DNA from: Vulcanimicrobiota bacterium | Lineage (GTDB): Bacteria > Vulcanimicrobiota > Vulcanimicrobiia > Vulcanimicrobiales > Vulcanimicrobiaceae | Direction: 5' to 3' | Length of the DNA: 64,000 bases | NCBI GenBank assembly: GCA_963714015.1 | Contig: OY970223.1 | Location: 992,001 to 1,056,000, forward strand | In this document: positions 1 through 64,000 of the stretch, in pieces | Layout of the letters: every line of letters starts with the position of its first letter | Numbering within the stretch: the stretch's first letter is position 1 | Position numbers and translations under genes: made by a program | The notes under the pieces: model-generated | The model's input: only the letters and a program-made list of their open reading frames with translations | Database searches by the model: none | What the model was told of the DNA's origin: nothing

Positions 1-101
1 CTCATTTGCAAAAAAAATACAGGAAACCGCCGAAAAACGGGGTAGTCACCGGCGACGGGCGCACCAATGCGCCTTGAAGGTTTTCAGTATGAGAGGAGCC
101 G

Positions 102-518
102 ATGAATAAAGTCGACTTGATCCGCTCCGCAATGGAGCGGTTAGAGATGTCTCGTAAGGATGCGGTCGCGCTTGTCGACGGCATCTTCGAAGACATTCAA
201 GCCGCAGTGATCTCGGGTGAACCGGTGAAGATTCCCGGTTTCGGACAATTCAAAGTCCGCGATCGGGCCGCGCGCATCGCTCGAAATCCGGCGACCGGAG
301 AACCGGTCAAAGTGCCGGCGAAGCGCGTCTTCAAATTCTTGCCGGCGAAGGCGTTGAAAGAAGCCGTTATGTCCAAGCGAGGCGGCGGTGCGCGCAAAGC
401 AGCGGGCGGCCGCAAAAAAGCCGGCGCCGCAAAGGGCGCGGCTGCCAGAGGCGGAGCTCGTTCGGGTGCGTCGCGCAAGGGCGCGGCCAAAAAGTCGACC
501 GGGCGCAAGAAGCGCTAG
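102..518 (+). CDS. hup: HU family DNA-binding protein with Lys/Arg/Ala/Gly-rich C-terminal tail
   Basis: MNKVDLI...GFGQFKVRDRAARIARNPATGEPVKVPAKRVFKFLPAKALKEAV HU signature; GAGGAG RBS; ~47-aa basic low-complexity tail. Confidence 0.95.
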   Translation: MNKVDLIRSAMERLEMSRKDAVALVDGIFEDIQAAVISGEPVKIPGFGQFKVRDRAARIARNPATGEPVKVPAKRVFKFLPAKALKEAVMSKRGGGARKAAGGRKKAGAAKGAAARGGARSGASRKGAAKKSTGRKKR

Positions 519-541
519 CGGCGGTTCAAGGCTTTAGAGCC

Positions 542-583
542 GTACGAAAGGCCGCCCGAACCGCCGGGCGGCCTTTTTCGTAC
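542..583 (+). terminator. Intrinsic terminator
   Basis: GAAAGGCCGCCCG-loop-CGGGCGGCCTTTTTC inverted repeat after hup. Confidence 0.8.
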
Positions 584-590
584 TGAAGCC

Positions 591-926
591 ATGAAACGCT
601 TATTGATTGCCGCCGCGCTGGCATTGTGCCTGCCGCTCGCCGCCGCCGCATCGACCACCGCCACGCACGCCGTTCACATTAGGAATTTCGCGTATAGTCC
701 CTCGCAGATCCAAATCAAAGTCGGAGATAGTGTAGAGTTCATCAACGACGACGACGAGGCGCATACCGTTACCGCCACGGATAAATCGTTCGATTCTGCT
801 GGTTTGGATACCGGCGATCGATGGTCGTACCGGTTCAAAAAGCCGGGGCGCTATGCGTACCTTTGCGCGCTGCATCCGTGGATGAAGGGCGTCATCGTCG
901 TTACCGCCGGGAGTTCCAAAAGATGA
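591..926 (+). CDS. Secreted cupredoxin (plastocyanin/amicyanin-like)
   Basis: Signal peptide; HTVT and YLCALHPWM type-1 copper ligands. Confidence 0.9.
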   Translation: MKRLLIAAALALCLPLAAAASTTATHAVHIRNFAYSPSQIQIKVGDSVEFINDDDEAHTVTATDKSFDSAGLDTGDRWSYRFKKPGRYAYLCALHPWMKGVIVVTAGSSKR

Positions 927-1819
927 GGCGCGGCGATTTCTTATCGCACGTGGGGTGGACCGGAGCGGGAGTCCTTTGGACCATGGGGGCGAGCGGATTG
1001 CTCACCGGTCGCGCGGCTGCGCAGAACGCCGATGCCGGCGAATTTTCGTTCGTGCAGATCAGCGACAGCCATATCGGCTTTCACCAAGCGGCGAATCCGG
1101 ACGTGGCCGGAACGCTGAAAGATGCGATTGACGCAATCAATGCTCTGCCCCGGCAACCGGCATTCGTAATCCACACGGGGGACATCACGCATCTTTCAAA
1201 AGGCGAGCAGTTCGATACTGCCAAGCAGATTCTCGGGACGCTCAAGGCGCCGCTATTCGCTCTCCCGGGCGAGCATGACTTCATCGGAAGCACGCCCTCA
1301 GCGTATTTTGACGCCTTTTCCGGCGAGCCGATGCAGAACAGCAAAGACGGATGGTATTCTTGGGATCAGAACGGCGTGCACTTCGTCGCTCTCATCAACG
1401 TGTTCGATTTCGAAAAAATGGGACTGCTCGGCAACGATCAGCTTTCTTGGCTCAAGAGCGATTTGGCTGCACAGCGAACGCAGACGCCGATCGTCGTCTT
1501 CGCGCACGTTCCCCTCTACGCGCTCTATCCCGAATGGGGATGGACGACCGAAGACGGATCCAAGGCGCTGGCGCTCTTGACGCGCTTCGATCGCGTAACG
1601 GTGCTCAACGGGCACATTCACCAGATCATCCGGCACCGCGAGGGAAACATCGAGTTTGCGACGGCCGACGCGACGGCGTACCCTCAGCCCGCTCCGGGGA
1701 AGGCCGCCAAGCCGGGCCCCGTAACGCTTCCCAAAGACGCGCTCCTCAAAGCGGTCGGATACCGGACCGTGGTGTTGAACGGCGGCGCTTCGGACATCGG
1801 CGATCGACCACTCGGTTAA
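923..1819 (+). CDS. Tat-exported calcineurin-like metallophosphoesterase
   Basis: ATG at 923 overlaps the cupredoxin stop; MRRGDFL twin-arginine motif; DSH, GD, GEHD, GHIH motifs. Confidence 0.88.
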   Translation: MRRGDFLSHVGWTGAGVLWTMGASGLLTGRAAAQNADAGEFSFVQISDSHIGFHQAANPDVAGTLKDAIDAINALPRQPAFVIHTGDITHLSKGEQFDTAKQILGTLKAPLFALPGEHDFIGSTPSAYFDAFSGEPMQNSKDGWYSWDQNGVHFVALINVFDFEKMGLLGNDQLSWLKSDLAAQRTQTPIVVFAHVPLYALYPEWGWTTEDGSKALALLTRFDRVTVLNGHIHQIIRHREGNIEFATADATAYPQPAPGKAAKPGPVTLPKDALLKAVGYRTVVLNGGASDIGDRPLG

Positions 1820-1822
1820 TAT

Positions 1823-2380
1823 GTGAAGAACGCCGGCGCATCGGACCTCGAGATCGCGTTCGCGGCGCGCGAGCCGTGGGCGCTCGAGGCGCTGTACGTT
1901 GAGCACGCGCGGACGTTTTACACAGCCGCATTCGCCGTTCTGCGCAACGGCGAAGACGCGCAGGATTGCGTGCATGACGTGCTGCTGCGCATATGGCATA
2001 ATACGTCGGCGTTCACTCCGGGCAAGGGCGCGCTCAAGGCTTTCGTAGCCGTGTGCATTCGAAACGAAGCGGTGAGTCGCGTGCGCTTGCGCGGCCGAGG
2101 ATCGGAACTCGAGCGGCGAATCGTACGCAGAGCTGCGGAACAGCCGCTCCAGGATCCCTTTTCGTCCGTCGATCCGATCGAACGAAATCGTTTGCAACAG
2201 GCGATCGCCGAACTTTCGGAGCCGCAGCGCAGCGTTATCGTTCTTTCGTACTTCAATTGCCTTACCCACCGCGAAATTGCCGAACGTTTAGGCGAACCTA
2301 TCGGCACGATCAAAAGCCGGCTCTCGGCGGCATTGCACCGCCTTTCGGGCCGCCTGAAGAGAGAATACGAGTATGAGTGA
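1823..2380 (+). CDS. ECF RNA polymerase sigma factor
   Basis: DAQDCVHDVLLRIW region 2; THREIAERLGEPIGTIKSRL region 4. Confidence 0.93.
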   Translation: MKNAGASDLEIAFAAREPWALEALYVEHARTFYTAAFAVLRNGEDAQDCVHDVLLRIWHNTSAFTPGKGALKAFVAVCIRNEAVSRVRLRGRGSELERRIVRRAAEQPLQDPFSSVDPIERNRLQQAIAELSEPQRSVIVLSYFNCLTHREIAERLGEPIGTIKSRLSAALHRLSGRLKREYEYE

Positions 2381-3038
2381 AGCCGAAGCACACGTGGCGG
2401 ATCGGGCCGAACTCTATGCCCTTGGTTCGCTCACGCCGGCCGAAACGGCGCAGCTGCGCGCGCACCTCACGCAATGCGAGCGCTGCCGCAGCATTGTAAA
2501 CGATGCCGAGGCGGCGGTAACGGCAATGATTGAAGCGGACGACCAATACGATCCGCCGGGCTCGCTTGGCCGCCGCATAGCGGCTTCCGCGCGCCCACGG
2601 TCGCGCGTGCAGGTGCTGCAGTGGAGCGCTCTAGCGGCTGCGCTGATCCTGTGGATCGGTCCCGCGATGTGGTTCTATACGCATACGCGGCAGCAAGCGG
2701 CAACGCTGAGCACACAGTCCGCCGCCATCGGCGCCTTGCTGCACAGTCATTTCGTCCACGCGCCGTTCTCACCGATCGAGGCGGGGGCGCCTGCCGCGAA
2801 GGTGATCTTCTCGGCAAAGGGCCATTGGTTGTACGTGCTGGTGGCGGCCCCCGCCCGCGATTTGCAAATCGGTACGCTTCGAAACGGACGGCTGCTGATT
2901 CTGGGAAATCCCCAAGACGTTGGCGGATATGCGGCGTTCTACGATACGGCGGCGTCAGGAATCGACAACGTCGTCATCGTTCGCAACGGCCGGGCCGTGG
3001 CTCGCGCGGCAATTGTGCGGCGGAAAGGCGGTGAATGA
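2373..3038 (+). CDS. Membrane anti-sigma factor with zinc-binding HxxxCxxC (RskA-like)
   Basis: HLTQCERC motif, one TM helix, overlaps the sigma gene stop. Confidence 0.85.
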   Translation: MSEAEAHVADRAELYALGSLTPAETAQLRAHLTQCERCRSIVNDAEAAVTAMIEADDQYDPPGSLGRRIAASARPRSRVQVLQWSALAAALILWIGPAMWFYTHTRQQAATLSTQSAAIGALLHSHFVHAPFSPIEAGAPAAKVIFSAKGHWLYVLVAAPARDLQIGTLRNGRLLILGNPQDVGGYAAFYDTAASGIDNVVIVRNGRAVARAAIVRRKGGE

Positions 3039-3976
3039 TCTCGGAAACCACAATCGATCGTGCGGCCATCGCTTCTGCAGCGCAGGCCCTCGAGCCGTAC
3101 GTGCGCCGCACGCCGGTCATACGCGCGGACGGACGCGACTTCGGGATGTCCGCCGCAGCGGTTCATTTCAAGCTCGAGCAGCTTCAGCACGCGGCCTCGT
3201 TCAAGACTCGGGGTGCTTTCGCCAACCTGCTTTCGAGAGAGGTACCGGAGTGTGGTGTCGTTGCGGCCTCCGGCGGCAATCATGGCGCAGCCGTAGCTTA
3301 CGCCGCAATGGTGCTCGGAATCCCGGCAAAGATTTTTGTCCCCACCGTTTCCTCACCGGTGAAAATCGATCGCATTCGGCGGTATGGTGCGCAGTTGGTC
3401 GTCGGCGGCGATCGGTATGCTGACGCGCTGGCCGCAAGCGAAGAATGGATCGTTCAGTCGGGTGCGTTGCCGGTGCACGCGTTCGACCATCCGCAGACTT
3501 TGATCGGTCAAGGAACGCTGGGCAAAGAATTGGAGGAACAAATTGAGGGGATCGACACGGTTTTGGTTCCGGTCGGCGGCGGAGGATTGATCGGCGGCAT
3601 CGCCGCCTGGTTCTCGGGAGGCGCGCGAATCGTCGGCGTCGAGCCCGAAGGGGCACCGACGCTCACGCATGCGCTTGCCGCCGGTGTGCCGGTCGACGCA
3701 CCAGCTGGGAGCATCGCGAACGATTCGCTCGCGCCGCGGCGCGTCGGTGAATTGATGTTTGAGATCGCTCAGCGCTATGTGGAGCGCACGGTCCTGGTCA
3801 GTGACGACGAGATCGTCGCTGCACAGCACGGACTGTGGCAGAACCTCACCGTCGTTGCCGAGCCGGGAGGCGCCGCTGCCTTCGCAGCCCTTCTTTCCGG
3901 ACGCTACTCCGTGCAAGCCGGCGAGCGCGTGGCTGTAATAGTGAGCGGCGGCAACACACCGGCCGTGTGCTTGTGA
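3035..3976 (+). CDS. PLP-dependent threonine/serine dehydratase
   Basis: SFKTRG, SGGNHG, VGGGGLIGG, SGGN motifs. Confidence 0.92.
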   Translation: MISETTIDRAAIASAAQALEPYVRRTPVIRADGRDFGMSAAAVHFKLEQLQHAASFKTRGAFANLLSREVPECGVVAASGGNHGAAVAYAAMVLGIPAKIFVPTVSSPVKIDRIRRYGAQLVVGGDRYADALAASEEWIVQSGALPVHAFDHPQTLIGQGTLGKELEEQIEGIDTVLVPVGGGGLIGGIAAWFSGGARIVGVEPEGAPTLTHALAAGVPVDAPAGSIANDSLAPRRVGELMFEIAQRYVERTVLVSDDEIVAAQHGLWQNLTVVAEPGGAAAFAALLSGRYSVQAGERVAVIVSGGNTPAVCL

Positions 3977-4020
3977 CGCGGCGCTCCTCTGGGTAAAGAA
4001 TTGCCGGAGGATCCATTGCT

Positions 4021-4401
4021 ATGATTCAACTTCTTAGAACCCTCGCATTTGCCGTCGCGGGAATAATCGCCGCAACGGCCGCACTTCCCGCATCGGCGCA
4101 AAATAGCGGTCCGGGCAACGGTCCGCCCGGCGGAAAGTACCGTGATTGTCACGGATACGTGCGCCATGTTTCACTCGAGAACGTGCGCGTTCACTGCATC
4201 GACGGAACGCCGGCGGACATATCGTTCTTATCCTGGCCCAAGTTCGTCAGTCTTCCGACCGGCAAGACGATGGAATCCAAAGATCTCAAGCCGGGCACGC
4301 CGGTCCACGTGGTCTTTACGCAGTCATTAGGTATCCGGCACGCGTACAAAGTGTACGTAGCCAATCCGAACGGGCACGGCCTGTACGGCTTTAAGACCTA
4401 G
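4021..4401 (+). CDS. Secreted hypothetical protein
   Basis: GGAGG RBS, signal peptide, terminator downstream. Confidence 0.7.
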   Translation: MIQLLRTLAFAVAGIIAATAALPASAQNSGPGNGPPGGKYRDCHGYVRHVSLENVRVHCIDGTPADISFLSWPKFVSLPTGKTMESKDLKPGTPVHVVFTQSLGIRHAYKVYVANPNGHGLYGFKT

Positions 4402-4419
4402 ACCGTAATCTACAGCGAT

Positions 4420-4450
4420 CGAAAGCGGCGGCCGAAGGCTGCCGCTTTCG
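4420..4450. terminator. Terminator-like hairpin
   Basis: CGAAAGCGGCGGCC-GAA-GGCTGCCGCTTTCG. Confidence 0.75.
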
Positions 4451-4588
4451 TGCGCGCGCCCGGCGGCGGTTGAAGCGGCACGCAAGGTCCACCCGGCGTT
4501 CCGGCAGAGTAATCCGGCAAGCTAAGCAAGCGCTTCCGCCCGATCGATCTCAAAAGGTTGCTCTGCGGTCGCCGTGAAGGGACGTATC

Positions 4589-5243
4589 GTGCGCGCCCCG
4601 GGGAGACTGCCCAAGCCGCTTTCTTTAGTCGTGGAGGCGATTTTCTGTGCCGCCGCGATAGCGAGCGTGTGCGCTCACTTTGCCATCGATGTCATCGGCG
4701 ATTTTGCGCTTCGGCACGATAGTCTATGACGACATGGTCCACGATTCTCGCGAAGTCGTTGCACTGATTGCGATCTTGATCGCGGTCGTGCTCTTCTCTC
4801 GCGTGCTTCGCGCCTGTTGCGAAAGAGCCGCGGCCGGCAGCAAGCAGGCTGTAACAATTCTCCCAGGCGCTCGCTTCGCCGTCTTGTTTACCGCTGCAGT
4901 AAGCGCGCTTTCCTGTGGCATCGTTCCGCTGATGGAGTGCTTCGACGGCGCCCTGAACGGCGCAAGCATGCCGGAATTGGCGGATGCGTTCGGGGGTTCG
5001 CTGGTGTTGGGACTCGGAACGACGATAGTTTGCGCGGCGATCGTCGCGTTGGCAGTCGTTGTCGCGGCGCGCTGGCTGCTCTCGCATCGGCACACTATCG
5101 CGACCCTACTCGAGACGCTTCTGCAGATAGATCGCGGACGCTCTCCCGAGCCGCGTTTCATTCACTGCACGCTCGATTTTGCCGCTTCTCATCGGCTCGC
5201 GCTGCTCGCGGTTCATGGATCGAAGCGCGGGCCGCCGCTCTAA
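4589..5243 (+). CDS. Multi-pass membrane leader protein ending in RGPP (candidate arrest peptide); one extra base near 4722
   Basis: GTG at 4589 after GAAGGG gives MRAPG...CAHFAIDVIGDFALRHD, which joins YDDMVHDSRE... of ORF 4680..5243 if one base is removed; about 4 hydrophobic segments; C-terminus HGSKRGPPL*. Confidence 0.7.
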
Positions 5244-5291
5244 GCACGTAAGCTCCTCTCTCGTTCACCCAAGTCGTGCCTGGAGACTCAC

Positions 5292-8000
5292 ATGCTATGC
5301 CTTCGTGCATCGCGTGCGCTTTGTGCGCTTGCGATCGCGCTCCTTTCTACGGTTCCGGCGCAGGCCGAACCGCGTTTATCCGGTGGCAGCATAACGGGCG
5401 TCGTCGACGACGCAGCCACCGGCCTTCCCGTTCCCAACGTGGACGTCGGCGTTATTCATGCGAACGTTTCGGTTCACACGGACGCGGCGGGCCGATTTGT
5501 CATTCCGACTGTCCATGAGGGAACGTATCGCGTCAACTTGACGCGCGACGGATATCAGCCGGCTGTATCGGAGCCCATCGCCGTGGACGACTCGCCCGTC
5601 GAGGTTACGCTGACGATTCAGCGCGCCGCCTCGGATCTGCACGTGATCGCCGTGACGACTGCCCGAGCGAAAGATGCGCTTCAGCAGTCGAGCACTTTCA
5701 CCAAAACGCTCAATTCTGAGGAGCTGCAACAAGAGGGCATCGTTCGGGCTGCAGACGCGCTGCGCACACTGCCGGGCGTCAACAACGGCATTACCGGAGA
5801 TACGGCCGCGCTTTCCGACGACGTGCAACTCAGTCTTCGCGGTATCGGCACGCTCGAGACGGAAGCGGCGATTGACGGCCATCCGATCGCGTACGGTATA
5901 AAAGACGGCTTCAACTATCAGCTCTCGCCCGTCTTTCCTTACCGCGACATCTCGGTGCTTTACGGCTCCGGCGGGAGCGATTTGATGGGAGTCAACGCCA
6001 TCGGAGGAGTCGTCAATTTTCAAACGCTCGATCCGACGCCCGTCAGCGCAGTAAACGTTACGCAAGGGTACGGAACGTTCGACCAGCTCTCTACGAGCAT
6101 CACTGCGACCGGCACGGCGAATAAGCTCGGATATGCCGCTGCGTACGGCGTAGCGGGCCTCGACGGCCCGTTCAACGACGCGACGTTCTATCAAGCGGGA
6201 GCAGCGTTTGACCAGTCTGTGCCCTCCGGACCAATCCACGATCTCGGTGTGTATTCCGACGACTCCGGAGAAACGACGCGCGCGGGACTGTTGAAGCTTC
6301 AGTACAACTTCTCGCCAAGCAGCAACGTGACGTTTGCCTCCGTGGACGAAAATCGTTGGGTCAACAAAGCCGGCAACGGCGACGGCGATTATCTGGGGTA
6401 TGCGCCGGCGCTCGCTTTCGGCAATCTGCTTCTTTCCCAGTACAACCCGGAAAATTATCCGCGGCTTCCCGCTTGCCCGAAAGGAACATTCGCCGGTACG
6501 AACGCGAACGGCAGTCCTAACGGCTACGGACCGAATGGACAGCCTGACGGCGGAGTAACGTGCCAAACTCCGCAGCAGTATGCGCAGTTCAATACCGGCT
6601 GGGACGGAGCCGGAGCGTCATGGCAATCGCTCAAGCTGTTCGACAACTCCGTCGACTATCGTCTCTCCACTCAGCGCTCGGCGATACGGCTCGGCGTATT
6701 CGACAGTTATTATGAAAACTTGGTGGATAGAACGTTCATGCTGCCTTTCTTCAGCACACCCGGAGATGCCGGATCGTGGCAGAACTTCGGCGTCAACGAA
6801 GCGGGAACAATTGCCAGCGACGATCTCGTCGGCAGAAACAACGACTTCGAATTTGGAACGTCATACCTAAACAACGCTTACTTCACGTACGTCAAGAATG
6901 CGCTGAAGGGATCGCCCTTCGTCACCGAAACGGCCTATTTCATCCGCGACGCATTTCGCCCGCAAGCCTCGCCGCTCTCGGCGTACTTGAACCTATGGGC
7001 AAAGCACTCAACTGCGACGAATACTTCGTATCTCGACTCGCGGCTGGCTGCCGTATACCGTTTGAACTCGCGCAACATTCTGCGCGCCTCCGCCGGATCG
7101 ACGACGACGCAGCCCAGTCAAAACATGCTGGACCAGCAATTCATCGAATCGGCGCCCGGCGGAGCGGGCGGCGGCACGCCAATCGGCTGCGGGAGTCTCA
7201 ACTCAGTCGGAAGCGCTCCATCGACGACGTTGAAACCGGAAGAAGGCGTTGACGAAGATCTGGCTTACACGCACCGCTGGCAGGGTGATTCGCAGACCGA
7301 ACTTACCTTGTACAACACGAACGTTTACGATAAGCTCTATTCGACCACGGTTCCGCTTTCCTCGATCGGAACAGGCTTTATTCCGCCGGCGTACTTGACG
7401 CAAGTCGAAGCGGCGATCGCCGGCAAGTGCGGTACCGCCGGCGCGTTCGACCTGCTCGGAGTGACGGGCAATGCGAACGTCGGGACGCTTCGCGCAGAAG
7501 GAATCGATCTCAGCGGCCGCGCCCGAATCAGCCGTCCATTCTATTTGGACTACGACTGGACGCTGACTTCTACGGCCTTGATAAATGCCAATCAGCAGCT
7601 GCTTCAGAACAACCTCACTTACGTCATCGGCAGTCAGCTTCCGCATCTACCTCTCCACACGTTCTCTGCCGCAGCGGACTACACGTTCGTAAACGGCGTC
7701 GACGCTAGATACATGCTATATACGGTTTCAGCGGGCAACACCAAATCGCTTCCGGCGTATGACTACTCCGATCTAAGCCTTTCGGCACCCGTCGGGCGGG
7801 GTGCGAAGCTGACTGCTATGGTTCAAAATCTGTTCAACCAATGGGGAAGCATCGCCGGTTTGCGTTACGAAGGCGTGCCCTTGGCGCTCAACAGCTACGC
7901 TGCGCCGAGTGCATATGCTCCCTATACCGGAGCAGATGCAACGGAGCAGTTTGGACTGCCGTACCGCAGCGTGTACTTCAGCCTCTCAATAACGCGGTAA
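5292..8000 (+). CDS. TonB-dependent receptor with N-terminal carboxypeptidase-regulatory-like domain
   Basis: Signal peptide; GSITGVV..GLPVPNV N-domain; plug (DALRTLPGV, LRG, IDGHP, GGVVN); LKPE and NLFN barrel motifs; beta-strand C-terminus. Confidence 0.9.
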   Translation: MLCLRASRALCALAIALLSTVPAQAEPRLSGGSITGVVDDAATGLPVPNVDVGVIHANVSVHTDAAGRFVIPTVHEGTYRVNLTRDGYQPAVSEPIAVDDSPVEVTLTIQRAASDLHVIAVTTARAKDALQQSSTFTKTLNSEELQQEGIVRAADALRTLPGVNNGITGDTAALSDDVQLSLRGIGTLETEAAIDGHPIAYGIKDGFNYQLSPVFPYRDISVLYGSGGSDLMGVNAIGGVVNFQTLDPTPVSAVNVTQGYGTFDQLSTSITATGTANKLGYAAAYGVAGLDGPFNDATFYQAGAAFDQSVPSGPIHDLGVYSDDSGETTRAGLLKLQYNFSPSSNVTFASVDENRWVNKAGNGDGDYLGYAPALAFGNLLLSQYNPENYPRLPACPKGTFAGTNANGSPNGYGPNGQPDGGVTCQTPQQYAQFNTGWDGAGASWQSLKLFDNSVDYRLSTQRSAIRLGVFDSYYENLVDRTFMLPFFSTPGDAGSWQNFGVNEAGTIASDDLVGRNNDFEFGTSYLNNAYFTYVKNALKGSPFVTETAYFIRDAFRPQASPLSAYLNLWAKHSTATNTSYLDSRLAAVYRLNSRNILRASAGSTTTQPSQNMLDQQFIESAPGGAGGGTPIGCGSLNSVGSAPSTTLKPEEGVDEDLAYTHRWQGDSQTELTLYNTNVYDKLYSTTVPLSSIGTGFIPPAYLTQVEAAIAGKCGTAGAFDLLGVTGNANVGTLRAEGIDLSGRARISRPFYLDYDWTLTSTALINANQQLLQNNLTYVIGSQLPHLPLHTFSAAADYTFVNGVDARYMLYTVSAGNTKSLPAYDYSDLSLSAPVGRGAKLTAMVQNLFNQWGSIAGLRYEGVPLALNSYAAPSAYAPYTGADATEQFGLPYRSVYFSLSITR

Positions 8001-8036
8001 TGAGCAGTAGGGCTTGCAATCGCGCGGTCGCGAGCC

Positions 8037-8966
8037 CTATCCAATGAGGCCTTTGAAGTAATCGTACGTTTCGCGCAGTCCCCGTTCGAGCGGCGTGGCG
8101 GGCTGCCAGTCCAGTTCCCTTCGCGCCAACGAACAATCGAATTGCGCATCTCGCACGTCTCCCGGCCGCTTTGCCCCGCGAACGATCTCCGGTGAAGCGC
8201 CCGAGATGTTCGAAAGCTGACGGTAAATCTCATTGACGCTCGTACGCTGGCCGGTTCCGATGCAATACATGCTGCCGCCGCCGCGATCCAGCGCCGCGAC
8301 GTTCGATCGAGCGACGTCTCCCACGTAGACGTAGTCCCGTGTTTGCTCGCCGTCCCAGTCGATCCGCACGCTTTGCCCGCGCATGAACCGGTTGATGAAA
8401 ATGGAGATCACGCCCGCTTCGCCGTTAGGATCCTGCCGCGGACCATACACATTGCCGTAGCGCAAGGCGGTAAAGTCCAGGCTATGCTGACTCTTGTAAA
8501 ACCGCAGGTAATGCTCGGCAACCATTTTCGTGATCCCGTAAGGCGACTGGGGCCGCTGAGGAGTGCTTTCATTTACCGGCAGATGCTCGGGCGTGCCGAA
8601 GGTGGCGCCGCTCGAGGCGAAGATCACTTTCCTCACACCAAACCTTACGCTGTTCTCAAGGACGTTGAGTAGTCCTAGGACGTTGACGCCGGCATCGTAC
8701 TTCGGGTCTTTCGAACTGATCGCGACGCTGTGTTGCGCGGCGTGATGGTTGACGATCTCAGGATTGAACTCTTCAAAAACGCGACGCAGTTGTTCGTCAC
8801 GAATATCGACCTGCACGAAGGTGGCGCGCGGAGGGATGTTTTGCCGCCTTCCTCCACCGCGCTCCCAAAGAGAATCAACGACGACGACGTCGTGCCCGCG
8901 ATCCAGGTAAGCGTCGGCTATATGGGAACCGATGAATCCGGCGCCGCCGGTCAAGAGAACGCGCAT
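8037..8966 (-). CDS. NAD-dependent epimerase/dehydratase (UDP-glucose 4-epimerase-like)
   Basis: TGGAGFIGSH, YGITK, LRYGNVYGPRQ. Confidence 0.93.
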   Translation of the reverse strand: MRVLLTGGAGFIGSHIADAYLDRGHDVVVVDSLWERGGGRRQNIPPRATFVQVDIRDEQLRRVFEEFNPEIVNHHAAQHSVAISSKDPKYDAGVNVLGLLNVLENSVRFGVRKVIFASSGATFGTPEHLPVNESTPQRPQSPYGITKMVAEHYLRFYKSQHSLDFTALRYGNVYGPRQDPNGEAGVISIFINRFMRGQSVRIDWDGEQTRDYVYVGDVARSNVAALDRGGGSMYCIGTGQRTSVNEIYRQLSNISGASPEIVRGAKRPGDVRDAQFDCSLARRELDWQPATPLERGLRETYDYFKGLIG

Positions 8967-9042
8967 GCACTCCGCCGTTCCACCCGCGACGCGACGTTCC
9001 CGGTGCTCTAGCCGGAGCGCCGCTTCGTCGCAAATGTGAATC

Positions 9043-11169
9043 GTGATCGCAGTCTTGGCTTTGGCGTGGTTTCACAGCGCCGGGCTTCCGGCTTTTCGAT
9101 CGCGTACCGTGCACGTCGCTTGCACGGTACTCGACGTCGATCGTGCGCGAATGGACGGCAACGCCTATTACACCTGCGCGTCCGACAGCGGAACGGTACT
9201 GGACGTAGCTGGACGAGGACCGGCTCCGTTGGTCGGGCAGCACGTGCTCGTTCGCGGCCGCCTCGAGGCTTTTGACGCTCCGCGAAATCCGGGTGAGCCG
9301 GACGAACGGGAACTGCAGTCCGAACGCGGCGTCGACGCGCGATTGAGCAGCGCTCAGGTTTTGCAGACACTCGAGCCGGCGCCTGCCACGATGCAAATCG
9401 CACTCGCCGTTGCGCATGCGTGGGCATTCGATCGCTTCCGGTCTGCAATGGCCGAGCCGTATGCGTCGATTCTTTCCGGCGAGCTTTGGGGTCAGCGGAG
9501 CGCACTGTCACCCGAACTTCATGCCGAATTCCAGCAGACCGGAACGGTGCATATTCTGGTTACGGCCGGGCTGCATCTCGGCGTCGTGAGTATGGTCATT
9601 TTGTGGCTGCTTCGCGCCTGTAGGATTCCCCGCGCCGCCGCATGCGCAATTGCGCTGGCGGCCCTATGGTGTTATGCGATCTTCAGCGGACTGCATCTAC
9701 CTTCTCTGCGGGCCGCAACGATGATTTCGTTCGGTCTGGCGGCACACGGTTTGGGACGAAGAGCGATTTCGTGGCGCACGTATTTAGCTGCGATGATTTG
9801 CGTGGGATTGCTGCGGCCGGGCGCCATCGGCGGAGCATCGTTCCTGCTGTCGTTCTCGTGCGTGGGAGCGATCTTGCTGACGGCGGATGAGATACTCAAG
9901 GTGCTCGAGCACCTTGCGCTCCCGGAACGCGTCAAGGAGGCGCTGACCTTAACCATCGCAACGCAACTGGGAACCTGGCCGCTCACGGCGGCGATCTTCC
10001 TCTTGTTCTCACCGTACGCCGTCGTTGCGAACCTATGCGTCGTCCCGCTGGTCGGCTTCACAATGATCCTCGGCGGCGCACAGCTTTTGTTATCCCCGAT
10101 GCCCTTCGGCGCTTATGCCGTTGCCGCACTCAACAGCTGGCTGCTTGCGTGGATCGTCGCAATCGTTCAGGCGATCTCGTCGCTGCCGTTCGCGTCGATT
10201 GCCATGACGCCGCCGCAAGGCTGGACGATAGCGCTCTACGACGCACTGCTCGGCGTTGCAATCTTTTGCCACCGGCGTGCGGCATGGACTGGCGCCCTCG
10301 CCGCACTCTTTATCGGCGTTACGACGGTCCTTACACCGCCCGCGTTCGCGGATGGACGTTTGCGCATTACGGTTCTGGACACCGGACAAGCCGACGGGAT
10401 CGCCATCCGCACCCCCCGCGGCCATACGATCCTCGTAGACGCGGGCGGAAAATTGGAACGCGGAAACGCTGCGGAGTCATCGTCCGAACGAGCGGGCGAG
10501 ATGGTCCTCGTTCCATTTCTGCGGCGAAGCGGAGTTCGCCGGATCGACGCGCTTATTCTCTCGCACCCGCATGGCGACCACGTTGGGGCCGCGGCTCCGA
10601 TATTACGCGACGGATTCAGCGTCGGCGAACTGGCGGACAGCGGCCAGCAGTATGCGGGTTACGCGTGGCGGGACGCCGTCGCGACGGCTCGCGCGGATCG
10701 CGTGCCCATCGTATATCCGCGCGCGGGCATGGTTTGGCGCACTGACGACGGTGTTACGCTTACGTTCATCGGGCCATCGCTGCCGTTCATCGAAAGCGAC
10801 AACACTATCAACGACAACTCCATTGCATTCATCTTGCAGTACAAGCAGTTCCGCATGCTCTTCACCGGAGACGCCGGCGTTGCCGCAGAACAACGCTTCT
10901 TGAATGAAGGAATCGATTTGCACGCCGATATTTTGAAAGTGGGTCATCACGGATCTGCCTATAGTTCGTCACCGGAATTCATCGGCGCGGTGCATCCGAA
11001 GTACGCGATCATCTCCGTTGGCCGGCACAATATGTTCGGGCATCCGGCGCCATTGACGATCGAAACGCTACAGCGCTTTGGGGCACGCGTCTATCGTACC
11101 GATCGAGACGCCGCGGTATCCATCGTCTCCGATGGGACGAAAGTCGCGATTACCAGCATGCTACCGTAG
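9043..11169 (+). CDS. comEC: DNA internalization competence protein ComEC/Rec2
   Basis: GTVHILVTAGLH competence domain; SHPHGDH and KVGHHGS metallo-beta-lactamase domain. Confidence 0.93.
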   Translation: MIAVLALAWFHSAGLPAFRSRTVHVACTVLDVDRARMDGNAYYTCASDSGTVLDVAGRGPAPLVGQHVLVRGRLEAFDAPRNPGEPDERELQSERGVDARLSSAQVLQTLEPAPATMQIALAVAHAWAFDRFRSAMAEPYASILSGELWGQRSALSPELHAEFQQTGTVHILVTAGLHLGVVSMVILWLLRACRIPRAAACAIALAALWCYAIFSGLHLPSLRAATMISFGLAAHGLGRRAISWRTYLAAMICVGLLRPGAIGGASFLLSFSCVGAILLTADEILKVLEHLALPERVKEALTLTIATQLGTWPLTAAIFLLFSPYAVVANLCVVPLVGFTMILGGAQLLLSPMPFGAYAVAALNSWLLAWIVAIVQAISSLPFASIAMTPPQGWTIALYDALLGVAIFCHRRAAWTGALAALFIGVTTVLTPPAFADGRLRITVLDTGQADGIAIRTPRGHTILVDAGGKLERGNAAESSSERAGEMVLVPFLRRSGVRRIDALILSHPHGDHVGAAAPILRDGFSVGELADSGQQYAGYAWRDAVATARADRVPIVYPRAGMVWRTDDGVTLTFIGPSLPFIESDNTINDNSIAFILQYKQFRMLFTGDAGVAAEQRFLNEGIDLHADILKVGHHGSAYSSSPEFIGAVHPKYAIISVGRHNMFGHPAPLTIETLQRFGARVYRTDRDAAVSIVSDGTKVAITSMLP

Positions 11170-11371
11170 GCCGGCGCAAGCAAGGTACATCGCCGTCCAT
11201 GCTCGCGGTTCGTCACACGACATCGCGATAGGCGTCTGGGAACGCTCGGCGCTGGAGAGGGGCCCGATGCTTTGATACGGTACCTTTTCCAATAACCCAC
11301 GTATGCGTCCGAAGCCGCCAGGCTCTAAAGCCAGCCGTTCATTGAGTCGACGCATCGGGAATAAGGGGAGT

Positions 11372-11803
11372 GTGGGGACTAAACGACACCTTACGGTCGA
11401 CACCTGTCGAGCGCATCACGCCGGCATACGCCGGTTGCTCGACGACGTGCGTTTGGCCGAACCGCTAAATGAAGCTTCCATTACAGATCTGCTGGAACGA
11501 TTGGAGCATCTTGTCGCCAGCCATCTTGAACTGGAGGAGTGCGTGTTATACCCCGCACTAGAGAAAAGCGCCTCGGCGCTCTTGCAGCGCAAGGCGGCGC
11601 GCTACCGTACGCACATGCTTCCCATCGGCGAGAAGTTCATCGAAATATGCCGCTTATGGAAAGAAGCGGGCGCGATCTCCGCTGACCCGACGCGCTTCAT
11701 CGACGAGTGGCGCGCATCTTCGCAGACGCTGCGTATGCGGATGGAGTCCGAAGACGAAGATCTCTACGTACTTGCCGAAGCATTGGAGAAGCACGCCGGA
11801 TAA
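11372..11803 (+). CDS. Hemerythrin-like (HHE) domain protein
   Basis: H...HLELEECVLYPAL and RMESEDEDLY motifs; GTG start after AAGGGGAG. Confidence 0.75.
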   Translation: MGTKRHLTVDTCRAHHAGIRRLLDDVRLAEPLNEASITDLLERLEHLVASHLELEECVLYPALEKSASALLQRKAARYRTHMLPIGEKFIEICRLWKEAGAISADPTRFIDEWRASSQTLRMRMESEDEDLYVLAEALEKHAG

Positions 11804-12063
11804 CTAGCGCGTCTCCGATTATGCCGAAGAGAAAGTTCCATGAAGAGGGCGCGGGCAACCGCAGCGATCGTCAAGCGTGTCACCGTCCGACGGACAAGTG
11901 GTCCGATCATCCACTAAGGGATCGTGACGTTTGCAAACGTGTAGCTGGGCTTTCCTGCTTCTGGCGGCACCTTGGTCTGCAAGGCGGCCGAACGGCACAA
12001 TATTGCGAGCAACTCTTCGCCGGGTCATTGGCAATGCTGTGTCCGCGTTGTTCGGATGTATCG

Positions 12064-12597
12064 TTACGGATCGTTCATCCAAGGCCCTGGAGTTGGTCCA
12101 TTGGGTGCTGAGTCGAGTCCTCCACCACTCCCGGGCGAATAGTATTGATTGTTTGCTGGAAGATTCATGACCCAATAGCCGGCGACAAAATCTATGCATG
12201 GCCCTTGCGTGGCATCAAAAACAATGAACCCCTCCCGTGGCAAGAACGTAAAGCGCAGCGTATTCGATTTTACGTAACGCCCAATTCGACGGAGCATTGA
12301 AAACTGATTGGTTGTCAATTTCGGGACCCCCGGTTTCCCGACATCCGCCACGTTGTAGCTGGCCGGTCCAATTGTGAGGGGTGACGCGTCGCTGTGACAA
12401 CCAATTCCATACCGGCCAACTGGAACAGACGTCGGAATTGGCCATGGCGGCGCCCGCCATGTCCAAGTCGGTTGCTTTTTCGTCGCGCACGAAGTGATCA
12501 TCGACGCGACCACGCAGAGAATCGCAAGCGGCTTTCGTATCGGTCGCTTAATAACAGCACTAGTCTGTTCGCATAGTTCACCACCTGTCTCGTCCAA
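12064..12597 (-). CDS. Hypothetical lipoprotein
   Basis: Hydrophobic stretch with lipobox-like ITSC; start uncertain. Confidence 0.55.
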   Translation of the reverse strand: MDETGGELCEQTSAVIKRPIRKPLAILCVVASMITSCATKKQPTWTWRAPPWPIPTSVPVGRYGIGCHSDASPLTIGPASYNVADVGKPGVPKLTTNQFSMLRRIGRYVKSNTLRFTFLPREGFIVFDATQGPCIDFVAGYWVMNLPANNQYYSPGSGGGLDSAPNGPTPGPWMNDP

Positions 12598-12689
12598 CGA
12601 TTATACGGCGCCAGTCGCGGCTCGTCCCAGGCTCCTTCACGAGCGAGAAGCGCAGCTGATCCGCCCTGGTAGGGGGTTCGGTCTAGACA

Positions 12690-13060
12690 TCACGCGGCTT
12701 GACTCATCCGATGCCGGAATTGCCGTTCGAATCCCAGCGGCGAGATATTGCCGGCCGACGTATGCCGCCGGCGCGGATTGTACCAGCCCTCGTCGCCACG
12801 ACGTCGGCTTGCAGGCGCTGCGATGGGCGCGATTGAGCCACGCGTAATAGCCGCTCGTGGAAGCAGCGAGCGGTATGCAAAGCGTTGGCAACGATATGTT
12901 CTGTGTGGTACGATTTCACGAATTCGAATGCTTGTCGGGATCGAATTGGTCTCCCGAACGAACAAGGCCGCGGCTTTGACAAAATTCCGTTCGCGATCGT
13001 CAAACGCTTACAATCACGGCGCAAACGCGAAAGCTCAGGCGGTCGTGGCTCATTAGGCCG
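12690..13060 (-). mobile_element. Degenerate, internally deleted IS3-family transposase remnant
   Basis: OrfA end ELSRLRRDCKRL..ILSK/AAALF; OrfB start FEFV...LC....STSGYYAW; OrfB end WYNPRRRHTSAGNISPLGFE; spread over several frames with the DDE core missing. Confidence 0.75.
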
Positions 13061-13321
13061 TCTTTTCAAACACCAGTATCGAGATCGAATTGTTTGACCG
13101 AGTAGCCGATAGGTTTGGCGTGCAAGGCCGAATTCCTGAGCGTGGCTAGGTAGAGCAGGAATGTTTTGCGATTGGATGGGCCGTTCTCGGATCTGAAATA
13201 GAGACAAACGCAAAATGCGGATCCGAATTGCCCTCTCGTTCAAGCGGATAGCAGTATGTGTGCTACGCACGTCGCGACGTGGTTGCGTCGCTGCTCAAGA
13301 CATTGCTCGGCCGCGTCGATA

Positions 13322-14218
13322 TTATCGCCGGTGTGCCGCCGCCATCTTCTCCAACGTCCGACGCAGCGACGTGACCGATTCGTCGCCGAATCGAGCGCGC
13401 CACGCCGATTCGACTGCTCGTATTCGTTCCTCGTACGCTTCGCTAACGGAAGCGCCTTTTGCCGTCAGAAACACGGTCTTGCTGCCACCGTTGCCGCTCA
13501 CGCGCAAGAAGCCATGGCGAATGAGCGTCGCAACGCCAACGCGATCGTCGAGTTCATGCATTGACAGCCCCTGGACGGGGATACCCTTAATCACGCCTGT
13601 ACTGAGCGAGAGCGCAACCGGTGATTCCTTTTCATAGTCGGTCGCAAAAGCAACCAACGCTTGCGAAAGCAACGCCCACAACGGGAGATTCGAGACGGTA
13701 TCTCCGCCCTCGCGGGGCACCGCTTTCCAGTCTGTGCCGTTTCCGCCGGTGATGCTTGCATCCACAGCGCCGTAGGCGGCCGGGTAATGGGGATGCTCGA
13801 GTGAAAATAATCTAACGATCGCTTCCATCGAAGAACGCAACCGGGACACGTACTCGACCCCAACCTTTTCTAGCCACCGGTTTTCGGCGGCCTTCTGCAG
13901 CGACTTCCATCGCGCTGCGACTTCGCAGCCCCGGGGTGTTAGCCGCACCGTTGCGTCGCCTCGTCCGCGACTCAGCGGCTCGATCCATCCGTTTCTGGTT
14001 GCTGCCGTTATTCGGAATCTCACAGCGCGTTTGGAGAGGCAAACCAGCGCGGGCAGCTCGGAAAGGCTGGTCCCCTTCTCGTCGACGCCACGCAGAAGAT
14101 TTGCCCAAAGGTCAAGTGACGGCATATGCGGTTTGCCGGCACCTTCAGCAGCATAGACTTGTTCCAACGACTTAAGGACAAGCCAAAGAAGTGATGGTAG
14201 CGACGCAAATGCGGCCAT
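13322..14218 (-). CDS. Hypothetical protein with two MarR-like winged-helix modules
   Basis: Repeated modules L..LLSQAL / VRLTPRG...W and VFLTAKG...W. Confidence 0.6.
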   Translation of the reverse strand: MAAFASLPSLLWLVLKSLEQVYAAEGAGKPHMPSLDLWANLLRGVDEKGTSLSELPALVCLSKRAVRFRITAATRNGWIEPLSRGRGDATVRLTPRGCEVAARWKSLQKAAENRWLEKVGVEYVSRLRSSMEAIVRLFSLEHPHYPAAYGAVDASITGGNGTDWKAVPREGGDTVSNLPLWALLSQALVAFATDYEKESPVALSLSTGVIKGIPVQGLSMHELDDRVGVATLIRHGFLRVSGNGGSKTVFLTAKGASVSEAYEERIRAVESAWRARFGDESVTSLRRTLEKMAAAHRR

Positions 14219-14296
14219 GGCATCCCCTTAATTCGTTACCGTGAAGACGCCTTCAAGACAGTTGCGCACGGATGGTCAATCGTGAACCGCAAATTC

Positions 14297-15739
14297 TTAG
14301 TAGGTTACAGTCTCCACGACTGCAGCCCCCGCAACCAGTCCGTTGTCGTCACGGCTGTACGCGTAGAGAAGCACCTTTTTCGGCGTCTTTACCATGAATA
14401 GGTATGCGGTCGTGGGCGGCCGGCGATCCGTTGAAACCAAGGTGTACGCTCGATCGCCGAGAGCGGCGAGCGCCTGCAACGCTTCGCGATGTGCCGGGAT
14501 CATATGCGCGCGAAAGTCGGGCCGCAGTTGCGCCATGTCGATGCGTCCTGCAACTGCGTCGTCGAGCCAGTGCTCAGCTGCCGCGACCATAGCCGGATTT
14601 GCTTGCGGGGGCGCGGGCTTGCCGGGGGTCGCGCCGGGATGCGGCGTCGGCTTGACCGCCGCCGAGGGAACCAGGGCGCGATACACCGCCGAAACGGCAG
14701 TGTTGTAGTTGAACGTTCCGCTATTTGCCAAGACGACGATGCCCAGATGGTCGTCCGGAAAACGGGCATCTTGCGTCGCGGCGCCGTAGGTATTGCCGCC
14801 GTGCGAGATCATGCGGTGTCCGTTCGGTAAGCGCGAGAGTTCGATTCCGAATCCGTAATCGGGAAACGGATCGTTTTTACCGATGCGGTGCGGCGTCATC
14901 ATCTCGGTCAAGGAGCGCTGGGAGAGCAGTTTGCCGCCGGAGAGTGCGGCATTCCACTTTGCGAGGTCTTGCGCGTTGCTCACGACGGCGCCGGCACCGC
15001 CGAACCAAGTGTACTCCAGATGCTCGGCGTGCTCCCACGGACCGAGCGCGAACGAATCGTACTCGGTCGCGACGTTGGGCCGGGTGTCATCGTAGTCGCG
15101 TACGAACGTCGAAGTCATGCCGAGCGGCCTAAAGATCCGCTGCTCGAGGAAATCGCGGTAACTCATTCCGGAGACTCGCTCGATGACCATAGCCAGCAGA
15201 TCGTATCCGGTATTGGAATACTCCCGATTGGTACCGGGCGTGAATGCCAGCGGCCGGCGATCGACCGTGTTGACGATCCCTGCCAGCGTCGTGGGGCGAT
15301 TGCCGATCTCATCGAACGTCCCAATCTCGGTATACTCGGCATATCCGCCGGAATGGGTCAGCAAATTACGCAGCGTGACCTGGTTCGCGTGCGGAATCTC
15401 CGGCAAGTACTTGGAAAGGCGATCGTCGACGTTGAGTTTGCCCGCGTCCTGCAGCATCAATATCGCGGTCGCGGTAAATTGCTTCGTATTCGAACCGATC
15501 GGGTAACTCGTGTCCCCCCGGGCGGGCACCGCGTCCTCGACGTTCATATAGCCATAGCCCTTTGCATAGACCACGAGGCCGCCGCGCAGGATCGCGATTG
15601 TAACGCCCGGCGTCGCTCGCCCCGCCACCGAACGTGCTCCGATGGCGTCGATCGCCGCAATTTGTTTGGGCGTGAGCGATTGAGGCGCAGCGCCGAGAAC
15701 GCCCAGCAATGCCGCTGCAGCGGCGATCTGTCGAATCAT
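14297..15739 (-). CDS. Secreted serine hydrolase (beta-lactamase/D-peptidase family)
   Basis: Signal peptide; SNTK (SxxK), LLTHSGG, YSN, HGG. Confidence 0.9.
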   Translation of the reverse strand: MIRQIAAAAALLGVLGAAPQSLTPKQIAAIDAIGARSVAGRATPGVTIAILRGGLVVYAKGYGYMNVEDAVPARGDTSYPIGSNTKQFTATAILMLQDAGKLNVDDRLSKYLPEIPHANQVTLRNLLTHSGGYAEYTEIGTFDEIGNRPTTLAGIVNTVDRRPLAFTPGTNREYSNTGYDLLAMVIERVSGMSYRDFLEQRIFRPLGMTSTFVRDYDDTRPNVATEYDSFALGPWEHAEHLEYTWFGGAGAVVSNAQDLAKWNAALSGGKLLSQRSLTEMMTPHRIGKNDPFPDYGFGIELSRLPNGHRMISHGGNTYGAATQDARFPDDHLGIVVLANSGTFNYNTAVSAVYRALVPSAAVKPTPHPGATPGKPAPPQANPAMVAAAEHWLDDAVAGRIDMAQLRPDFRAHMIPAHREALQALAALGDRAYTLVSTDRRPPTTAYLFMVKTPKKVLLYAYSRDDNGLVAGAAVVETVTY

Positions 15740-15817
15740 GCGGCTAACTACGCTGCGGCCGCGATATTTTCCCGCGGGCAGCAGTATTTTGTCGCTGGTC
15801 TTTCCAAAGGACGATAA

Positions 15818-17410
15818 ATGGACAAGACGGTCTATGCGGGCGCAACGGTGGTGGACGGGACGGGCCGACCGGCGGGCGCGTACGACGTGTTCGTTGCCGG
15901 TGAGCGGATCGAAGACGTCCGTCCGCACGCCGATACGCACGGCGGCCGGCACACCATCGATGCGACGGGCCTCGTAATCGCGCCGGGCTTTATCGACGTC
16001 CACTCGCATGGGGACAACGCGCCGCTGCTGCCGGATGACGACACGATGAAGATACTGCAAGGGGTGACGACCGAAGTTGTCGGCAACTGCGGTATAAGCC
16101 TTGCACCTACGTCGGCACGGCACCGCGCGGCATTGATGGCCTCGATCGACGAGGCGATGCCCGTATCCGAAGATATCGGTTCGCGTTTCGCCGATTTACT
16201 GCGTGCAACCGATGCGCGGGGGTACGTCACCAATTACGTGCCGCTCGTCGGGCACGGCACGATTCGTTTGGCGGCAATGGGTATGGAGCGGCGCGCCCCG
16301 ACGGCACGCGAACGAGCCTCGATGCGCGCATTTTTGGAAGAAGCAATCGACGCGGGAGCGTTCGGCCTGTCCACCGGGCTCATTTACCCGCCGGGCGTTT
16401 TTTCCGAATTGGACGAGATCGTAGATTTGGCAAAACGTTTGCCGCCCGGTACGATCTACGCGTCGCACATCCGCGGTGAAGGCGATTCTTTGCTGGATGC
16501 CGTCGCGGAGGCTCTGGCGATTGGGGAGCAGGCGAACGTTCCCGTACAGCTATCGCACCACAAAGCCACGGGCAAGAAAAACTGGGGGAGAACGCGTGAG
16601 TCTCTCGAGCTGATTCGGCAAGCACGCGCACGCGGCGTCGTAGTATATCAAGACGTCTATCCCTACACCGCCGGCAGCACGTATCTGAAAGCAGTTCTGC
16701 CGCCCGAATTTCACGAAGGCGGAAATGAGGCGACGCTCGACCGGCTCCGCAATCCGGAACACCTGCATGCACTGCGAACGATACTCGAGAGCGATACGCC
16801 GCACTTTCAAAACTTCGTTGCGGAGGCGGGGTACGACGGAATACTAATCGCTTTTACGCCAAGCCATGGGTTTGAAGGACTTACGATTGCCGAAATAGCG
16901 GTGCAATTGGAATGTTCGCCATTCGACGCCCTTATCCACGTCCTGGTGACCGAGAAGCTCGCGCCGATGATGACGATATTCTTGATGAATGAAGATGATA
17001 TTGCCCGCGTCATGCGCGACGAACACACCGTCATCGGTTCGGACGGCGCCGCGCCGGGTAAGCAAGGGCGCCACCATCCAAGATCGTACGGAACATTTCC
17101 GCGCGTTATCGCTCAACACGTCCGCGAACTGCGAACGCTTACATTGGAATCGGCCGTGCACAAGATGACCGAGCTCCCGGCGCGCATTTTCAACATCAAC
17201 GATCGGGGCACAATAGCCCCGGGCAAATTCGCCGATCTGGTTGCATTCGATCCACAAACGTTTTCCGACGACCTGGACTACCGCGATCCCGTGCGTGATC
17301 CGAAAGGCTTGGCGTGGGTGACGCTGCGCGGCATCCAAGTCGTGAGGGGCACGACGTATCTTGGCCGGCGCTGCGGAGCGCGGCTGCAACGCTCGAGCAG
17401 CGGCGTTTAG
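15818..17410 (+). CDS. N-acyl-D-amino-acid deacylase
   Basis: PGFIDVHSHGD, GVTTEVVGNCG, DVYPYTAGST, HPRSYGTFPR. Confidence 0.92.
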   Translation: MDKTVYAGATVVDGTGRPAGAYDVFVAGERIEDVRPHADTHGGRHTIDATGLVIAPGFIDVHSHGDNAPLLPDDDTMKILQGVTTEVVGNCGISLAPTSARHRAALMASIDEAMPVSEDIGSRFADLLRATDARGYVTNYVPLVGHGTIRLAAMGMERRAPTARERASMRAFLEEAIDAGAFGLSTGLIYPPGVFSELDEIVDLAKRLPPGTIYASHIRGEGDSLLDAVAEALAIGEQANVPVQLSHHKATGKKNWGRTRESLELIRQARARGVVVYQDVYPYTAGSTYLKAVLPPEFHEGGNEATLDRLRNPEHLHALRTILESDTPHFQNFVAEAGYDGILIAFTPSHGFEGLTIAEIAVQLECSPFDALIHVLVTEKLAPMMTIFLMNEDDIARVMRDEHTVIGSDGAAPGKQGRHHPRSYGTFPRVIAQHVRELRTLTLESAVHKMTELPARIFNINDRGTIAPGKFADLVAFDPQTFSDDLDYRDPVRDPKGLAWVTLRGIQVVRGTTYLGRRCGARLQRSSSGV

Positions 17411-17441
17411 GCGCGGATTAGCGCCGCCGTCGGGAGCGATT

Positions 17442-17900
17442 TTGTTGCGGCCGGCGGCGCTTTCCGATGTGGACGTCATCTGTTTGCAGCGCAAACTGAT
17501 ATTTCAGGAATCGGGGATCGAACCGGCGGTTCTGGACGAGATGAATGGGAACTTTCGTGAATGGCTGAAGCGCAAGCTGGCCCGCGGCGAATACTTCGGT
17601 TTTCTAGCAGTCGATTCGAGCGGTCCGGCCGGCGGCATCGGTTTTGTCGTTTTGGACTGGCCGCCGCATTGGAGGCACCCTAAGGGAAGCAAACGAGGAT
17701 ATATTCTGAACTTGTTCGTCCAACCGGCGTACCGCAGGCGGGGAATCGCCGGCGAACTGATGCGCTGTGCACAGACCGAGTTGCGCAGGCGCGGCGTTAC
17801 GTACGCCGTTCTGCACGCCACGGCTCAAGGCCGTCCATTGTACGAACGGATGGGCTGGAAGGCGACCAGCGAGATGGCGAAAAGCTGGCCTTCATCGTAG
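17442..17900 (+). CDS. GNAT N-acetyltransferase
   Basis: VQPAYRRRGIA, LHAT..GRPLYERMGW; start placed at TTG after GGGAG. Confidence 0.85.
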   Translation: MLRPAALSDVDVICLQRKLIFQESGIEPAVLDEMNGNFREWLKRKLARGEYFGFLAVDSSGPAGGIGFVVLDWPPHWRHPKGSKRGYILNLFVQPAYRRRGIAGELMRCAQTELRRRGVTYAVLHATAQGRPLYERMGWKATSEMAKSWPSS

Positions 17901-18086
17901 CGGCATCCCGGAACGCAAAGTGCGCTTTGGGTCAAGAGTGGGAAACATCGGGCTATGGATGACCGCAAGAGAGAACAGCAAGCCGGCGATGAGAAGACCG
18001 CTCAGGAGCGCCTTAAAGACGATCGCGGGCAGGAGCGAGGTGCCGATATGGCGCCGCATCAGAATCGTCGTCCGAGCGAACAGCAT
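17892..18086 (-). CDS. Small hydrophobic hypothetical protein
   Basis: One or two hydrophobic segments directly after leuS; boundaries uncertain. Confidence 0.3.
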   Translation of the reverse strand: MLFARTTILMRRHIGTSLLPAIVFKALLSGLLIAGLLFSLAVIHSPMFPTLDPKRTLRSGMPLR

Positions 18087-18125
18087 CGCGGCGGACCGCT
18101 TCCCAATCAGAAAAAATAGTTTGCG

Positions 18126-20591
18126 TTAAACGACCAGATTGAGCAGCTTGTCGGGGACGAAGATCCGCTTGCGGATCTCTTTGCCGTCGAGCTGAGCTTG
18201 CACGCCGCTTTGCTGGAGCGCGAGCTCGAGCGCGCGATCTTCGGCAATGCCGGGAGGCGTTTGCAGACGCGCCCTAATCTTGCCGTTTACTTGAACGACG
18301 AGCGTGATTTCATCGAGCGAAAGCGCTCGTTCGTCGGGGCTAAGGTACGATTCCGAGTGTACGGATGTCGAGGATCCCATGCGCTGCCAGAGTTCCTCGG
18401 CCATATGCGGGGCAAAGGGTGCGATGACGATGGGGAGCGCGCGAACGGCGTACGCAATCGCCGGTGAGTCCGGCGCCGACTGTTCCAAAACGGTCAGGGC
18501 GTTGACGTACTCGTCCAGTCTTGCAATCGTCGTATTGTAGTGAAAGCGCCGCGACCGCGTTTCGTCGATCGCGGATTTTGCCGCTGCATGCACCGCGCGT
18601 AGAAGGGCTTTTTCCTCCGGCGAGGAGACGTCGGGAAGCACGCGCGCATCAGCGCCGCGCGCGCGATCCAAGAACGGTTCCGAAGCGCGCCACGCGCGGT
18701 TGACGAAGCGAACGCGCCCGTTGATGCCTTCGTCGGTCCAATCCGCGGTGTCCTCGGGCGGCGTCACGTACATCAAGAACAGCCGCATCGCGTCGACGCC
18801 GTTGGTTTCGGCCGTATGGTCGATGCCGACGACGTTTCCGCGCGACTTGCTCATCTTCTCGCCGTTGTACAACAGCATGCCTTGGTGGAAAAGCCGCGTA
18901 AACGGTTCATCATCGCCGCTTACCCATCCGCGATCGTGGAAGAACTTGTAAAAGAACCGCGAGTAGAGCAAGTGCAAAACCGCGTGCTCCGACCCGCCGA
19001 TGTACTGATCGACCGGCATCCAGAGGTCTGCTTTTTCCCGGCTCCACGGCAGCGTTGTATTTTGCGGATCCAAATAGCGCAGATAGTACCACGACGATTC
19101 GAAGAACGTGTCCATCGTGTCGCTTTCGCGCCGTCCGGCCCCACCGCACTTGGGACACGCCGTATTGATGAACGCCGCATCGCGCGCGAGCGGCGACCCC
19201 TCGCCGGTGATCGGCACGTCGGAGGGCAGCAAGACGGGAAGTTGGTCATCCGGCACGGGAACTTCGCCGCACTGCTCGCAGTAGACGATGGGAATCGGCG
19301 TCCCCCAATAGCGCTGCCGCGACACGAGCCAATCGCGAATCTTGTAATTGATCTGCGCTTCGCCGGCGCCGAGTGCAGCGAGCCGATCCGTAATCGCCTT
19401 GCGCGCCCGCGCACTCGACATTCCGGTAAAATCGCCGCTTGCGATGAGACGGCCATCCTCCACGAATGCGCCGTGCAGGGGAACCGACGTGTCGCCGCCG
19501 GGCGGCACGATCACTTGCGCTACCGGAATCCCGTGCTTGCGCGCAAAGTCGAAGTCGCGTTCGTCGTGAGCGGGAACGCCCATGACGGCGCCCGTTCCGT
19601 ATTCGGCCAAAACGTAATTAGTGACCCAAATCGGAATGCGTTCATGCGAGAGCGGGTTGATTGCATGGGCGCCCGTGAAAACGCCCGCTTTTTCCATTAG
19701 GCTCGTGCGCTCGAGTTCGGACTTCGAACGCAGCGTTTCGGCGAATTCATTTACCGCAGACGCATGTTTCTTCGTCACGATCCGAGCCACAGCCGCGTGC
19801 TCGGGAGCGACGGCCAAGTACGTCGCTCCGAACAGCGTATCGGCGCGCGTCGTGAATACGCTGATTCGTTCTTCCGAGTTCTCGACCGCAAACGTCAACT
19901 TCGTGCCTTCGCTGCGCCCGATCCAATTGCGCTGCATCGTCCGGGTTCGGTCGGGCCATCCTTCGAGTTCGTCGAGATCCTCGAGCAAGCGATCGACGTA
20001 AGCGGTAATCTTCAAAAACCATTGCGAAAGATTACGGCGTTCGACGAGCGTGTCGCAACGCCAACATCGGCCGTCGATGACTTGTTCGTTTGCCAGAACC
20101 GTTCGATCGTGCGGACACCAGTTGACCGGCGCTTCACGCTTGTATGCGAGGCCCTGTTCGTACAGGCGCAAGAAGAGCCACTGATTCCAGCGGTAATAAC
20201 CCGGATCGCACGTGGCGATCTCGCGGCTCCAGTCGTAGCTCGTTCCCATGAGCCGGATTTGCCGCTCCATGTTTTCGATGTTTTCACGGGTCCAAACGTT
20301 GGGATCGGCACCACGCTGTATTGCGGCGTTTTCCGCGGGGAGCCCGAAAGCATCCCAGCCCATCGGATGAAGCACGTCGTATCCGAACATGCGCATCATT
20401 CGCGCGACGACGTCGCCAAGGGTGTAGTTCTTGGCGTGGCCGACGTGCAGGTCGCCTGAAGGATACGGCAGCATTTCGAGCACGTAATACTTCGGCTTCT
20501 CACTCGTGCCGGAAGGACGGAAGGCGCCGCTTTCATCCCAGCGCTGCTGCCACTTGCGCTCGATCGCGCGAAAATCGTAGATCTCGGCCAT
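18126..20591 (-). CDS. leuS: Leucine--tRNA ligase
   Basis: MLPYPSGDLHVGH (HIGH), KMSKS, GTGAVMGVPAHD editing domain. Confidence 0.97.
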   Translation of the reverse strand: MAEIYDFRAIERKWQQRWDESGAFRPSGTSEKPKYYVLEMLPYPSGDLHVGHAKNYTLGDVVARMMRMFGYDVLHPMGWDAFGLPAENAAIQRGADPNVWTRENIENMERQIRLMGTSYDWSREIATCDPGYYRWNQWLFLRLYEQGLAYKREAPVNWCPHDRTVLANEQVIDGRCWRCDTLVERRNLSQWFLKITAYVDRLLEDLDELEGWPDRTRTMQRNWIGRSEGTKLTFAVENSEERISVFTTRADTLFGATYLAVAPEHAAVARIVTKKHASAVNEFAETLRSKSELERTSLMEKAGVFTGAHAINPLSHERIPIWVTNYVLAEYGTGAVMGVPAHDERDFDFARKHGIPVAQVIVPPGGDTSVPLHGAFVEDGRLIASGDFTGMSSARARKAITDRLAALGAGEAQINYKIRDWLVSRQRYWGTPIPIVYCEQCGEVPVPDDQLPVLLPSDVPITGEGSPLARDAAFINTACPKCGGAGRRESDTMDTFFESSWYYLRYLDPQNTTLPWSREKADLWMPVDQYIGGSEHAVLHLLYSRFFYKFFHDRGWVSGDDEPFTRLFHQGMLLYNGEKMSKSRGNVVGIDHTAETNGVDAMRLFLMYVTPPEDTADWTDEGINGRVRFVNRAWRASEPFLDRARGADARVLPDVSSPEEKALLRAVHAAAKSAIDETRSRRFHYNTTIARLDEYVNALTVLEQSAPDSPAIAYAVRALPIVIAPFAPHMAEELWQRMGSSTSVHSESYLSPDERALSLDEITLVVQVNGKIRARLQTPPGIAEDRALELALQQSGVQAQLDGKEIRKRIFVPDKLLNLVV

Positions 20592-20663
20592 GGAAGAGGT
20601 GTAATAACGGCACCGCTGCCGCCAACCCTTTCGGCACGGCGTGACTTGCGTGAACGTCGGCTG

Positions 20664-21269
20664 ATGAACCGAGTGCTTCTTTTCGGGGGCATTGCCGCCG
20701 CCGTCGCCGCCGGCTTTGCGATTCGGCCCGCGCCGGCGCCGCCGGCAATCACCCAAATTAGTCAGCCGTCCTCCACTCCTCGCGAAAGAAAACACCTCCG
20801 GCAGGCCGTCGCGGGATCGATCGTCTACGTCGTCGGCGCGGTCGCCCGTCCCGGGCTGTACCGCCTGCGCCCGCAGGCAAGGCTCGACGAGGCCGTGCGC
20901 CTTGCCGGCGGCTTTACGCGCGATGCCGATCCGGCATCGGTGAATTTGGCGGAGTACGCCTCGGACGGCGAGGAGGTACAAGTCTTGCGCGCCGGTCAGG
21001 CACCGGTAAAGGCTGCGCGGCGCAAGAGTCTGCGGGGCCGCAGAACCAAACGCCGCAAAGCGTCTGCCCCTGCCGTGCAAATCGACCTCAATACCGCGGA
21101 TGCGGATACGCTCGCCACTCTGCCCGGAGTAGGCGCCTTGCTCGCGCAGCGTATCGTCGACTACCGGACTGTAAACGGATCCTTTGCATCAGTCGACGAG
21201 CTCGCAGACGTGGGCGGAGTAACGCAACGACTGGTCGACGAACTTGCAGCGTACGTAACTGTAAGGTAG
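20664..21269 (+). CDS. comEA: ComEA DNA-binding protein (SLBB + helix-hairpin-helix)
   Basis: VVGAVARPGLY; IDLNTA...LPGVG..LAQRIVDYR. Confidence 0.9.
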   Translation: MNRVLLFGGIAAAVAAGFAIRPAPAPPAITQISQPSSTPRERKHLRQAVAGSIVYVVGAVARPGLYRLRPQARLDEAVRLAGGFTRDADPASVNLAEYASDGEEVQVLRAGQAPVKAARRKSLRGRRTKRRKASAPAVQIDLNTADADTLATLPGVGALLAQRIVDYRTVNGSFASVDELADVGGVTQRLVDELAAYVTVR

Positions 21270-21305
21270 CAAAGGCCGGACGCCCTTCGGAGCGAACGAG
21301 AATGC

Positions 21306-23099
21306 ATGGAGCAACCGCCCGGGCGAGAGACTCTACCCGCGCTGATACGTCGATCTCTTGCCGAGCCGCGCGAGGCACTAGTTGAACGCTCGAACCGGGG
21401 ATGGAAGGCTACGACGAGCGCGCAGCTTCTGGATCGTGCCGAAAACATCGCGTGCGCCGTTCGCGATCGAGGTCTGCAAGCCGGCGACCGCGTTGCACTA
21501 ATCGCAGCCGACTGCGTCGACTGGGTCGCAGCCGATTTTGGAATTCTTTTTGCGGGCTGTGTGGTCGTGCCGATCTTTCCCACGCAGGCATTGGACCAAG
21601 TCGCGTTCATTCTCGAGAATTCGGAAGCCAAACTCATTTTCGCCGACGCGAATGCCGTCGCGCGGCTGCGGCAGTTGGATGTAAGCGTTTCGGCGCCGGC
21701 CATCGTATTCGGCGCGTCCGGCGCCGAGTCGCTTGCAGCGTTCGAAGAACACGGCTCCGAGATCCGGCAGAGCGCCGCGGAATTGCCCGAAGTCTATCAT
21801 CGCGACATCGATCCCGACAGCTTGGCGGTCTTGATCTATACGTCCGGCACGACCGGCGAACCGAAGGGCGTCATGCTCTCTCATTACAATTTGGTCTTTA
21901 CCGCGCAGTCTACGTTCAGCCACGCGCTCGAGGTCATCACTCCGGGAAGCGACGTGCTCTCGGTGCTGCCTTTTTCGCATATCTACGAGCATTGCATCAT
22001 TTACGGATTCATGATCGCGCGTGCGCGCCATAACGTCTGCCACGACGTCAACGACCTGCTGAACGATCTTCTCGAGGTCCGTCCGGTGGCGATGACCGCG
22101 GTGCCGCGCATCTTCGAGCGCATGATTGCCGGCATCATCGCCAAGGCCAAGCATCACGGCGGCCTGCAGGCCAAAGCCGTTCCGTGGGCCCTCGACGTCG
22201 GACGCGCGTACATGACCGCCAAGACGCGCGGAACGGATCCCGGCGCGGGACTCTCGCTTCAGTACCGGATCGCGCATGCGCTCGTGTTGAAAAAGCTCCG
22301 GCCGCTGCTCGGACTGGATCGCAACCGCTTTCTCGTGAGCGGTTCGGCACCGCTGCACTTCGACACCGCGATGACGATGCTCGGCGCAGACATCGAGATC
22401 GTCGAGGGCTACGGCCCGACGGAATGCTCGCCGGTCATCACCGCAAACACGTACTACGACAATCACTACGGAACCGTCGGCCGGCCGATTCCCGGCGTGG
22501 AGATTAAGATCGCCGAAGACGGCGAGATTTTGGCGCGCGGCCCCAACGTGATGCTCGGCTACTACAAGAACCCTCAGGCGACCGCGGAGGTCGTCACCGA
22601 CGGGTGGTATCACACGGGCGACATCGGCGCTATCGATCCTCAAGGCTTTTTGCGCATCACGGATCGCAAGAAGGAGCTCTTCAAGACGTCGGGCGGCAAG
22701 TTCGTTGCGCCTTCCCGCGTCGAAGCGGCGATAAAACGATCGGTTTACGTCAACCAAGTCATGCTCGTCGGCGACGCTCGTCCGCATCCGATTGCGCTGA
22801 TTTCACCCAATTGGGATCTGGTTCGGACGGAACTGAACATTCAGGCCGGCGTATCCGTCGAAGATTTGGCAAAGCGGCCCGCCGTCGTAGAGTTTTTGAG
22901 AAACCAGGTGCGCGAGAACACGTCGGACCTTGCGAAATTCGAACAGGTTCGAATGGTTGGCATCCTCCCCCGCGAGCTTACGGTCGAGGACGGCGATCTC
23001 TCGCCGACGCTCAAAGTTAAGCGCCGCGTCGTCGAAGCGAAATATCAAGGGTTGATCGATCGTGTCTACGCGCAAATGACTGCGCCTTCACCGGCATGA
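21306..23099 (+). CDS. Long-chain fatty acid--CoA ligase
   Basis: YTSGTTGEPKG, EGYG.TE, WYHTGDIG, ITDRKK. Confidence 0.93.
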   Translation: MEQPPGRETLPALIRRSLAEPREALVERSNRGWKATTSAQLLDRAENIACAVRDRGLQAGDRVALIAADCVDWVAADFGILFAGCVVVPIFPTQALDQVAFILENSEAKLIFADANAVARLRQLDVSVSAPAIVFGASGAESLAAFEEHGSEIRQSAAELPEVYHRDIDPDSLAVLIYTSGTTGEPKGVMLSHYNLVFTAQSTFSHALEVITPGSDVLSVLPFSHIYEHCIIYGFMIARARHNVCHDVNDLLNDLLEVRPVAMTAVPRIFERMIAGIIAKAKHHGGLQAKAVPWALDVGRAYMTAKTRGTDPGAGLSLQYRIAHALVLKKLRPLLGLDRNRFLVSGSAPLHFDTAMTMLGADIEIVEGYGPTECSPVITANTYYDNHYGTVGRPIPGVEIKIAEDGEILARGPNVMLGYYKNPQATAEVVTDGWYHTGDIGAIDPQGFLRITDRKKELFKTSGGKFVAPSRVEAAIKRSVYVNQVMLVGDARPHPIALISPNWDLVRTELNIQAGVSVEDLAKRPAVVEFLRNQVRENTSDLAKFEQVRMVGILPRELTVEDGDLSPTLKVKRRVVEAKYQGLIDRVYAQMTAPSPA

Positions 23100-23112
23100 T
23101 GAGAATTCAAGA

Positions 23113-23493
23113 GTGAGTTTCATTCAAGCGCCGCCTCGCGTCGACGACGTTCTGAAGGGACCGATCAAAAGCAAGACGGTCTTCCCCGTGCTCATTCTGC
23201 ATTTGGTAAAAAAGCAGCCCGACCACGGATACGGGTTGATGCAGCGGATCGATGCACTCTGCGGAGGTCTCATTGCAGTCAATACCAACAAGATTTATCC
23301 GCTGCTGCGCCGGCTCGAGGAACGTGGCTTTCTAAGCGCATCTTGGGAGCATCCGACGAAACGTTCGCGCCGGATCTACCATATTACTCCAGAAGGCGAG
23401 GCGCGCTTGGATCGGATAAAGGGCGCAATGGTTCCATACCTGGACGCCATCATGGAAGCCGTCGACGATTTGCGACGCGAACTCTATCGGTAA
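23113..23493 (+). CDS. PadR family transcriptional regulator
   Basis: HGYGL, IYPLLRRLE..G, RRIYHITPEG. Confidence 0.9.
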   Translation: MSFIQAPPRVDDVLKGPIKSKTVFPVLILHLVKKQPDHGYGLMQRIDALCGGLIAVNTNKIYPLLRRLEERGFLSASWEHPTKRSRRIYHITPEGEARLDRIKGAMVPYLDAIMEAVDDLRRELYR

Positions 23494-23501
23494 GAGGATC
23501 G

Positions 23502-23774
23502 ATGTTTCTGAGCATCGTGCATCTGCGCGAATTGCGGTGCGCGCTCTGCGGAGACTTGCTCGCGCAGGCTGGGGCGCGTTCGTTCGTCGTCGATCGCGCG
23601 GGCAATCCGGTACCCTTTGAAGAACGCAGCGTTCCGCAACGGATGCGGCTGGACATCGTCTGCGCGAACGGACACGTGAACGGAATCGAAGTGCCGGACG
23701 ATGCGTCGGCCGAGGAAGTGCTTTCAACGCCGGACGAGGCGCCGGTCGGAAAGGATGCGGTGCTGCCCGAATGA
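23502..23774 (+). CDS. Hypothetical zinc-ribbon-like protein
   Basis: CALC and CANGH; GAGG RBS; coupled to the next gene. Confidence 0.65.
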   Translation: MFLSIVHLRELRCALCGDLLAQAGARSFVVDRAGNPVPFEERSVPQRMRLDIVCANGHVNGIEVPDDASAEEVLSTPDEAPVGKDAVLPE

Positions 23775-25768
23775 TTGCCGCCTTGGCGATGATGCTCGCA
23801 CTCGAAGACCCTATTCGCGGATTTACTCCGGCGCAATTACCCAGCGAACGCGTGTACGAACGGACGATGAATTCGTCGCCGAGCGAAACGCAAGCGTACC
23901 GTGACGAAATCGGCATGGCGTCGTACGTCCATCGCATGGGATTGCCCGGCGATCGGCGTTCGGCGACGTACTTTCGCGACGAGCTGGCCGAGGCCGGCTG
24001 GGACGCAAAGCTCGTCGAGTACGACGTTCCCATTGCTTATCCGGTGATCGAAACGCTTACCATTGCCGGACCCCGCCGGCGCGAAATCGACCTTTACGAG
24101 CCTGAAATCCGGGGCGATCCTTATTCACGCGATCGCGCGGCGATCGGAAAACCTTACTCCGGCTACAGCGTCGACGGTGACGTAACCGGTCCGGTCATCT
24201 ACGCGAATCACGCGCTCCCCGAAGACTTCGTGAAGCTCCAAAGCATGGGCATCGACGTTCGCGGCGCAATTATCGTCGCGCGTATCGGCGGCGGCGGTTC
24301 CCTGACGGGCAAAGCGTTCGAAGCGGCAAAACACGGCGCGAAAGCGGTGCTGCTCTTTTCGGATCCCATGGACAGCGGATACTTTCGCGGTGACGTCTAT
24401 CCGGACGGTCCTTATCGCCCGCTCGGCGCCGCTTTGCGCAACACGCTGACGTTTACCAACGATCCCGGCGATCCGACGGCAATCGGCATTCCCGTTCCGG
24501 GCGCTCCGCACAAACCGTTTTCCGCGATCAAACTGCCGCCGATTCCGGAGACACCGATAACGCCCCAGGTTGCGCGCACGCTTTTGCAGCTAATCGGTGG
24601 TCCGGCGGTGCCGCCCGACTGGCATCCCGGATTCGGCTTTGCGGTTCATACCGGAGGCGCGCTTCGGGCGCATTTCATCATCAAATCGAAGCGCTTCTAT
24701 GGACCGATTTGGGATGTCATCGGAACGATGCCGGGTGTGAATCCGGATCAAATGGTCGTCGTCGGCGGTCACCGCGACGCGTGGACGTACGGCGCCGTCG
24801 ACCCAATCAGCGGCTCCGTCGACATGTTGCAGCTCGCCCGCGCGTTCGGCAAAATGAAAGCCGCGGGTTGGAGGCCGCAGCGTACCATCATCATCGGTTC
24901 CTGGGATGGCGAAGAACTCAACCTGTTCGGCAGCGACGAATGGGTCGAGCAGCACGCCGCCGAGTTGCAAAGCGGCTGCGTCGCATACGTTAACACCGAC
25001 GAAGTCGCGTTCGGCCCGCAATTCAATGCATATGCCACGCCCGACCTATGGGGTATGCTGCAGGATGCTGCAAGCGCCGCAGTCGCGCCGGACGGCAGTA
25101 ATCTGGCTGCCTATTGGAAGGCACAGGACCAGCGGATGAAAGTCGATCTCATCGGCGGCGGCAGCGATCACGAACCGTTCGTTTTTCACGAAGGTTTGCC
25201 GGCCGCTGGAGCAGGATTCGGCGGGCCTTTCGGCACTTATCATTCCGCCTATGACGATCCGGCTTCGCTGCGTATCTACGACCCCGGAATGCACCGGGCT
25301 GCTGCCGCTGCGCGTTACACGGGCCTCGTCGTGATGCGTCTCGCAGGTGCGATCTATCCCGACGTTCGTCTCTCGACTCTGGCATCCGAATTACTCAAGC
25401 GCATAGATGCATTCGCCGAAGGAACCAGCGACGCGGATCGCCGCTCGCATGCGGTCTCCGTGTTGCGGCCGGACGCGCTCCAATTTCAGGGTCTTGCGAA
25501 CGCCTTGGATGCGGCAGCGGATGCCGCCGTTGCTCGGGCCGACGCGGCGGGCGCGCAGCGCACGTACGCCCGGCTTCGCCAAACGGAGAACGCATTTTTC
25601 AACCGCGATACGACCGATTGGCAACGCAGTCTCTTGTACAGTGTGTCGGGATACGCATCGTCGATACTTCCCTCGCTCGATGCGACGCTCGACCCGCATC
25701 AGGGGGACGGCGTGCTGCGCCGGCTGGATGCAGCCTTCAAACATGCCGCCGCTGCGGCGACTCAGTAA
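23771..25768 (+). CDS. M28 family peptidase (glutamate carboxypeptidase II-like, PA domain)
   Basis: GHRDAW, GAVDP, WDGEE, GSDH, YHS. Confidence 0.92.
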   Translation: MIAALAMMLALEDPIRGFTPAQLPSERVYERTMNSSPSETQAYRDEIGMASYVHRMGLPGDRRSATYFRDELAEAGWDAKLVEYDVPIAYPVIETLTIAGPRRREIDLYEPEIRGDPYSRDRAAIGKPYSGYSVDGDVTGPVIYANHALPEDFVKLQSMGIDVRGAIIVARIGGGGSLTGKAFEAAKHGAKAVLLFSDPMDSGYFRGDVYPDGPYRPLGAALRNTLTFTNDPGDPTAIGIPVPGAPHKPFSAIKLPPIPETPITPQVARTLLQLIGGPAVPPDWHPGFGFAVHTGGALRAHFIIKSKRFYGPIWDVIGTMPGVNPDQMVVVGGHRDAWTYGAVDPISGSVDMLQLARAFGKMKAAGWRPQRTIIIGSWDGEELNLFGSDEWVEQHAAELQSGCVAYVNTDEVAFGPQFNAYATPDLWGMLQDAASAAVAPDGSNLAAYWKAQDQRMKVDLIGGGSDHEPFVFHEGLPAAGAGFGGPFGTYHSAYDDPASLRIYDPGMHRAAAAARYTGLVVMRLAGAIYPDVRLSTLASELLKRIDAFAEGTSDADRRSHAVSVLRPDALQFQGLANALDAAADAAVARADAAGAQRTYARLRQTENAFFNRDTTDWQRSLLYSVSGYASSILPSLDATLDPHQGDGVLRRLDAAFKHAAAAATQ

Positions 25769-25785
25769 GAACGGAACGAACGAGC

Positions 25786-27329
25786 ATGAAACGATCACAC
25801 GGAGTCTCTTCTGATCCCGCTGCTCGCGGCGCTGATTCCATTATGTGCGGGCGCTGCGCCGTCGCCGCGACCGTCGCCGTCGCCGTCTCCTCCGGTCGTG
25901 GACGGAGAAACGTCCGACTCCGTCACGCAGCACACCGTCACGATCGGCGGCAAAGCGATCGCGTATGCCGCTCGTGCCGGAACGATCACGCTGCGCACTG
26001 AAAACGACGAACCAACGGCGCGCGTGTTCTATACGGCTTACACCGTCGAAGATGAGCCCGGGCGCCCGGTGACGTTCCTCTATAACGGTGGACCGGGAAG
26101 CTCCACGATGTGGCTGCGCATGGGGTCGGTCGGCCCCGTGCGCGTACAGGCCGGCGACGGAAAACCGTCCGGGCCGCCGCCGTACCGTATCGGGGACAAC
26201 CCGTACAGCATCCTCGACAAAACCGACCTCGTGTTCATCGACATGCCCGACAGCGGTTTCGGGCGCATCGTCGGTGCAGGCAATCCGAAGATGTTCTTCG
26301 GCGTAGACCAGGACGTCGCCGCATTCGGCCAGTTCATCGAACGCTATATCACCACGTTCCATCGCTGGAATTCGCCCAAATTCATCTTCGGCGAGAGTTA
26401 TGGAACGACGCGCTCCGCAGCGCTCGTCGACTACTTGCAGAATCACGGCATTCCGCTCAACGGCGTCGTGCTGCAGTCCTCGATCCTCAATTACGGACTC
26501 GATTTCTCCAACGGCGATCCGATCGCCGCCGGCGACTGGCCGTACGTGCTGTATCTTCCGACCGAAGCGGCGACGGCGTGGTATCACGGAAAGATTCGCA
26601 ACAAGCCGGCGGACTTAGCGGAGTTCGTCGCGCAGGTCGAACAGTTTGCGCTGGGCGACTACCTAAACGCCTTGTATCAGGGTGGCCGCTTGAGTTCTGC
26701 GCAGCGCAATCGAGTGGCGAATCAGCCTGAGCCAATATCTCGGCGTGCCGCTCAGTTACGTGCTGACCTCGAACTTGCGCGTCCCGTACTCGCGCTTTCA
26801 GCAAGAGCTCCTGCGACCCGAAGGGTTGGTCGTCGGCCGGCTCGACTCACGATACACGACGTATTCGCTGGACCGCGCAACGGTGGAAGGGCCGCCGTGG
26901 GATCCCACCGATTCGTCAATCGACGGCCCGTATACGACGGCGGTCAACGCGTATCTGCGCGATGACCTCAAGTACGATACTCCGCTCGAGTACCGGCCGA
27001 GCATCTATGACATCATTTACCGGAACGGCGGCGCATGGGACTTCACCCATAACGGCAGGCCCGGGCCCAACGTTGCCCCCGACCTTGCCGAGGCGATGAC
27101 GCAGAATCCGGGACTGAAGGTCTTCTCCGCAAACGGTTACTACGATTTCGCGACGCCGTTCTTCGCCACGCAGTACACGCTGCGCCATCTCAACATTGCA
27201 CCGGCTTTGCAATCGAACATCACGTTCGGGTTCTATCAGGCGGGACACATGATCTACTTGAGCAACGCTGCGCTCGCGCAATATCAGCAAGATTTGGAGC
27301 GCTGGTACGACAGCGCGCTCGGACGCTAG
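25786..27329 (+). CDS. Secreted S10 serine carboxypeptidase (apparent extra bases near 25800 and 26726)
   Basis: NGGPGSS, GESYG, AGHMIY; signal peptide recovered by removing one base. Confidence 0.88.
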
Positions 27330-27354
27330 TTCCGTGAATCAAGGAGTTCAATGC

Positions 27355-28879
27355 ATGGCTCTTCGCAAGATCCTTTCGCTAGCGGCGGCCGTCGCGCTCG
27401 TAGCTGCGTCACCTTCTCCGGCCCCAACCAAGGCGCCGTATGTCGCACCTCCACCGCCTGATGCGGTAACGCAGCACAGCATCGTGCTGCATGGGAGTCG
27501 CGTCGATTACACGGCCCGCGCCGGTAACATCGTGCTGCGCAATGATAAAGATCAAATAACCGCCCACATGTTCTACGTCGCGTATACCAAGAATGGGGCG
27601 GATCCGAGCCGGAGACCCGTGACGTTTTTCTACAATGGCGGACCCGGAAGTTCGACCGTGTGGCTGCACATGGGCTCGTTCTCGCCGATGCGCGTGCAAG
27701 TCCTCAACGGTAAACCGAATCCTCCGGCGCCGTATAAGTTCGCGCCTAATCCGCACACGCTGCTCGACAAGAGCGATCTCGTTTTCGTCGACGCGCCCAA
27801 CACCGGCTTTAGCCGTGTCGTCGGCGCGGGCGACCCGAAGGATTTCATGGGCGTCGATCAGGACGGCCGCGCGTTCACGCAGTTCATCGAGCGTTACATC
27901 AGTCAATTCAACCGATGGAACTCGCCCAAGTTTCTTTTCGGCGAGAGCTACGGAACGACGCGCGATTGCGTGCTCGTCAACATGCTCGAAGACGCAGGCG
28001 TGCAGTTCAACGGCGTCGTGCTGCTTTCGTCGGTGCTGAACTTCGGTTTGCTCAATCTCGGCGGCGGTTCACCGATTGCCGAAGGCGATTGGTCCTACGT
28101 CTTTTGGCTGCCGTCCGAAGCTGCGGCCGCATGGTATCACGGGAAGGTTGCCCATGGCGGGCAAACGCTTGCGCAATATTGTGGCCGGCGTTGAAGATTT
28201 TGCCGGCGGAGAGTATTTACAGGACCTGGCGCAAGGCGCGAATCTCGATCCGTCGGAGCGATCGAACGTCGTGAGCAAGCTTCACCGGTACCTTGGCATT
28301 CCCGAGTCGTACATCAGAAACTCGAATCTGCGGATCTCCTATCCCCGCTTCGAGAACGAACTGCTGCGCGGCGAAGATACGGTGATCGGCCGCTATGATT
28401 CGCGCTATGCCACGTACAGCATCGACAGGCCGGAAGACGAGCCCGACTGGGATCCCTCGGACGTTGGAATCTCCGGTGCCTTCGTGGCGAGTTTCAACGG
28501 CTACATTCGCGATACGCTGCATTATCGCACGAACATGATGTATCGGCCGACGGCGTACGGCGGCGAGCTTGGCGCACGTTGGGACATGCACCACAACGGT
28601 CAGGATCCGCCGGCAAACGTAGCGCCCGATCTCGCGCAAGCGATGTCGGAGAACCCGCATCTGCACGTCTTTTCCGGAAACGGCTATTTCGACTTTGCTA
28701 CGCCGTTCTTCGGGACGGTTTACGCGCTCGAGCATCTCAATATCGCGCCCGAACTGCAGAAAAACATTACATTCGGCTTCTATCAGTCGGGGCACATGGT
28801 CTACTTGAATCCGGCGGCGCTGGTCGTGTTCAAGGCCGACTTGGATCGCTGGTACGACTCTGCGCTATCGGGCCGCTAG
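27355..28879 (+). CDS. Secreted S10 serine carboxypeptidase paralog (apparent extra base near 28179)
   Basis: NGGPGSS, GESYG, SGHMVY; same layout as the upstream paralog. Confidence 0.88.
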
Positions 28880-28962
28880 CAGAACATTCCGCCGTTCATA
28901 CGACGTCGTTGAAGACGCAGGAAACGCTGGACCGCGCTACGTTATGGTGAATTCGGCGAGCG

Positions 28963-31959
28963 TCAGAGCTTACTTCCGGGCACCTTAGCCATAGCCGCTG
29001 CGGCTTGCGAACGCAGTACTGCGAAGGCCCGGCGGAACTCGGGCGTAGGAGCGCTCGGGGCGCTCTCAACTGCGCCGTAGAGCGATCCGAGCACGCCGCT
29101 GATGTACCGCAGGCTATGAAAGTCTTGCGGTAGCGCTCCGCCTTCGTCGGGCGTCCCCGCCGGAGGCGTTCCGGCGATTGCTTTCAACCCAAGCTTCACG
29201 GCGCGCGCGTGCGCCGCGTCGACGGCCGTCATCTCTTTTTGGATCTGCAGCGCAAATTCGTACTGTGCGCGCAGGTCTGCCGTGGAAGCGTGCACGCGCG
29301 GATCGTTCACGACGGTCAGCGGTTGACGGTAGTTGTGTCCGCCGGCAGTGAGCGTTACGGTGTAGTGTCCCGGCGGAACGATCGGCCCGGAATCGTCGCC
29401 CGCCTGGAAATTCCATTCCCAGCGGTGCGCACCCGCTGCGGCCGAGAGCGTCGGCGCGGGGTGAAACCAATACGCCGGAATGTCGATCCGCTTGAAGTCG
29501 ATCGTGCGCGGCTTGTCGCTGCTCGAATAACGGCGAACGGTCTTGCCGCCCGCATCGGCGATCGTCAGCACGACCGGATACGACGCCGAGCCCAAATAGT
29601 AGTCGATCATCGCGCCGTACGGAGGATTCTCGCCTTGCGGAACCTCCGGCGGTAACGGTGTGCCTTCATCGTGCAAGCCCGGGCCGAACCCCGGACCGCG
29701 CTGAAAGAGCATCGCGGCGGCTGGTTTGAAGAGCGCGGCGTTGGAGGATGCGATACGTGGAGTGAGCTGACGCAGCGGCGATGCGTTGTCGAGCACCCAA
29801 ATCGATCGCCCGTGCGTTCCGGCGATCACGTCGCCGCCGTGGAACACGATGTCGCGCACAGACGCCGCCGGGAGATTGAGTTGGATCGACTGCCAGTGCG
29901 CGCCGTCGTCGAATGAAACATAGACGCCGAGCTCCGTGCCGGCCCACAGCATTCCACGGCGCACCGGATCTTCGCGCACGACGTTCACCCATTCGTTGGG
30001 CGGTAAACCGCCGGCGATCGACGTCCAATGTTTTCCGCCGTCGTGCGTCTTGTAAATGTACGGACGATTGTCCTCGAGGCGATGACGATCGATTGCGGCG
30101 TAGGCGGTGTTCGCGTCGAAATGCGATGCGTCAATCACGCCGACCTTGCTCCAGGGCGTCAGCTGCGGTGGTGTGACGTTTTGCCAGTGCGCGCCTTCGT
30201 CCCGAGTAATCCAAATCAGTCCGTCGTCCGTTCCGGCCCAAATCTCATGAGCTCGAACGGGCGATGGTGCAATCCAATACACGACGCCTCGCCGCGGCAC
30301 GCCGTCGTTGTCGGCAGCCGTATACTGATCGAGGTTCGGCGGCACGGTATTGGCCGGGCGCGTGAGATCGGGACTTATCGTCTGCCACGTAGCGCCGCCG
30401 TCCGCGCTGCGGAAGATCTGCTGGTGACCGTAATACAGCACGTGAGGATCCGTCGCCGAAAAAGTCATGGGAAGCGTCCATGTGCTGCGCCACGCGACGT
30501 CGGGACGTGAGAACGTCGGATCGGTCGTTTGCTCCCATCCGGTAAGAATCTGTTCCTTGCTCGGACCGCCGCTGCCGAAGATGAGCCCGGGATGCAGCGG
30601 GTCGGGGGCCAGCGTTCCGCTCTCGCCTCCAACGTCGATGGGCCACCAGTCGCGCATACTAATTCCAGTGTGAATACTTCGGCTTGCAACCGTAACCGCT
30701 CCGGAGTCCTGCTGCGCTGCGTAGACCCAGTAGGGAAAACGGTTGTCGGTAGCGACGTGATAAAGCTGTGCCGTCGGCTGGTTGTACCAGGAGCTCCACG
30801 TCTTCGCGCCGTCGACGCTGATCTGTACGCCTTGGTCGGTGCCCAGAATCATGCGGTTAGGGTCCGTCGGATCGATCCACAGAACGTGATTGTCGTCGCC
30901 GCCCGGAGCGCCTTTGATCGGCGTGAACGTCTTGCCCGCATCCGTCGATCGGTACGTCGACGTGTTGTTCACGTACACTTCATCAGGGTTCTTTGGATCG
31001 GCAGCGATGCGGCCGAAGTACCAGCCGCGCGTCCAAATCCGCGAATCGCCGTCCGCATAAGTCCAGGTGGCGCCGCCGTCATCGGAACGGTACACGCCGC
31101 CCGTCTTCCCGTTGTTGGTGTCGACGATGGTGTAGACGCGGCTCGGATTGGCGGGCGAGATGCTGATGCCGATGCGGCCGACGATTCCGCCGGGAAATCC
31201 GTGCCCTGTTAGTTGCGTCCACGTCTTTCCGGCGTCCGTGGATTTGTACAATCCGCCGCCCGGACCGTTACTGGGCGGATACGTGTTCCACGGCGGCCGC
31301 CGCGTCTGCCACAGCGATGCGAAAATCACGTTCGAGTCCGCCGGATCGATCGCTACGTCGATCGCGCCGGTGTTCGGATTCTTGTAAAGCACTTTACTCC
31401 ACGTTGCACCGCCGTCGGTCGATTTGAAGACGCCGCGCTGCTCGTTCGGCCCATATTGATGGCCCAGCGCCGCAACATACACGACGTTTGAATCCTTCGG
31501 ATCGACGGCAACGTTGCCGATCTGCCTCGTATCGTCCAGCCCGATGTGCGTCCAGGTCTTCCCGGCATCGATGGATTTATACATGCCGTTGCCTTGCTGA
31601 ATATCGGAGCGCATGTCCGCCTCACCCGATCCGACGTAGATAACGTTCGGATCGCTGGGCGCCACCGAAACGGCTCCGATCGATGCGACGTGCTCGGAGT
31701 CGAAGATCGGAAACCAGGTGCGGCCCGCGTTGTGGGTTTCCCAAATGCCGCCGCCGACGGCGCCGAAGTAGAACGTGTTGGGATCGCCCGCAACACCGGT
31801 CACGGTAATTGCGCGACCGCCGCGGAATGGGCCGATCAAACGCCATTTCAGGCCGCCGAACATCCCGGAGTCGTAGGTTTGCGCGCTCGCCGGAATCGCG
31901 CGCAGCGCGCCGGGAAGCGTAAGCGAAAGCGTCAGCGTCAGTGCAATCAAACGTCGCAT
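28963..31959 (-). CDS. Secreted BNR/VPS10-repeat beta-propeller glycosyl hydrolase-like protein
   Basis: WRLIGPFRGGR start; many S.D.G.TW Asp-box repeats. Confidence 0.88.
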   Translation of the reverse strand: MRRLIALTLTLSLTLPGALRAIPASAQTYDSGMFGGLKWRLIGPFRGGRAITVTGVAGDPNTFYFGAVGGGIWETHNAGRTWFPIFDSEHVASIGAVSVAPSDPNVIYVGSGEADMRSDIQQGNGMYKSIDAGKTWTHIGLDDTRQIGNVAVDPKDSNVVYVAALGHQYGPNEQRGVFKSTDGGATWSKVLYKNPNTGAIDVAIDPADSNVIFASLWQTRRPPWNTYPPSNGPGGGLYKSTDAGKTWTQLTGHGFPGGIVGRIGISISPANPSRVYTIVDTNNGKTGGVYRSDDGGATWTYADGDSRIWTRGWYFGRIAADPKNPDEVYVNNTSTYRSTDAGKTFTPIKGAPGGDDNHVLWIDPTDPNRMILGTDQGVQISVDGAKTWSSWYNQPTAQLYHVATDNRFPYWVYAAQQDSGAVTVASRSIHTGISMRDWWPIDVGGESGTLAPDPLHPGLIFGSGGPSKEQILTGWEQTTDPTFSRPDVAWRSTWTLPMTFSATDPHVLYYGHQQIFRSADGGATWQTISPDLTRPANTVPPNLDQYTAADNDGVPRRGVVYWIAPSPVRAHEIWAGTDDGLIWITRDEGAHWQNVTPPQLTPWSKVGVIDASHFDANTAYAAIDRHRLEDNRPYIYKTHDGGKHWTSIAGGLPPNEWVNVVREDPVRRGMLWAGTELGVYVSFDDGAHWQSIQLNLPAASVRDIVFHGGDVIAGTHGRSIWVLDNASPLRQLTPRIASSNAALFKPAAAMLFQRGPGFGPGLHDEGTPLPPEVPQGENPPYGAMIDYYLGSASYPVVLTIADAGGKTVRRYSSSDKPRTIDFKRIDIPAYWFHPAPTLSAAAGAHRWEWNFQAGDDSGPIVPPGHYTVTLTAGGHNYRQPLTVVNDPRVHASTADLRAQYEFALQIQKEMTAVDAAHARAVKLGLKAIAGTPPAGTPDEGGALPQDFHSLRYISGVLGSLYGAVESAPSAPTPEFRRAFAVLRSQAAAAMAKVPGSKL

Positions 31960-31971
31960 GACGCAGGGCTT

Positions 31972-32946
31972 TTACTCCGCTACGAACACAACCTTGCTGG
32001 TTGCAGCCGCTGCGGCCGAGTAGGCTTCATTTGCGCGTGATAGCGGAAAGCGAGGACCGACCGGCGGAGGCCGGATTTGACCGGATTCGAATCCGGCGCT
32101 CATCTCGGTCAATATTCTCGCGCACTGCGCGGCCGTTAAATTGGCAGAGTTCACGCCGATCAGCGAGAGGTCGCGGCGATACAGCGACATCAAATCGAGT
32201 TGCACCTCACGGCCCCCGGCGCCGGAGATGATCGCCATGCGCCCCCCGCGGCCAAGTGCTGCTGCCAGAGCCGCGAAAATCGGCGATCCAACCGTATTGA
32301 GCGCGATCTCGCAGCCCGCTCCGCCGGTCGCTTCTTTCACGACCGCTTCGAGGTCGTTCTTGTTCGCAAACGCCACTGCGGCGGCCCTACTGCGATCGAG
32401 CCGCGGCAACTCGCTCTCATCTTTCAGCAGCGCGACCGAACGCGAACCGGCAAAATGAACGATCTGCAGCGCCGCGCTGCCGACGGCTCCTGCCGCTCCC
32501 GAGACGACGACCCAAAGGTTGCGCGTTAGTCCCGCGCGCTCGATCAGCGCATGCCAGGCGGTTACGAAGGGTACGCCCGCCGCGCCGGCTCGATCGACAT
32601 TCAGTCCTTCGGGCCGTAACGCGACAGCGTCTTGCGGTAGAACGACGAACTGCGCGTGCGTGCCGTCGCGCGTATATCCCAGTTCGCCGCCGCCTGAACC
32701 CCAAACGTCCCGTCCAAGCAAATGCGGCGGTCCCTCGACCACCCGTCCCGCGAAATCACGGCCGACGATACGCGGAAGCTCCGTGTGGTCGAAGCCGCCT
32801 TTGATGTTGAGCAAATCGCTCGGATTGATCCCCGCGGCGTCGACTTGAACGAGCACTTCGCCCGGCCCCGGTGCCGGTTTAGAGACCTCAGCGGCGCGCA
32901 GCGAACCGGGCGAATCCGTGAACTCCTTGAGGAGGACGGCCAGCAT
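31972..32946 (-). CDS. MDR-family quinone oxidoreductase / zinc-binding dehydrogenase-like protein
   Basis: GINPSD, GRDFAG, GAAGAVG. Confidence 0.88.
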   Translation of the reverse strand: MLAVLLKEFTDSPGSLRAAEVSKPAPGPGEVLVQVDAAGINPSDLLNIKGGFDHTELPRIVGRDFAGRVVEGPPHLLGRDVWGSGGGELGYTRDGTHAQFVVLPQDAVALRPEGLNVDRAGAAGVPFVTAWHALIERAGLTRNLWVVVSGAAGAVGSAALQIVHFAGSRSVALLKDESELPRLDRSRAAAVAFANKNDLEAVVKEATGGAGCEIALNTVGSPIFAALAAALGRGGRMAIISGAGGREVQLDLMSLYRRDLSLIGVNSANLTAAQCARILTEMSAGFESGQIRPPPVGPRFPLSRANEAYSAAAAATSKVVFVAE

Positions 32947-33917
32947 TACCAGCCGCCGCCACCTCCGCCGAAGTCACCGCCTCCGCCGAACCCGCCGCCC
33001 ATGTCGCCGCCGCCGAAGCCCCCGCCGCCCCAATCGCCGCCGCCGCCGCCGCTCATGCCGGCTTGGCCCGGATCGGCTTGCCAGCCGCCTGCGTCCATCG
33101 GCGCGCCGCCCGCAGCGTTCGGATCGACCACGTTGCCGTAGGCGCCGCCGCCGCCGTAGTTTTGATTTCCGAAGAGCTCGTTGCCCAGCCAAGCTCCGCC
33201 GAGTCCGCCCAAAAGTCCGCTGAAGAAGCCGCCCCCGCCGCCCCAGCCGTAACCTCCGTAGCCGGGGCCGTATCCGGGTCCCATTCCGGGTCCGGATCCT
33301 CCGCCGTAGTAGCGCGGCCCGGAAGCTGCGCGCATGAGAGATCGGATGATGAAGAAGCCGACGAGCGCCATGATAATGATCCAGAACATGCTTATATGTA
33401 CTGGGCTCGTCGCCGCAGGTTGCGTATAACCGTAACTGCTGCGGCGAGAACCGTTCTGCTGCAGCGAACCCAAATGCGATCGGTAGATGTTGAGCGCCAG
33501 GTTGACCGCCGTCGTGATCCCGCCGTCGAAGTCGCCGGCGCGGAATTGCGCTTCCATGGCACTTGCGATGGACTGCGAGGTTTGGGAGCTCCACCACCCG
33601 GCCTGCACGGCTGCGCTATCGGGAATCACGTAGTCCTTACGATCGCCCTTGTCGACGAAGATCAACACGCCGTTGATTTGCTGCTGCGCGTACGCGTTCT
33701 CCGCGGCGCCGGCCACGTCGGCGCCGGTGACGGAAGGCACCGTCTCGACGACGACCTCCTTGCCGGTTTGCGCGTTAAAATTGGACAGCCGCGAATTCAA
33801 ATCGGCGACCGTCGTGGCGCTGAACATGCCGGCCTGATCCTGCACGAAGTCTTTTGCCAGAGCCGGGCTGCCGGTTACGAGCAGTGCGAGCGCGGCTGCT
33901 GCGATAATCTGTTTCAT
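32946..33917 (-). CDS. TPM domain protein with Gly-rich tail
   Basis: VQDQAGMFS, FRAGDFDGGI, TM helix, GGGGDFGGGGGGW end. Confidence 0.85.
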   Translation of the reverse strand: MKQIIAAAALALLVTGSPALAKDFVQDQAGMFSATTVADLNSRLSNFNAQTGKEVVVETVPSVTGADVAGAAENAYAQQQINGVLIFVDKGDRKDYVIPDSAAVQAGWWSSQTSQSIASAMEAQFRAGDFDGGITTAVNLALNIYRSHLGSLQQNGSRRSSYGYTQPAATSPVHISMFWIIIMALVGFFIIRSLMRAASGPRYYGGGSGPGMGPGYGPGYGGYGWGGGGGFFSGLLGGLGGAWLGNELFGNQNYGGGGAYGNVVDPNAAGGAPMDAGGWQADPGQAGMSGGGGGDWGGGGFGGGDMGGGFGGGGDFGGGGGGW

Positions 33918-34051
33918 CGGAACGTTCCTACGGCGATGAGCGCACCGCCAACGATGCTGAAAGCGAAGATGAAAATAAAGAGCCAAATGCCCGCGCGAAG
34001 CCAAACGTCTTTGCGCTTTCTGGCAGCCTGCGTCCGGTGCTTGGTCTTCAT
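33914..34051 (-). CDS. 45-aa single-pass membrane protein (not in ORF track)
   Basis: MKTKHRTQAARKRKDVWLRAGIWLFIFIFAFSIVGGALIAVGTFR*; ATGA overlaps with rsfS stop and with TPM gene start. Confidence 0.7.
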   Translation of the reverse strand: MKTKHRTQAARKRKDVWLRAGIWLFIFIFAFSIVGGALIAVGTFR

Positions 34052-34371
34052 GAGCTCTGCGCGGCGCGTTCCGAAATGGGCGACCACAGCCGCTCCAGGT
34101 TGTAGAAAGCGCGCTGCTCCGGCGTGAATACGTGCACGACGACGTTTCCGAGATCGATGAGAATCCAGTTCCCGTCGGTATAGCCTTCGATGCGCGATAC
34201 GCGCAGGCCGGCTTGCCGGACGTGTTCCGCGATACTGTCGGCAATCGACCGGGTTTGAATCTTCGAACGCCCCGTCAGGACGACGAACTTGTCCGCAAGG
34301 ATCGTTCGTCCCGCGACGTCGATTTCGACGAAATCTTCGGCCTTTTTGTCGAGCGCGGCCGTCCGCACCAT
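34048..34371 (-). CDS. rsfS: Ribosome silencing factor
   Basis: DKKAED, WILIDLGNVVVHVF, RAFYNLERLW. Confidence 0.95.
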   Translation of the reverse strand: MVRTAALDKKAEDFVEIDVAGRTILADKFVVLTGRSKIQTRSIADSIAEHVRQAGLRVSRIEGYTDGNWILIDLGNVVVHVFTPEQRAFYNLERLWSPISERAAQSS

Positions 34372-34372
34372 C

Positions 34373-34951
34373 TCAAGAATCTCCGCCAGTGGATACCTCC
34401 CAGGTCTTCATCGCCGCCGCGGTCTGCGGCGCGATAGGCAGTTGCCTCCCCTTAAGATACTTCAGGGATGAGGCAATCGTTGCATGCATAGCAGCCGGTA
34501 AATCTCGCACCGCCAACCGCGACAGTTCCGGCCGCTCGGGAAAGTCGCGCCCGGGCTCCAGGGAATCGGCCAAGTAGACGACGCAGTCGAGCGGCGACAT
34601 GGTCCCGTCGCCAAGTGTGTGCTTTGCGATGGCCGATAGAATCTCGGCGTCGTTCACGCCGAATTCCTCACGCGCAAGAGCCGCAGAAAGCGGTGCGTGG
34701 AGAACGACCGGATGCTCCCGCTCGAAGTCGCCGAACGAGATCCGGCGCCGCTCGCATTCGCGAACGAGCCGTTCGGCCGAGTAGAGTCTTGCGAGATCGT
34801 GCAGCATACCGGCCAGGCGAGCTTTCCGCGCGTCGGCGCCATGCGCGCGCGCCAGATTCTCGGCCATGCGCGCGACGCGGACGCAATGCTCGTACCGGTG
34901 AGCTTGACCCAGATGTTCTCTAACGCGGCGGGCGATTTGCGTAAACGTCAA
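34373..34951 (-). CDS. yqeK: HD-family Ap4A hydrolase YqeK
   Basis: RYEHCVRV, LHDLA, LHAP, HT, ADSLEPGR; adjacent to rsfS. Confidence 0.9.
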   Translation of the reverse strand: MTFTQIARRVREHLGQAHRYEHCVRVARMAENLARAHGADARKARLAGMLHDLARLYSAERLVRECERRRISFGDFEREHPVVLHAPLSAALAREEFGVNDAEILSAIAKHTLGDGTMSPLDCVVYLADSLEPGRDFPERPELSRLAVRDLPAAMHATIASSLKYLKGRQLPIAPQTAAAMKTWEVSTGGDS

Positions 34952-34960
34952 CCTTGGCCG

Positions 34961-35500
34961 TTACGTGTCCAGCGAAGCTCGGAGCGCGCGAATCCGGTTT
35001 TTGTAGATTTCGCTCTTCAGGTTTCCGGCCCACATGACCAGCGCGTTCTCGTTGTTGTCGCTGTAGTACCCTTTGCGCGTCGAGACCGTCGTGAATCCGT
35101 ATTTCTTGTATAACGTCTGCGCGGCGGCGTTGCTTTCACGCACTTCTAGCGTCATCCATGAGGCTCCGCGCGTCATGGCCTGGTCCAGCAGATGCAGCAG
35201 AAGCATCTCACCGAAACGGCGTCCGCGAAACGGCGGCGCAACGGCGATGGTCGTGATGTGCGAGTCTTCTAGAATGACCCAGATCCCGCCGTATCCGACG
35301 ATTGTGTCGCCGCGTCGCGCCACGTAATAATGCGCGAGCTTGTTCTCGTGCAGTTCCTGATAAAACGCGTTCGCCGGCCACGTCGTAGAGAACGACTGCT
35401 GTTCGATCCGCAGAACGTCCTTTACGTCGCCGTCGCTCATCGGCTCGATTCGAAACGGTCCGGAGCCATCGTACGAGGCCGGCCTTGGTTCGAGTTTCAT
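34961..35500 (-). CDS. rimI: Ribosomal protein S18 alanine N-acetyltransferase
   Basis: LEVRESN, RKGYY, ENALVM. Confidence 0.92.
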   Translation of the reverse strand: MKLEPRPASYDGSGPFRIEPMSDGDVKDVLRIEQQSFSTTWPANAFYQELHENKLAHYYVARRGDTIVGYGGIWVILEDSHITTIAVAPPFRGRRFGEMLLLHLLDQAMTRGASWMTLEVRESNAAAQTLYKKYGFTTVSTRKGYYSDNNENALVMWAGNLKSEIYKNRIRALRASLDT

Positions 35501-35537
35501 TTGGAAACCCGTTTCCGCACGGCACATCCACACGGTC

Positions 35538-36215
35538 TCATTTGGGAAATTCCCCGTGGGCGCCGGGGAGATTTGGAACCTTTGCGGGAGGCAGTTCGCC
35601 GTAGTCGGCGCGGACTTCGTGAAAGCTGCGGACAGGCTCACGCCGGCCGGCTGCGACGGCGACGGCCAGCGCTGAGGGAAGAATCGACCGTTCCAGAGGC
35701 GTCACCGTCCATCCGCGTTCGGCGAGGCCCGCAAGCACGTCCTGTGTATTGCCCATGACGGCCAGGCCGCCGTCCCCCGCTCCGAGGCGATTAAGGACGT
35801 CGGCAACGTACCCGGAATCGCGCCGGTACGCGCCGCCCGACCTCAGCCGGACGGAGACCACGCCCACGCGGCCCCGAACGACGGTGAGCAGCGGCGAAGG
35901 CAGCGACTGCGTTCCCGCCTCGATCGCATCGAAGGAGTTCACGCCGGTCAAGGGGACGCGCCAGCCTTGTGCGAGCGACTTGGCGTAGCTGATAGCGATG
36001 CGGACGCCCGTGAAAGACCCCGGCCCGATGCCCACGGCGAGGCGGCCGACGTCGTCGCCGCGCACACCGGCCTCCTCCAAAATTTGCGCTACCGCTCCCA
36101 GACCTCGCTCCAGCGCCACGCTCGCGGGCAAATCGATGGTCGCGAGCGGTTCTTCATTGCAAGCGATTGCCGCGGAAAACGACCCCAGGCCGCCGTCGAT
36201 CGCGAGGACGATCAC
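35538..36215 (-). CDS. tsaB: tRNA t6A biosynthesis protein TsaB
   Basis: ILAID-like start; GPGSFTGVRI. Confidence 0.92.
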   Translation of the reverse strand: MIVLAIDGGLGSFSAAIACNEEPLATIDLPASVALERGLGAVAQILEEAGVRGDDVGRLAVGIGPGSFTGVRIAISYAKSLAQGWRVPLTGVNSFDAIEAGTQSLPSPLLTVVRGRVGVVSVRLRSGGAYRRDSGYVADVLNRLGAGDGGLAVMGNTQDVLAGLAERGWTVTPLERSILPSALAVAVAAGRREPVRSFHEVRADYGELPPAKVPNLPGAHGEFPK

Positions 36216-36622
36216 CGGCGCACCCTCACGCGCCGCGGCTCCTCGCCTTTGCCTTCGATCTCGACTTCGTAACGGACCGGCGGCAGCAATTCCGGCGCAT
36301 TTTTCCACCACTCGACAAGCACGATGGAGCGTCCGTCGAAAGCCTCTTCCAAGCCCAGCTCGTCCGCTTCGCCGGGACGTTCGACGCGGTAGAGATCCAA
36401 ATGGTCCACCGGAGGATCGCCGCCATAGCGGTGCCAGAACGTGAACGTCGGGCTGGTTACGGGATCGCTGCCCATTCGCGCGAGCACGACAGCTTTCACG
36501 AATGTAGTCTTTCCCGCGCCGAGCGGACCAGAGAGTCCGACAACGTCGCCTGCACGCAATTCGCGCGCGAATTGCGCTGCAAACTCGCGAAACTCTTCCT
36601 CGGTATAAAATGTTCGATCCAT
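36212..36622 (-). CDS. tsaE: tRNA t6A ATPase TsaE
   Basis: GPLGAGKTT, VTSPTF, HLDLYR, VEW. Confidence 0.95.
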   Translation of the reverse strand: MDRTFYTEEEFREFAAQFARELRAGDVVGLSGPLGAGKTTFVKAVVLARMGSDPVTSPTFTFWHRYGGDPPVDHLDLYRVERPGEADELGLEEAFDGRSIVLVEWWKNAPELLPPVRYEVEIEGKGEEPRRVRVRR

Positions 36623-36977
36623 GGAAACGGCGAAGCAATGCTCCCGTGGTAATAGGTCAGTCGCCGATGTTCTTGCGATTGGGGCGTCTCTCCTGACGAA
36701 CCATATACAGGAGATCGTCAAGCAGGCCGAGGCCTACCTCGAAGAACTTCGCGCCGCGGCGGCGGCCGTCCAAGAACGAATCCGGGCCGGAATGCTCCGC
36801 TTGCAGCCGCAAGAGGACGAGCCTATGCCTGATTCACAATCGGAGGCGCCGGCGCGCGAGTTGGATCCAATTTTCGCCACGCGCGAATTCGAGGTTCCGC
36901 CGGATTCGGTACCGCACTCCGAACCGGGCCGGAGCTCCGCGGGGTTAGTTAGTTTCGATGACGAGGACGATGTCTAA
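36621..36977 (+). CDS. Hypothetical protein with acidic C-terminus
   Basis: Coiled-coil then acidic tail; start uncertain. Confidence 0.5.
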   Translation: METAKQCSRGNRSVADVLAIGASLLTNHIQEIVKQAEAYLEELRAAAAAVQERIRAGMLRLQPQEDEPMPDSQSEAPARELDPIFATREFEVPPDSVPHSEPGRSSAGLVSFDDEDDV

Positions 36978-37542
36978 ATTTTCAAATAGTCGATTCAACG
37001 CTCGTCGCGCGCCGAAGGCAATCTCGCCTTTTGGCACTCCAACGTCCGTAATCGGGCCGAAGGCAATCTCGCCTTTTGGCACTCAAACGAACGTAAAGGG
37101 GCCGAAGGCAATCTCGCCTTTTGCCACTCAAACGAACGTAAAGGGGCCGAAGGCCGGGGGCCCCATGCGCTTTGCGTATGCGCGTGTGGAGCACGAACCG
37201 CGGATACTGTTAATGACCATGTCTGAATTTTCAAATAGTCGATTCAACGCTCGTCGCGCGCCGAAGGCAATCTCGCCTTTTGCCTCTCCAACGTCCGTAA
37301 TAGGGCCGAAGGTCTTTCAAAAACGCCTGTTAATGACGATGTCTAAATTTTCAAATAGTCGATTCAACGCTCTTCGCGCGCCGAAGGCAACCTCGCCTTT
37401 TTGGCACTCAAACGTCCGTAATCGGGCCGAAGGCAATCTCGCCTTTTGGCACTCAAACGAACGTAAAGGGGCCGAAGGCCGGGGGCCCCATGCGCTTTGC
37501 GTATGGGGGGCGTGGAGCGCGAAGCGCGGATACGCCTGTTAA
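36966..37542. repeat. Hierarchical tandem repeat array (A-BBB-C, A-B-c, A-BB-C) of 45-bp units upstream of gyrA
   Basis: A units at 36966, 37215, 37335; B units (GCCGAAGGCAATCTCGCCTTTTGGC...) at 37011, 37056, 37101, 37260, 37380, 37426; C units at 37146, 37305 (short), 37471. Confidence 0.95.
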
Positions 37543-40048
37543 ATGAACAACGACATCATTTCGCAGATCAATGTTGAAGACGAAATGCGGGAGAGTTATC
37601 TCTCCTATGCGATGTCGGTTATTGCCTCGCGCGCACTTCCGGACGTGCGCGACGGACTGAAACCGGTTCAGCGGCGCATTCTCTTCGCCATGCGCGAAAT
37701 GGGCATGGATCCCGGTAAACAGCATCGCAAGTGCGCCGGTATCATCGGCGAGGTGCTGAAGTCGTTCCATCCGCACGGGGACTCGTCGGTATACGACGCG
37801 CTCGTGCGCATGGCGCAGGATTTCACGCTGCGCTATCCGCTCGTCGACGGCCACGGCAACTTCGGCTCGATCGATCCGGATCCGCCCGCAGCCTACCGGT
37901 ACACGGAAGCGCGACTGGCGCGTCCTTCCACTGAAGTTCTTAGCGACATCGACAAAGAGACGGTGCCGTTCGTTCCTAACTTCGACAATCAGGGAACCGA
38001 GCCGCGCGTTCTGCCGGGCAAACTGCCGCAGCTCCTGCTCAACGGATCGAGCGGCATCGCCGTCGGCATGGCGACGAACATTCCGCCGCATAATCTGAAC
38101 GAGATTGCCGACGCAATTGCGGCAATCATCGACGATCCTTCGGTTACCGACGACACGCTGGCTGAAATCGTTACCGGTCCCGATTTCCCCACCGGCGGGA
38201 TCATCATGGGCCAAGAAGCGATCAAAGAAGCGTACCGCACGGGCCGCGGCTCCATTTCAATTCGCGGCAAGGCCGAGATCGAAGAAGAGCGCGGGAAGCA
38301 CCGGATCGTCATCACCGAGATTCCGTATCAGGTGTACAAGAACCGGATCGTCGAAGCGATCGCGGAGGCGCACGCCGAGAAGCGTATTCAGGGAATAGCC
38401 CGCCTCGACGACATGAGCAATCGCAAGGGCATGCGCGTCATCGTCGAGCTGCAGAAGTCGGCAACGCCCAAAGTGGTGCTCAATCAGCTTTACAAGCACA
38501 CGCCGCTGCAGTCCAGCTTTGGGTTCAACATGCTCGCGCTCGTCCCGGTGGGGGAACCGCGTCCGGATGGAACCGTTGCGATCGAACCCCAGGTGCTTTC
38601 GCTCAAGCAGCTGCTCGAGCATTACATCACGCACCGCAAAGACGTCGTCACGCAAGCGGACGCAGTACGACCTCCGCAAGGCCGAAGAACGCGCGCATAT
38701 CCTGGAAGGCTACCGGATCGCGCTCGACAACATTGACGAAGTCATCGAGATCATTCGCGCCAGTCAGACGACGGACGAAGCCAAGCAGCGCCTGAGCAAT
38801 CGGTTCCAACTCACTGAGATACAAGCGACTACGATCGTCGACATGCGTCTGCGCACGCTGACCGGCTTGGAACGGCAGAAGATCGAGGACGAGTACGCGG
38901 AACTGATCAAGACCATCGCCGAACTGCAGGATATTTTGAGAAGCCCGCGCCGCATTGCCGGCATCGTGAAGACCGAAATCCTCGAGGTCAAAAAGAAGTT
39001 CGGCGACGACCGGCGCACGGTGATCGTGCCGGCCGAAGACGAGTTTTCGGCCGAAGCGCTCATTCCGAATACGGACGTCGTCGTTACTTCAACCGTCGGC
39101 GGGTACATCAAGCGCGTTTCGGTCGACACGTTCAAGACGCAGAACCGCGGCGGCCGCGGCGTCATCGGCATTTCCAACCTCAAGCGCGAAGACGTCGTGC
39201 GTAACTTCTTCATTACGAAGACGCACGATCACGTGCTGTTCTTCACGAACAAGGGACGCGCGTACCGTTTGCGCGGCTTTGAAATTCCCGATACGACCCG
39301 TCAGGCGCGCGGAACGGCGCTGGTAAACCTGCTGACGCTGCCGCCCGGCGAATACGTTACGGCGGTCTTCCCCGTGCGGAACTTCGGCGGCGAGCGCTAC
39401 ATGGTGATGGTTACCAAGAACGGCGTCATCAAGAAAACCAAGCTCGAGGAGTTCTCGAACGTGCGCCGCAACGGATTGAATTCGATCGGCTTGGACGAAG
39501 CGGACGAACTGCTCGCGGTCGATCTCTCGGACGGCACTCGAGACATCATCCTTGCAACCGTCAACGGAATGGCAGTGCATTTCAACGAGAAAGACGTTCG
39601 CCCCATGGGCCGCAACGCGCGCGGCGTGAAAGCGATGACGCTCGATCGGGGCGACACGATCGTCGCAATGGACGTGCTCGAAGACAATCGCCGCGAGGTG
39701 CTCCTGGTAACGACCAAAGCATTCGGCAAGCGTACGCCCATCGCCGAGTACCGGCATACGTCTCGCGGCGGAAAAGGCGTCAAGGCGTTTGCCAAGGAGC
39801 GGGAGGACATCGGAAAAGTCGTCGATCAGATCCTGGTGGCTCCGGAGGACGAAATCTTGCTGATGACGTCGTCTAATCAGGTCATCCGTCTGCGCGTCTC
39901 CGACATTCGGAAGGCCGGACGCTCTACCAAGGGCGTCCGTCTGCAGCGGCTGGGCGAAGGCGACGAAGTGATTGCGATCACCAACCTGGGCAAACAATCC
40001 AAGCAGATAACCGAGATCACCGGCGAGCCGGCCGACCTCCCGGCGTAG
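37543..40048 (+). CDS. gyrA: DNA gyrase subunit A (apparent extra base near 38652)
   Basis: RALPDVRDGLKPVQRR, HPHGD, AAYRYTE catalytic Tyr, GyrA-box QNRGGRG. Confidence 0.96.
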
Positions 40049-40119
40049 AGGTTAGCCGGACTCGCAACCGGCCCGGGTAACCCCGAGTTAATAGACGCAG
40101 AAGGAGAGTAATCCGTCAG

Positions 40120-40446
40120 ATGAGTGCATTGGCCGACGTTTCGCAAAACAATTTTCAGAGTGAGGTCATCGGTTCCAACGAGCCGGTGCTGGTCGATTTT
40201 TGGGCTCCCTGGTGCGGTCCGTGCAAAATGCTGGCGCCCGTCGTCGAAAAGGTTGCCTCCGCTCACGCCGGACGCGCGAAGTTCGTGAAGCTCAATACGG
40301 ACGACAATCCGAGCCTCGCGGGAGAGTATCAAGTCTCCGGCATCCCGTGCCTGATCCTGTTCAAAGGCGGCAAGCCCGTCGATCGCATCGTGGGGTACGT
40401 TTCCGAACAGACGATCAATTCGATGCTGAGCAAGCACGTAGCGTAA
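40120..40446 (+). CDS. trxA: Thioredoxin
   Basis: WAPWCGPC. Confidence 0.97.
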
Positions 40447-40453
40447 CAGGTCA

Positions 40454-41801
40454 ATGAGCGCAATGCGCGGTTTGCCCGCCGTGCATCGCCTGTTGTCGGA
40501 CCCGCGGCTCGCGGGTTTCGAGGATTTGTTCGGAAGAGAGCGCGTGAAACGAGCCGTCAACGAAGTCCTCGACCGCGCTCGCCGAACGGCAAACGGCAAT
40601 ACACCGAATTACGATCTTTTGATAGCGGCGGTCGCCGGCAAATTGGACGACGAACGTTTCAGCGCGCTTCTGCCGGTCATCAACGCGACCGGCATTCTTC
40701 TGCATACGAACCTGGGCCGCGCGCCCCTTGCAAGCACCGCGTTGGATGCGGTTGCGAGCATTGGGCGCGGATATTCCAATCTCGAATACGATCTTACAGC
40801 CGGCGAGCGCGGCACGCGTTACTCGCGCGTTACGTCGTTGCTGCATGCGGTTACCGGTGCTCAGGATGTCCTCGTCGTGAACAACTGTGCGGCGGCAGTG
40901 CTCTTGATTTTGGACACATTCGCAAAAGGGCGCCAGGTCGTCGTCGCCCGCAGTCAGCTGGTGGAGATCGGCGGAGGCTTTCGGATCCCGGACGTCTTAG
41001 CGCGCAGCGGTGCGCACCTCGTTGAAGTAGGAGCGACGAACAAGGTCTATCTCTCGGACTTTGAACGAGCGTTGACGGCTCAAACGGCCCTCCTACTGCG
41101 AATCCATCCATCAAACTTTCAGATAAGCGGGTTCACCGCCGAAGTAAGCGGCGCCGAGCTTTCGCGTTTGGGACGGCGCGCGGGAATTCCGGTGGTCGAA
41201 GACTTGGGCAGCGGCGCCCTCGTCGATCTTGCGTCTTGCGGCTTGCCTCACGAGCGCACGGTCCGCGACGCCGTTGAAGACGGCATAGATCTGATCGCGT
41301 TCTCCGGCGACAAAGTGCTGGGCGGACCGCAAGCGGGGATCATCGCAGGCCGAAGCGCGCTCGTCGCGCGGCTGCGCACGAATCCGCTTTTGCGCGCCTT
41401 GCGCGTCGACAAGATGACGCTGGCCGCACTTGGAGAGACGCTCCGCCTGCACGCGTCGCCCGAGCTGCGTAAGCAGATTCCGTTCTTTGCGATGCTCGAA
41501 GCGACGCTCGACGATCTGCGCGAACGCGGCCGCCGCTACACCGGCGGAATAGCCGGGTGCGGCCATCGTCGAAAGCATCGCCTATGCCGGCGGCGGCACG
41601 CTCCCGCAGTCCGAGGTGCCGTCGGTCGCCATTGCTCTGGAACCCGTAAGCGGCGCAACGGCGTTTGCTGCCGCGCTACGCCGTCGAGCGCTGCCGATCG
41701 TGGCGCGCGTCGAGCGAGATCGCGTATTGCTCGACCTTCGGACGATATTGCCGCACCAGGACGAAGACGTCATCCGCGCACTCGTCACCATGATGCGTTG
41801 A
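40454..41801 (+). CDS. selA: L-seryl-tRNA(Sec) selenium transferase (apparent extra base near 41561)
   Basis: [49 protein letters not shown] in the shifted frame. Confidence 0.95.
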
Positions 41802-43669
41802 TGCACATCATCGGAACGGCCGGCCACGTCGATCACGGGAAATCGTCGCTCGTCAATGCGCTCACGGGTACGAATCCGGATCGCTGGCTGGAGGAGCAAC
41901 TTCGAGGGATGACGCTGGATTTGGGTTTTGCGCATTTGCGTTTTCCCGACGGCGTAGAAGCGGGTATCGTCGACGTCCCGGGTCACGAGCGCTTTCTGCA
42001 TAACATGCTGGCGGGAGCGGCGGGAATGCAGACTTTTGCTTCTCGTCATCGCGGCAACGGAAGGCGTCATGCCGCAGACGATCGAGCATCTGCAGATTCT
42101 GCAGTATCTGAACGTGCGCGAAACGATCGTCGTGCTTACGAAGATGGATCTCATTCCGCCGGAACAAGCCGGAGCCGTCTGCAAAAACGTGTATGAGGAA
42201 CTGAAGGAAACGATGGCGGCGAATGCGCCGATCTTCGCCGTCTCCACGCTGACGGGACAAAATCTCGACGCGCTGCGCGAAGGGATTCACGAAACCCTCG
42301 CGCGGCTGCCGCAGTGCAATCCGTCGGCTCCGGCATATCTCCCCATCGACCGCGTCTTTGCGTTACCTGGACACGGCACAATCGTTACCGGAACGCTGAT
42401 GCAGGGCCGGATTGCAATCGGCGATACTCTTGCGCTGCAGCCCTCCGGAAAACGCGTTCGCGTGCGAAGCTTGCAGAGTTTCGGCGAAAAACGCGACTTC
42501 GTCGAAGGCGGAGCCCGTGCCGCAGTCAACATTCCGTCGGTCGCCGTTCACGACATCGCGCGGGGCGAAATGCTTGTTGCGCCGCAGTTCGAAGCGTCCG
42601 ATTCGTTTCTCGTCGAGTTTACGCCGCTGGAGGCGGCTCTCGCGATTCTTCGGCGGCGCAACGCCGTTCGCGCGTATATCGGATCTGCCGAGATCCTCGG
42701 AACTCTCGTCTTCGAAGAGATTCCGCGCGACCTTCAAACGGTACGCGCCGAGCTGTTTTTGCGTAAGGCCACTGTCGCGTACCCTGGAACGGCTTACGTA
42801 CTGCGACGGCTGTCGCCTAAGGATTTACTGGGCGGCGGAACGATCGCGCGGAGCGCTGGGATCGTCGAATCCGTGCAAGATGCGCCGACGGCGCCCGAGT
42901 CATCGGTTTTGGCCGCGCTCGCGCAGGCCGGTTTAGCCGCGCCGACTGCCGGCGAGATCGCGCGCAGTACCAATCTTCGCGAAGACGGAGTGGAAGAAGC
43001 GCTCGAAGCGCTCGTGCAGCGCGGCGAAGTCCTGCGCATTGCAAAACCGACTGCATACGTGCACGAAAGCGCCGCCGCGCGAGTTTTTTTCGAGGATTGA
43101 GGAAGCGCTGCGGCAGCAGCATGAATTGGAACCCTGGGCAATGGGCGCCACCTCGCTGCGTCTTGCCAGATCGCTCTCTGTCGGACGAGTCGATGCTCGT
43201 CCGGATATTGGACGCTTTCGTAGACCAGGGCAAAGTTGCGCGCCGCGCGGGCTACTTTGCGCTCGTAGGCTTCACGCCGAAACTCAGCAGCGAACAGCAA
43301 GCATTTTTCGACGAAGAACTGCGCACCGGCGCCGCCGCTCCGTTCGCGCCGGTACCGCTCGCGCAAGTCGTCAGCGCCGTGAAGCACTCCCGTATTGACG
43401 GAATCGGCAAGGCTTTCGATACGCTGCTTGCCAAAGGTGCATTAGTGAAGGTAAACGACGACCTTTACCTGGGTGCTCAAATAGCGCAGATACACGGCCG
43501 GATCGAGCAGTTTTTGCGGCTCAACGACCGGATGACCATGGCGCAGTTTCGCGACCTCATCGGAACCTCGCGCAAATATGCCGTCCCCTTGCTCGAGTGG
43601 TTCGACGCCCGCGGCATTACCGTTCGGAGCGGCGATTACCGAATGCTGCGAGCCAAGAAATCCGCGTGA
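41801..43669 (+). CDS. selB: Selenocysteine-specific elongation factor (apparent extra bases near 42032, 43090, 43184)
   Basis: [37 protein letters not shown] winged helix. Confidence 0.95.
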
Positions 43670-44676
43670 TCGACGTACGCGCACTGCCCAAGGCGGAGCT
43701 GCACGTGCATCTGGAAGGGACCCTGGAACCGGAGCTCGCTCTTGCCTTGGGGCAACGGAACGGTGTGCGGCTTTCGTTCGAAGATCCGGCAGGGGCGCGG
43801 GCGTTTTACAATTTTAAAGATCGCGCCGCGTTTGCGAATCTGTATCACGAAACGCAAAGCGTTCTGCGAACCGAGCGAGATTTTGAAGAACTGGCAAAAG
43901 CATACCTGCGGCGCGCGCAGGGCCAGAACGTGCGTCACTCCGAGGTATTCTTCGATCCGCAGAGCCATCTGGAGCGCGGCGTGCCGTTCGACGTCGTTAT
44001 CGACGGATTGTGGTCCGCCTTCTCGCGCAGCGAAATCGATTTCAACATCAGCACCGCACTCATCATGTGCTTTATGCGCGATCGTTCGCAGCGCGGCGCG
44101 CTGCAGACGCTTTCGCTCGCGCTTCCATACCAAGACCGCATCATCGGCGTTGGTTTAGACTCCGGCGAAGAAGGCAACCCGCCCGCCGCATTCGTTACCG
44201 TTTTCGAACAAGCGCGGGCACATGGCTTTTTAGCGGTGGCGCATGCCGGCGAAGTGGGGCCGCCTGCGTACATTTGGCAAGCTCTTGACGATTTGCGTGC
44301 CGTGCGGATCGATCATGGAATTCGCGCTCTCGAAGATGCCGAGCTGACCAATCGACTCGTGCGTACGCGCATGCCGCTGACTGTCTGTCCGCTCTCGAAC
44401 GTGCGGATGGGCGCGGTCGCCAGCCTGGCGCATCATCCGCTCAAACGCATGCTGGGCGCCGGACTGATGGTCAGCGTAAACTCCGGCGATCCGGCGTACT
44501 TCGGCGGTTACGCCGCCGAGAATTACGAGGCTGCCGCATCGGCGCTGCGACTCTCCGACGACGATCTACTGACCCTTGCGCGCAACTCTTTTGCGTCCGC
44601 TTTCTTGGACGACGGCACGCGCTGGAAATATTACGAAGAGATCGCGGCGGTATCCAAACGCGAGCAAAGCGCTTAG
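43666..44676 (+). CDS. add: Adenosine/adenine deaminase
   Basis: LPKAELHVHLEG, AHAGE, RIDHG, CPLSN. Confidence 0.92.
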   Translation: MIDVRALPKAELHVHLEGTLEPELALALGQRNGVRLSFEDPAGARAFYNFKDRAAFANLYHETQSVLRTERDFEELAKAYLRRAQGQNVRHSEVFFDPQSHLERGVPFDVVIDGLWSAFSRSEIDFNISTALIMCFMRDRSQRGALQTLSLALPYQDRIIGVGLDSGEEGNPPAAFVTVFEQARAHGFLAVAHAGEVGPPAYIWQALDDLRAVRIDHGIRALEDAELTNRLVRTRMPLTVCPLSNVRMGAVASLAHHPLKRMLGAGLMVSVNSGDPAYFGGYAAENYEAAASALRLSDDDLLTLARNSFASAFLDDGTRWKYYEEIAAVSKREQSA

Positions 44677-45759
44677 TGCCGCAGCGTTAGAACGCCGATG
44701 ACTACCTCGATCACGATCAGCACGATGACGATGATTTCGAGAAACTGTTCGCGCCCTCCGCGCGCCTGATCGTTCAGAAAGCGGTAGATCTCCCCGACGC
44801 TGCCGATCTTGCGATCGATCTGACGCTCCCAGTCTTCCAGCGCGAGCCGCTTTGCCGCTGCGCGATAGATGCGCGCGTAGTAAGCGTCTCCGATAATCTT
44901 CAGCGCGTTGCTCGAACGATCGATGCAGCTCCAGCACGTCGACGATCATGTACCGCAGACTTCCCGCTTGTTCGGCTGCGCGACGGCCCAAGGGCGAGCG
45001 AATGGGGCGGCCGGGCTGCATCGCATAGATGTCGTCCAGTTCGCGGTCGAGCAGCGCGTCATAGGTTCGCAGTTCGACGAGCTGAGAGTTGGCAAATTCC
45101 AAAATGTCGCCTATCGCTTCGGCGCTCTCGCGGCGATCGTAGATGAACGCGGCGTCCCACTGTACGATCGTCAGATCGTCGACGAAGTAGACGAAGCGCT
45201 CGCGCAGGGCGGTCGCGAGGTATGAGCGCGAGAGATTGCCGCTTTCGCCTAGGATCAGCGACCCGAGATCGTTTTCGTATTCCGTTTCGAGGGCGCTGCC
45301 CGCGATGGACGGATTGAAGTGCTCGACTTCGATGATGAAATAGTCTTCCATCAGCGGCTCGTGCGGGTCGTCGAGCGCGTGCGCGATGTCCCGGCGAACC
45401 TCCTCGAGCGTCCGGTTGGCCGCTTGCGGAAGGTCGCCGGTATTACGCACCGTGTTCGCAAACTCCATGAACTCATGCCAGCCGCCGGAGAACGGCAGCG
45501 AGAGCCGCACGGAGACGACGCCGTAGTCGAAGACTTTGATCCGCCGCTCCACCTTGCGGCCGCCCACCGTCTCCTCCGAAAGCCGCGCGACGAGCGGCGG
45601 TACCGGGAATTCCAGATATGCCGGTGACGTATGGGGCCGCAGCCGCAGATGGGCCGGAGCGAGGCCCTCTCCGCCCACGCTGCGAAGCGCGCGCAAATCG
45701 ATCGTGTCCGCAATGTCGTACAGGTAAAAAGCGCGAAGCGCGCCGGCTGCGACTTCCAC
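44673..45759 (-). CDS. RMD1/DUF155-like protein (apparent extra base near 44927)
   Basis: YDIADTIDL, FDYGVVSV, ELRTYD..LD; C-terminal LEIIVIVLIVIE TM in the shifted frame; start uncertain. Confidence 0.65.
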
Positions 45760-45846
45760 GGCTTGGCTGGGTACGGTAAAGGCTGCAGCGAGCCTTTGAA
45801 CGACGAAACCGAAAGGGCCCTCCTGCTGTCCTAGAATAGTGAAAAT

Positions 45847-48480
<2,634 letters not shown>

Positions 48481-48537
48481 CAGGCACCATGGTAGGCGGC
48501 GACTGCGCCGAGATCGTGCGAGCCGGAGGAGTAAACC

Positions 48538-48676
48538 GTGATTCACCAGATTGCGCCGGTGTTCTTTACGAGGAACATTGCGGCTACCGCAGCGTGGGCA
48601 ACATGCCGTGGAACTCGCGCAATTCGTGGTGAAGGACTGTGACGGCCGTCTGCTACTGTTCGGCTCCAACCCGTAG
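48538..48676 (+). pseudogene. Internally deleted VOC/glyoxalase remnant
   Basis: GGAGGAG RBS, MIHQIAPVFFTRNIAAT N-terminus joined almost directly to PWNSR/FVVKDCDGRLLLFG C-terminus. Confidence 0.6.
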
Positions 48677-49069
48677 TTCCGGCGCACCCTCGCCGGGATA
48701 ATTGAAGAAGAGCTGGTTGCCGTCCGGATCGTCGACGACCAGCACTCGGTAGCCCCAGGATCCATCCTTGACGGGAACGCCTTTGGCATCGAATTCCGAG
48801 CGCAGCGCATCTACTGCGGCGGCGGCCGCTTCGCGCGTCGCCGGCTCGACGTTCAGTGAAATGAACATGAGCCCATTGCCAATCTTCTCCGGCCACGTGT
48901 CGGCCAGAATAAGCGCGCAACCTTGCCGATCGACTTGCGCGACATGCGGTTTGCCCTCGTCGTCGTAGCGCCATGGGCTCGTGAAACCGAGTCGATTAAC
49001 GTAAAAGCCGAGCGAAGCCTCAACGTCGCTCACGTGCAGGACGGCACGCGCGAACCAATCAACGGACAT
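48653..49069 (-). CDS. VOC/glyoxalase family protein
   Basis: VSDVEASLGFY..RLGF; WGYR..VVDDPDGNQLFF. Confidence 0.88.
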   Translation of the reverse strand: MSVDWFARAVLHVSDVEASLGFYVNRLGFTSPWRYDDEGKPHVAQVDRQGCALILADTWPEKIGNGLMFISLNVEPATREAAAAAVDALRSEFDAKGVPVKDGSWGYRVLVVDDPDGNQLFFNYPGEGAPELRVGAEQ

Positions 49070-49180
49070 AGCGTTCCTTTCGCCGGGCGGCCGGCGTCCA
49101 CCGTCACCCACTGAAACATTCCGGATTTCTTCCCAGTAGTACGGGACAGTCAAGGCAGCAAAAAGCAAGAGGTACGAATC

Positions 49181-49327
49181 ATGCAAGGCCTGACAGTCTT
49201 TCCCAGTCTAGTTGACGCATTGAGCGCCGGATACCACGTCTACGATCGCACGCCCCGCGGCTACCTTATGAGGACCCGCACGGCCGCTGGTTGGGCACTT
49301 GCACTCGTGGAGCCGCGCCTACCGTAA
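49181..49327 (+). CDS. 48-aa hypothetical protein (not in ORF track)
   Basis: GAGG RBS; MQGLTVFPSLVDALSAGYHVYDRTPRGYLMRTRTAAGWALALVEPRLP*. Confidence 0.6.
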   Translation: MQGLTVFPSLVDALSAGYHVYDRTPRGYLMRTRTAAGWALALVEPRLP

Positions 49328-49337
49328 AGAGAGTATC

Positions 49338-49451
49338 ATGCTCGTAGAATCCTCGAAGAGCAAATCCGAAACGCCCGCGGCGACGACCCGCGTACGCCTG
49401 CCCGTCCAAATGGAAAGCCGCATATTCGGCGGCTGGGGAATCCGCTTCTAA
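49338..49451 (+). CDS. 37-aa hypothetical peptide (not in ORF track)
   Basis: AGAGAG RBS-like; MLVESSKSKSETPAATTRVRLPVQMESRIFGGWGIRF*. Confidence 0.4.
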   Translation: MLVESSKSKSETPAATTRVRLPVQMESRIFGGWGIRF

Positions 49452-49456
49452 AAAGA

Positions 49457-51284
49457 CTACGCTTTACTCAGAACGCGTTTGCGCGCACGTATGCGATCGG
49501 TTTCATTGAGCAGCCGCTTGCGCAAACGAATCGACTTCGGCGTCACCTCGACGAGTTCGTCGTCCTCGATGAATTCGATGGCGCGCTCCAACGAAAGATC
49601 CTCCGGCGGCGCCAACTTCACGTTCTCATCCGATCCGGCCGCTCGCATGTTCGTGAGTTTCTTTTCCCGCACCACATTGAGCGCCACGTCCTTGTCGTCG
49701 TTAGCACGGCCGACGATCATCCCCTCATAAACGTCGAGGCCCGGCGCAACGAAGTAACGCCCGCGCTGCTCGAGCCCCATCAGCGCATAGCCCGTCGTGC
49801 GGCCGGTGTCGCTGGCGACGAGCGCGCCGACGTTCCGTCCAGGGAGCTCTCCTTGCCATTCCTGATGATCGTAATACGTGTGAGACATTACTGCCGTGCC
49901 GCGCGTGAGCGTGAGAAGCTCGCCGCGCAGCCCGAAGATCGCGCGGGTCGGCATGGTATATTCCAAGCGTCGCGATTCGGCCACGTTGATCATGTTCGAC
50001 ATGATCGCTTTACGGCGTCCGAGCGCTTCGATGACCGGCCCCTCGTACTCTGAGGGCACGTCCACCACCACGTACTCGACGGGTTCCCACTTCTTGCCGT
50101 CGCGTTCCGTAACGATCACTTGCGGCTTGGAAACCTGCAGCTCGTAGCCTTCGCGCCGCATCGTCTCGATCAAAATGGAGAGATGAAGTTCGCCGCGGCC
50201 TCGCACTTCGAACGTGTCGGCGGAATCGGTGTCGGCGACGCGCAGGGCGACGTTCGACTCGAGCTCGGCCATCAAACGTCCTCGAATCTGGCGCGACGTC
50301 AAATACTTGCCTTCTTTTCCGGCGAACGGCGAATTGTTGACGCTGAAGAACATCGAAACGGTGGGCTCGTCGACTGCGATGGCGTGTACGCCTTCCGGCG
50401 CGTTGACGTCGGCAATCGTGTCACCGATGTTCAGACCTTCGATTCCTGAAACGCAGACGATGTCGCCGGCGGTGGCCTCCTCCACTTCGACGCGTTCCAG
50501 GCCTTGGAACGTGAGCAATTTGGTCAGGCGCAATCCCGTCTCTACGCCGCCGTCGCGCGCGACTTTGGCGATGGGCGCATTCATGCGCGCGCTGCCGCGA
50601 AAGACCCGGCCGATACCGATGCGTCCGACGTATTTGTTGTGATCGATGGCCGATATCAGCATCTGAAAGCCGCCGTCTTCAGCCGGCGCTTCCGGAACGT
50701 GATCGCAGATCACCTTGAAAAGGGGCTCGAGATCCTGCGCTAGGATCCTCGAGCGTGCGTTTGGCGATGCCGAGTTTTCCGTTGGTGAATACCGTCGGGA
50801 AATCGGCTTGCTCGTCGTTGGCGCCGAGCTCGATGAAGAGGTCGAAGACTTCGTTCACGACTTCGGTCGGCCGTGCATCTTTGCGGTCGATTTTATTGAC
50901 GACGACGATGGCCTTGAGATCGAGTTCGAGCGCTTTACGAAGCACGAAGCGCGTCTGCGGCATGACGCCCTCGGCTGCGTCCACGAGCAGCAGCACGCCC
51001 TGGACCATCTGCAGTACCCGTTCTACCTCGCCGCCGAAGTCGGCGTGTCCGGGCGTGTCGACGATGTTGAACTTGACGTCCCCATGCCGGATGGCCGTGT
51101 TTTTGGCCAGAATGGTGATGCCGCGTTCGCGTTCGAGAGGATTTGAGTCCATCACGCGCGTTTCCACGTGCTGGCCCTCGCGAAAGACGCCGCTCTGGCG
51201 GAGCATGGCGTCCACCAGGGTCGTTTTGCCATGGTCGACGTGGGCGATGATGGCGACGTTGCGGATGCCGGGACGGGTTTTCAC
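49457..51284 (-). CDS. typA: Translational GTPase TypA/BipA (apparent extra base near 50739)
   Basis: [39 protein letters not shown]. Confidence 0.96.
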
Positions 51285-51326
51285 GTTTGAACTCTTACCA
51301 TAGAACGCGCCTAATACGCTACCTTT

Positions 51327-52616
51327 TTACTCGGCCGCGCGAGGGAGCGAAAACCAGAAAGACGTTACCTTGTTCGGCTCGCTTTCGTAGCCGATGGCGC
51401 CGCCCATCATCGCTACCAGTTCCTGGCAGATGTACAGGCCCAGGCCGATCGAGGCGTCGCTGCTCTCGCTCGAGACACGGCCGAAACGCGTGAAAATCCT
51501 CTCCCGCTCGGCCTCGCGAACGCCCGGTCCTTCGTTTCGGACGACGAAGCTGACGCTTTCGGATGAGGCTTTGATTTCGACGACGATGACGGAACCTTCG
51601 TACGAGTACTTCGCCGCGTTCGAAAGCATGTTCGTCAGAATCTGCACGACGCGCCCTTCATCGGCTTGAACCGGCGGCAGAGGCGCCAAATAGAGCGAGC
51701 GGAATTCGCGTTCCGGATGCTGGCTCTCCATCCGCGCCACCGACTCTTCGACCATCGCGACCGCATCGACGGGTTCCATGCGCAGCGTGAGTTTCCCGGC
51801 GTCCATGCGCGAGAGCAGCAGAAAGTCTTCGAAGATTGCGGAGAGCCGCGCGGTCGACGTGCTGAGCACTGCGAGCAGTTCCTTGCGGCGTTCCGGCGTG
51901 AGCGAGTCGAAGTGCGTCTCCAGCAGCACCGTAGAGCCGTGTATCGCCGCGAGCGGTGAACGCACCTCGTGCGAAACGATGCTGAAAAATTCGCTCTGCG
52001 CGCGGGACGTCGCTTCGAGCATCTCGCGGCGTTCGACTTCGACTTTGTGTCCGCGCGCGTTGCCCAGCGCCAGTCCGACGAGGTTGACGAACAACTGCAT
52101 CTCGCGCAGCGTCTCCAGCGACGGAACTCGGCCGTCGAGCGGGCCGTCAACCGAGATGTAGCCGATCATCTCGCCGTCGCGATCCGCCAGAACCAGCGTT
52201 AGCGAGTCGTGCTCGTGCCACGCGTGCGAGCTCTCGCGCTGCTTTTCGAACTGCTTTTCGCCGACGTAGATATTGTATGCCCAGTGCTGTTCCCGCTCCG
52301 CCGGAATGTAGAAGCATCCGGGCATGACCTCGAACTCGGGAAGCAGCAGCTGCACCATCGCGGTTCGCGGAATGTGCTCGCCTAGGCGCTCTTTGATTTG
52401 CTCGGGCGCGAAGCCGATGATGACGCGGCGGTACATCTCTCCGCCGGGCTCCTCTGAGGCGACGATTGAGACGTATTTGAAGCGATACAGCTCGCTCAAC
52501 CCGCGCGCAATCGAATCGAGCGCCAGCACGATGTCCTGGGCGTGAAGAATGTCTTGCGTGATCTCGAAAAGCCGCTGGAGTGTCTGGCCTTCGGGTGAAC
52601 TCTGGGTGGTCGTCAT
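51327..52616 (-). CDS. Cytoplasmic GAF sensor histidine kinase
   Basis: SHEVRSPL H-box, NMLSNAAKYS N-box, GLGL G2-box; N-terminal GAF-like region. Confidence 0.9.
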   Translation of the reverse strand: MTTTQSSPEGQTLQRLFEITQDILHAQDIVLALDSIARGLSELYRFKYVSIVASEEPGGEMYRRVIIGFAPEQIKERLGEHIPRTAMVQLLLPEFEVMPGCFYIPAEREQHWAYNIYVGEKQFEKQRESSHAWHEHDSLTLVLADRDGEMIGYISVDGPLDGRVPSLETLREMQLFVNLVGLALGNARGHKVEVERREMLEATSRAQSEFFSIVSHEVRSPLAAIHGSTVLLETHFDSLTPERRKELLAVLSTSTARLSAIFEDFLLLSRMDAGKLTLRMEPVDAVAMVEESVARMESQHPEREFRSLYLAPLPPVQADEGRVVQILTNMLSNAAKYSYEGSVIVVEIKASSESVSFVVRNEGPGVREAERERIFTRFGRVSSESSDASIGLGLYICQELVAMMGGAIGYESEPNKVTSFWFSLPRAAE

Positions 52617-52673
52617 CGGGACTTTTGAAGATTCCACGAGGGAGCGGGCTGAGCCTAGCGTAAGCTCACTTGC

Positions 52674-53633
52674 ATGAGGACTCCGCTTCTCTACAACGAG
52701 GACTGCATCAGCGGCGCGGTCTCGCACCTGGCCGATGCAAGCGTCGACCTCATCGTCACCGATCCGCCCTACGGCATTGAAGGCGACCGCCTGCACCGTC
52801 ATTACAACCGGGACGAGCGCTACGTCGTCGACGGCTATGTCGAGGTGGATCGGCGGCGGTACGCATCGTTCAGCCGTGCTTGGATTGCGCAGGCAGCGCG
52901 CGTTCTGCGTCCAGGGGGCCAAATGTACGTGGTCTCCGGCTACACGAATCTTGGTGCCGTGCTCGACGCGCTGCGCGCTGCCGAACTCAAAGAGATCAAT
53001 CATATCGTTTGGAAGTACAACTTCGGCGTCTACACCAGCACGAAATTCGTTTCTTCGCACTATCACGTTTTGTATTACGCCAAACCGGGCGGAAAGCGAA
53101 CCTTCAATCTTCAGGCACGGTACCCGCTGGACGCGACGGCCCAGGGCGGCGGTTCGCTGAACTACCGCGATCGCGAGGACGTCTGGATCATCAATCGGGA
53201 GTACAAGCCGGGCAAGACGAAAAACAAGAACGAGCTTCCCGAAGCGTTGCTGCAAAAGATGATCGCCTACAGCAGCAATGCCGGAGACCTCGTCTGCGAT
53301 TTCTTCGCCGGCGGCGGATCGACGGGCGTCGTCGCGATCGGTATGAACCGGCGCTTCAGCGGCTTCGAGATATCCAAAAGCGCTTATCACACGGCACTGC
53401 GGCGCATGCAGAAAGCCGTTCCCGGATCGCTGATTGAAGCGATTCCCCGCCCCCATGTCGTCGTAAACCGCGGAAAGACGTGGAGTCCCGAGGAGTCGCA
53501 GCGCCTGCAGCGGCGGTATCGTGATCTTTCGTCAACGGGCGCAACGCAAGCGGCGATCGTCCAAACGCTGAGCGAAGAGTTTGCGCGCGGCGCCTGGGCG
53601 ATCCGCAAGCGGCTCAAGCATCATTCACGATAA
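52674..53633 (+). CDS. Site-specific DNA methyltransferase (N6A/N4C, beta class) with C-terminal HTH-like extension
   Basis: DPPY precedes DFFAGGGST; tail RGKTWSPEE...AIRKRL. Confidence 0.9.
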   Translation: MRTPLLYNEDCISGAVSHLADASVDLIVTDPPYGIEGDRLHRHYNRDERYVVDGYVEVDRRRYASFSRAWIAQAARVLRPGGQMYVVSGYTNLGAVLDALRAAELKEINHIVWKYNFGVYTSTKFVSSHYHVLYYAKPGGKRTFNLQARYPLDATAQGGGSLNYRDREDVWIINREYKPGKTKNKNELPEALLQKMIAYSSNAGDLVCDFFAGGGSTGVVAIGMNRRFSGFEISKSAYHTALRRMQKAVPGSLIEAIPRPHVVVNRGKTWSPEESQRLQRRYRDLSSTGATQAAIVQTLSEEFARGAWAIRKRLKHHSR

Positions 53634-53636
53634 CCG

Positions 53637-53668
53637 CCGGCGCCGCGTGAGGCAGTACGCGGCGCCGG
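53637..53668. terminator. Hairpin between convergent genes
   Basis: Perfect 12-bp inverted repeat CCGGCGCCGCGT / ACGCGGCGCCGG. Confidence 0.6.
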
Positions 53669-53678
53669 AATCGCGAAT

Positions 53679-54572
53679 TTAACCGCCGTAGTTCGGGCCC
53701 GCGGACGCGAGTGCCGCATTCAACTGTCCACGCGCCTGCCCTAAAGACTGGATTGCCCGCACGCGGTAGCCGTCGTAGTCGTGTGAGTCGAGGTTGAGCA
53801 TTCCGATCGCGTGCTGCACCATGCCCCGCACGTATGCCAGGTTTGCGTTACTGCCGCCGCGGGTGCGCAGCATCGGCTCTGCGCTTGCGTTCGCGTTCGG
53901 CGGTGCAATCGCGGCGAAGCGAGGGTCGCCTTCATCGGCGTGCAGCCCGAGCAGAATGTCTTGACGCGCTTGCTGCATCGCCGTCATTGCGTCCACGCGG
54001 TGACCGTCGTAGTCGCGCTGATCGTTCTGCAGCTGATCTATCCCGCGTTCGATATACCAGCGCGCATACTGCATGTTGCGATCGCTGGCCGAATCGAGCG
54101 GATGCTGATTGAAGTACGCCAGCGCCGCGCGCAGTTGTCCGCGGGTCTGGTCCAGTTCCTCAATCGCCTTGACGCGGAAACCACCGTAATCGTGCTGATC
54201 TTGCTGCAGCATTCCAACAGCCTGCTGCAAGTAGCCGTCTACGGCCGCAATGTTCTGATTGCTGGCTCCCTGCGGACGCACCCACGACTGCATCGAGCGC
54301 GGCATGATGATGCCCGGGTCGGCGACCCGCTCGTGATTCTGATCGTATAAGAGCGCTGAAGTGAGGTCGGACTGGACGATCTGAAGATCGGCGACCGCAG
54401 CGGCGCGGTGACCGCCGTAATCGCGATCGTCCTGGTTGAGCATATTTATGGATTGAGCGAGGTAGCCGCGCGTTGCAGCGATGTTTTCATCGCTCCAGTT
54501 AGGATTTGCAAGCGCCGCGACCGGTGCGCCGAGTGCAGCGATGAGGCTTGCTGCGATAAGTGCATTTTTCAT
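53679..54572 (-). CDS. Secreted protein with four helical-hairpin repeats (D.xDY[GD]G[HFY]R)
   Basis: Signal peptide; four 60-75 aa repeats. Confidence 0.8.
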   Translation of the reverse strand: MKNALIAASLIAALGAPVAALANPNWSDENIAATRGYLAQSINMLNQDDRDYGGHRAAAVADLQIVQSDLTSALLYDQNHERVADPGIIMPRSMQSWVRPQGASNQNIAAVDGYLQQAVGMLQQDQHDYGGFRVKAIEELDQTRGQLRAALAYFNQHPLDSASDRNMQYARWYIERGIDQLQNDQRDYDGHRVDAMTAMQQARQDILLGLHADEGDPRFAAIAPPNANASAEPMLRTRGGSNANLAYVRGMVQHAIGMLNLDSHDYDGYRVRAIQSLGQARGQLNAALASAGPNYGG

Positions 54573-54699
54573 GTGCGTTCCTGCCTTTCGGCATTACGAG
54601 AAGTGCTTCGAAGGAGAAACGCAAGCGGGGCGCTCCGGCATCACGGCATGGGATTAGAAACCGGTGAAAGCTCGGCGTTACGGGTGATGCTGTACCTAG

Positions 54700-57600
54700 T
54701 TACGGCCAGTCCCCGTTTGCTGCCGCGGCGATTGCGCGCACTGCAGTAAGGCGCCCAAACGCCTCCCGGGCGCGCTCGTCCGCGACGGCATCGACCTGGG
54801 CTTGCACGTGCCCCTCGGCCTTGGCGAGAGCTTCGGCCGCCTTTGCGTCGTCACCGTACGCATGATAGACGCGTGCTGCTGCCCAAAAACAGTAATGCGG
54901 CCAAACGGTATTTTCGCCGGAAGCATCGGCGGACCGCATGATGTCATCGGCCGTTTGCTCCGCAGCCGCATTACCGGCCTTCAACTGTGCCAGCGCTAAA
55001 TCGCCGAGTTCTTCGAACGTCGCCGGCCGTCCGAGCCGTTCGCGGATTGCAAGGGCATCGTTCATATGCGCAAGGGCCGCATCCAGCTCGCCGAGTTCGC
55101 GCTCGGCATTTCCCAGATTCGCGAGCGCGCCGGCTTCGATTACGGAGTTGCTAATCTCCCGGGCGGCTTGCAGCGCGTCCATGCCGATCTGCTTGGCTTC
55201 ATCCGGCGCTTGCTGCAGCAGGCGCACCATGCTCAAGTTCGTCAGCGCCGCTGCACGGCCGCGCGGATCGTCGAATGCTTCGAAAATCTCGAGCGCAGCG
55301 GTCAACGACGATTGGGCATCTTCCAGCAGGCCGCGCAGCATTTGGCTCCCGGTTTGATTGAAGAGCAAATATCCGAGCTGCAGTCGATTGCCTAGGGTGC
55401 GGTGGATGCTCGCGGCGGAGCGGAACTCGCGCTCGGCATCCTCAAAGCGCAGCTGGAACGAGAGGGCAGAAGCAACGCGCGCGCCGGCTTCCGCCTCGCC
55501 TTCACGATCGCCGATCTCGCGGTAACGCTGCTGCGCCTCTTGGGCATCGGTGACCGCTCTTGCAAAGTCGCGGCGCATAATGGCCATACCAGCGGATGCC
55601 ATTGCTACACGCGCCATCAGCACCGGATTGGCGCTCTCCTCGGCTCGACGGCGCGCCTGCAAAAGCATCTCTTCTGCGCGGACCGCCTCGCCGCGATTTA
55701 CGGCGATTTCGGAAAGCAGGCTGAGTGCTTCCACTTCACCACCGGCATCGCTCAACTCACGATCCACCGCGAGCGCTTCGCCGGCTGCGGCCTCCGCCTC
55801 CGCATAATGGCTGCGCAGCAAGAGGTTCTTGGCGGTCGCGCGCCCGCCCACGGCCTGGCGCGAACGATCGCCCGCGGTACGAACTCGCCGGATGAAGTCG
55901 TCCAAATAGCGAGCCTCTTCGGCAAGATCTCCCAGTACACGCGCTAACTGCGCGCGACGCCATGCCGCGTCCGCCCGGTCGTCGTCATTGCGCACGAGCG
56001 CTTCGAGCTCCTCGATGTCTGCGCGCTGCGCATCGCGTTCTCCCAGCCGCCCAAGAATTCGTTCGCGTAATCCAAGGAGCGCCCGCCGGATATCGGGCTC
56101 GCTTGCAAGTTCGAGGCCTCGCGTCGCACTCGCAAGCGCTTCCGGGTTCGCGAACAGCGCAAAATTTCGTTCCGCCGAAGAAAGATAGTACTCTGCGGCC
56201 TTTTGAGGTTCGCCGCCTTTATCGTAATGATGCGCCAAGTTTCCGGCGGCTTGTCCGCGATCCGGCGTCACTCGCTCGATGGCAACGGCGACGCGCCGAT
56301 GCCAGCGGGGGCGCCGCGCCGGTTCGATTTGTTCGTACATAGCGGACGCGACGAGATGATGACTAAAGGCAAAGGCAAAATGCACGCGTCCGACTTCTCG
56401 AACAAGGTTGCGTCCGAGCAATTCGCGCACGCCGTCCAATACCGTATCCTCGGGCAAGCCGGAAATTTCGCGAATCAAATCCGCATCGAAAGTCGCGCCG
56501 ATCACGCTGGCGACCTCCCCGATTTCCCGCGCCGTTTGAGAGACGCGATTGGTGCGAACTGCGATCATCGCTTGCAAAAAACGCGACGACGTCTCACGGA
56601 TACCGGATTCTGCGCTTTCACGAAGCAGCTCGACCGCGAAGAGGGGGTTTCCGCCGCTTACGGCGTGTACGTGCGCGCCCACGGTCTCCGCATCGCCGGC
56701 CAGTTCCGGTAGACTCCGCGCCAAATTGCAGACGGCTTCGTTCGAGAGACCGCCAAGCGAGACGTGATCCGCGACGTTTTCGAGTTGGAGCTTGCGCCGC
56801 AGCGGCTGGACGGTTCGAGTAGCGTCGTCACCCTCGTTGCGGTACGTCGCAAGGATCAATGCCGGAAATGCCGCAACCCGCCGCGCCAGGTATTCGAACG
56901 ACGTCAACGTCGCTTCGCCGGCCCACTGCAGATCTTCCAAGATGAGCAGCAACGGACGCTGCCGGGAGAGTCCCTGCAGCACCGCGGCCAAACTCTCGAG
57001 GAGTCTCGATCGTTCGCGAGCTGCGTCGATCACGGCGAGCACCGGTAAGTCGCTGCGCCGCAGTGCAAGTTCGGGAACCAATGCTGCTACGCTGGCAAGC
57101 CAAACCGGTCGAACGTCGGCTACGGCCAAGAGTGGAAGCGCGTCTCGAAGTGCTTCCACAACCGGCTGATACGGCACTTGTTCGGGAGAAGAAGTGGTCC
57201 CGCGCAGAACGCGCCCGCCTTGCATGTTGACAAGGAGCGCCAGCTCGTTCGAAAGCCGCGTCTTACCGATGCCGGGCTCGCCCCCGATCAAGACCGCTTT
57301 GCCGTGACCTTGCGATGCGAGGCGCCACGCCTCCGCGAGACGTTCCAGTTCGTCGGAGCGACCGACGAATGGAAGAACCGATGCGACGGAGGTTGTATCG
57401 ATCGGCTCGTGCGCCGCCGCGTCGGGGAGTACGCCGCCGCGCAGAATCAGTGCTCGCAATGCGAGCGTCTCGGGCATCAACTCGACGCCCATCTCCGCCG
57501 CCAGCCGCCGCGCAAAGACGTCGATTTGGCGAAGCGCGCCGGCGCGATCGCCGCTTTCATATCGAACCGAAGCCAGTTGCCGCAACGCATCTTCGCGCCA

Positions 57601-58155
57601 TTGGTCGTTCTCCAAAATTCGGTCGGCGCAAGATAGCGCGGCGGCGAAATCGCGGCGACTGCGCGCGCGAAAGAGCAAACGTTCCAGCAGCGCAACGTAT
57701 TGACGCCGCAGACGCTCCCGAATCGGCGTTATCCAATCATCGTACACGGGCAGAGCGAGATCGCCGGCGTAAAGCTCGACGGCCTCGGACCAGCGCGATT
57801 CATCGACGACGCACCGCTCGAACTCGTCAACGTCTATCCAGACGCCGGCGTCCTCATTCCACGAGAGCGACTCTTCTTTGGAGATTACGTACGGCACCGG
57901 CGAGGGCGGCAGCGCGCTCGTGACCTGATACAGGTAGCGGCGCAGTTTGCCGCGGGCCTCGGCTTCGCTGTCGTCAGGCCAGAGGGAGAAGGCAACGAGG
58001 TCGCGCGTCAGATGCGCACCGCGATTGAGAACCAGAAAGGCGAGAAGCGGAAGCGCCCGGGGGCGGCTATGAAACGCGAAAGGCTGACCGCCGTACAGAA
58101 ACCGCGGCTGACCGAGTAAATGGATACGAAGCCCGGATTCGACAGCAACGTCCAT
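54700..58155 (-). CDS. SARP-like regulator: wHTH-BTAD-AAA ATPase-TPR
   Basis: LWPD, BTAD (WREDA), FVGR..EL, GEPGIGKT, LEDLQWA, TPR C-terminus. Confidence 0.9.
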   Translation of the reverse strand: MDVAVESGLRIHLLGQPRFLYGGQPFAFHSRPRALPLLAFLVLNRGAHLTRDLVAFSLWPDDSEAEARGKLRRYLYQVTSALPPSPVPYVISKEESLSWNEDAGVWIDVDEFERCVVDESRWSEAVELYAGDLALPVYDDWITPIRERLRRQYVALLERLLFRARSRRDFAAALSCADRILENDQWREDALRQLASVRYESGDRAGALRQIDVFARRLAAEMGVELMPETLALRALILRGGVLPDAAAHEPIDTTSVASVLPFVGRSDELERLAEAWRLASQGHGKAVLIGGEPGIGKTRLSNELALLVNMQGGRVLRGTTSSPEQVPYQPVVEALRDALPLLAVADVRPVWLASVAALVPELALRRSDLPVLAVIDAARERSRLLESLAAVLQGLSRQRPLLLILEDLQWAGEATLTSFEYLARRVAAFPALILATYRNEGDDATRTVQPLRRKLQLENVADHVSLGGLSNEAVCNLARSLPELAGDAETVGAHVHAVSGGNPLFAVELLRESAESGIRETSSRFLQAMIAVRTNRVSQTAREIGEVASVIGATFDADLIREISGLPEDTVLDGVRELLGRNLVREVGRVHFAFAFSHHLVASAMYEQIEPARRPRWHRRVAVAIERVTPDRGQAAGNLAHHYDKGGEPQKAAEYYLSSAERNFALFANPEALASATRGLELASEPDIRRALLGLRERILGRLGERDAQRADIEELEALVRNDDDRADAAWRRAQLARVLGDLAEEARYLDDFIRRVRTAGDRSRQAVGGRATAKNLLLRSHYAEAEAAAGEALAVDRELSDAGGEVEALSLLSEIAVNRGEAVRAEEMLLQARRRAEESANPVLMARVAMASAGMAIMRRDFARAVTDAQEAQQRYREIGDREGEAEAGARVASALSFQLRFEDAEREFRSAASIHRTLGNRLQLGYLLFNQTGSQMLRGLLEDAQSSLTAALEIFEAFDDPRGRAAALTNLSMVRLLQQAPDEAKQIGMDALQAAREISNSVIEAGALANLGNAERELGELDAALAHMNDALAIRERLGRPATFEELGDLALAQLKAGNAAAEQTADDIMRSADASGENTVWPHYCFWAAARVYHAYGDDAKAAEALAKAEGHVQAQVDAVADERAREAFGRLTAVRAIAAAANGDWP

Positions 58156-58268
58156 GCGTGACTCCCGCGTGTCCCATTCGGCCGATAAGGCAGCGTTCGC
58201 CATTTCCGCGAAAATGCCTTAAGATAGAAGAAGGTCCCCGGTCTGCCACGCAAGGCAGGAGGTGCAGC

Positions 58269-58565
58269 ATGCTTTGGGATCGGCATCGCCACGTTCAAGC
58301 CTGCAAGTTCGCCTACTTTTTGAGCGGCCTCATTTTTGCCGCGCTCGGCGATTGGTGGTACGAAAGCACGAGACTTGCTGCGTGGTACTGGGGCGATACG
58401 CTCCTCGCGTTCAGCGCCATTGCCTTTGCGTGCGCGTTCATGATCGCCGCCAGTAAGCACTTGGACGAGTACCTCGAGGAGATACAGGAACACCCGTTCG
58501 GCGGCCCGCAAAACACGGCGGGAGAGTACGGGTCTGGTGGCCCGCACGGTCTTCAAAACCGCTGA
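58269..58565 (+). CDS. Small two-TM membrane protein; 3' end runs into selC
   Basis: AGGAGG RBS; two hydrophobic segments. Confidence 0.55.
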   Translation: MLWDRHRHVQACKFAYFLSGLIFAALGDWWYESTRLAAWYWGDTLLAFSAIAFACAFMIAASKHLDEYLEEIQEHPFGGPQNTAGEYGSGGPHGLQNR

Positions 58566-58613
58566 GGCCGGGGCAACTCGGCTGGTAGGTTCGATTCCTA
58601 CACTTTCCCGCCA
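58520..58613 (+). tRNA. selC: tRNA-Sec (anticodon TCA)
   Basis: 8-bp acceptor GGGAGAGT/ACTTTCCC, anticodon loop CTTCAAA, long variable arm, GGTTCGATTCC, encoded GCCA end; selA and selB in window. Confidence 0.95.
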
Positions 58614-58643
58614 AAGGGCCGAACCGATCTGTATACGGATTCT

Positions 58644-58928
58644 TCACGCTTGTTCCGGATCGGATTCAGAAGGCACGGCCTCTCCAGCTGCTTCGTTAGC
58701 CGGGGCCTGCGGCGGAGGAGGTGCAGGCGGACCGAACCGCACCTCAAACACGATGAGCTGTTCTTTCATCCACATGCCGCGCGCAACGACCATCGCCGGG
58801 AAACCATGTTGCCCGGCGGTTGGAACCATCGCTTTGACATCGATCCCCAGGTCCTTGAGGTCCTCGCGGATTCGATCGGTCTGTTTCGTGATCGTCGGAA
58901 GCGCCGCCGGGTCGTAACACGCTAGCAC
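58644..58928 (-). CDS. Hypothetical protein, possibly 5'-truncated
   Basis: Protein-like composition with Pro-rich tail; no clear RBS; abuts the AhpD fragment. Confidence 0.4.
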   Translation of the reverse strand: MLACYDPAALPTITKQTDRIREDLKDLGIDVKAMVPTAGQHGFPAMVVARGMWMKEQLIVFEVRFGPPAPPPPQAPANEAAGEAVPSESDPEQA

Positions 58929-58945
58929 GACCGCGTCCGGCTTGA

Positions 58946-59131
58946 TGGGCGGACGCCCTGGCTGAAACGCCCGCGAACGTGAGCGACAAGCTATACGCGG
59001 ACTTGCGCCGTTACTTTTCCGAACAGCAGCTCATCGAACTCGCCGCCGCTGCGGGATTTGAAAACATGCGCGCTCGCTCGAATCGTGTGTTCAATGTCCG
59101 CAGCGATGGCTTGTCTTCCATTATGGAATAG
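58946..59131 (+). pseudogene. C-terminal fragment of a carboxymuconolactone decarboxylase/AhpD family protein
   Basis: WADALAETPANVSDKLYADLRRYFSEQQLIELAAAAGFENMRARSNRVF; N-terminal half absent. Confidence 0.7.
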
Positions 59132-59292
59132 CGCGATGGCGCTAAGCCCAGGGAATGCGAACGGTAGCGATTTACGTCCTGCCGGCATGCGACGATCGGG
59201 GCGGTGCACGGCGGCATCACGGCCCGAACGCCGTACATGTTGTCGTCGCGGGCCCCTAAGGCATCCAAGCCACGCGTGAAGAATACCGCTCC

Positions 59293-60955
59293 ATGCGCTT
59301 TCTAGCCGCGGCCCTTTGCGTCGTAGCGTTAGCCGCATTTCTGGTCGACGCCACCGGGCTAAATCCGGGCGTCACGACCGGCATGCAGCTCGGCCGCGAT
59401 AATCGTGTTGCGCAGGTCCCGCCGCGCTCGCCTGCGGATCGGGCTGGTTTTCGCGCCGGCGATCTTGTCAGATTCGACCGCATGCCGCTCCTGGAGCGGA
59501 TCGCTCTGGATCGGCCGATCGTCGGCCGCCCTATCCTCGTCGTCATTCAGCGCGGCACGCAGCTCACCACCGTTTCCCTCGTAGCCGTCCCCGTTGCGTT
59601 TTGGGATACGCCTACCGCACTAGTCTGGCTTCTGGCATTACTCTATGCGGCGATGGCGTTGCTCGTCGCATGGCGCGCGCCGCCCGGACGTCAGCGCGGC
59701 GTCATCATCGCCATTCTCGTCTCGCTGTCGTTTGCATGGTCGATTCAAAAGATCGCGCTTGCGGTACCGTCAATCGCCGTGCATTTCGCCGGCAGGCTCC
59801 TGACCGACGCATGCATCGTTGTGTTTTTGACAGACTGCGTATCTGTTCGTGCTTTGGTTCCCACCGAGATCGTCGCCTGCGCTGCCGTGGCTGTGGCGCA
59901 TCGGACTTCCGGCTTCGATTTGTTCGGCACTCGCGTACTTTGCCCTCAACCTTAACGATCTCGTCCACGTTCTTCCGTTGAATACTCACGTGTGGGGCGA
60001 CGTGCTGACGTTCGCGGCTTCCGCCGCCATGATCGTCGGCGTTCTGGACGGCGTACTTAACGGCGGAGCAGCGTATCGCACGCGCGCAATCGTAGCCGGC
60101 AGTTCACTTGTGGCTCTGGCCCTTTGCAACGCGTTTTTCGCGCTTAGCGATCTCACGCGAGTATACTTTTCCTGGTCTGCCTATCTGGACTTACTGCAAT
60201 GGGCCAGCGGCTTCGGCGTGTCTTACGCGGTGCTGCGCCACCGCTTGCTGGATCTGAATCTGGTCATCTCGCGCGCTGCCATTTTTTCCGTTGTCTCGCT
60301 GCTGCTGCTCGGCATCTTCGCCCTCGTAGAATGGATGTTCGCCGGCATCCTCGAGCAAACGCTCGGCGCCGCCTTCGGCGAAGGCGCCAAAACGGCGCTC
60401 GCCGCCGGCGTCGCGTTATTCGTGGGGCTTTCCGCGCGCTCGGTGCATCGTGTTGTGGAACATCGCCTGAATCGTGTTTTCTTCGCCAAACGCTACCGCG
60501 CGCTCCAAGATCTGCACCGTTTCGCGCTCGAAACGGATGCAGCGACAGACTCGAGTGCATTGCTCGACCTCACGCTTTCTTCGATGCGCCGCAATCTCGA
60601 TGCACAATTTGTGGCGCTCTACACCGGAAAGCCCGTCACGGGTTACGTCGCAGCCGGCACGACTGCCGCCGATTTGCCGTTGCGTTTCGACCCGAACGAA
60701 GAAGTCGTCTTGCGTCTGCGGCGCTGGGGCGAAGCGTTCGTGGTCGACAACAATGTGGCGCATCCGCTCGCGCACGCGTACGTTGCGCCGATGATGCTGC
60801 GCGGCACATTGTACGGCTTTGCGATCTGCGGCCCGAAAGTCGACCGCACGAGCTACCTCCCTGACGAGCGAGAAACGCTTGCTGAACTCGTGCACCGTGT
60901 GGGCATTGCGTACGAGTGGCTGACGCGTCCGGCGGAAAGCGGCGTACCGCGTTGA
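59293..60955 (+). CDS. PDZ + multi-TM + GAF-like membrane protein without output domain (apparent extra base near 59832)
   Basis: SPADRAGFRAGD PDZ; YAVLRHRLLDL; PM..RG.LYGFAICGPK...Y..DE GAF-like end. Confidence 0.75.
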
Positions 60956-60960
60956 AGCAG

Positions 60961-61015
60961 CGCGGCCGAAGCGATTGCCATCTAAGCTTCGAAGCCGCGG
61001 GCGGTGCTTTTTTTT
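60961..61015 (+). terminator. Possible intrinsic terminator
   Basis: CGCGGCCGAAGC...GCTTCGAAGCCGCG followed shortly by a long T run. Confidence 0.5.
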
Positions 61016-61652
61016 AAACGCTTCCGCGGAGTCCACGACCAAACACCGCCGGCGATCGGCCCATTTTCGGGGATAACAGGATATGCAGCGTGGCTGCGCG
61101 ACCGCCCTCGGGCAATGTGCCTCATCGTGATCGGCGCTCATGTGGGCGATTTACGCAAAGACGAACAATTACTGGCTGTCGTGCGCGATGCTGCGGCGCA
61201 CGCCGCTTCACAACCGTCGCATCAAGCTGTCTTCACGGAAAAATCTCAACAAGAGATGCAATCGAAATTTGGATTCTCATCCCGATCGCATAGCAAAAGG
61301 CTGCATCATTCGGTGAGAAGCAGCGCAGGCGATTCGTCAACACTGGCCGCGTCCATTGGCGTTCTGCGCTTACCGAGTAATTTGGCTTCAAAACGGTTGC
61401 AGTTTGAGGCGCCCGCAGCTAATCCTTAGTGACCTTCGGTGGCTAAAAGACCCGATATTTCCTATCTTCCGTGACCGATCCTAACCTACCGGCGCCCTGT
61501 TATCTTTTCCGGCTTTACGGCCTTTTCGAGGTACGTATCTAGCGCCGTGGCCTTCTCGCACTTTTCGTCAGGGAGCAGGTGGACGTAGATGGCCACCCGC
61601 TCATCCGGTCCATTAAGCTCAAGCAACGGGCTGCCGATGTGAACGTTTCGTC

Positions 61653-63407
61653 CTAAACGGGGGCGCTCCGCTTGGAAACCAACTCGAGTTCGAGCGATAG
61701 CCGCTGCATCTCAGCGCGGGTGCGAGCCGCCTCAATGTGATCGAACGCCCAGCCGGCGTTCTGCGAGAGGCCGGCCAGCATTTGTCGTTCGGCGGAATTG
61801 ATCGTTGCGCCGTTCGTGTGCGCCCCATAAAAAACGACGCCGAACAGATCGCCGCGTGCTTTGATCGGAATCGCGAGCAGCGGCGCTTCAATACCGCCGG
61901 GCAGCTCGGCGGTACGCCACCCAAGGCGCGTAATGGAAAGCGGTGCGCGCGTCGCGCGGAGCTGAGGAATTAGTTCGTCCGTACGGTCGATATGGTGCAA
62001 CTCTTTGGCGCTCCAGCCGGTGGATGATATGCGCGTGAGCGAGCCGTCATGTCCGGACGTGCAGAACAGTGCCGCGGATGCGAGATCGAGTGCGCGAACC
62101 GGCTCGTTCACCAAAAACACGGCAATGGGCTGCTCGGCATCGGCATATAGCATGGATTCTGCGACGTGATGCAAGTGTTTCTCCGCAAGGTGTTCCTTGC
62201 GAAAAAAAATGGCATCGATCAACGTATCGACGCGCTTGTGAAGCGCGTTCAGCGTAAAACCGAGGAGCACGGCGACCGCGATGCCGGAGTAGGCGGCCGC
62301 GGTGCTTCCTTCAAAGATACGCCCCGCTGCCCATTCGACGACCGCGAATATCGCGACGAGTATCGCAGTGATGGCGGCGTAGACGATTGCCCGGCTTACT
62401 GCAAAACGAACGTCGATCACGCGATATTGCGTCATAGCGTACAGCAGGCCCAGTCCGAGAAACACCGGCGAGAGCACCCACAACGGATACGCGATCGCGC
62501 TCGGAAGATATGCTTCGGCATGATACGCGTCGAGCGGGATCAATTGCGGCACCACCAATTGCAACGCAATTGCATACGCGATTGCCGAGACGACCCAGGC
62601 AATGCGCTGCTTGTGCGCGCTGCGCCCCGTGAAGTACGCTTCGATCAATACCGCAAGTGTCAACGCAGAGATCGCAAAGTCCCAAGCCAAATCCCACGCC
62701 GCGAGCTGCAATCCAGGCAGCCGGTTCAGCACTAGGTAGAGACTGACCGTGTGGGCCGCGCTCAACGCCACAGCGCCGGAGAAGCAGGCCAGGATCAGGC
62801 CGCGGTGCCAACTTCGATGCTCGTGCGCGAGAAACGTAACGGAGAAAAACAGCAGAGCGACCGGCATGAGCGGAGCAGTTGAAGTGTTCAACCAGTCGTG
62901 GAGAACGAAGAAAGGATATGGCCAGTACTGATTGTTGAGCGCGATCGTCTGCAGCCACGCAAAGGCCAAGAAAGCCCAGGTCGCGCGCTGCGGTCGAAGC
63001 ATAAGCAGTGTGCACGCGATAATTAACAAGATGATGCTGATGGGGCGTTTCACTGGGCTCCATAGGTCGATGGGTTGTGCCGTTTCACGCAGGACGACCG
63101 TCCTGGATCGCCCGGCGTGGTCGATGACGTACGGCAGTTCAGTTCCTGTAACTCTTCCGCTAAAAAGAGTGGCCATCGGCGTGCGTTGCCAATCGACGAT
63201 GTCGCCGGGAACGATACCGGCAAGCGCAGCCGAACTATTCGGTCTCACGGCGATGATCAGTCTACCGGACTCGATTTTCGTGGCTGCTTGTTCGGTTACG
63301 ATGCCGTCGTCGCCGCGATGCAGCATACCCCAAAGGGAAATAAGCACATAAATAATTCCCAGGAGCGTGATCAGCGCGGCTAAAGCGCGCTGCATATGCG
63401 TGTCCAC
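61653..63407 (-). CDS. PDZ + multi-TM + GAF-like membrane protein without output domain
   Basis: SSAALAGIVPGD PDZ; YAMTQYRVIDV; IP..ARGDLFGVVFYGAH; GTG start after GGAGGG. Confidence 0.8.
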   Translation of the reverse strand: MDTHMQRALAALITLLGIIYVLISLWGMLHRGDDGIVTEQAATKIESGRLIIAVRPNSSAALAGIVPGDIVDWQRTPMATLFSGRVTGTELPYVIDHAGRSRTVVLRETAQPIDLWSPVKRPISIILLIIACTLLMLRPQRATWAFLAFAWLQTIALNNQYWPYPFFVLHDWLNTSTAPLMPVALLFFSVTFLAHEHRSWHRGLILACFSGAVALSAAHTVSLYLVLNRLPGLQLAAWDLAWDFAISALTLAVLIEAYFTGRSAHKQRIAWVVSAIAYAIALQLVVPQLIPLDAYHAEAYLPSAIAYPLWVLSPVFLGLGLLYAMTQYRVIDVRFAVSRAIVYAAITAILVAIFAVVEWAAGRIFEGSTAAAYSGIAVAVLLGFTLNALHKRVDTLIDAIFFRKEHLAEKHLHHVAESMLYADAEQPIAVFLVNEPVRALDLASAALFCTSGHDGSLTRISSTGWSAKELHHIDRTDELIPQLRATRAPLSITRLGWRTAELPGGIEAPLLAIPIKARGDLFGVVFYGAHTNGATINSAERQMLAGLSQNAGWAFDHIEAARTRAEMQRLSLELELVSKRSAPV

Positions 63408-63819
63408 GGCGTCCCTCCGCGCTTTAGGTTCGTGCCCCTGCGGGAGGCGGCCTCGCTGGGCCGCGGGCTGCTTCGGAAGGCCAGCGTTCTCGGCGCTTGT
63501 GGGGTCTGTTAGCTCGGATCCCACCCGGTATTGGTATATCCCGCACCTGACGGGTTCACGCTCGCGGCTTGACGCTGAACTAGATCTACCGGTCGTTCTA
63601 GGTGCGATGCACTAGCTCCAAACGAGTGAGTCACTGCAGACATCGGGTTAGTTTGAGGGGTGTCCGTGGCACCGCTTGGCACGGACTGGAACAACCCGCG
63701 GCGGTCGCGGCAGCAGTGTACTAGGCCGCCTAACCGCTAGTAGCCGTCGATGGTCAAAACACCCAATATTTCCTATCTTCCGCGGCCGCTGCTACGCACG
63801 GCACCCTCTGGGGTGCTTA

Positions 63820-63843
63820 TTCGATTCCTACACTTTCCGGCCA
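63820..63843 (+). repeat. att-like direct repeat of the selC 3' end
   Basis: 23/24 match to 58590-58613. Confidence 0.9.
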
Positions 63844-64000
63844 ATTTTCAAGAACGGTTGATCCCTCGGGCGTTTTTCTCCGTTCTTATCGATGCGTGGA
63901 AACGCACCTGAACGCTTCCGTGCAAATCCATCGACACAGACCGCCTGCAGCAGTCTCTGAGGGCGTTTCAGGAGCCGGTTGTTATTTGAACGAGCGGACT

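Follow-up and report, generated by a model that had tools for sequence, protein, structure and literature searches.

A split membrane-protein gene upstream of a TonB-dependent receptor gene

The window, a stretch of 64,000 nucleotides of contig OY970223.1, carries on its plus strand a gene for a small membrane protein (positions 4589–5243), here called the sensor, followed by a gene for a TonB-dependent receptor (TBDR; 5292–8000, plus strand). The 902-aa receptor, which is the gene predicted to be regulated, has a signal peptide at its N-terminus together with CarboxypepD_reg and Plug domains (Pfam; for the Plug domain PF07715, E = 4.8e-11, above the curated cut-off). NCBIfam TonB subfamily matches spanned the plug region only, no Pfam model for a C-terminal 22-strand barrel domain matched at E <= 0.1, and a comparison with solved structures by sequence gave no match. 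Scans for promoters (4350–5400) and Rfam families (4300–5500) returned no promoter-like site and nothing close to the gathering score, respectively, and terminator-like sites within 4350–5400 occurred only at shuffle level.

The sensor gene is present in two pieces on the plus strand. The N-terminal piece (4589–4723), which is matched by the family HMM at E = 1.6e-14, encodes TM1 with a conserved H-x3-D-x3-D face and the onset of periplasmic loop 1; it lies in ORF 4574..4729, and the start codon is either GTG 4589 (AAGGGA 6 nt upstream) or GTG 4574. The C-terminal piece (4725–5243) encodes TM2 to TM4, a cytoplasmic helix of amphipathic character and a disordered tail that is rich in Arg and ends K-R-G-P-P-L-stop. 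Between them, a base at 4724 on the same strand causes a +1 shift within D-S-|-Y-D, such that one frame reads H D S L stop at 4715–4729 while the other continues from 4725 as Y D D M V H D S. In homologues, the segment equivalent to 4589–4723 is fused in frame with the remainder of the protein, and every listed homologue match is single-frame. Because homologues read DSYD in one frame, base 4724 (or 4723) is supernumerary, which bears out the suspicion in an earlier note on this DNA, made from the sequence alone, of an extra base near 4722.

The extra base is probably an assembly indel error. When 100 orthologous ORFs of this assembly were compared with a same-genus genome, ten contained frame changes (11 in total), and the assembly is 89.6% complete despite being a single contig; an indel error is therefore several times likelier a priori than a real mutation. 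Two soil-metagenome contig sets (7–9% of sampled words) covered, within 4300–5600, only 4454–4604 and 5357–5519 and thus not position 4724; the search that gave these sets listed no RNA run containing the locus. It appears unlikely that the frameshift is real and the gene a true pseudogene in this genome, with the receptor either constitutively masked or controlled by a shortened protein made after re-initiation at ATG 4734. In favour of this reading, the frameshift is there in the given sequence, the family was absent from both same-genus genomes searched, and the window copy has the shortest tail, the farthest CUCC element and, within the orthologue group, the weakest leader fold (see below); against this stand the frequency of frame changes in the assembly, its incompleteness as a single contig, and the fact that both pieces otherwise retain every conserved family residue. 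A programmed +1 frameshift at CUA-UGA-C (prfB-like) was rejected: the site is without an upstream SD-like stimulator, the near-invariant Tyr would become Leu, and no homologue has such a frameshift.

A four-TM family ending in R-[G/A]-P-P

No Pfam or NCBIfam family was matched by the sensor (DUF3487, at E = 0.019, lay below the cut-off), a Foldseek search of the sensor model against the PDB gave nothing at E <= 0.001, and the ESM Atlas returned unnamed clusters only, mostly from Vulcanimicrobiota. The sensor belongs to a four-TM family that carries no annotation and whose members are about 215 aa long (typically 200–235 aa). A genome search with the family alignment located it in 146 of the 401 Eremiobacterota genomes searched, with up to five copies per genome. 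For neighbourhood and leader counts 47 loci were fetched; 30 of them come from one genus, and the counts overstate independent support to that extent.

The roughly four TM segments proposed in the earlier note agree with family hydropathy, the positive-inside rule and an AlphaFold2 model of a homologue, which point to an inner-membrane protein with both termini in the cytoplasm. The H/D-rich stretch to which that note had drawn attention turned out to be the most conserved part of the family, while the several Cys residues it had mentioned are present but only partially conserved. In an alignment of 116 sequences (33% mean column identity), D28, D41, H45, D113 and G129 were invariant and H24, D32, D38, Y40, S47, R48, M109, G130 and S131 near-invariant; with an N-in topology, the conserved residues are predicted to lie at the periplasmic ends of TM1, TM3 and TM4 and in loop 1. 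The distance from the GGS motif to the Arg of the terminal motif was 72–77 residues in the 116 sequences, and TM4 ends about 46–50 residues before the putative arrest point, a spacing constant to within 5 residues across the family. The last approximately 28 residues were disordered in the AlphaFold2 model of the homologue.

In the window, the gene ends AAG CGC GGG CCG CCG CTC TAA (5223–5243), confirming the K-R-G-P-P-L-stop terminus described earlier and its distance of 48 nt from the TBDR start. The R-G-P-P codons CGC GGG CCG CCG (5226–5237, plus strand) form the predicted arrest site, with the first Pro in the P site and the second in the A site. R[GA]PP was found in all 15 full-length first-round homologues, in all 47 fetched loci and, when clusters at 50% identity were each represented by one sequence, in 140 of 149 (83 RGPP, 57 RAPP); the nine exceptions are fragments with a match that stops short of the profile's C-terminal part, so that the terminal RGPP or RAPP is kept in 140 of the 140 representatives that reach the C-terminus. 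R207, P209 and P210 were invariant in the 116-sequence alignment, position 2 of the motif was Gly or Ala only, and a median of 5 residues followed PP in the family, compared with one in the window copy. In a crude set of 2857 ORFs from this genome, RGPP occurred five times and RAPP seven times, and the sensor ORF was the only one with either motif in its last 20 residues.

According to Fujiwara 2025 (PMC12992588), RAPP and RGPP are the two strongest arrest motifs and are refractory to EF-P. Proteomes are depleted of both, and both are enriched at the C-terminal end of small membrane or secreted proteins encoded upstream of TBDR genes, which form the downstream class with the greatest enrichment (5450 RAPP versus 722 AAPP in the TonB-dependent receptor row of the supplement). 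The same study indicates that RAPP-type arrest may depend on the ribosome species, as Streptomyces peptides were mostly read through on E. coli ribosomes. Eremiobacterota entries were not found in the supplement files searched, which are part of the supplement, and our literature searches found no paper joining Eremiobacterota with RGPP and, for KRGPP/KRAPP arrest, unrelated papers only. The sensor shares with ApdA, ApdP and the RAPP/RGPP class (Sakiyama 2021; Morici 2024; Fujiwara 2025) a core motif near the C-terminus, a length below 300 aa, a localisation signal or TM segments (here the latter) and a downstream gene on the same strand. Judged by its sequence, it thus appears to belong to this arrest-peptide class, which also includes CruR, and we infer that ribosomes stall at its motif.

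In 46 of 47 non-window loci the next gene downstream, on the same strand, encoded a TBDR homologue, so that the adjacency noted in the window extends to the family. With the window's locus counted in, the receptor start lay 63–72 nt from the Arg codon in 35 of 47 loci. The receptors paired with the sensor are only 25–30% identical to each other, and genes beyond the sensor–receptor pair were not conserved: in 12 further loci, the receptor was followed by a Zn-dependent dehydrogenase (2), YceI (1), GH20 (2), an amino-acid permease (1) and others. As no partner recurred beyond the receptor in these loci, they give no clue to the ligand.

The conserved, confidently folded four-TM domain of the model suggests that the finished protein may have its own job. 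It could in principle be an ordinary inner-membrane partner of the receptor, for instance in uptake or signalling, that exerts no regulatory arrest, with K-R-[G/A]-P-P acting as a protein-level motif for interaction, processing or anchoring and the SD pairing described below reflecting no more than the usual translational coupling of GC-rich operons. The helix arrangement would fit such a partner, since the sensor resembles FtsX/MacB-type permeases in being a four-helix N-in/C-in bundle: among the top 14 rows of VIA-align, 11 were BceB, FtsX, YbbP, MacB, HrtB, YtrF or LolC (Z 5.5–8.3; best match Z 8.3, rmsd 5.9 over 146 residues), values that lie below the tool's meaningful level for helical bundles and in its range for unrelated ones. 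However, the FtsX Pfam model matched none of the 116 members, and unlike those permeases the sensor has neither a large periplasmic domain nor a nearby gene for a partner ATPase. No Pfam or NCBIfam family backs an alternative function, the motif lies in a disordered tail close to the end of the protein, and Gly and Ala, the only residues seen at position 2, are the two that give robust arrest (PMC12992588).

Pairing of the receptor Shine-Dalgarno sequence

The earlier note had drawn a helix between the end of the sensor gene and the receptor SD. Its 5' arm, CUCUAAGCACG (5238–5248, plus strand), runs from the Leu codon through the stop codon to 5 nt beyond it, and its 3' arm (5275–5285, plus strand) includes the SD GGAG at 5282–5285, 6 nt before the ATG. 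We confirmed that CTCTAAGCACG (5238–5248) pairs with CGTGCCTGGAG (5275–5285) at 10 of 11 positions, with one G.U pair and one A/C mismatch. The stem in the window is no better than chance: the duplex of the arm with the SD region (-14.4 kcal/mol) was equalled by 24% of control windows from the same ORF, and the fold of 5223–5300 (z = -0.26) was matched by 67 of 200 shuffles. Support for an SD-masking helix therefore comes from the family and not from the window copy.

The minimum-free-energy fold of the window's leader used an alternative anti-SD core, CUCC at 5253–5256 (plus strand), which would lie outside the footprint of a stalled ribosome. This CUCC, at R+27, is the most distant one among the loci. 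As the earlier note had proposed, the 5' arm at 5238–5248 falls within the footprint of a ribosome stalled at 5232–5237, but the unmasking predicted for the window copy is small (SD exposure 0.00 when free, 0.06 when ribosome-occupied).

Across the family, 46 of 47 loci, the window's among them, had a CUCC between R+3 and R+30, compared with 54 of 658 control windows (8%) from the same ORFs. This element is usually made of rare CCU proline codons: CCU was the first Pro codon of the motif in 35 of 47 loci versus 7% of 1518 other Pro codons, the best GGAG complement began at R+7 in 30 of 45 loci, and in most relatives the anti-SD is the Pro-Pro codons themselves. The duplex between arrest window and SD had a mean of -16.2 kcal/mol versus -11.3 for controls, was among the best 5% of its own controls in 20 of 47 loci, and its gapless extension past the core beat 999 of 1000 partner shuffles. 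When 16 chosen homologue leaders were folded, all paired the SD with the anti-SD element; z was <= -2.5 in eight of them, and the three closest orthologues had values of -3.5 to -4.9. No consensus structure came out of RNAalifold when 36 leaders were aligned with MAFFT: in that alignment the SD arm was off by 1–2 columns and the anti-SD lies at varying offsets, and anchored counts were used in its place. Conservation of the stop/SD stem thus has a divided answer: an SD-complementary element at or just after the arrest codons is nearly universal, whereas the helix originally drawn is not conserved.

The median predicted probability of an unpaired SD was 0.006 in free leaders; it rose to 0.25 when the mRNA was treated as occupied to R+21 and stayed at 0.006 when a control block was used instead. 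Unmasking is predicted to be partial, with values above 0.5 in only 3 of 47 loci. The SD is predicted to be paired in 46 of 47 leaders, a common state for GC-rich RNA that would also be expected for a simple receptor partner. The overlap of the anti-SD with the motif's own codons through rare codon choice argues against that explanation, which we regard as improbable.

CruR of Bordetella pertussis, encoded upstream of the TBDR gene bfrG, combines a C-terminal RAPP arrest with an output by Rho-dependent termination (PMC9426467). An arrest in the present family could likewise be real and act on transcription, the stall keeping Rho off the C-rich, G-poor leader and release leading to termination before the receptor gene, with SD pairing being secondary. 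CruR, a DUF2946 protein, controls its own TBDR in exactly this way (PMC9426467), and the segment between PP and the receptor start has a C content of 0.35 and a G content of 0.21, compared with 0.35 and 0.33 in the ORF body. However, the untranslated gap is short (30–80 nt in 42 of 47 loci and 48 nt in the window, versus 162 bp for CruR), and in 5 of 47 loci the upstream frame runs past the receptor start, leaving no ribosome-free RNA for Rho. Moreover, the anti-SD placement and the rare CCU codons are explained by SD masking and not by Rho. The short leader and the anti-SD within the Pro codons point to SD unmasking, and we consider a Rho-dependent output rather unlikely.

A proposed co-translational sensor of the envelope

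Taken together, these data make it likely that the sensor is a cis-acting translation-arrest sensor for the downstream TBDR gene, whose SD would be unmasked by the stall, and that the frameshift in the window is probably an assembly error. This is in essence the interpretation offered in the earlier note, which is supported; none of the in silico checks on motif, adjacency, SD masking and architecture refuted it. In naked mRNA, the receptor SD would be paired with CUCC, mostly the Pro-Pro codons (CCU-CCU). The ribosome would stall at R-[G/A]-P-P, its P site occupied by Arg-Gly/Ala-Pro-tRNA and its A site by Pro-tRNA, as in ApdA/ApdP, at which point all four TM helices would be outside the ribosome. 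By holding CUCC in its decoding centre or mRNA channel, the stalled ribosome would free the SD and allow translation of the receptor, so that the stall probably switches receptor translation on; release of the arrest would let the helix re-form and turn translation off. Release may be brought about by a pulling or folding force when the His/Asp/Tyr/Met/Glu site facing the periplasm becomes occupied or the domain has assembled.

In SecM–secA and MifM–yidC2, the stall disrupts an SD-sequestering helix, and release depends on the fate of the nascent chain at the membrane. The output logic predicted here, a force-released arrest with SD unmasking, is similar, but the downstream gene encodes a transport receptor, so that the sensor would not be a feedback monitor of Sec or YidC, and the core motif is RxPP in place of the SecM or MifM arrest sequences. 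ApdA and ApdP are encoded ahead of genes for Sec components, and their N-terminal parts are poorly conserved, whereas the present family has a conserved multi-pass N-terminal domain and a TBDR downstream. According to PMC12992588, almost all TBDR-class arrest peptides have a signal sequence.

The closest functional parallel is CruR, which is also encoded by an upstream ORF, is targeted to the envelope, ends in an arrest motif a few residues from the stop codon and directly precedes a TBDR gene. Both have a fixed spacing between sensing element and motif, 45 residues in CruR and, in the present family, 72–77 from GGS or about 46–50 from the TM4 end. In CruR, the arrest keeps the receptor on and the ligand releases it (PMC9426467), and we propose the same logic. 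The architecture is different, as the earlier note had maintained: none of the 116 members matched DUF2946 (PF11162) at E <= 0.1 and the window pieces were without a match; four TM helices with a predicted cytoplasmic C-terminus replace the single N-terminal export signal of CruR; and CxxC upstream of the motif occurred in only 6 of 140 sequences, scattered, whereas CruR has a conserved CXXC about 45 residues before RAPP. The family instead has invariant periplasm-facing Asp and His residues, and RGPP is as common as RAPP.

Since one invariant site accompanies receptors that are only 25–30% identical, the cue may be common to all of them, such as iron or another hard-ligand metal, or an energised membrane; as a first guess, a hard-ligand metal such as iron could be the signal shared by all paralogues. 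More tentatively, and in our view as a possibility short of an even chance, the family may represent a new type of co-translational envelope sensor, in which a four-helix domain inserts while the ribosome waits, and a periplasmic cue, read at the invariant His/Asp/Tyr/Met/Glu site, reaches the peptidyl-transferase centre by way of a linker of about 48 residues that acts like a ruler. If so, it would constitute a Fur-independent translational master switch for a set of Eremiobacterota TonB-dependent importers.

RAPP/RGPP arrest peptides are a widespread regulatory device recognised only recently, and their occurrence upstream of TBDR genes has already been reported; new here are the four-TM sensor domain outside DUF2946, its periplasm-facing His and Asp residues and the lack of a conserved CXXC. 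Among transport receptors, only CruR has been worked out, and the family would add a second sensor architecture, unrelated to the first, for this task, in a phylum dominated by uncultured members about whose gene regulation almost nothing is known. The design is unusually legible, with Pro-Pro arrest codons doubling as an anti-Shine-Dalgarno element, and offers a natural test case for whether an RxPP arrest can be released when a multi-pass membrane domain inserts or folds in a ligand-dependent manner. In terms of annotation, about 270 clusters labelled 'hypothetical proteins' would become a putative regulatory family tied to TBDRs.

The sensor gene in the window and its frame change

The window's sensor gene lies on the forward strand and is split between two frames, the first of which (4574..4729) ends H-D-S-L-stop and the second (4680..5243) at the RGPP-containing terminus. 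In agreement with the earlier note, the ORF ends ...G-S-K-R-G-P-P-L-stop (AAG CGC GGG CCG CCG CTC TAA, 5223-5243), the receptor ATG (5292) lies 48 nt beyond the sensor stop with GGAG at 5282-5285, and the proposed stem between CTCTAAGCACG (5238-5248) and CGTGCCTGGAG (5275-5285) pairs at 10 of 11 positions, including one G.U. The suspected extra base was likewise located: since homologues read ...A-H-x-A-I-D-V-x-G-D-x-x-L-x-x-D-S-Y-D-x-x-x-H-x-S-R... continuously in a single frame, base 4724 (or 4723) is supernumerary. Frame changes were surveyed by tblastn of 184 long ORFs, taken from 18 stretches of a same-genus genome, against the window's assembly (G000). Among the 100 ORFs with an orthologue (at least 70% identity over at least 120 aa; about 40,000 aligned residues), 10 showed a total of 11 frame changes between adjacent alignment pieces. 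The frame changes fall in non-homopolymer contexts. The assembly, a single 3.56-Mb contig with a completeness score of only 89.6%, thus appears rich in single-base indels, at a rate of roughly one per 11 kb. Given this rate, the split at 4724 is very probably an assembly artefact, a much likelier explanation than a real mutation, and 'frameshift' or 'pseudogene' calls anywhere in G000 need to be read in light of these indels. Public contigs matching the region do not extend over base 4724.

A four-TM family ending in R-[G/A]-P-P

A word-indexed search with a 187-aa piece of the sensor returned 16 relatives, all unnamed or 'hypothetical' and assigned to Eremiobacterota wherever labelled, and a 15-sequence profile run against 1.84 billion cluster representatives matched 270 clusters at E <= 0.001 and 96 at E <= 1e-30. 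Of 401 genomes of the phylum searched, 146 contained a match, the window's genome counted; without it, matches were found in 140/296 genomes of the window's own family and 5/30 of another family in the class, and none in the other 19 families sampled. The sensor was also absent from both same-genus genomes (95% and 94% complete). Genomes with the sensor had 1-5 matches, and in several (contigs G269:C97, G234:C1, G210:C27, G120:C2, G111:C46 and others) two sensor genes lie on one strand at a distance of 3.2-3.5 kb, as tandem sensor-receptor-sensor-receptor arrays. No Pfam family was matched by more than one of 116 members, NCBIfam gave nothing for the sensor, and the ESM Atlas returned unnamed clusters.

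The terminal motif is a property of the whole family, as the earlier note's reading implies. It was present in 140 of 149 representatives, a count that leaves out the window's own protein (R-G-P-P in 83, R-A-P-P in 57); the remaining 9 are fragments, their profile match ending no later than position 179 of 216. The motif was likewise present at each of the 47 non-window loci that gave a family match, two weakly matching loci (L015 and L017) having been dropped from the set because they gave no profile match. In a 116-sequence alignment with a mean column identity of 33%, R207, P209 and P210 are invariant. The motif Arg is preceded by Lys in 92/140 sequences and the motif core by a loose L-A-R-R-x-x-K; a median of 5 residues separates PP from the stop, the window's single residue being the minimum. 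In a crude ORF set of G000 (2857 ORFs, 888,000 aa), RGPP occurs 5 times and RAPP 7 times, compared with 23 for AGPP and 51 for AAPP, and only the window's sensor ORF has RGPP or RAPP in its last 20 residues. According to the portions of Fujiwara et al. 2025 (PMC12992588) drawn on here, no arrest cores surpass RAPP and RGPP in versatility and robustness; both are refractory to EF-P, depleted in proteomes overall, and enriched close to the C-terminal end of small proteins that are secreted or membrane-bound.

The earlier note had counted about four TM segments, and family hydropathy supports four. Positively charged residues are concentrated in loop 2-3, in the tail and at the N-terminus, giving an N-in/C-in topology. 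AlphaFold2 applied to the homologue P0003 with the 116 aligned sequences (mean pLDDT 83.7, pTM 0.75) placed helices at 5-34, 46-75, 88-116, 132-159 and 161-176, with a disordered tail from 188. Every invariant or near-invariant polar residue (H24, D28, D32, D38, Y40, D41, H45, S47, R48, M109, D113 and G129-G130-S131 in P0003 numbering) maps either to loop 1 or to the periplasmic end of TM1, TM3 or TM4. GGS and the arrest Arg are 72-77 residues apart in 116/116 sequences, even though the linker is poorly conserved in sequence, which puts the end of TM4 about 46-50 residues ahead of the arrest point. With the ribosome stalled, the entire four-TM domain would sit just outside it. Foldseek found no solved relative of the model; in VIA-align, 'mechanotransmission' permease bundles of the FtsX/MacB/BceB/LolC type made up 11 of the top 14 rows at Z 5.5-8.3, below the level that the tool counts as meaningful for helical bundles, so that these best alignments score too low to claim kinship.

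Adjacency to the TonB-dependent receptor gene

The downstream gene (5292-8000, forward strand) encodes a 902-aa TonB-dependent receptor with a signal peptide, a CarboxypepD_reg domain and a Plug domain. NCBIfam recognises only its plug region, which does not indicate a substrate, and a sequence search of solved structures gave no match. The protein also has no Pfam barrel-domain match, and it ends ...S-I-T-R, not in the aromatic residue usual for outer-membrane barrels. In tblastn searches with this receptor, a homologue (25-70% identity) was found directly downstream of the sensor on the same strand in 46 of the 47 loci, extending the adjacency from the window to the family; only L016, a degenerate copy interrupted by internal stops, departs from this. 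The receptor start lies 63-115 nt from the Arg codon, and 63-72 nt from it in 35 of 47 loci, the window being counted among them. Nothing recurs past the receptor in 12 extended loci, and the conserved unit is therefore the sensor-receptor gene pair.

Receptors without a sensor also occur: the same-genus gene most similar to the window's receptor (52% identity), at L083 (G001:C61:17000-18800), has upstream, in the sensor's place, a membrane-protein gene in divergent orientation. The window's module is closer to modules of other genera (67-70%) than to this homologue, suggesting patchy loss or transfer within the family. Receptors paired with sensors in paralogous modules are mutually only 25-30% identical. 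One genome, G011, has three sensor copies adjoining receptors 69%, 29% and 29% identical to the window's. Because the conserved sensor residues are the same in paralogues accompanying very different receptors, we infer that the cue would be common to all paralogues and not each receptor's particular substrate; as a first guess from the ligand set, it might be a hard-ligand metal such as iron.

Upstream in the window, genes for an ECF-type sigma factor (Sigma70_r2/r4, 1823-2380), an anti-sigma factor with a zf-HC2 domain (2373-3038) and a PLP-dependent enzyme (PALP, 3035-3976) overlap or abut on the forward strand; other genomes showed no link between these genes and the sensor-receptor pair. 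They are followed on the same strand by a gene (4021-4401) for a secreted-looking 126-aa protein that matches no family in Pfam or NCBIfam. Behind it, at about 4421-4450, a GC-rich hairpin probably ends its transcription unit ahead of the sensor gene.

Predicted masking of the receptor SD by the arrest codons

The anti-SD core CUCC was found within R+3..R+30 (nt from the codon of the motif Arg) in 46/47 loci, compared with 54/658 (8%) same-length control windows in the same ORFs; a single genus supplies 30 of the 47 loci, and locus counts are not independent events. CUCC starts at R+7 in 34 loci, being built from both Pro codons, and lies at R+19 or nearer, inside the footprint of a stalled ribosome, in 43/47. 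The first motif Pro codon is CCU in 35/47 loci, although CCU makes up 7% of the 1518 Pro codons found elsewhere in them, and where the Pro codons are CCG or CCC, CUCC turns up a few codons later (e.g. L014, L020, L049). The duplex between arrest window and SD region has a mean energy of -16.2 kcal/mol (controls, -11.3), ranking in the best 5% of its own controls in 20/47 loci and the best 10% in 27/47. Counted in gapless register for 34 distinct arm pairs, pairing outside the invariant core was 3.21 compared with 2.78 +/- 0.12 for partner shuffles, of which 1/1000 reached this value, and 2.0-2.9 in slid registers, a modest effect.

In 16 folded leaders (10 diverse and 6 from the large genus, some picked for a visible helix), the minimum-energy fold always paired the SD with the anti-SD element; z values spanned +0.3 to -5.4, with 8 leaders at -2.5 or below. 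The three closest orthologues, with receptors 64-70% identical to the window's, gave z of -4.6, -4.9 and -3.5, and in their helices the R-G-P-P codons are joined with the SD and with the GUG start alike. When a stalled ribosome was mimicked by forcing the mRNA single-stranded up to R+21, the median predicted probability of an unpaired SD rose from 0.006 to 0.25, compared with 0.006 for an equal-size control block, and unmasking in this thermodynamic model is therefore specific but only partial. In five of the 47 loci (L002, L003, L004, L005 and L018) no stop closes the sensor frame near the motif, and the frame continues for 107-319 nt beyond the receptor start codon; a ribosome released from arrest would there cross the receptor initiation site in another frame.

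In the window itself, the helix would lie under a ribosome stalled with the first motif Pro in the P site (footprint to about 5247), as the earlier note proposed, but fold and exposure are weak. The leader folds no better than shuffles (z -0.26), 24% of controls equal its duplex energy, the minimum-energy fold uses a CUCC at R+27 and leaves the earlier note's arm unused, and the predicted SD exposure climbs from 0.00 to just 0.06. Unmasking in the window is thus possible, but its copy alone does not support it. At family level, motif, synteny and anti-SD placement support the arrest and unmasking reading, with stalling itself a prediction.

A close comparison is CruR, a 145-aa exported DUF2946 protein in which a CXXC motif and the RAPP at the C-terminus lie 45 residues apart, and whose RAPP arrest blocks Rho, keeps the downstream TBDR transcribed and is released by copper (from the portions of PMC9426467 drawn on here). 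The consulted parts of Fujiwara 2025 and its supplement (PMC12992588) rank TBDR genes first among the classes found downstream of RAPP ORFs (5450, compared with 722 for AAPP) and describe almost all RAPP proteins upstream of TBDRs as carrying a signal sequence. The sensor family shares logic and motif with CruR but, as the earlier note held, differs in architecture: none of the 116 members matched DUF2946, the four-TM domain is multi-pass, and fold and conserved residues are others. Its likely output also differs: a helix that masks the SD, made with the arrest codons and bridging a gap of 30-80 nt. No paper combining 'Eremiobacterota' and 'RGPP' was found, nor any Eremiobacterota entry in the part of the Fujiwara 2025 supplement covered; elsewhere in that supplement the genes may still be listed without comment. 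The sensor-receptor feature is real, and cis-regulatory arrest by the sensor family is likely. The RxPP arrest-peptide class is already known; what is new is a multi-pass sensor family with a putative SD-unmasking design.
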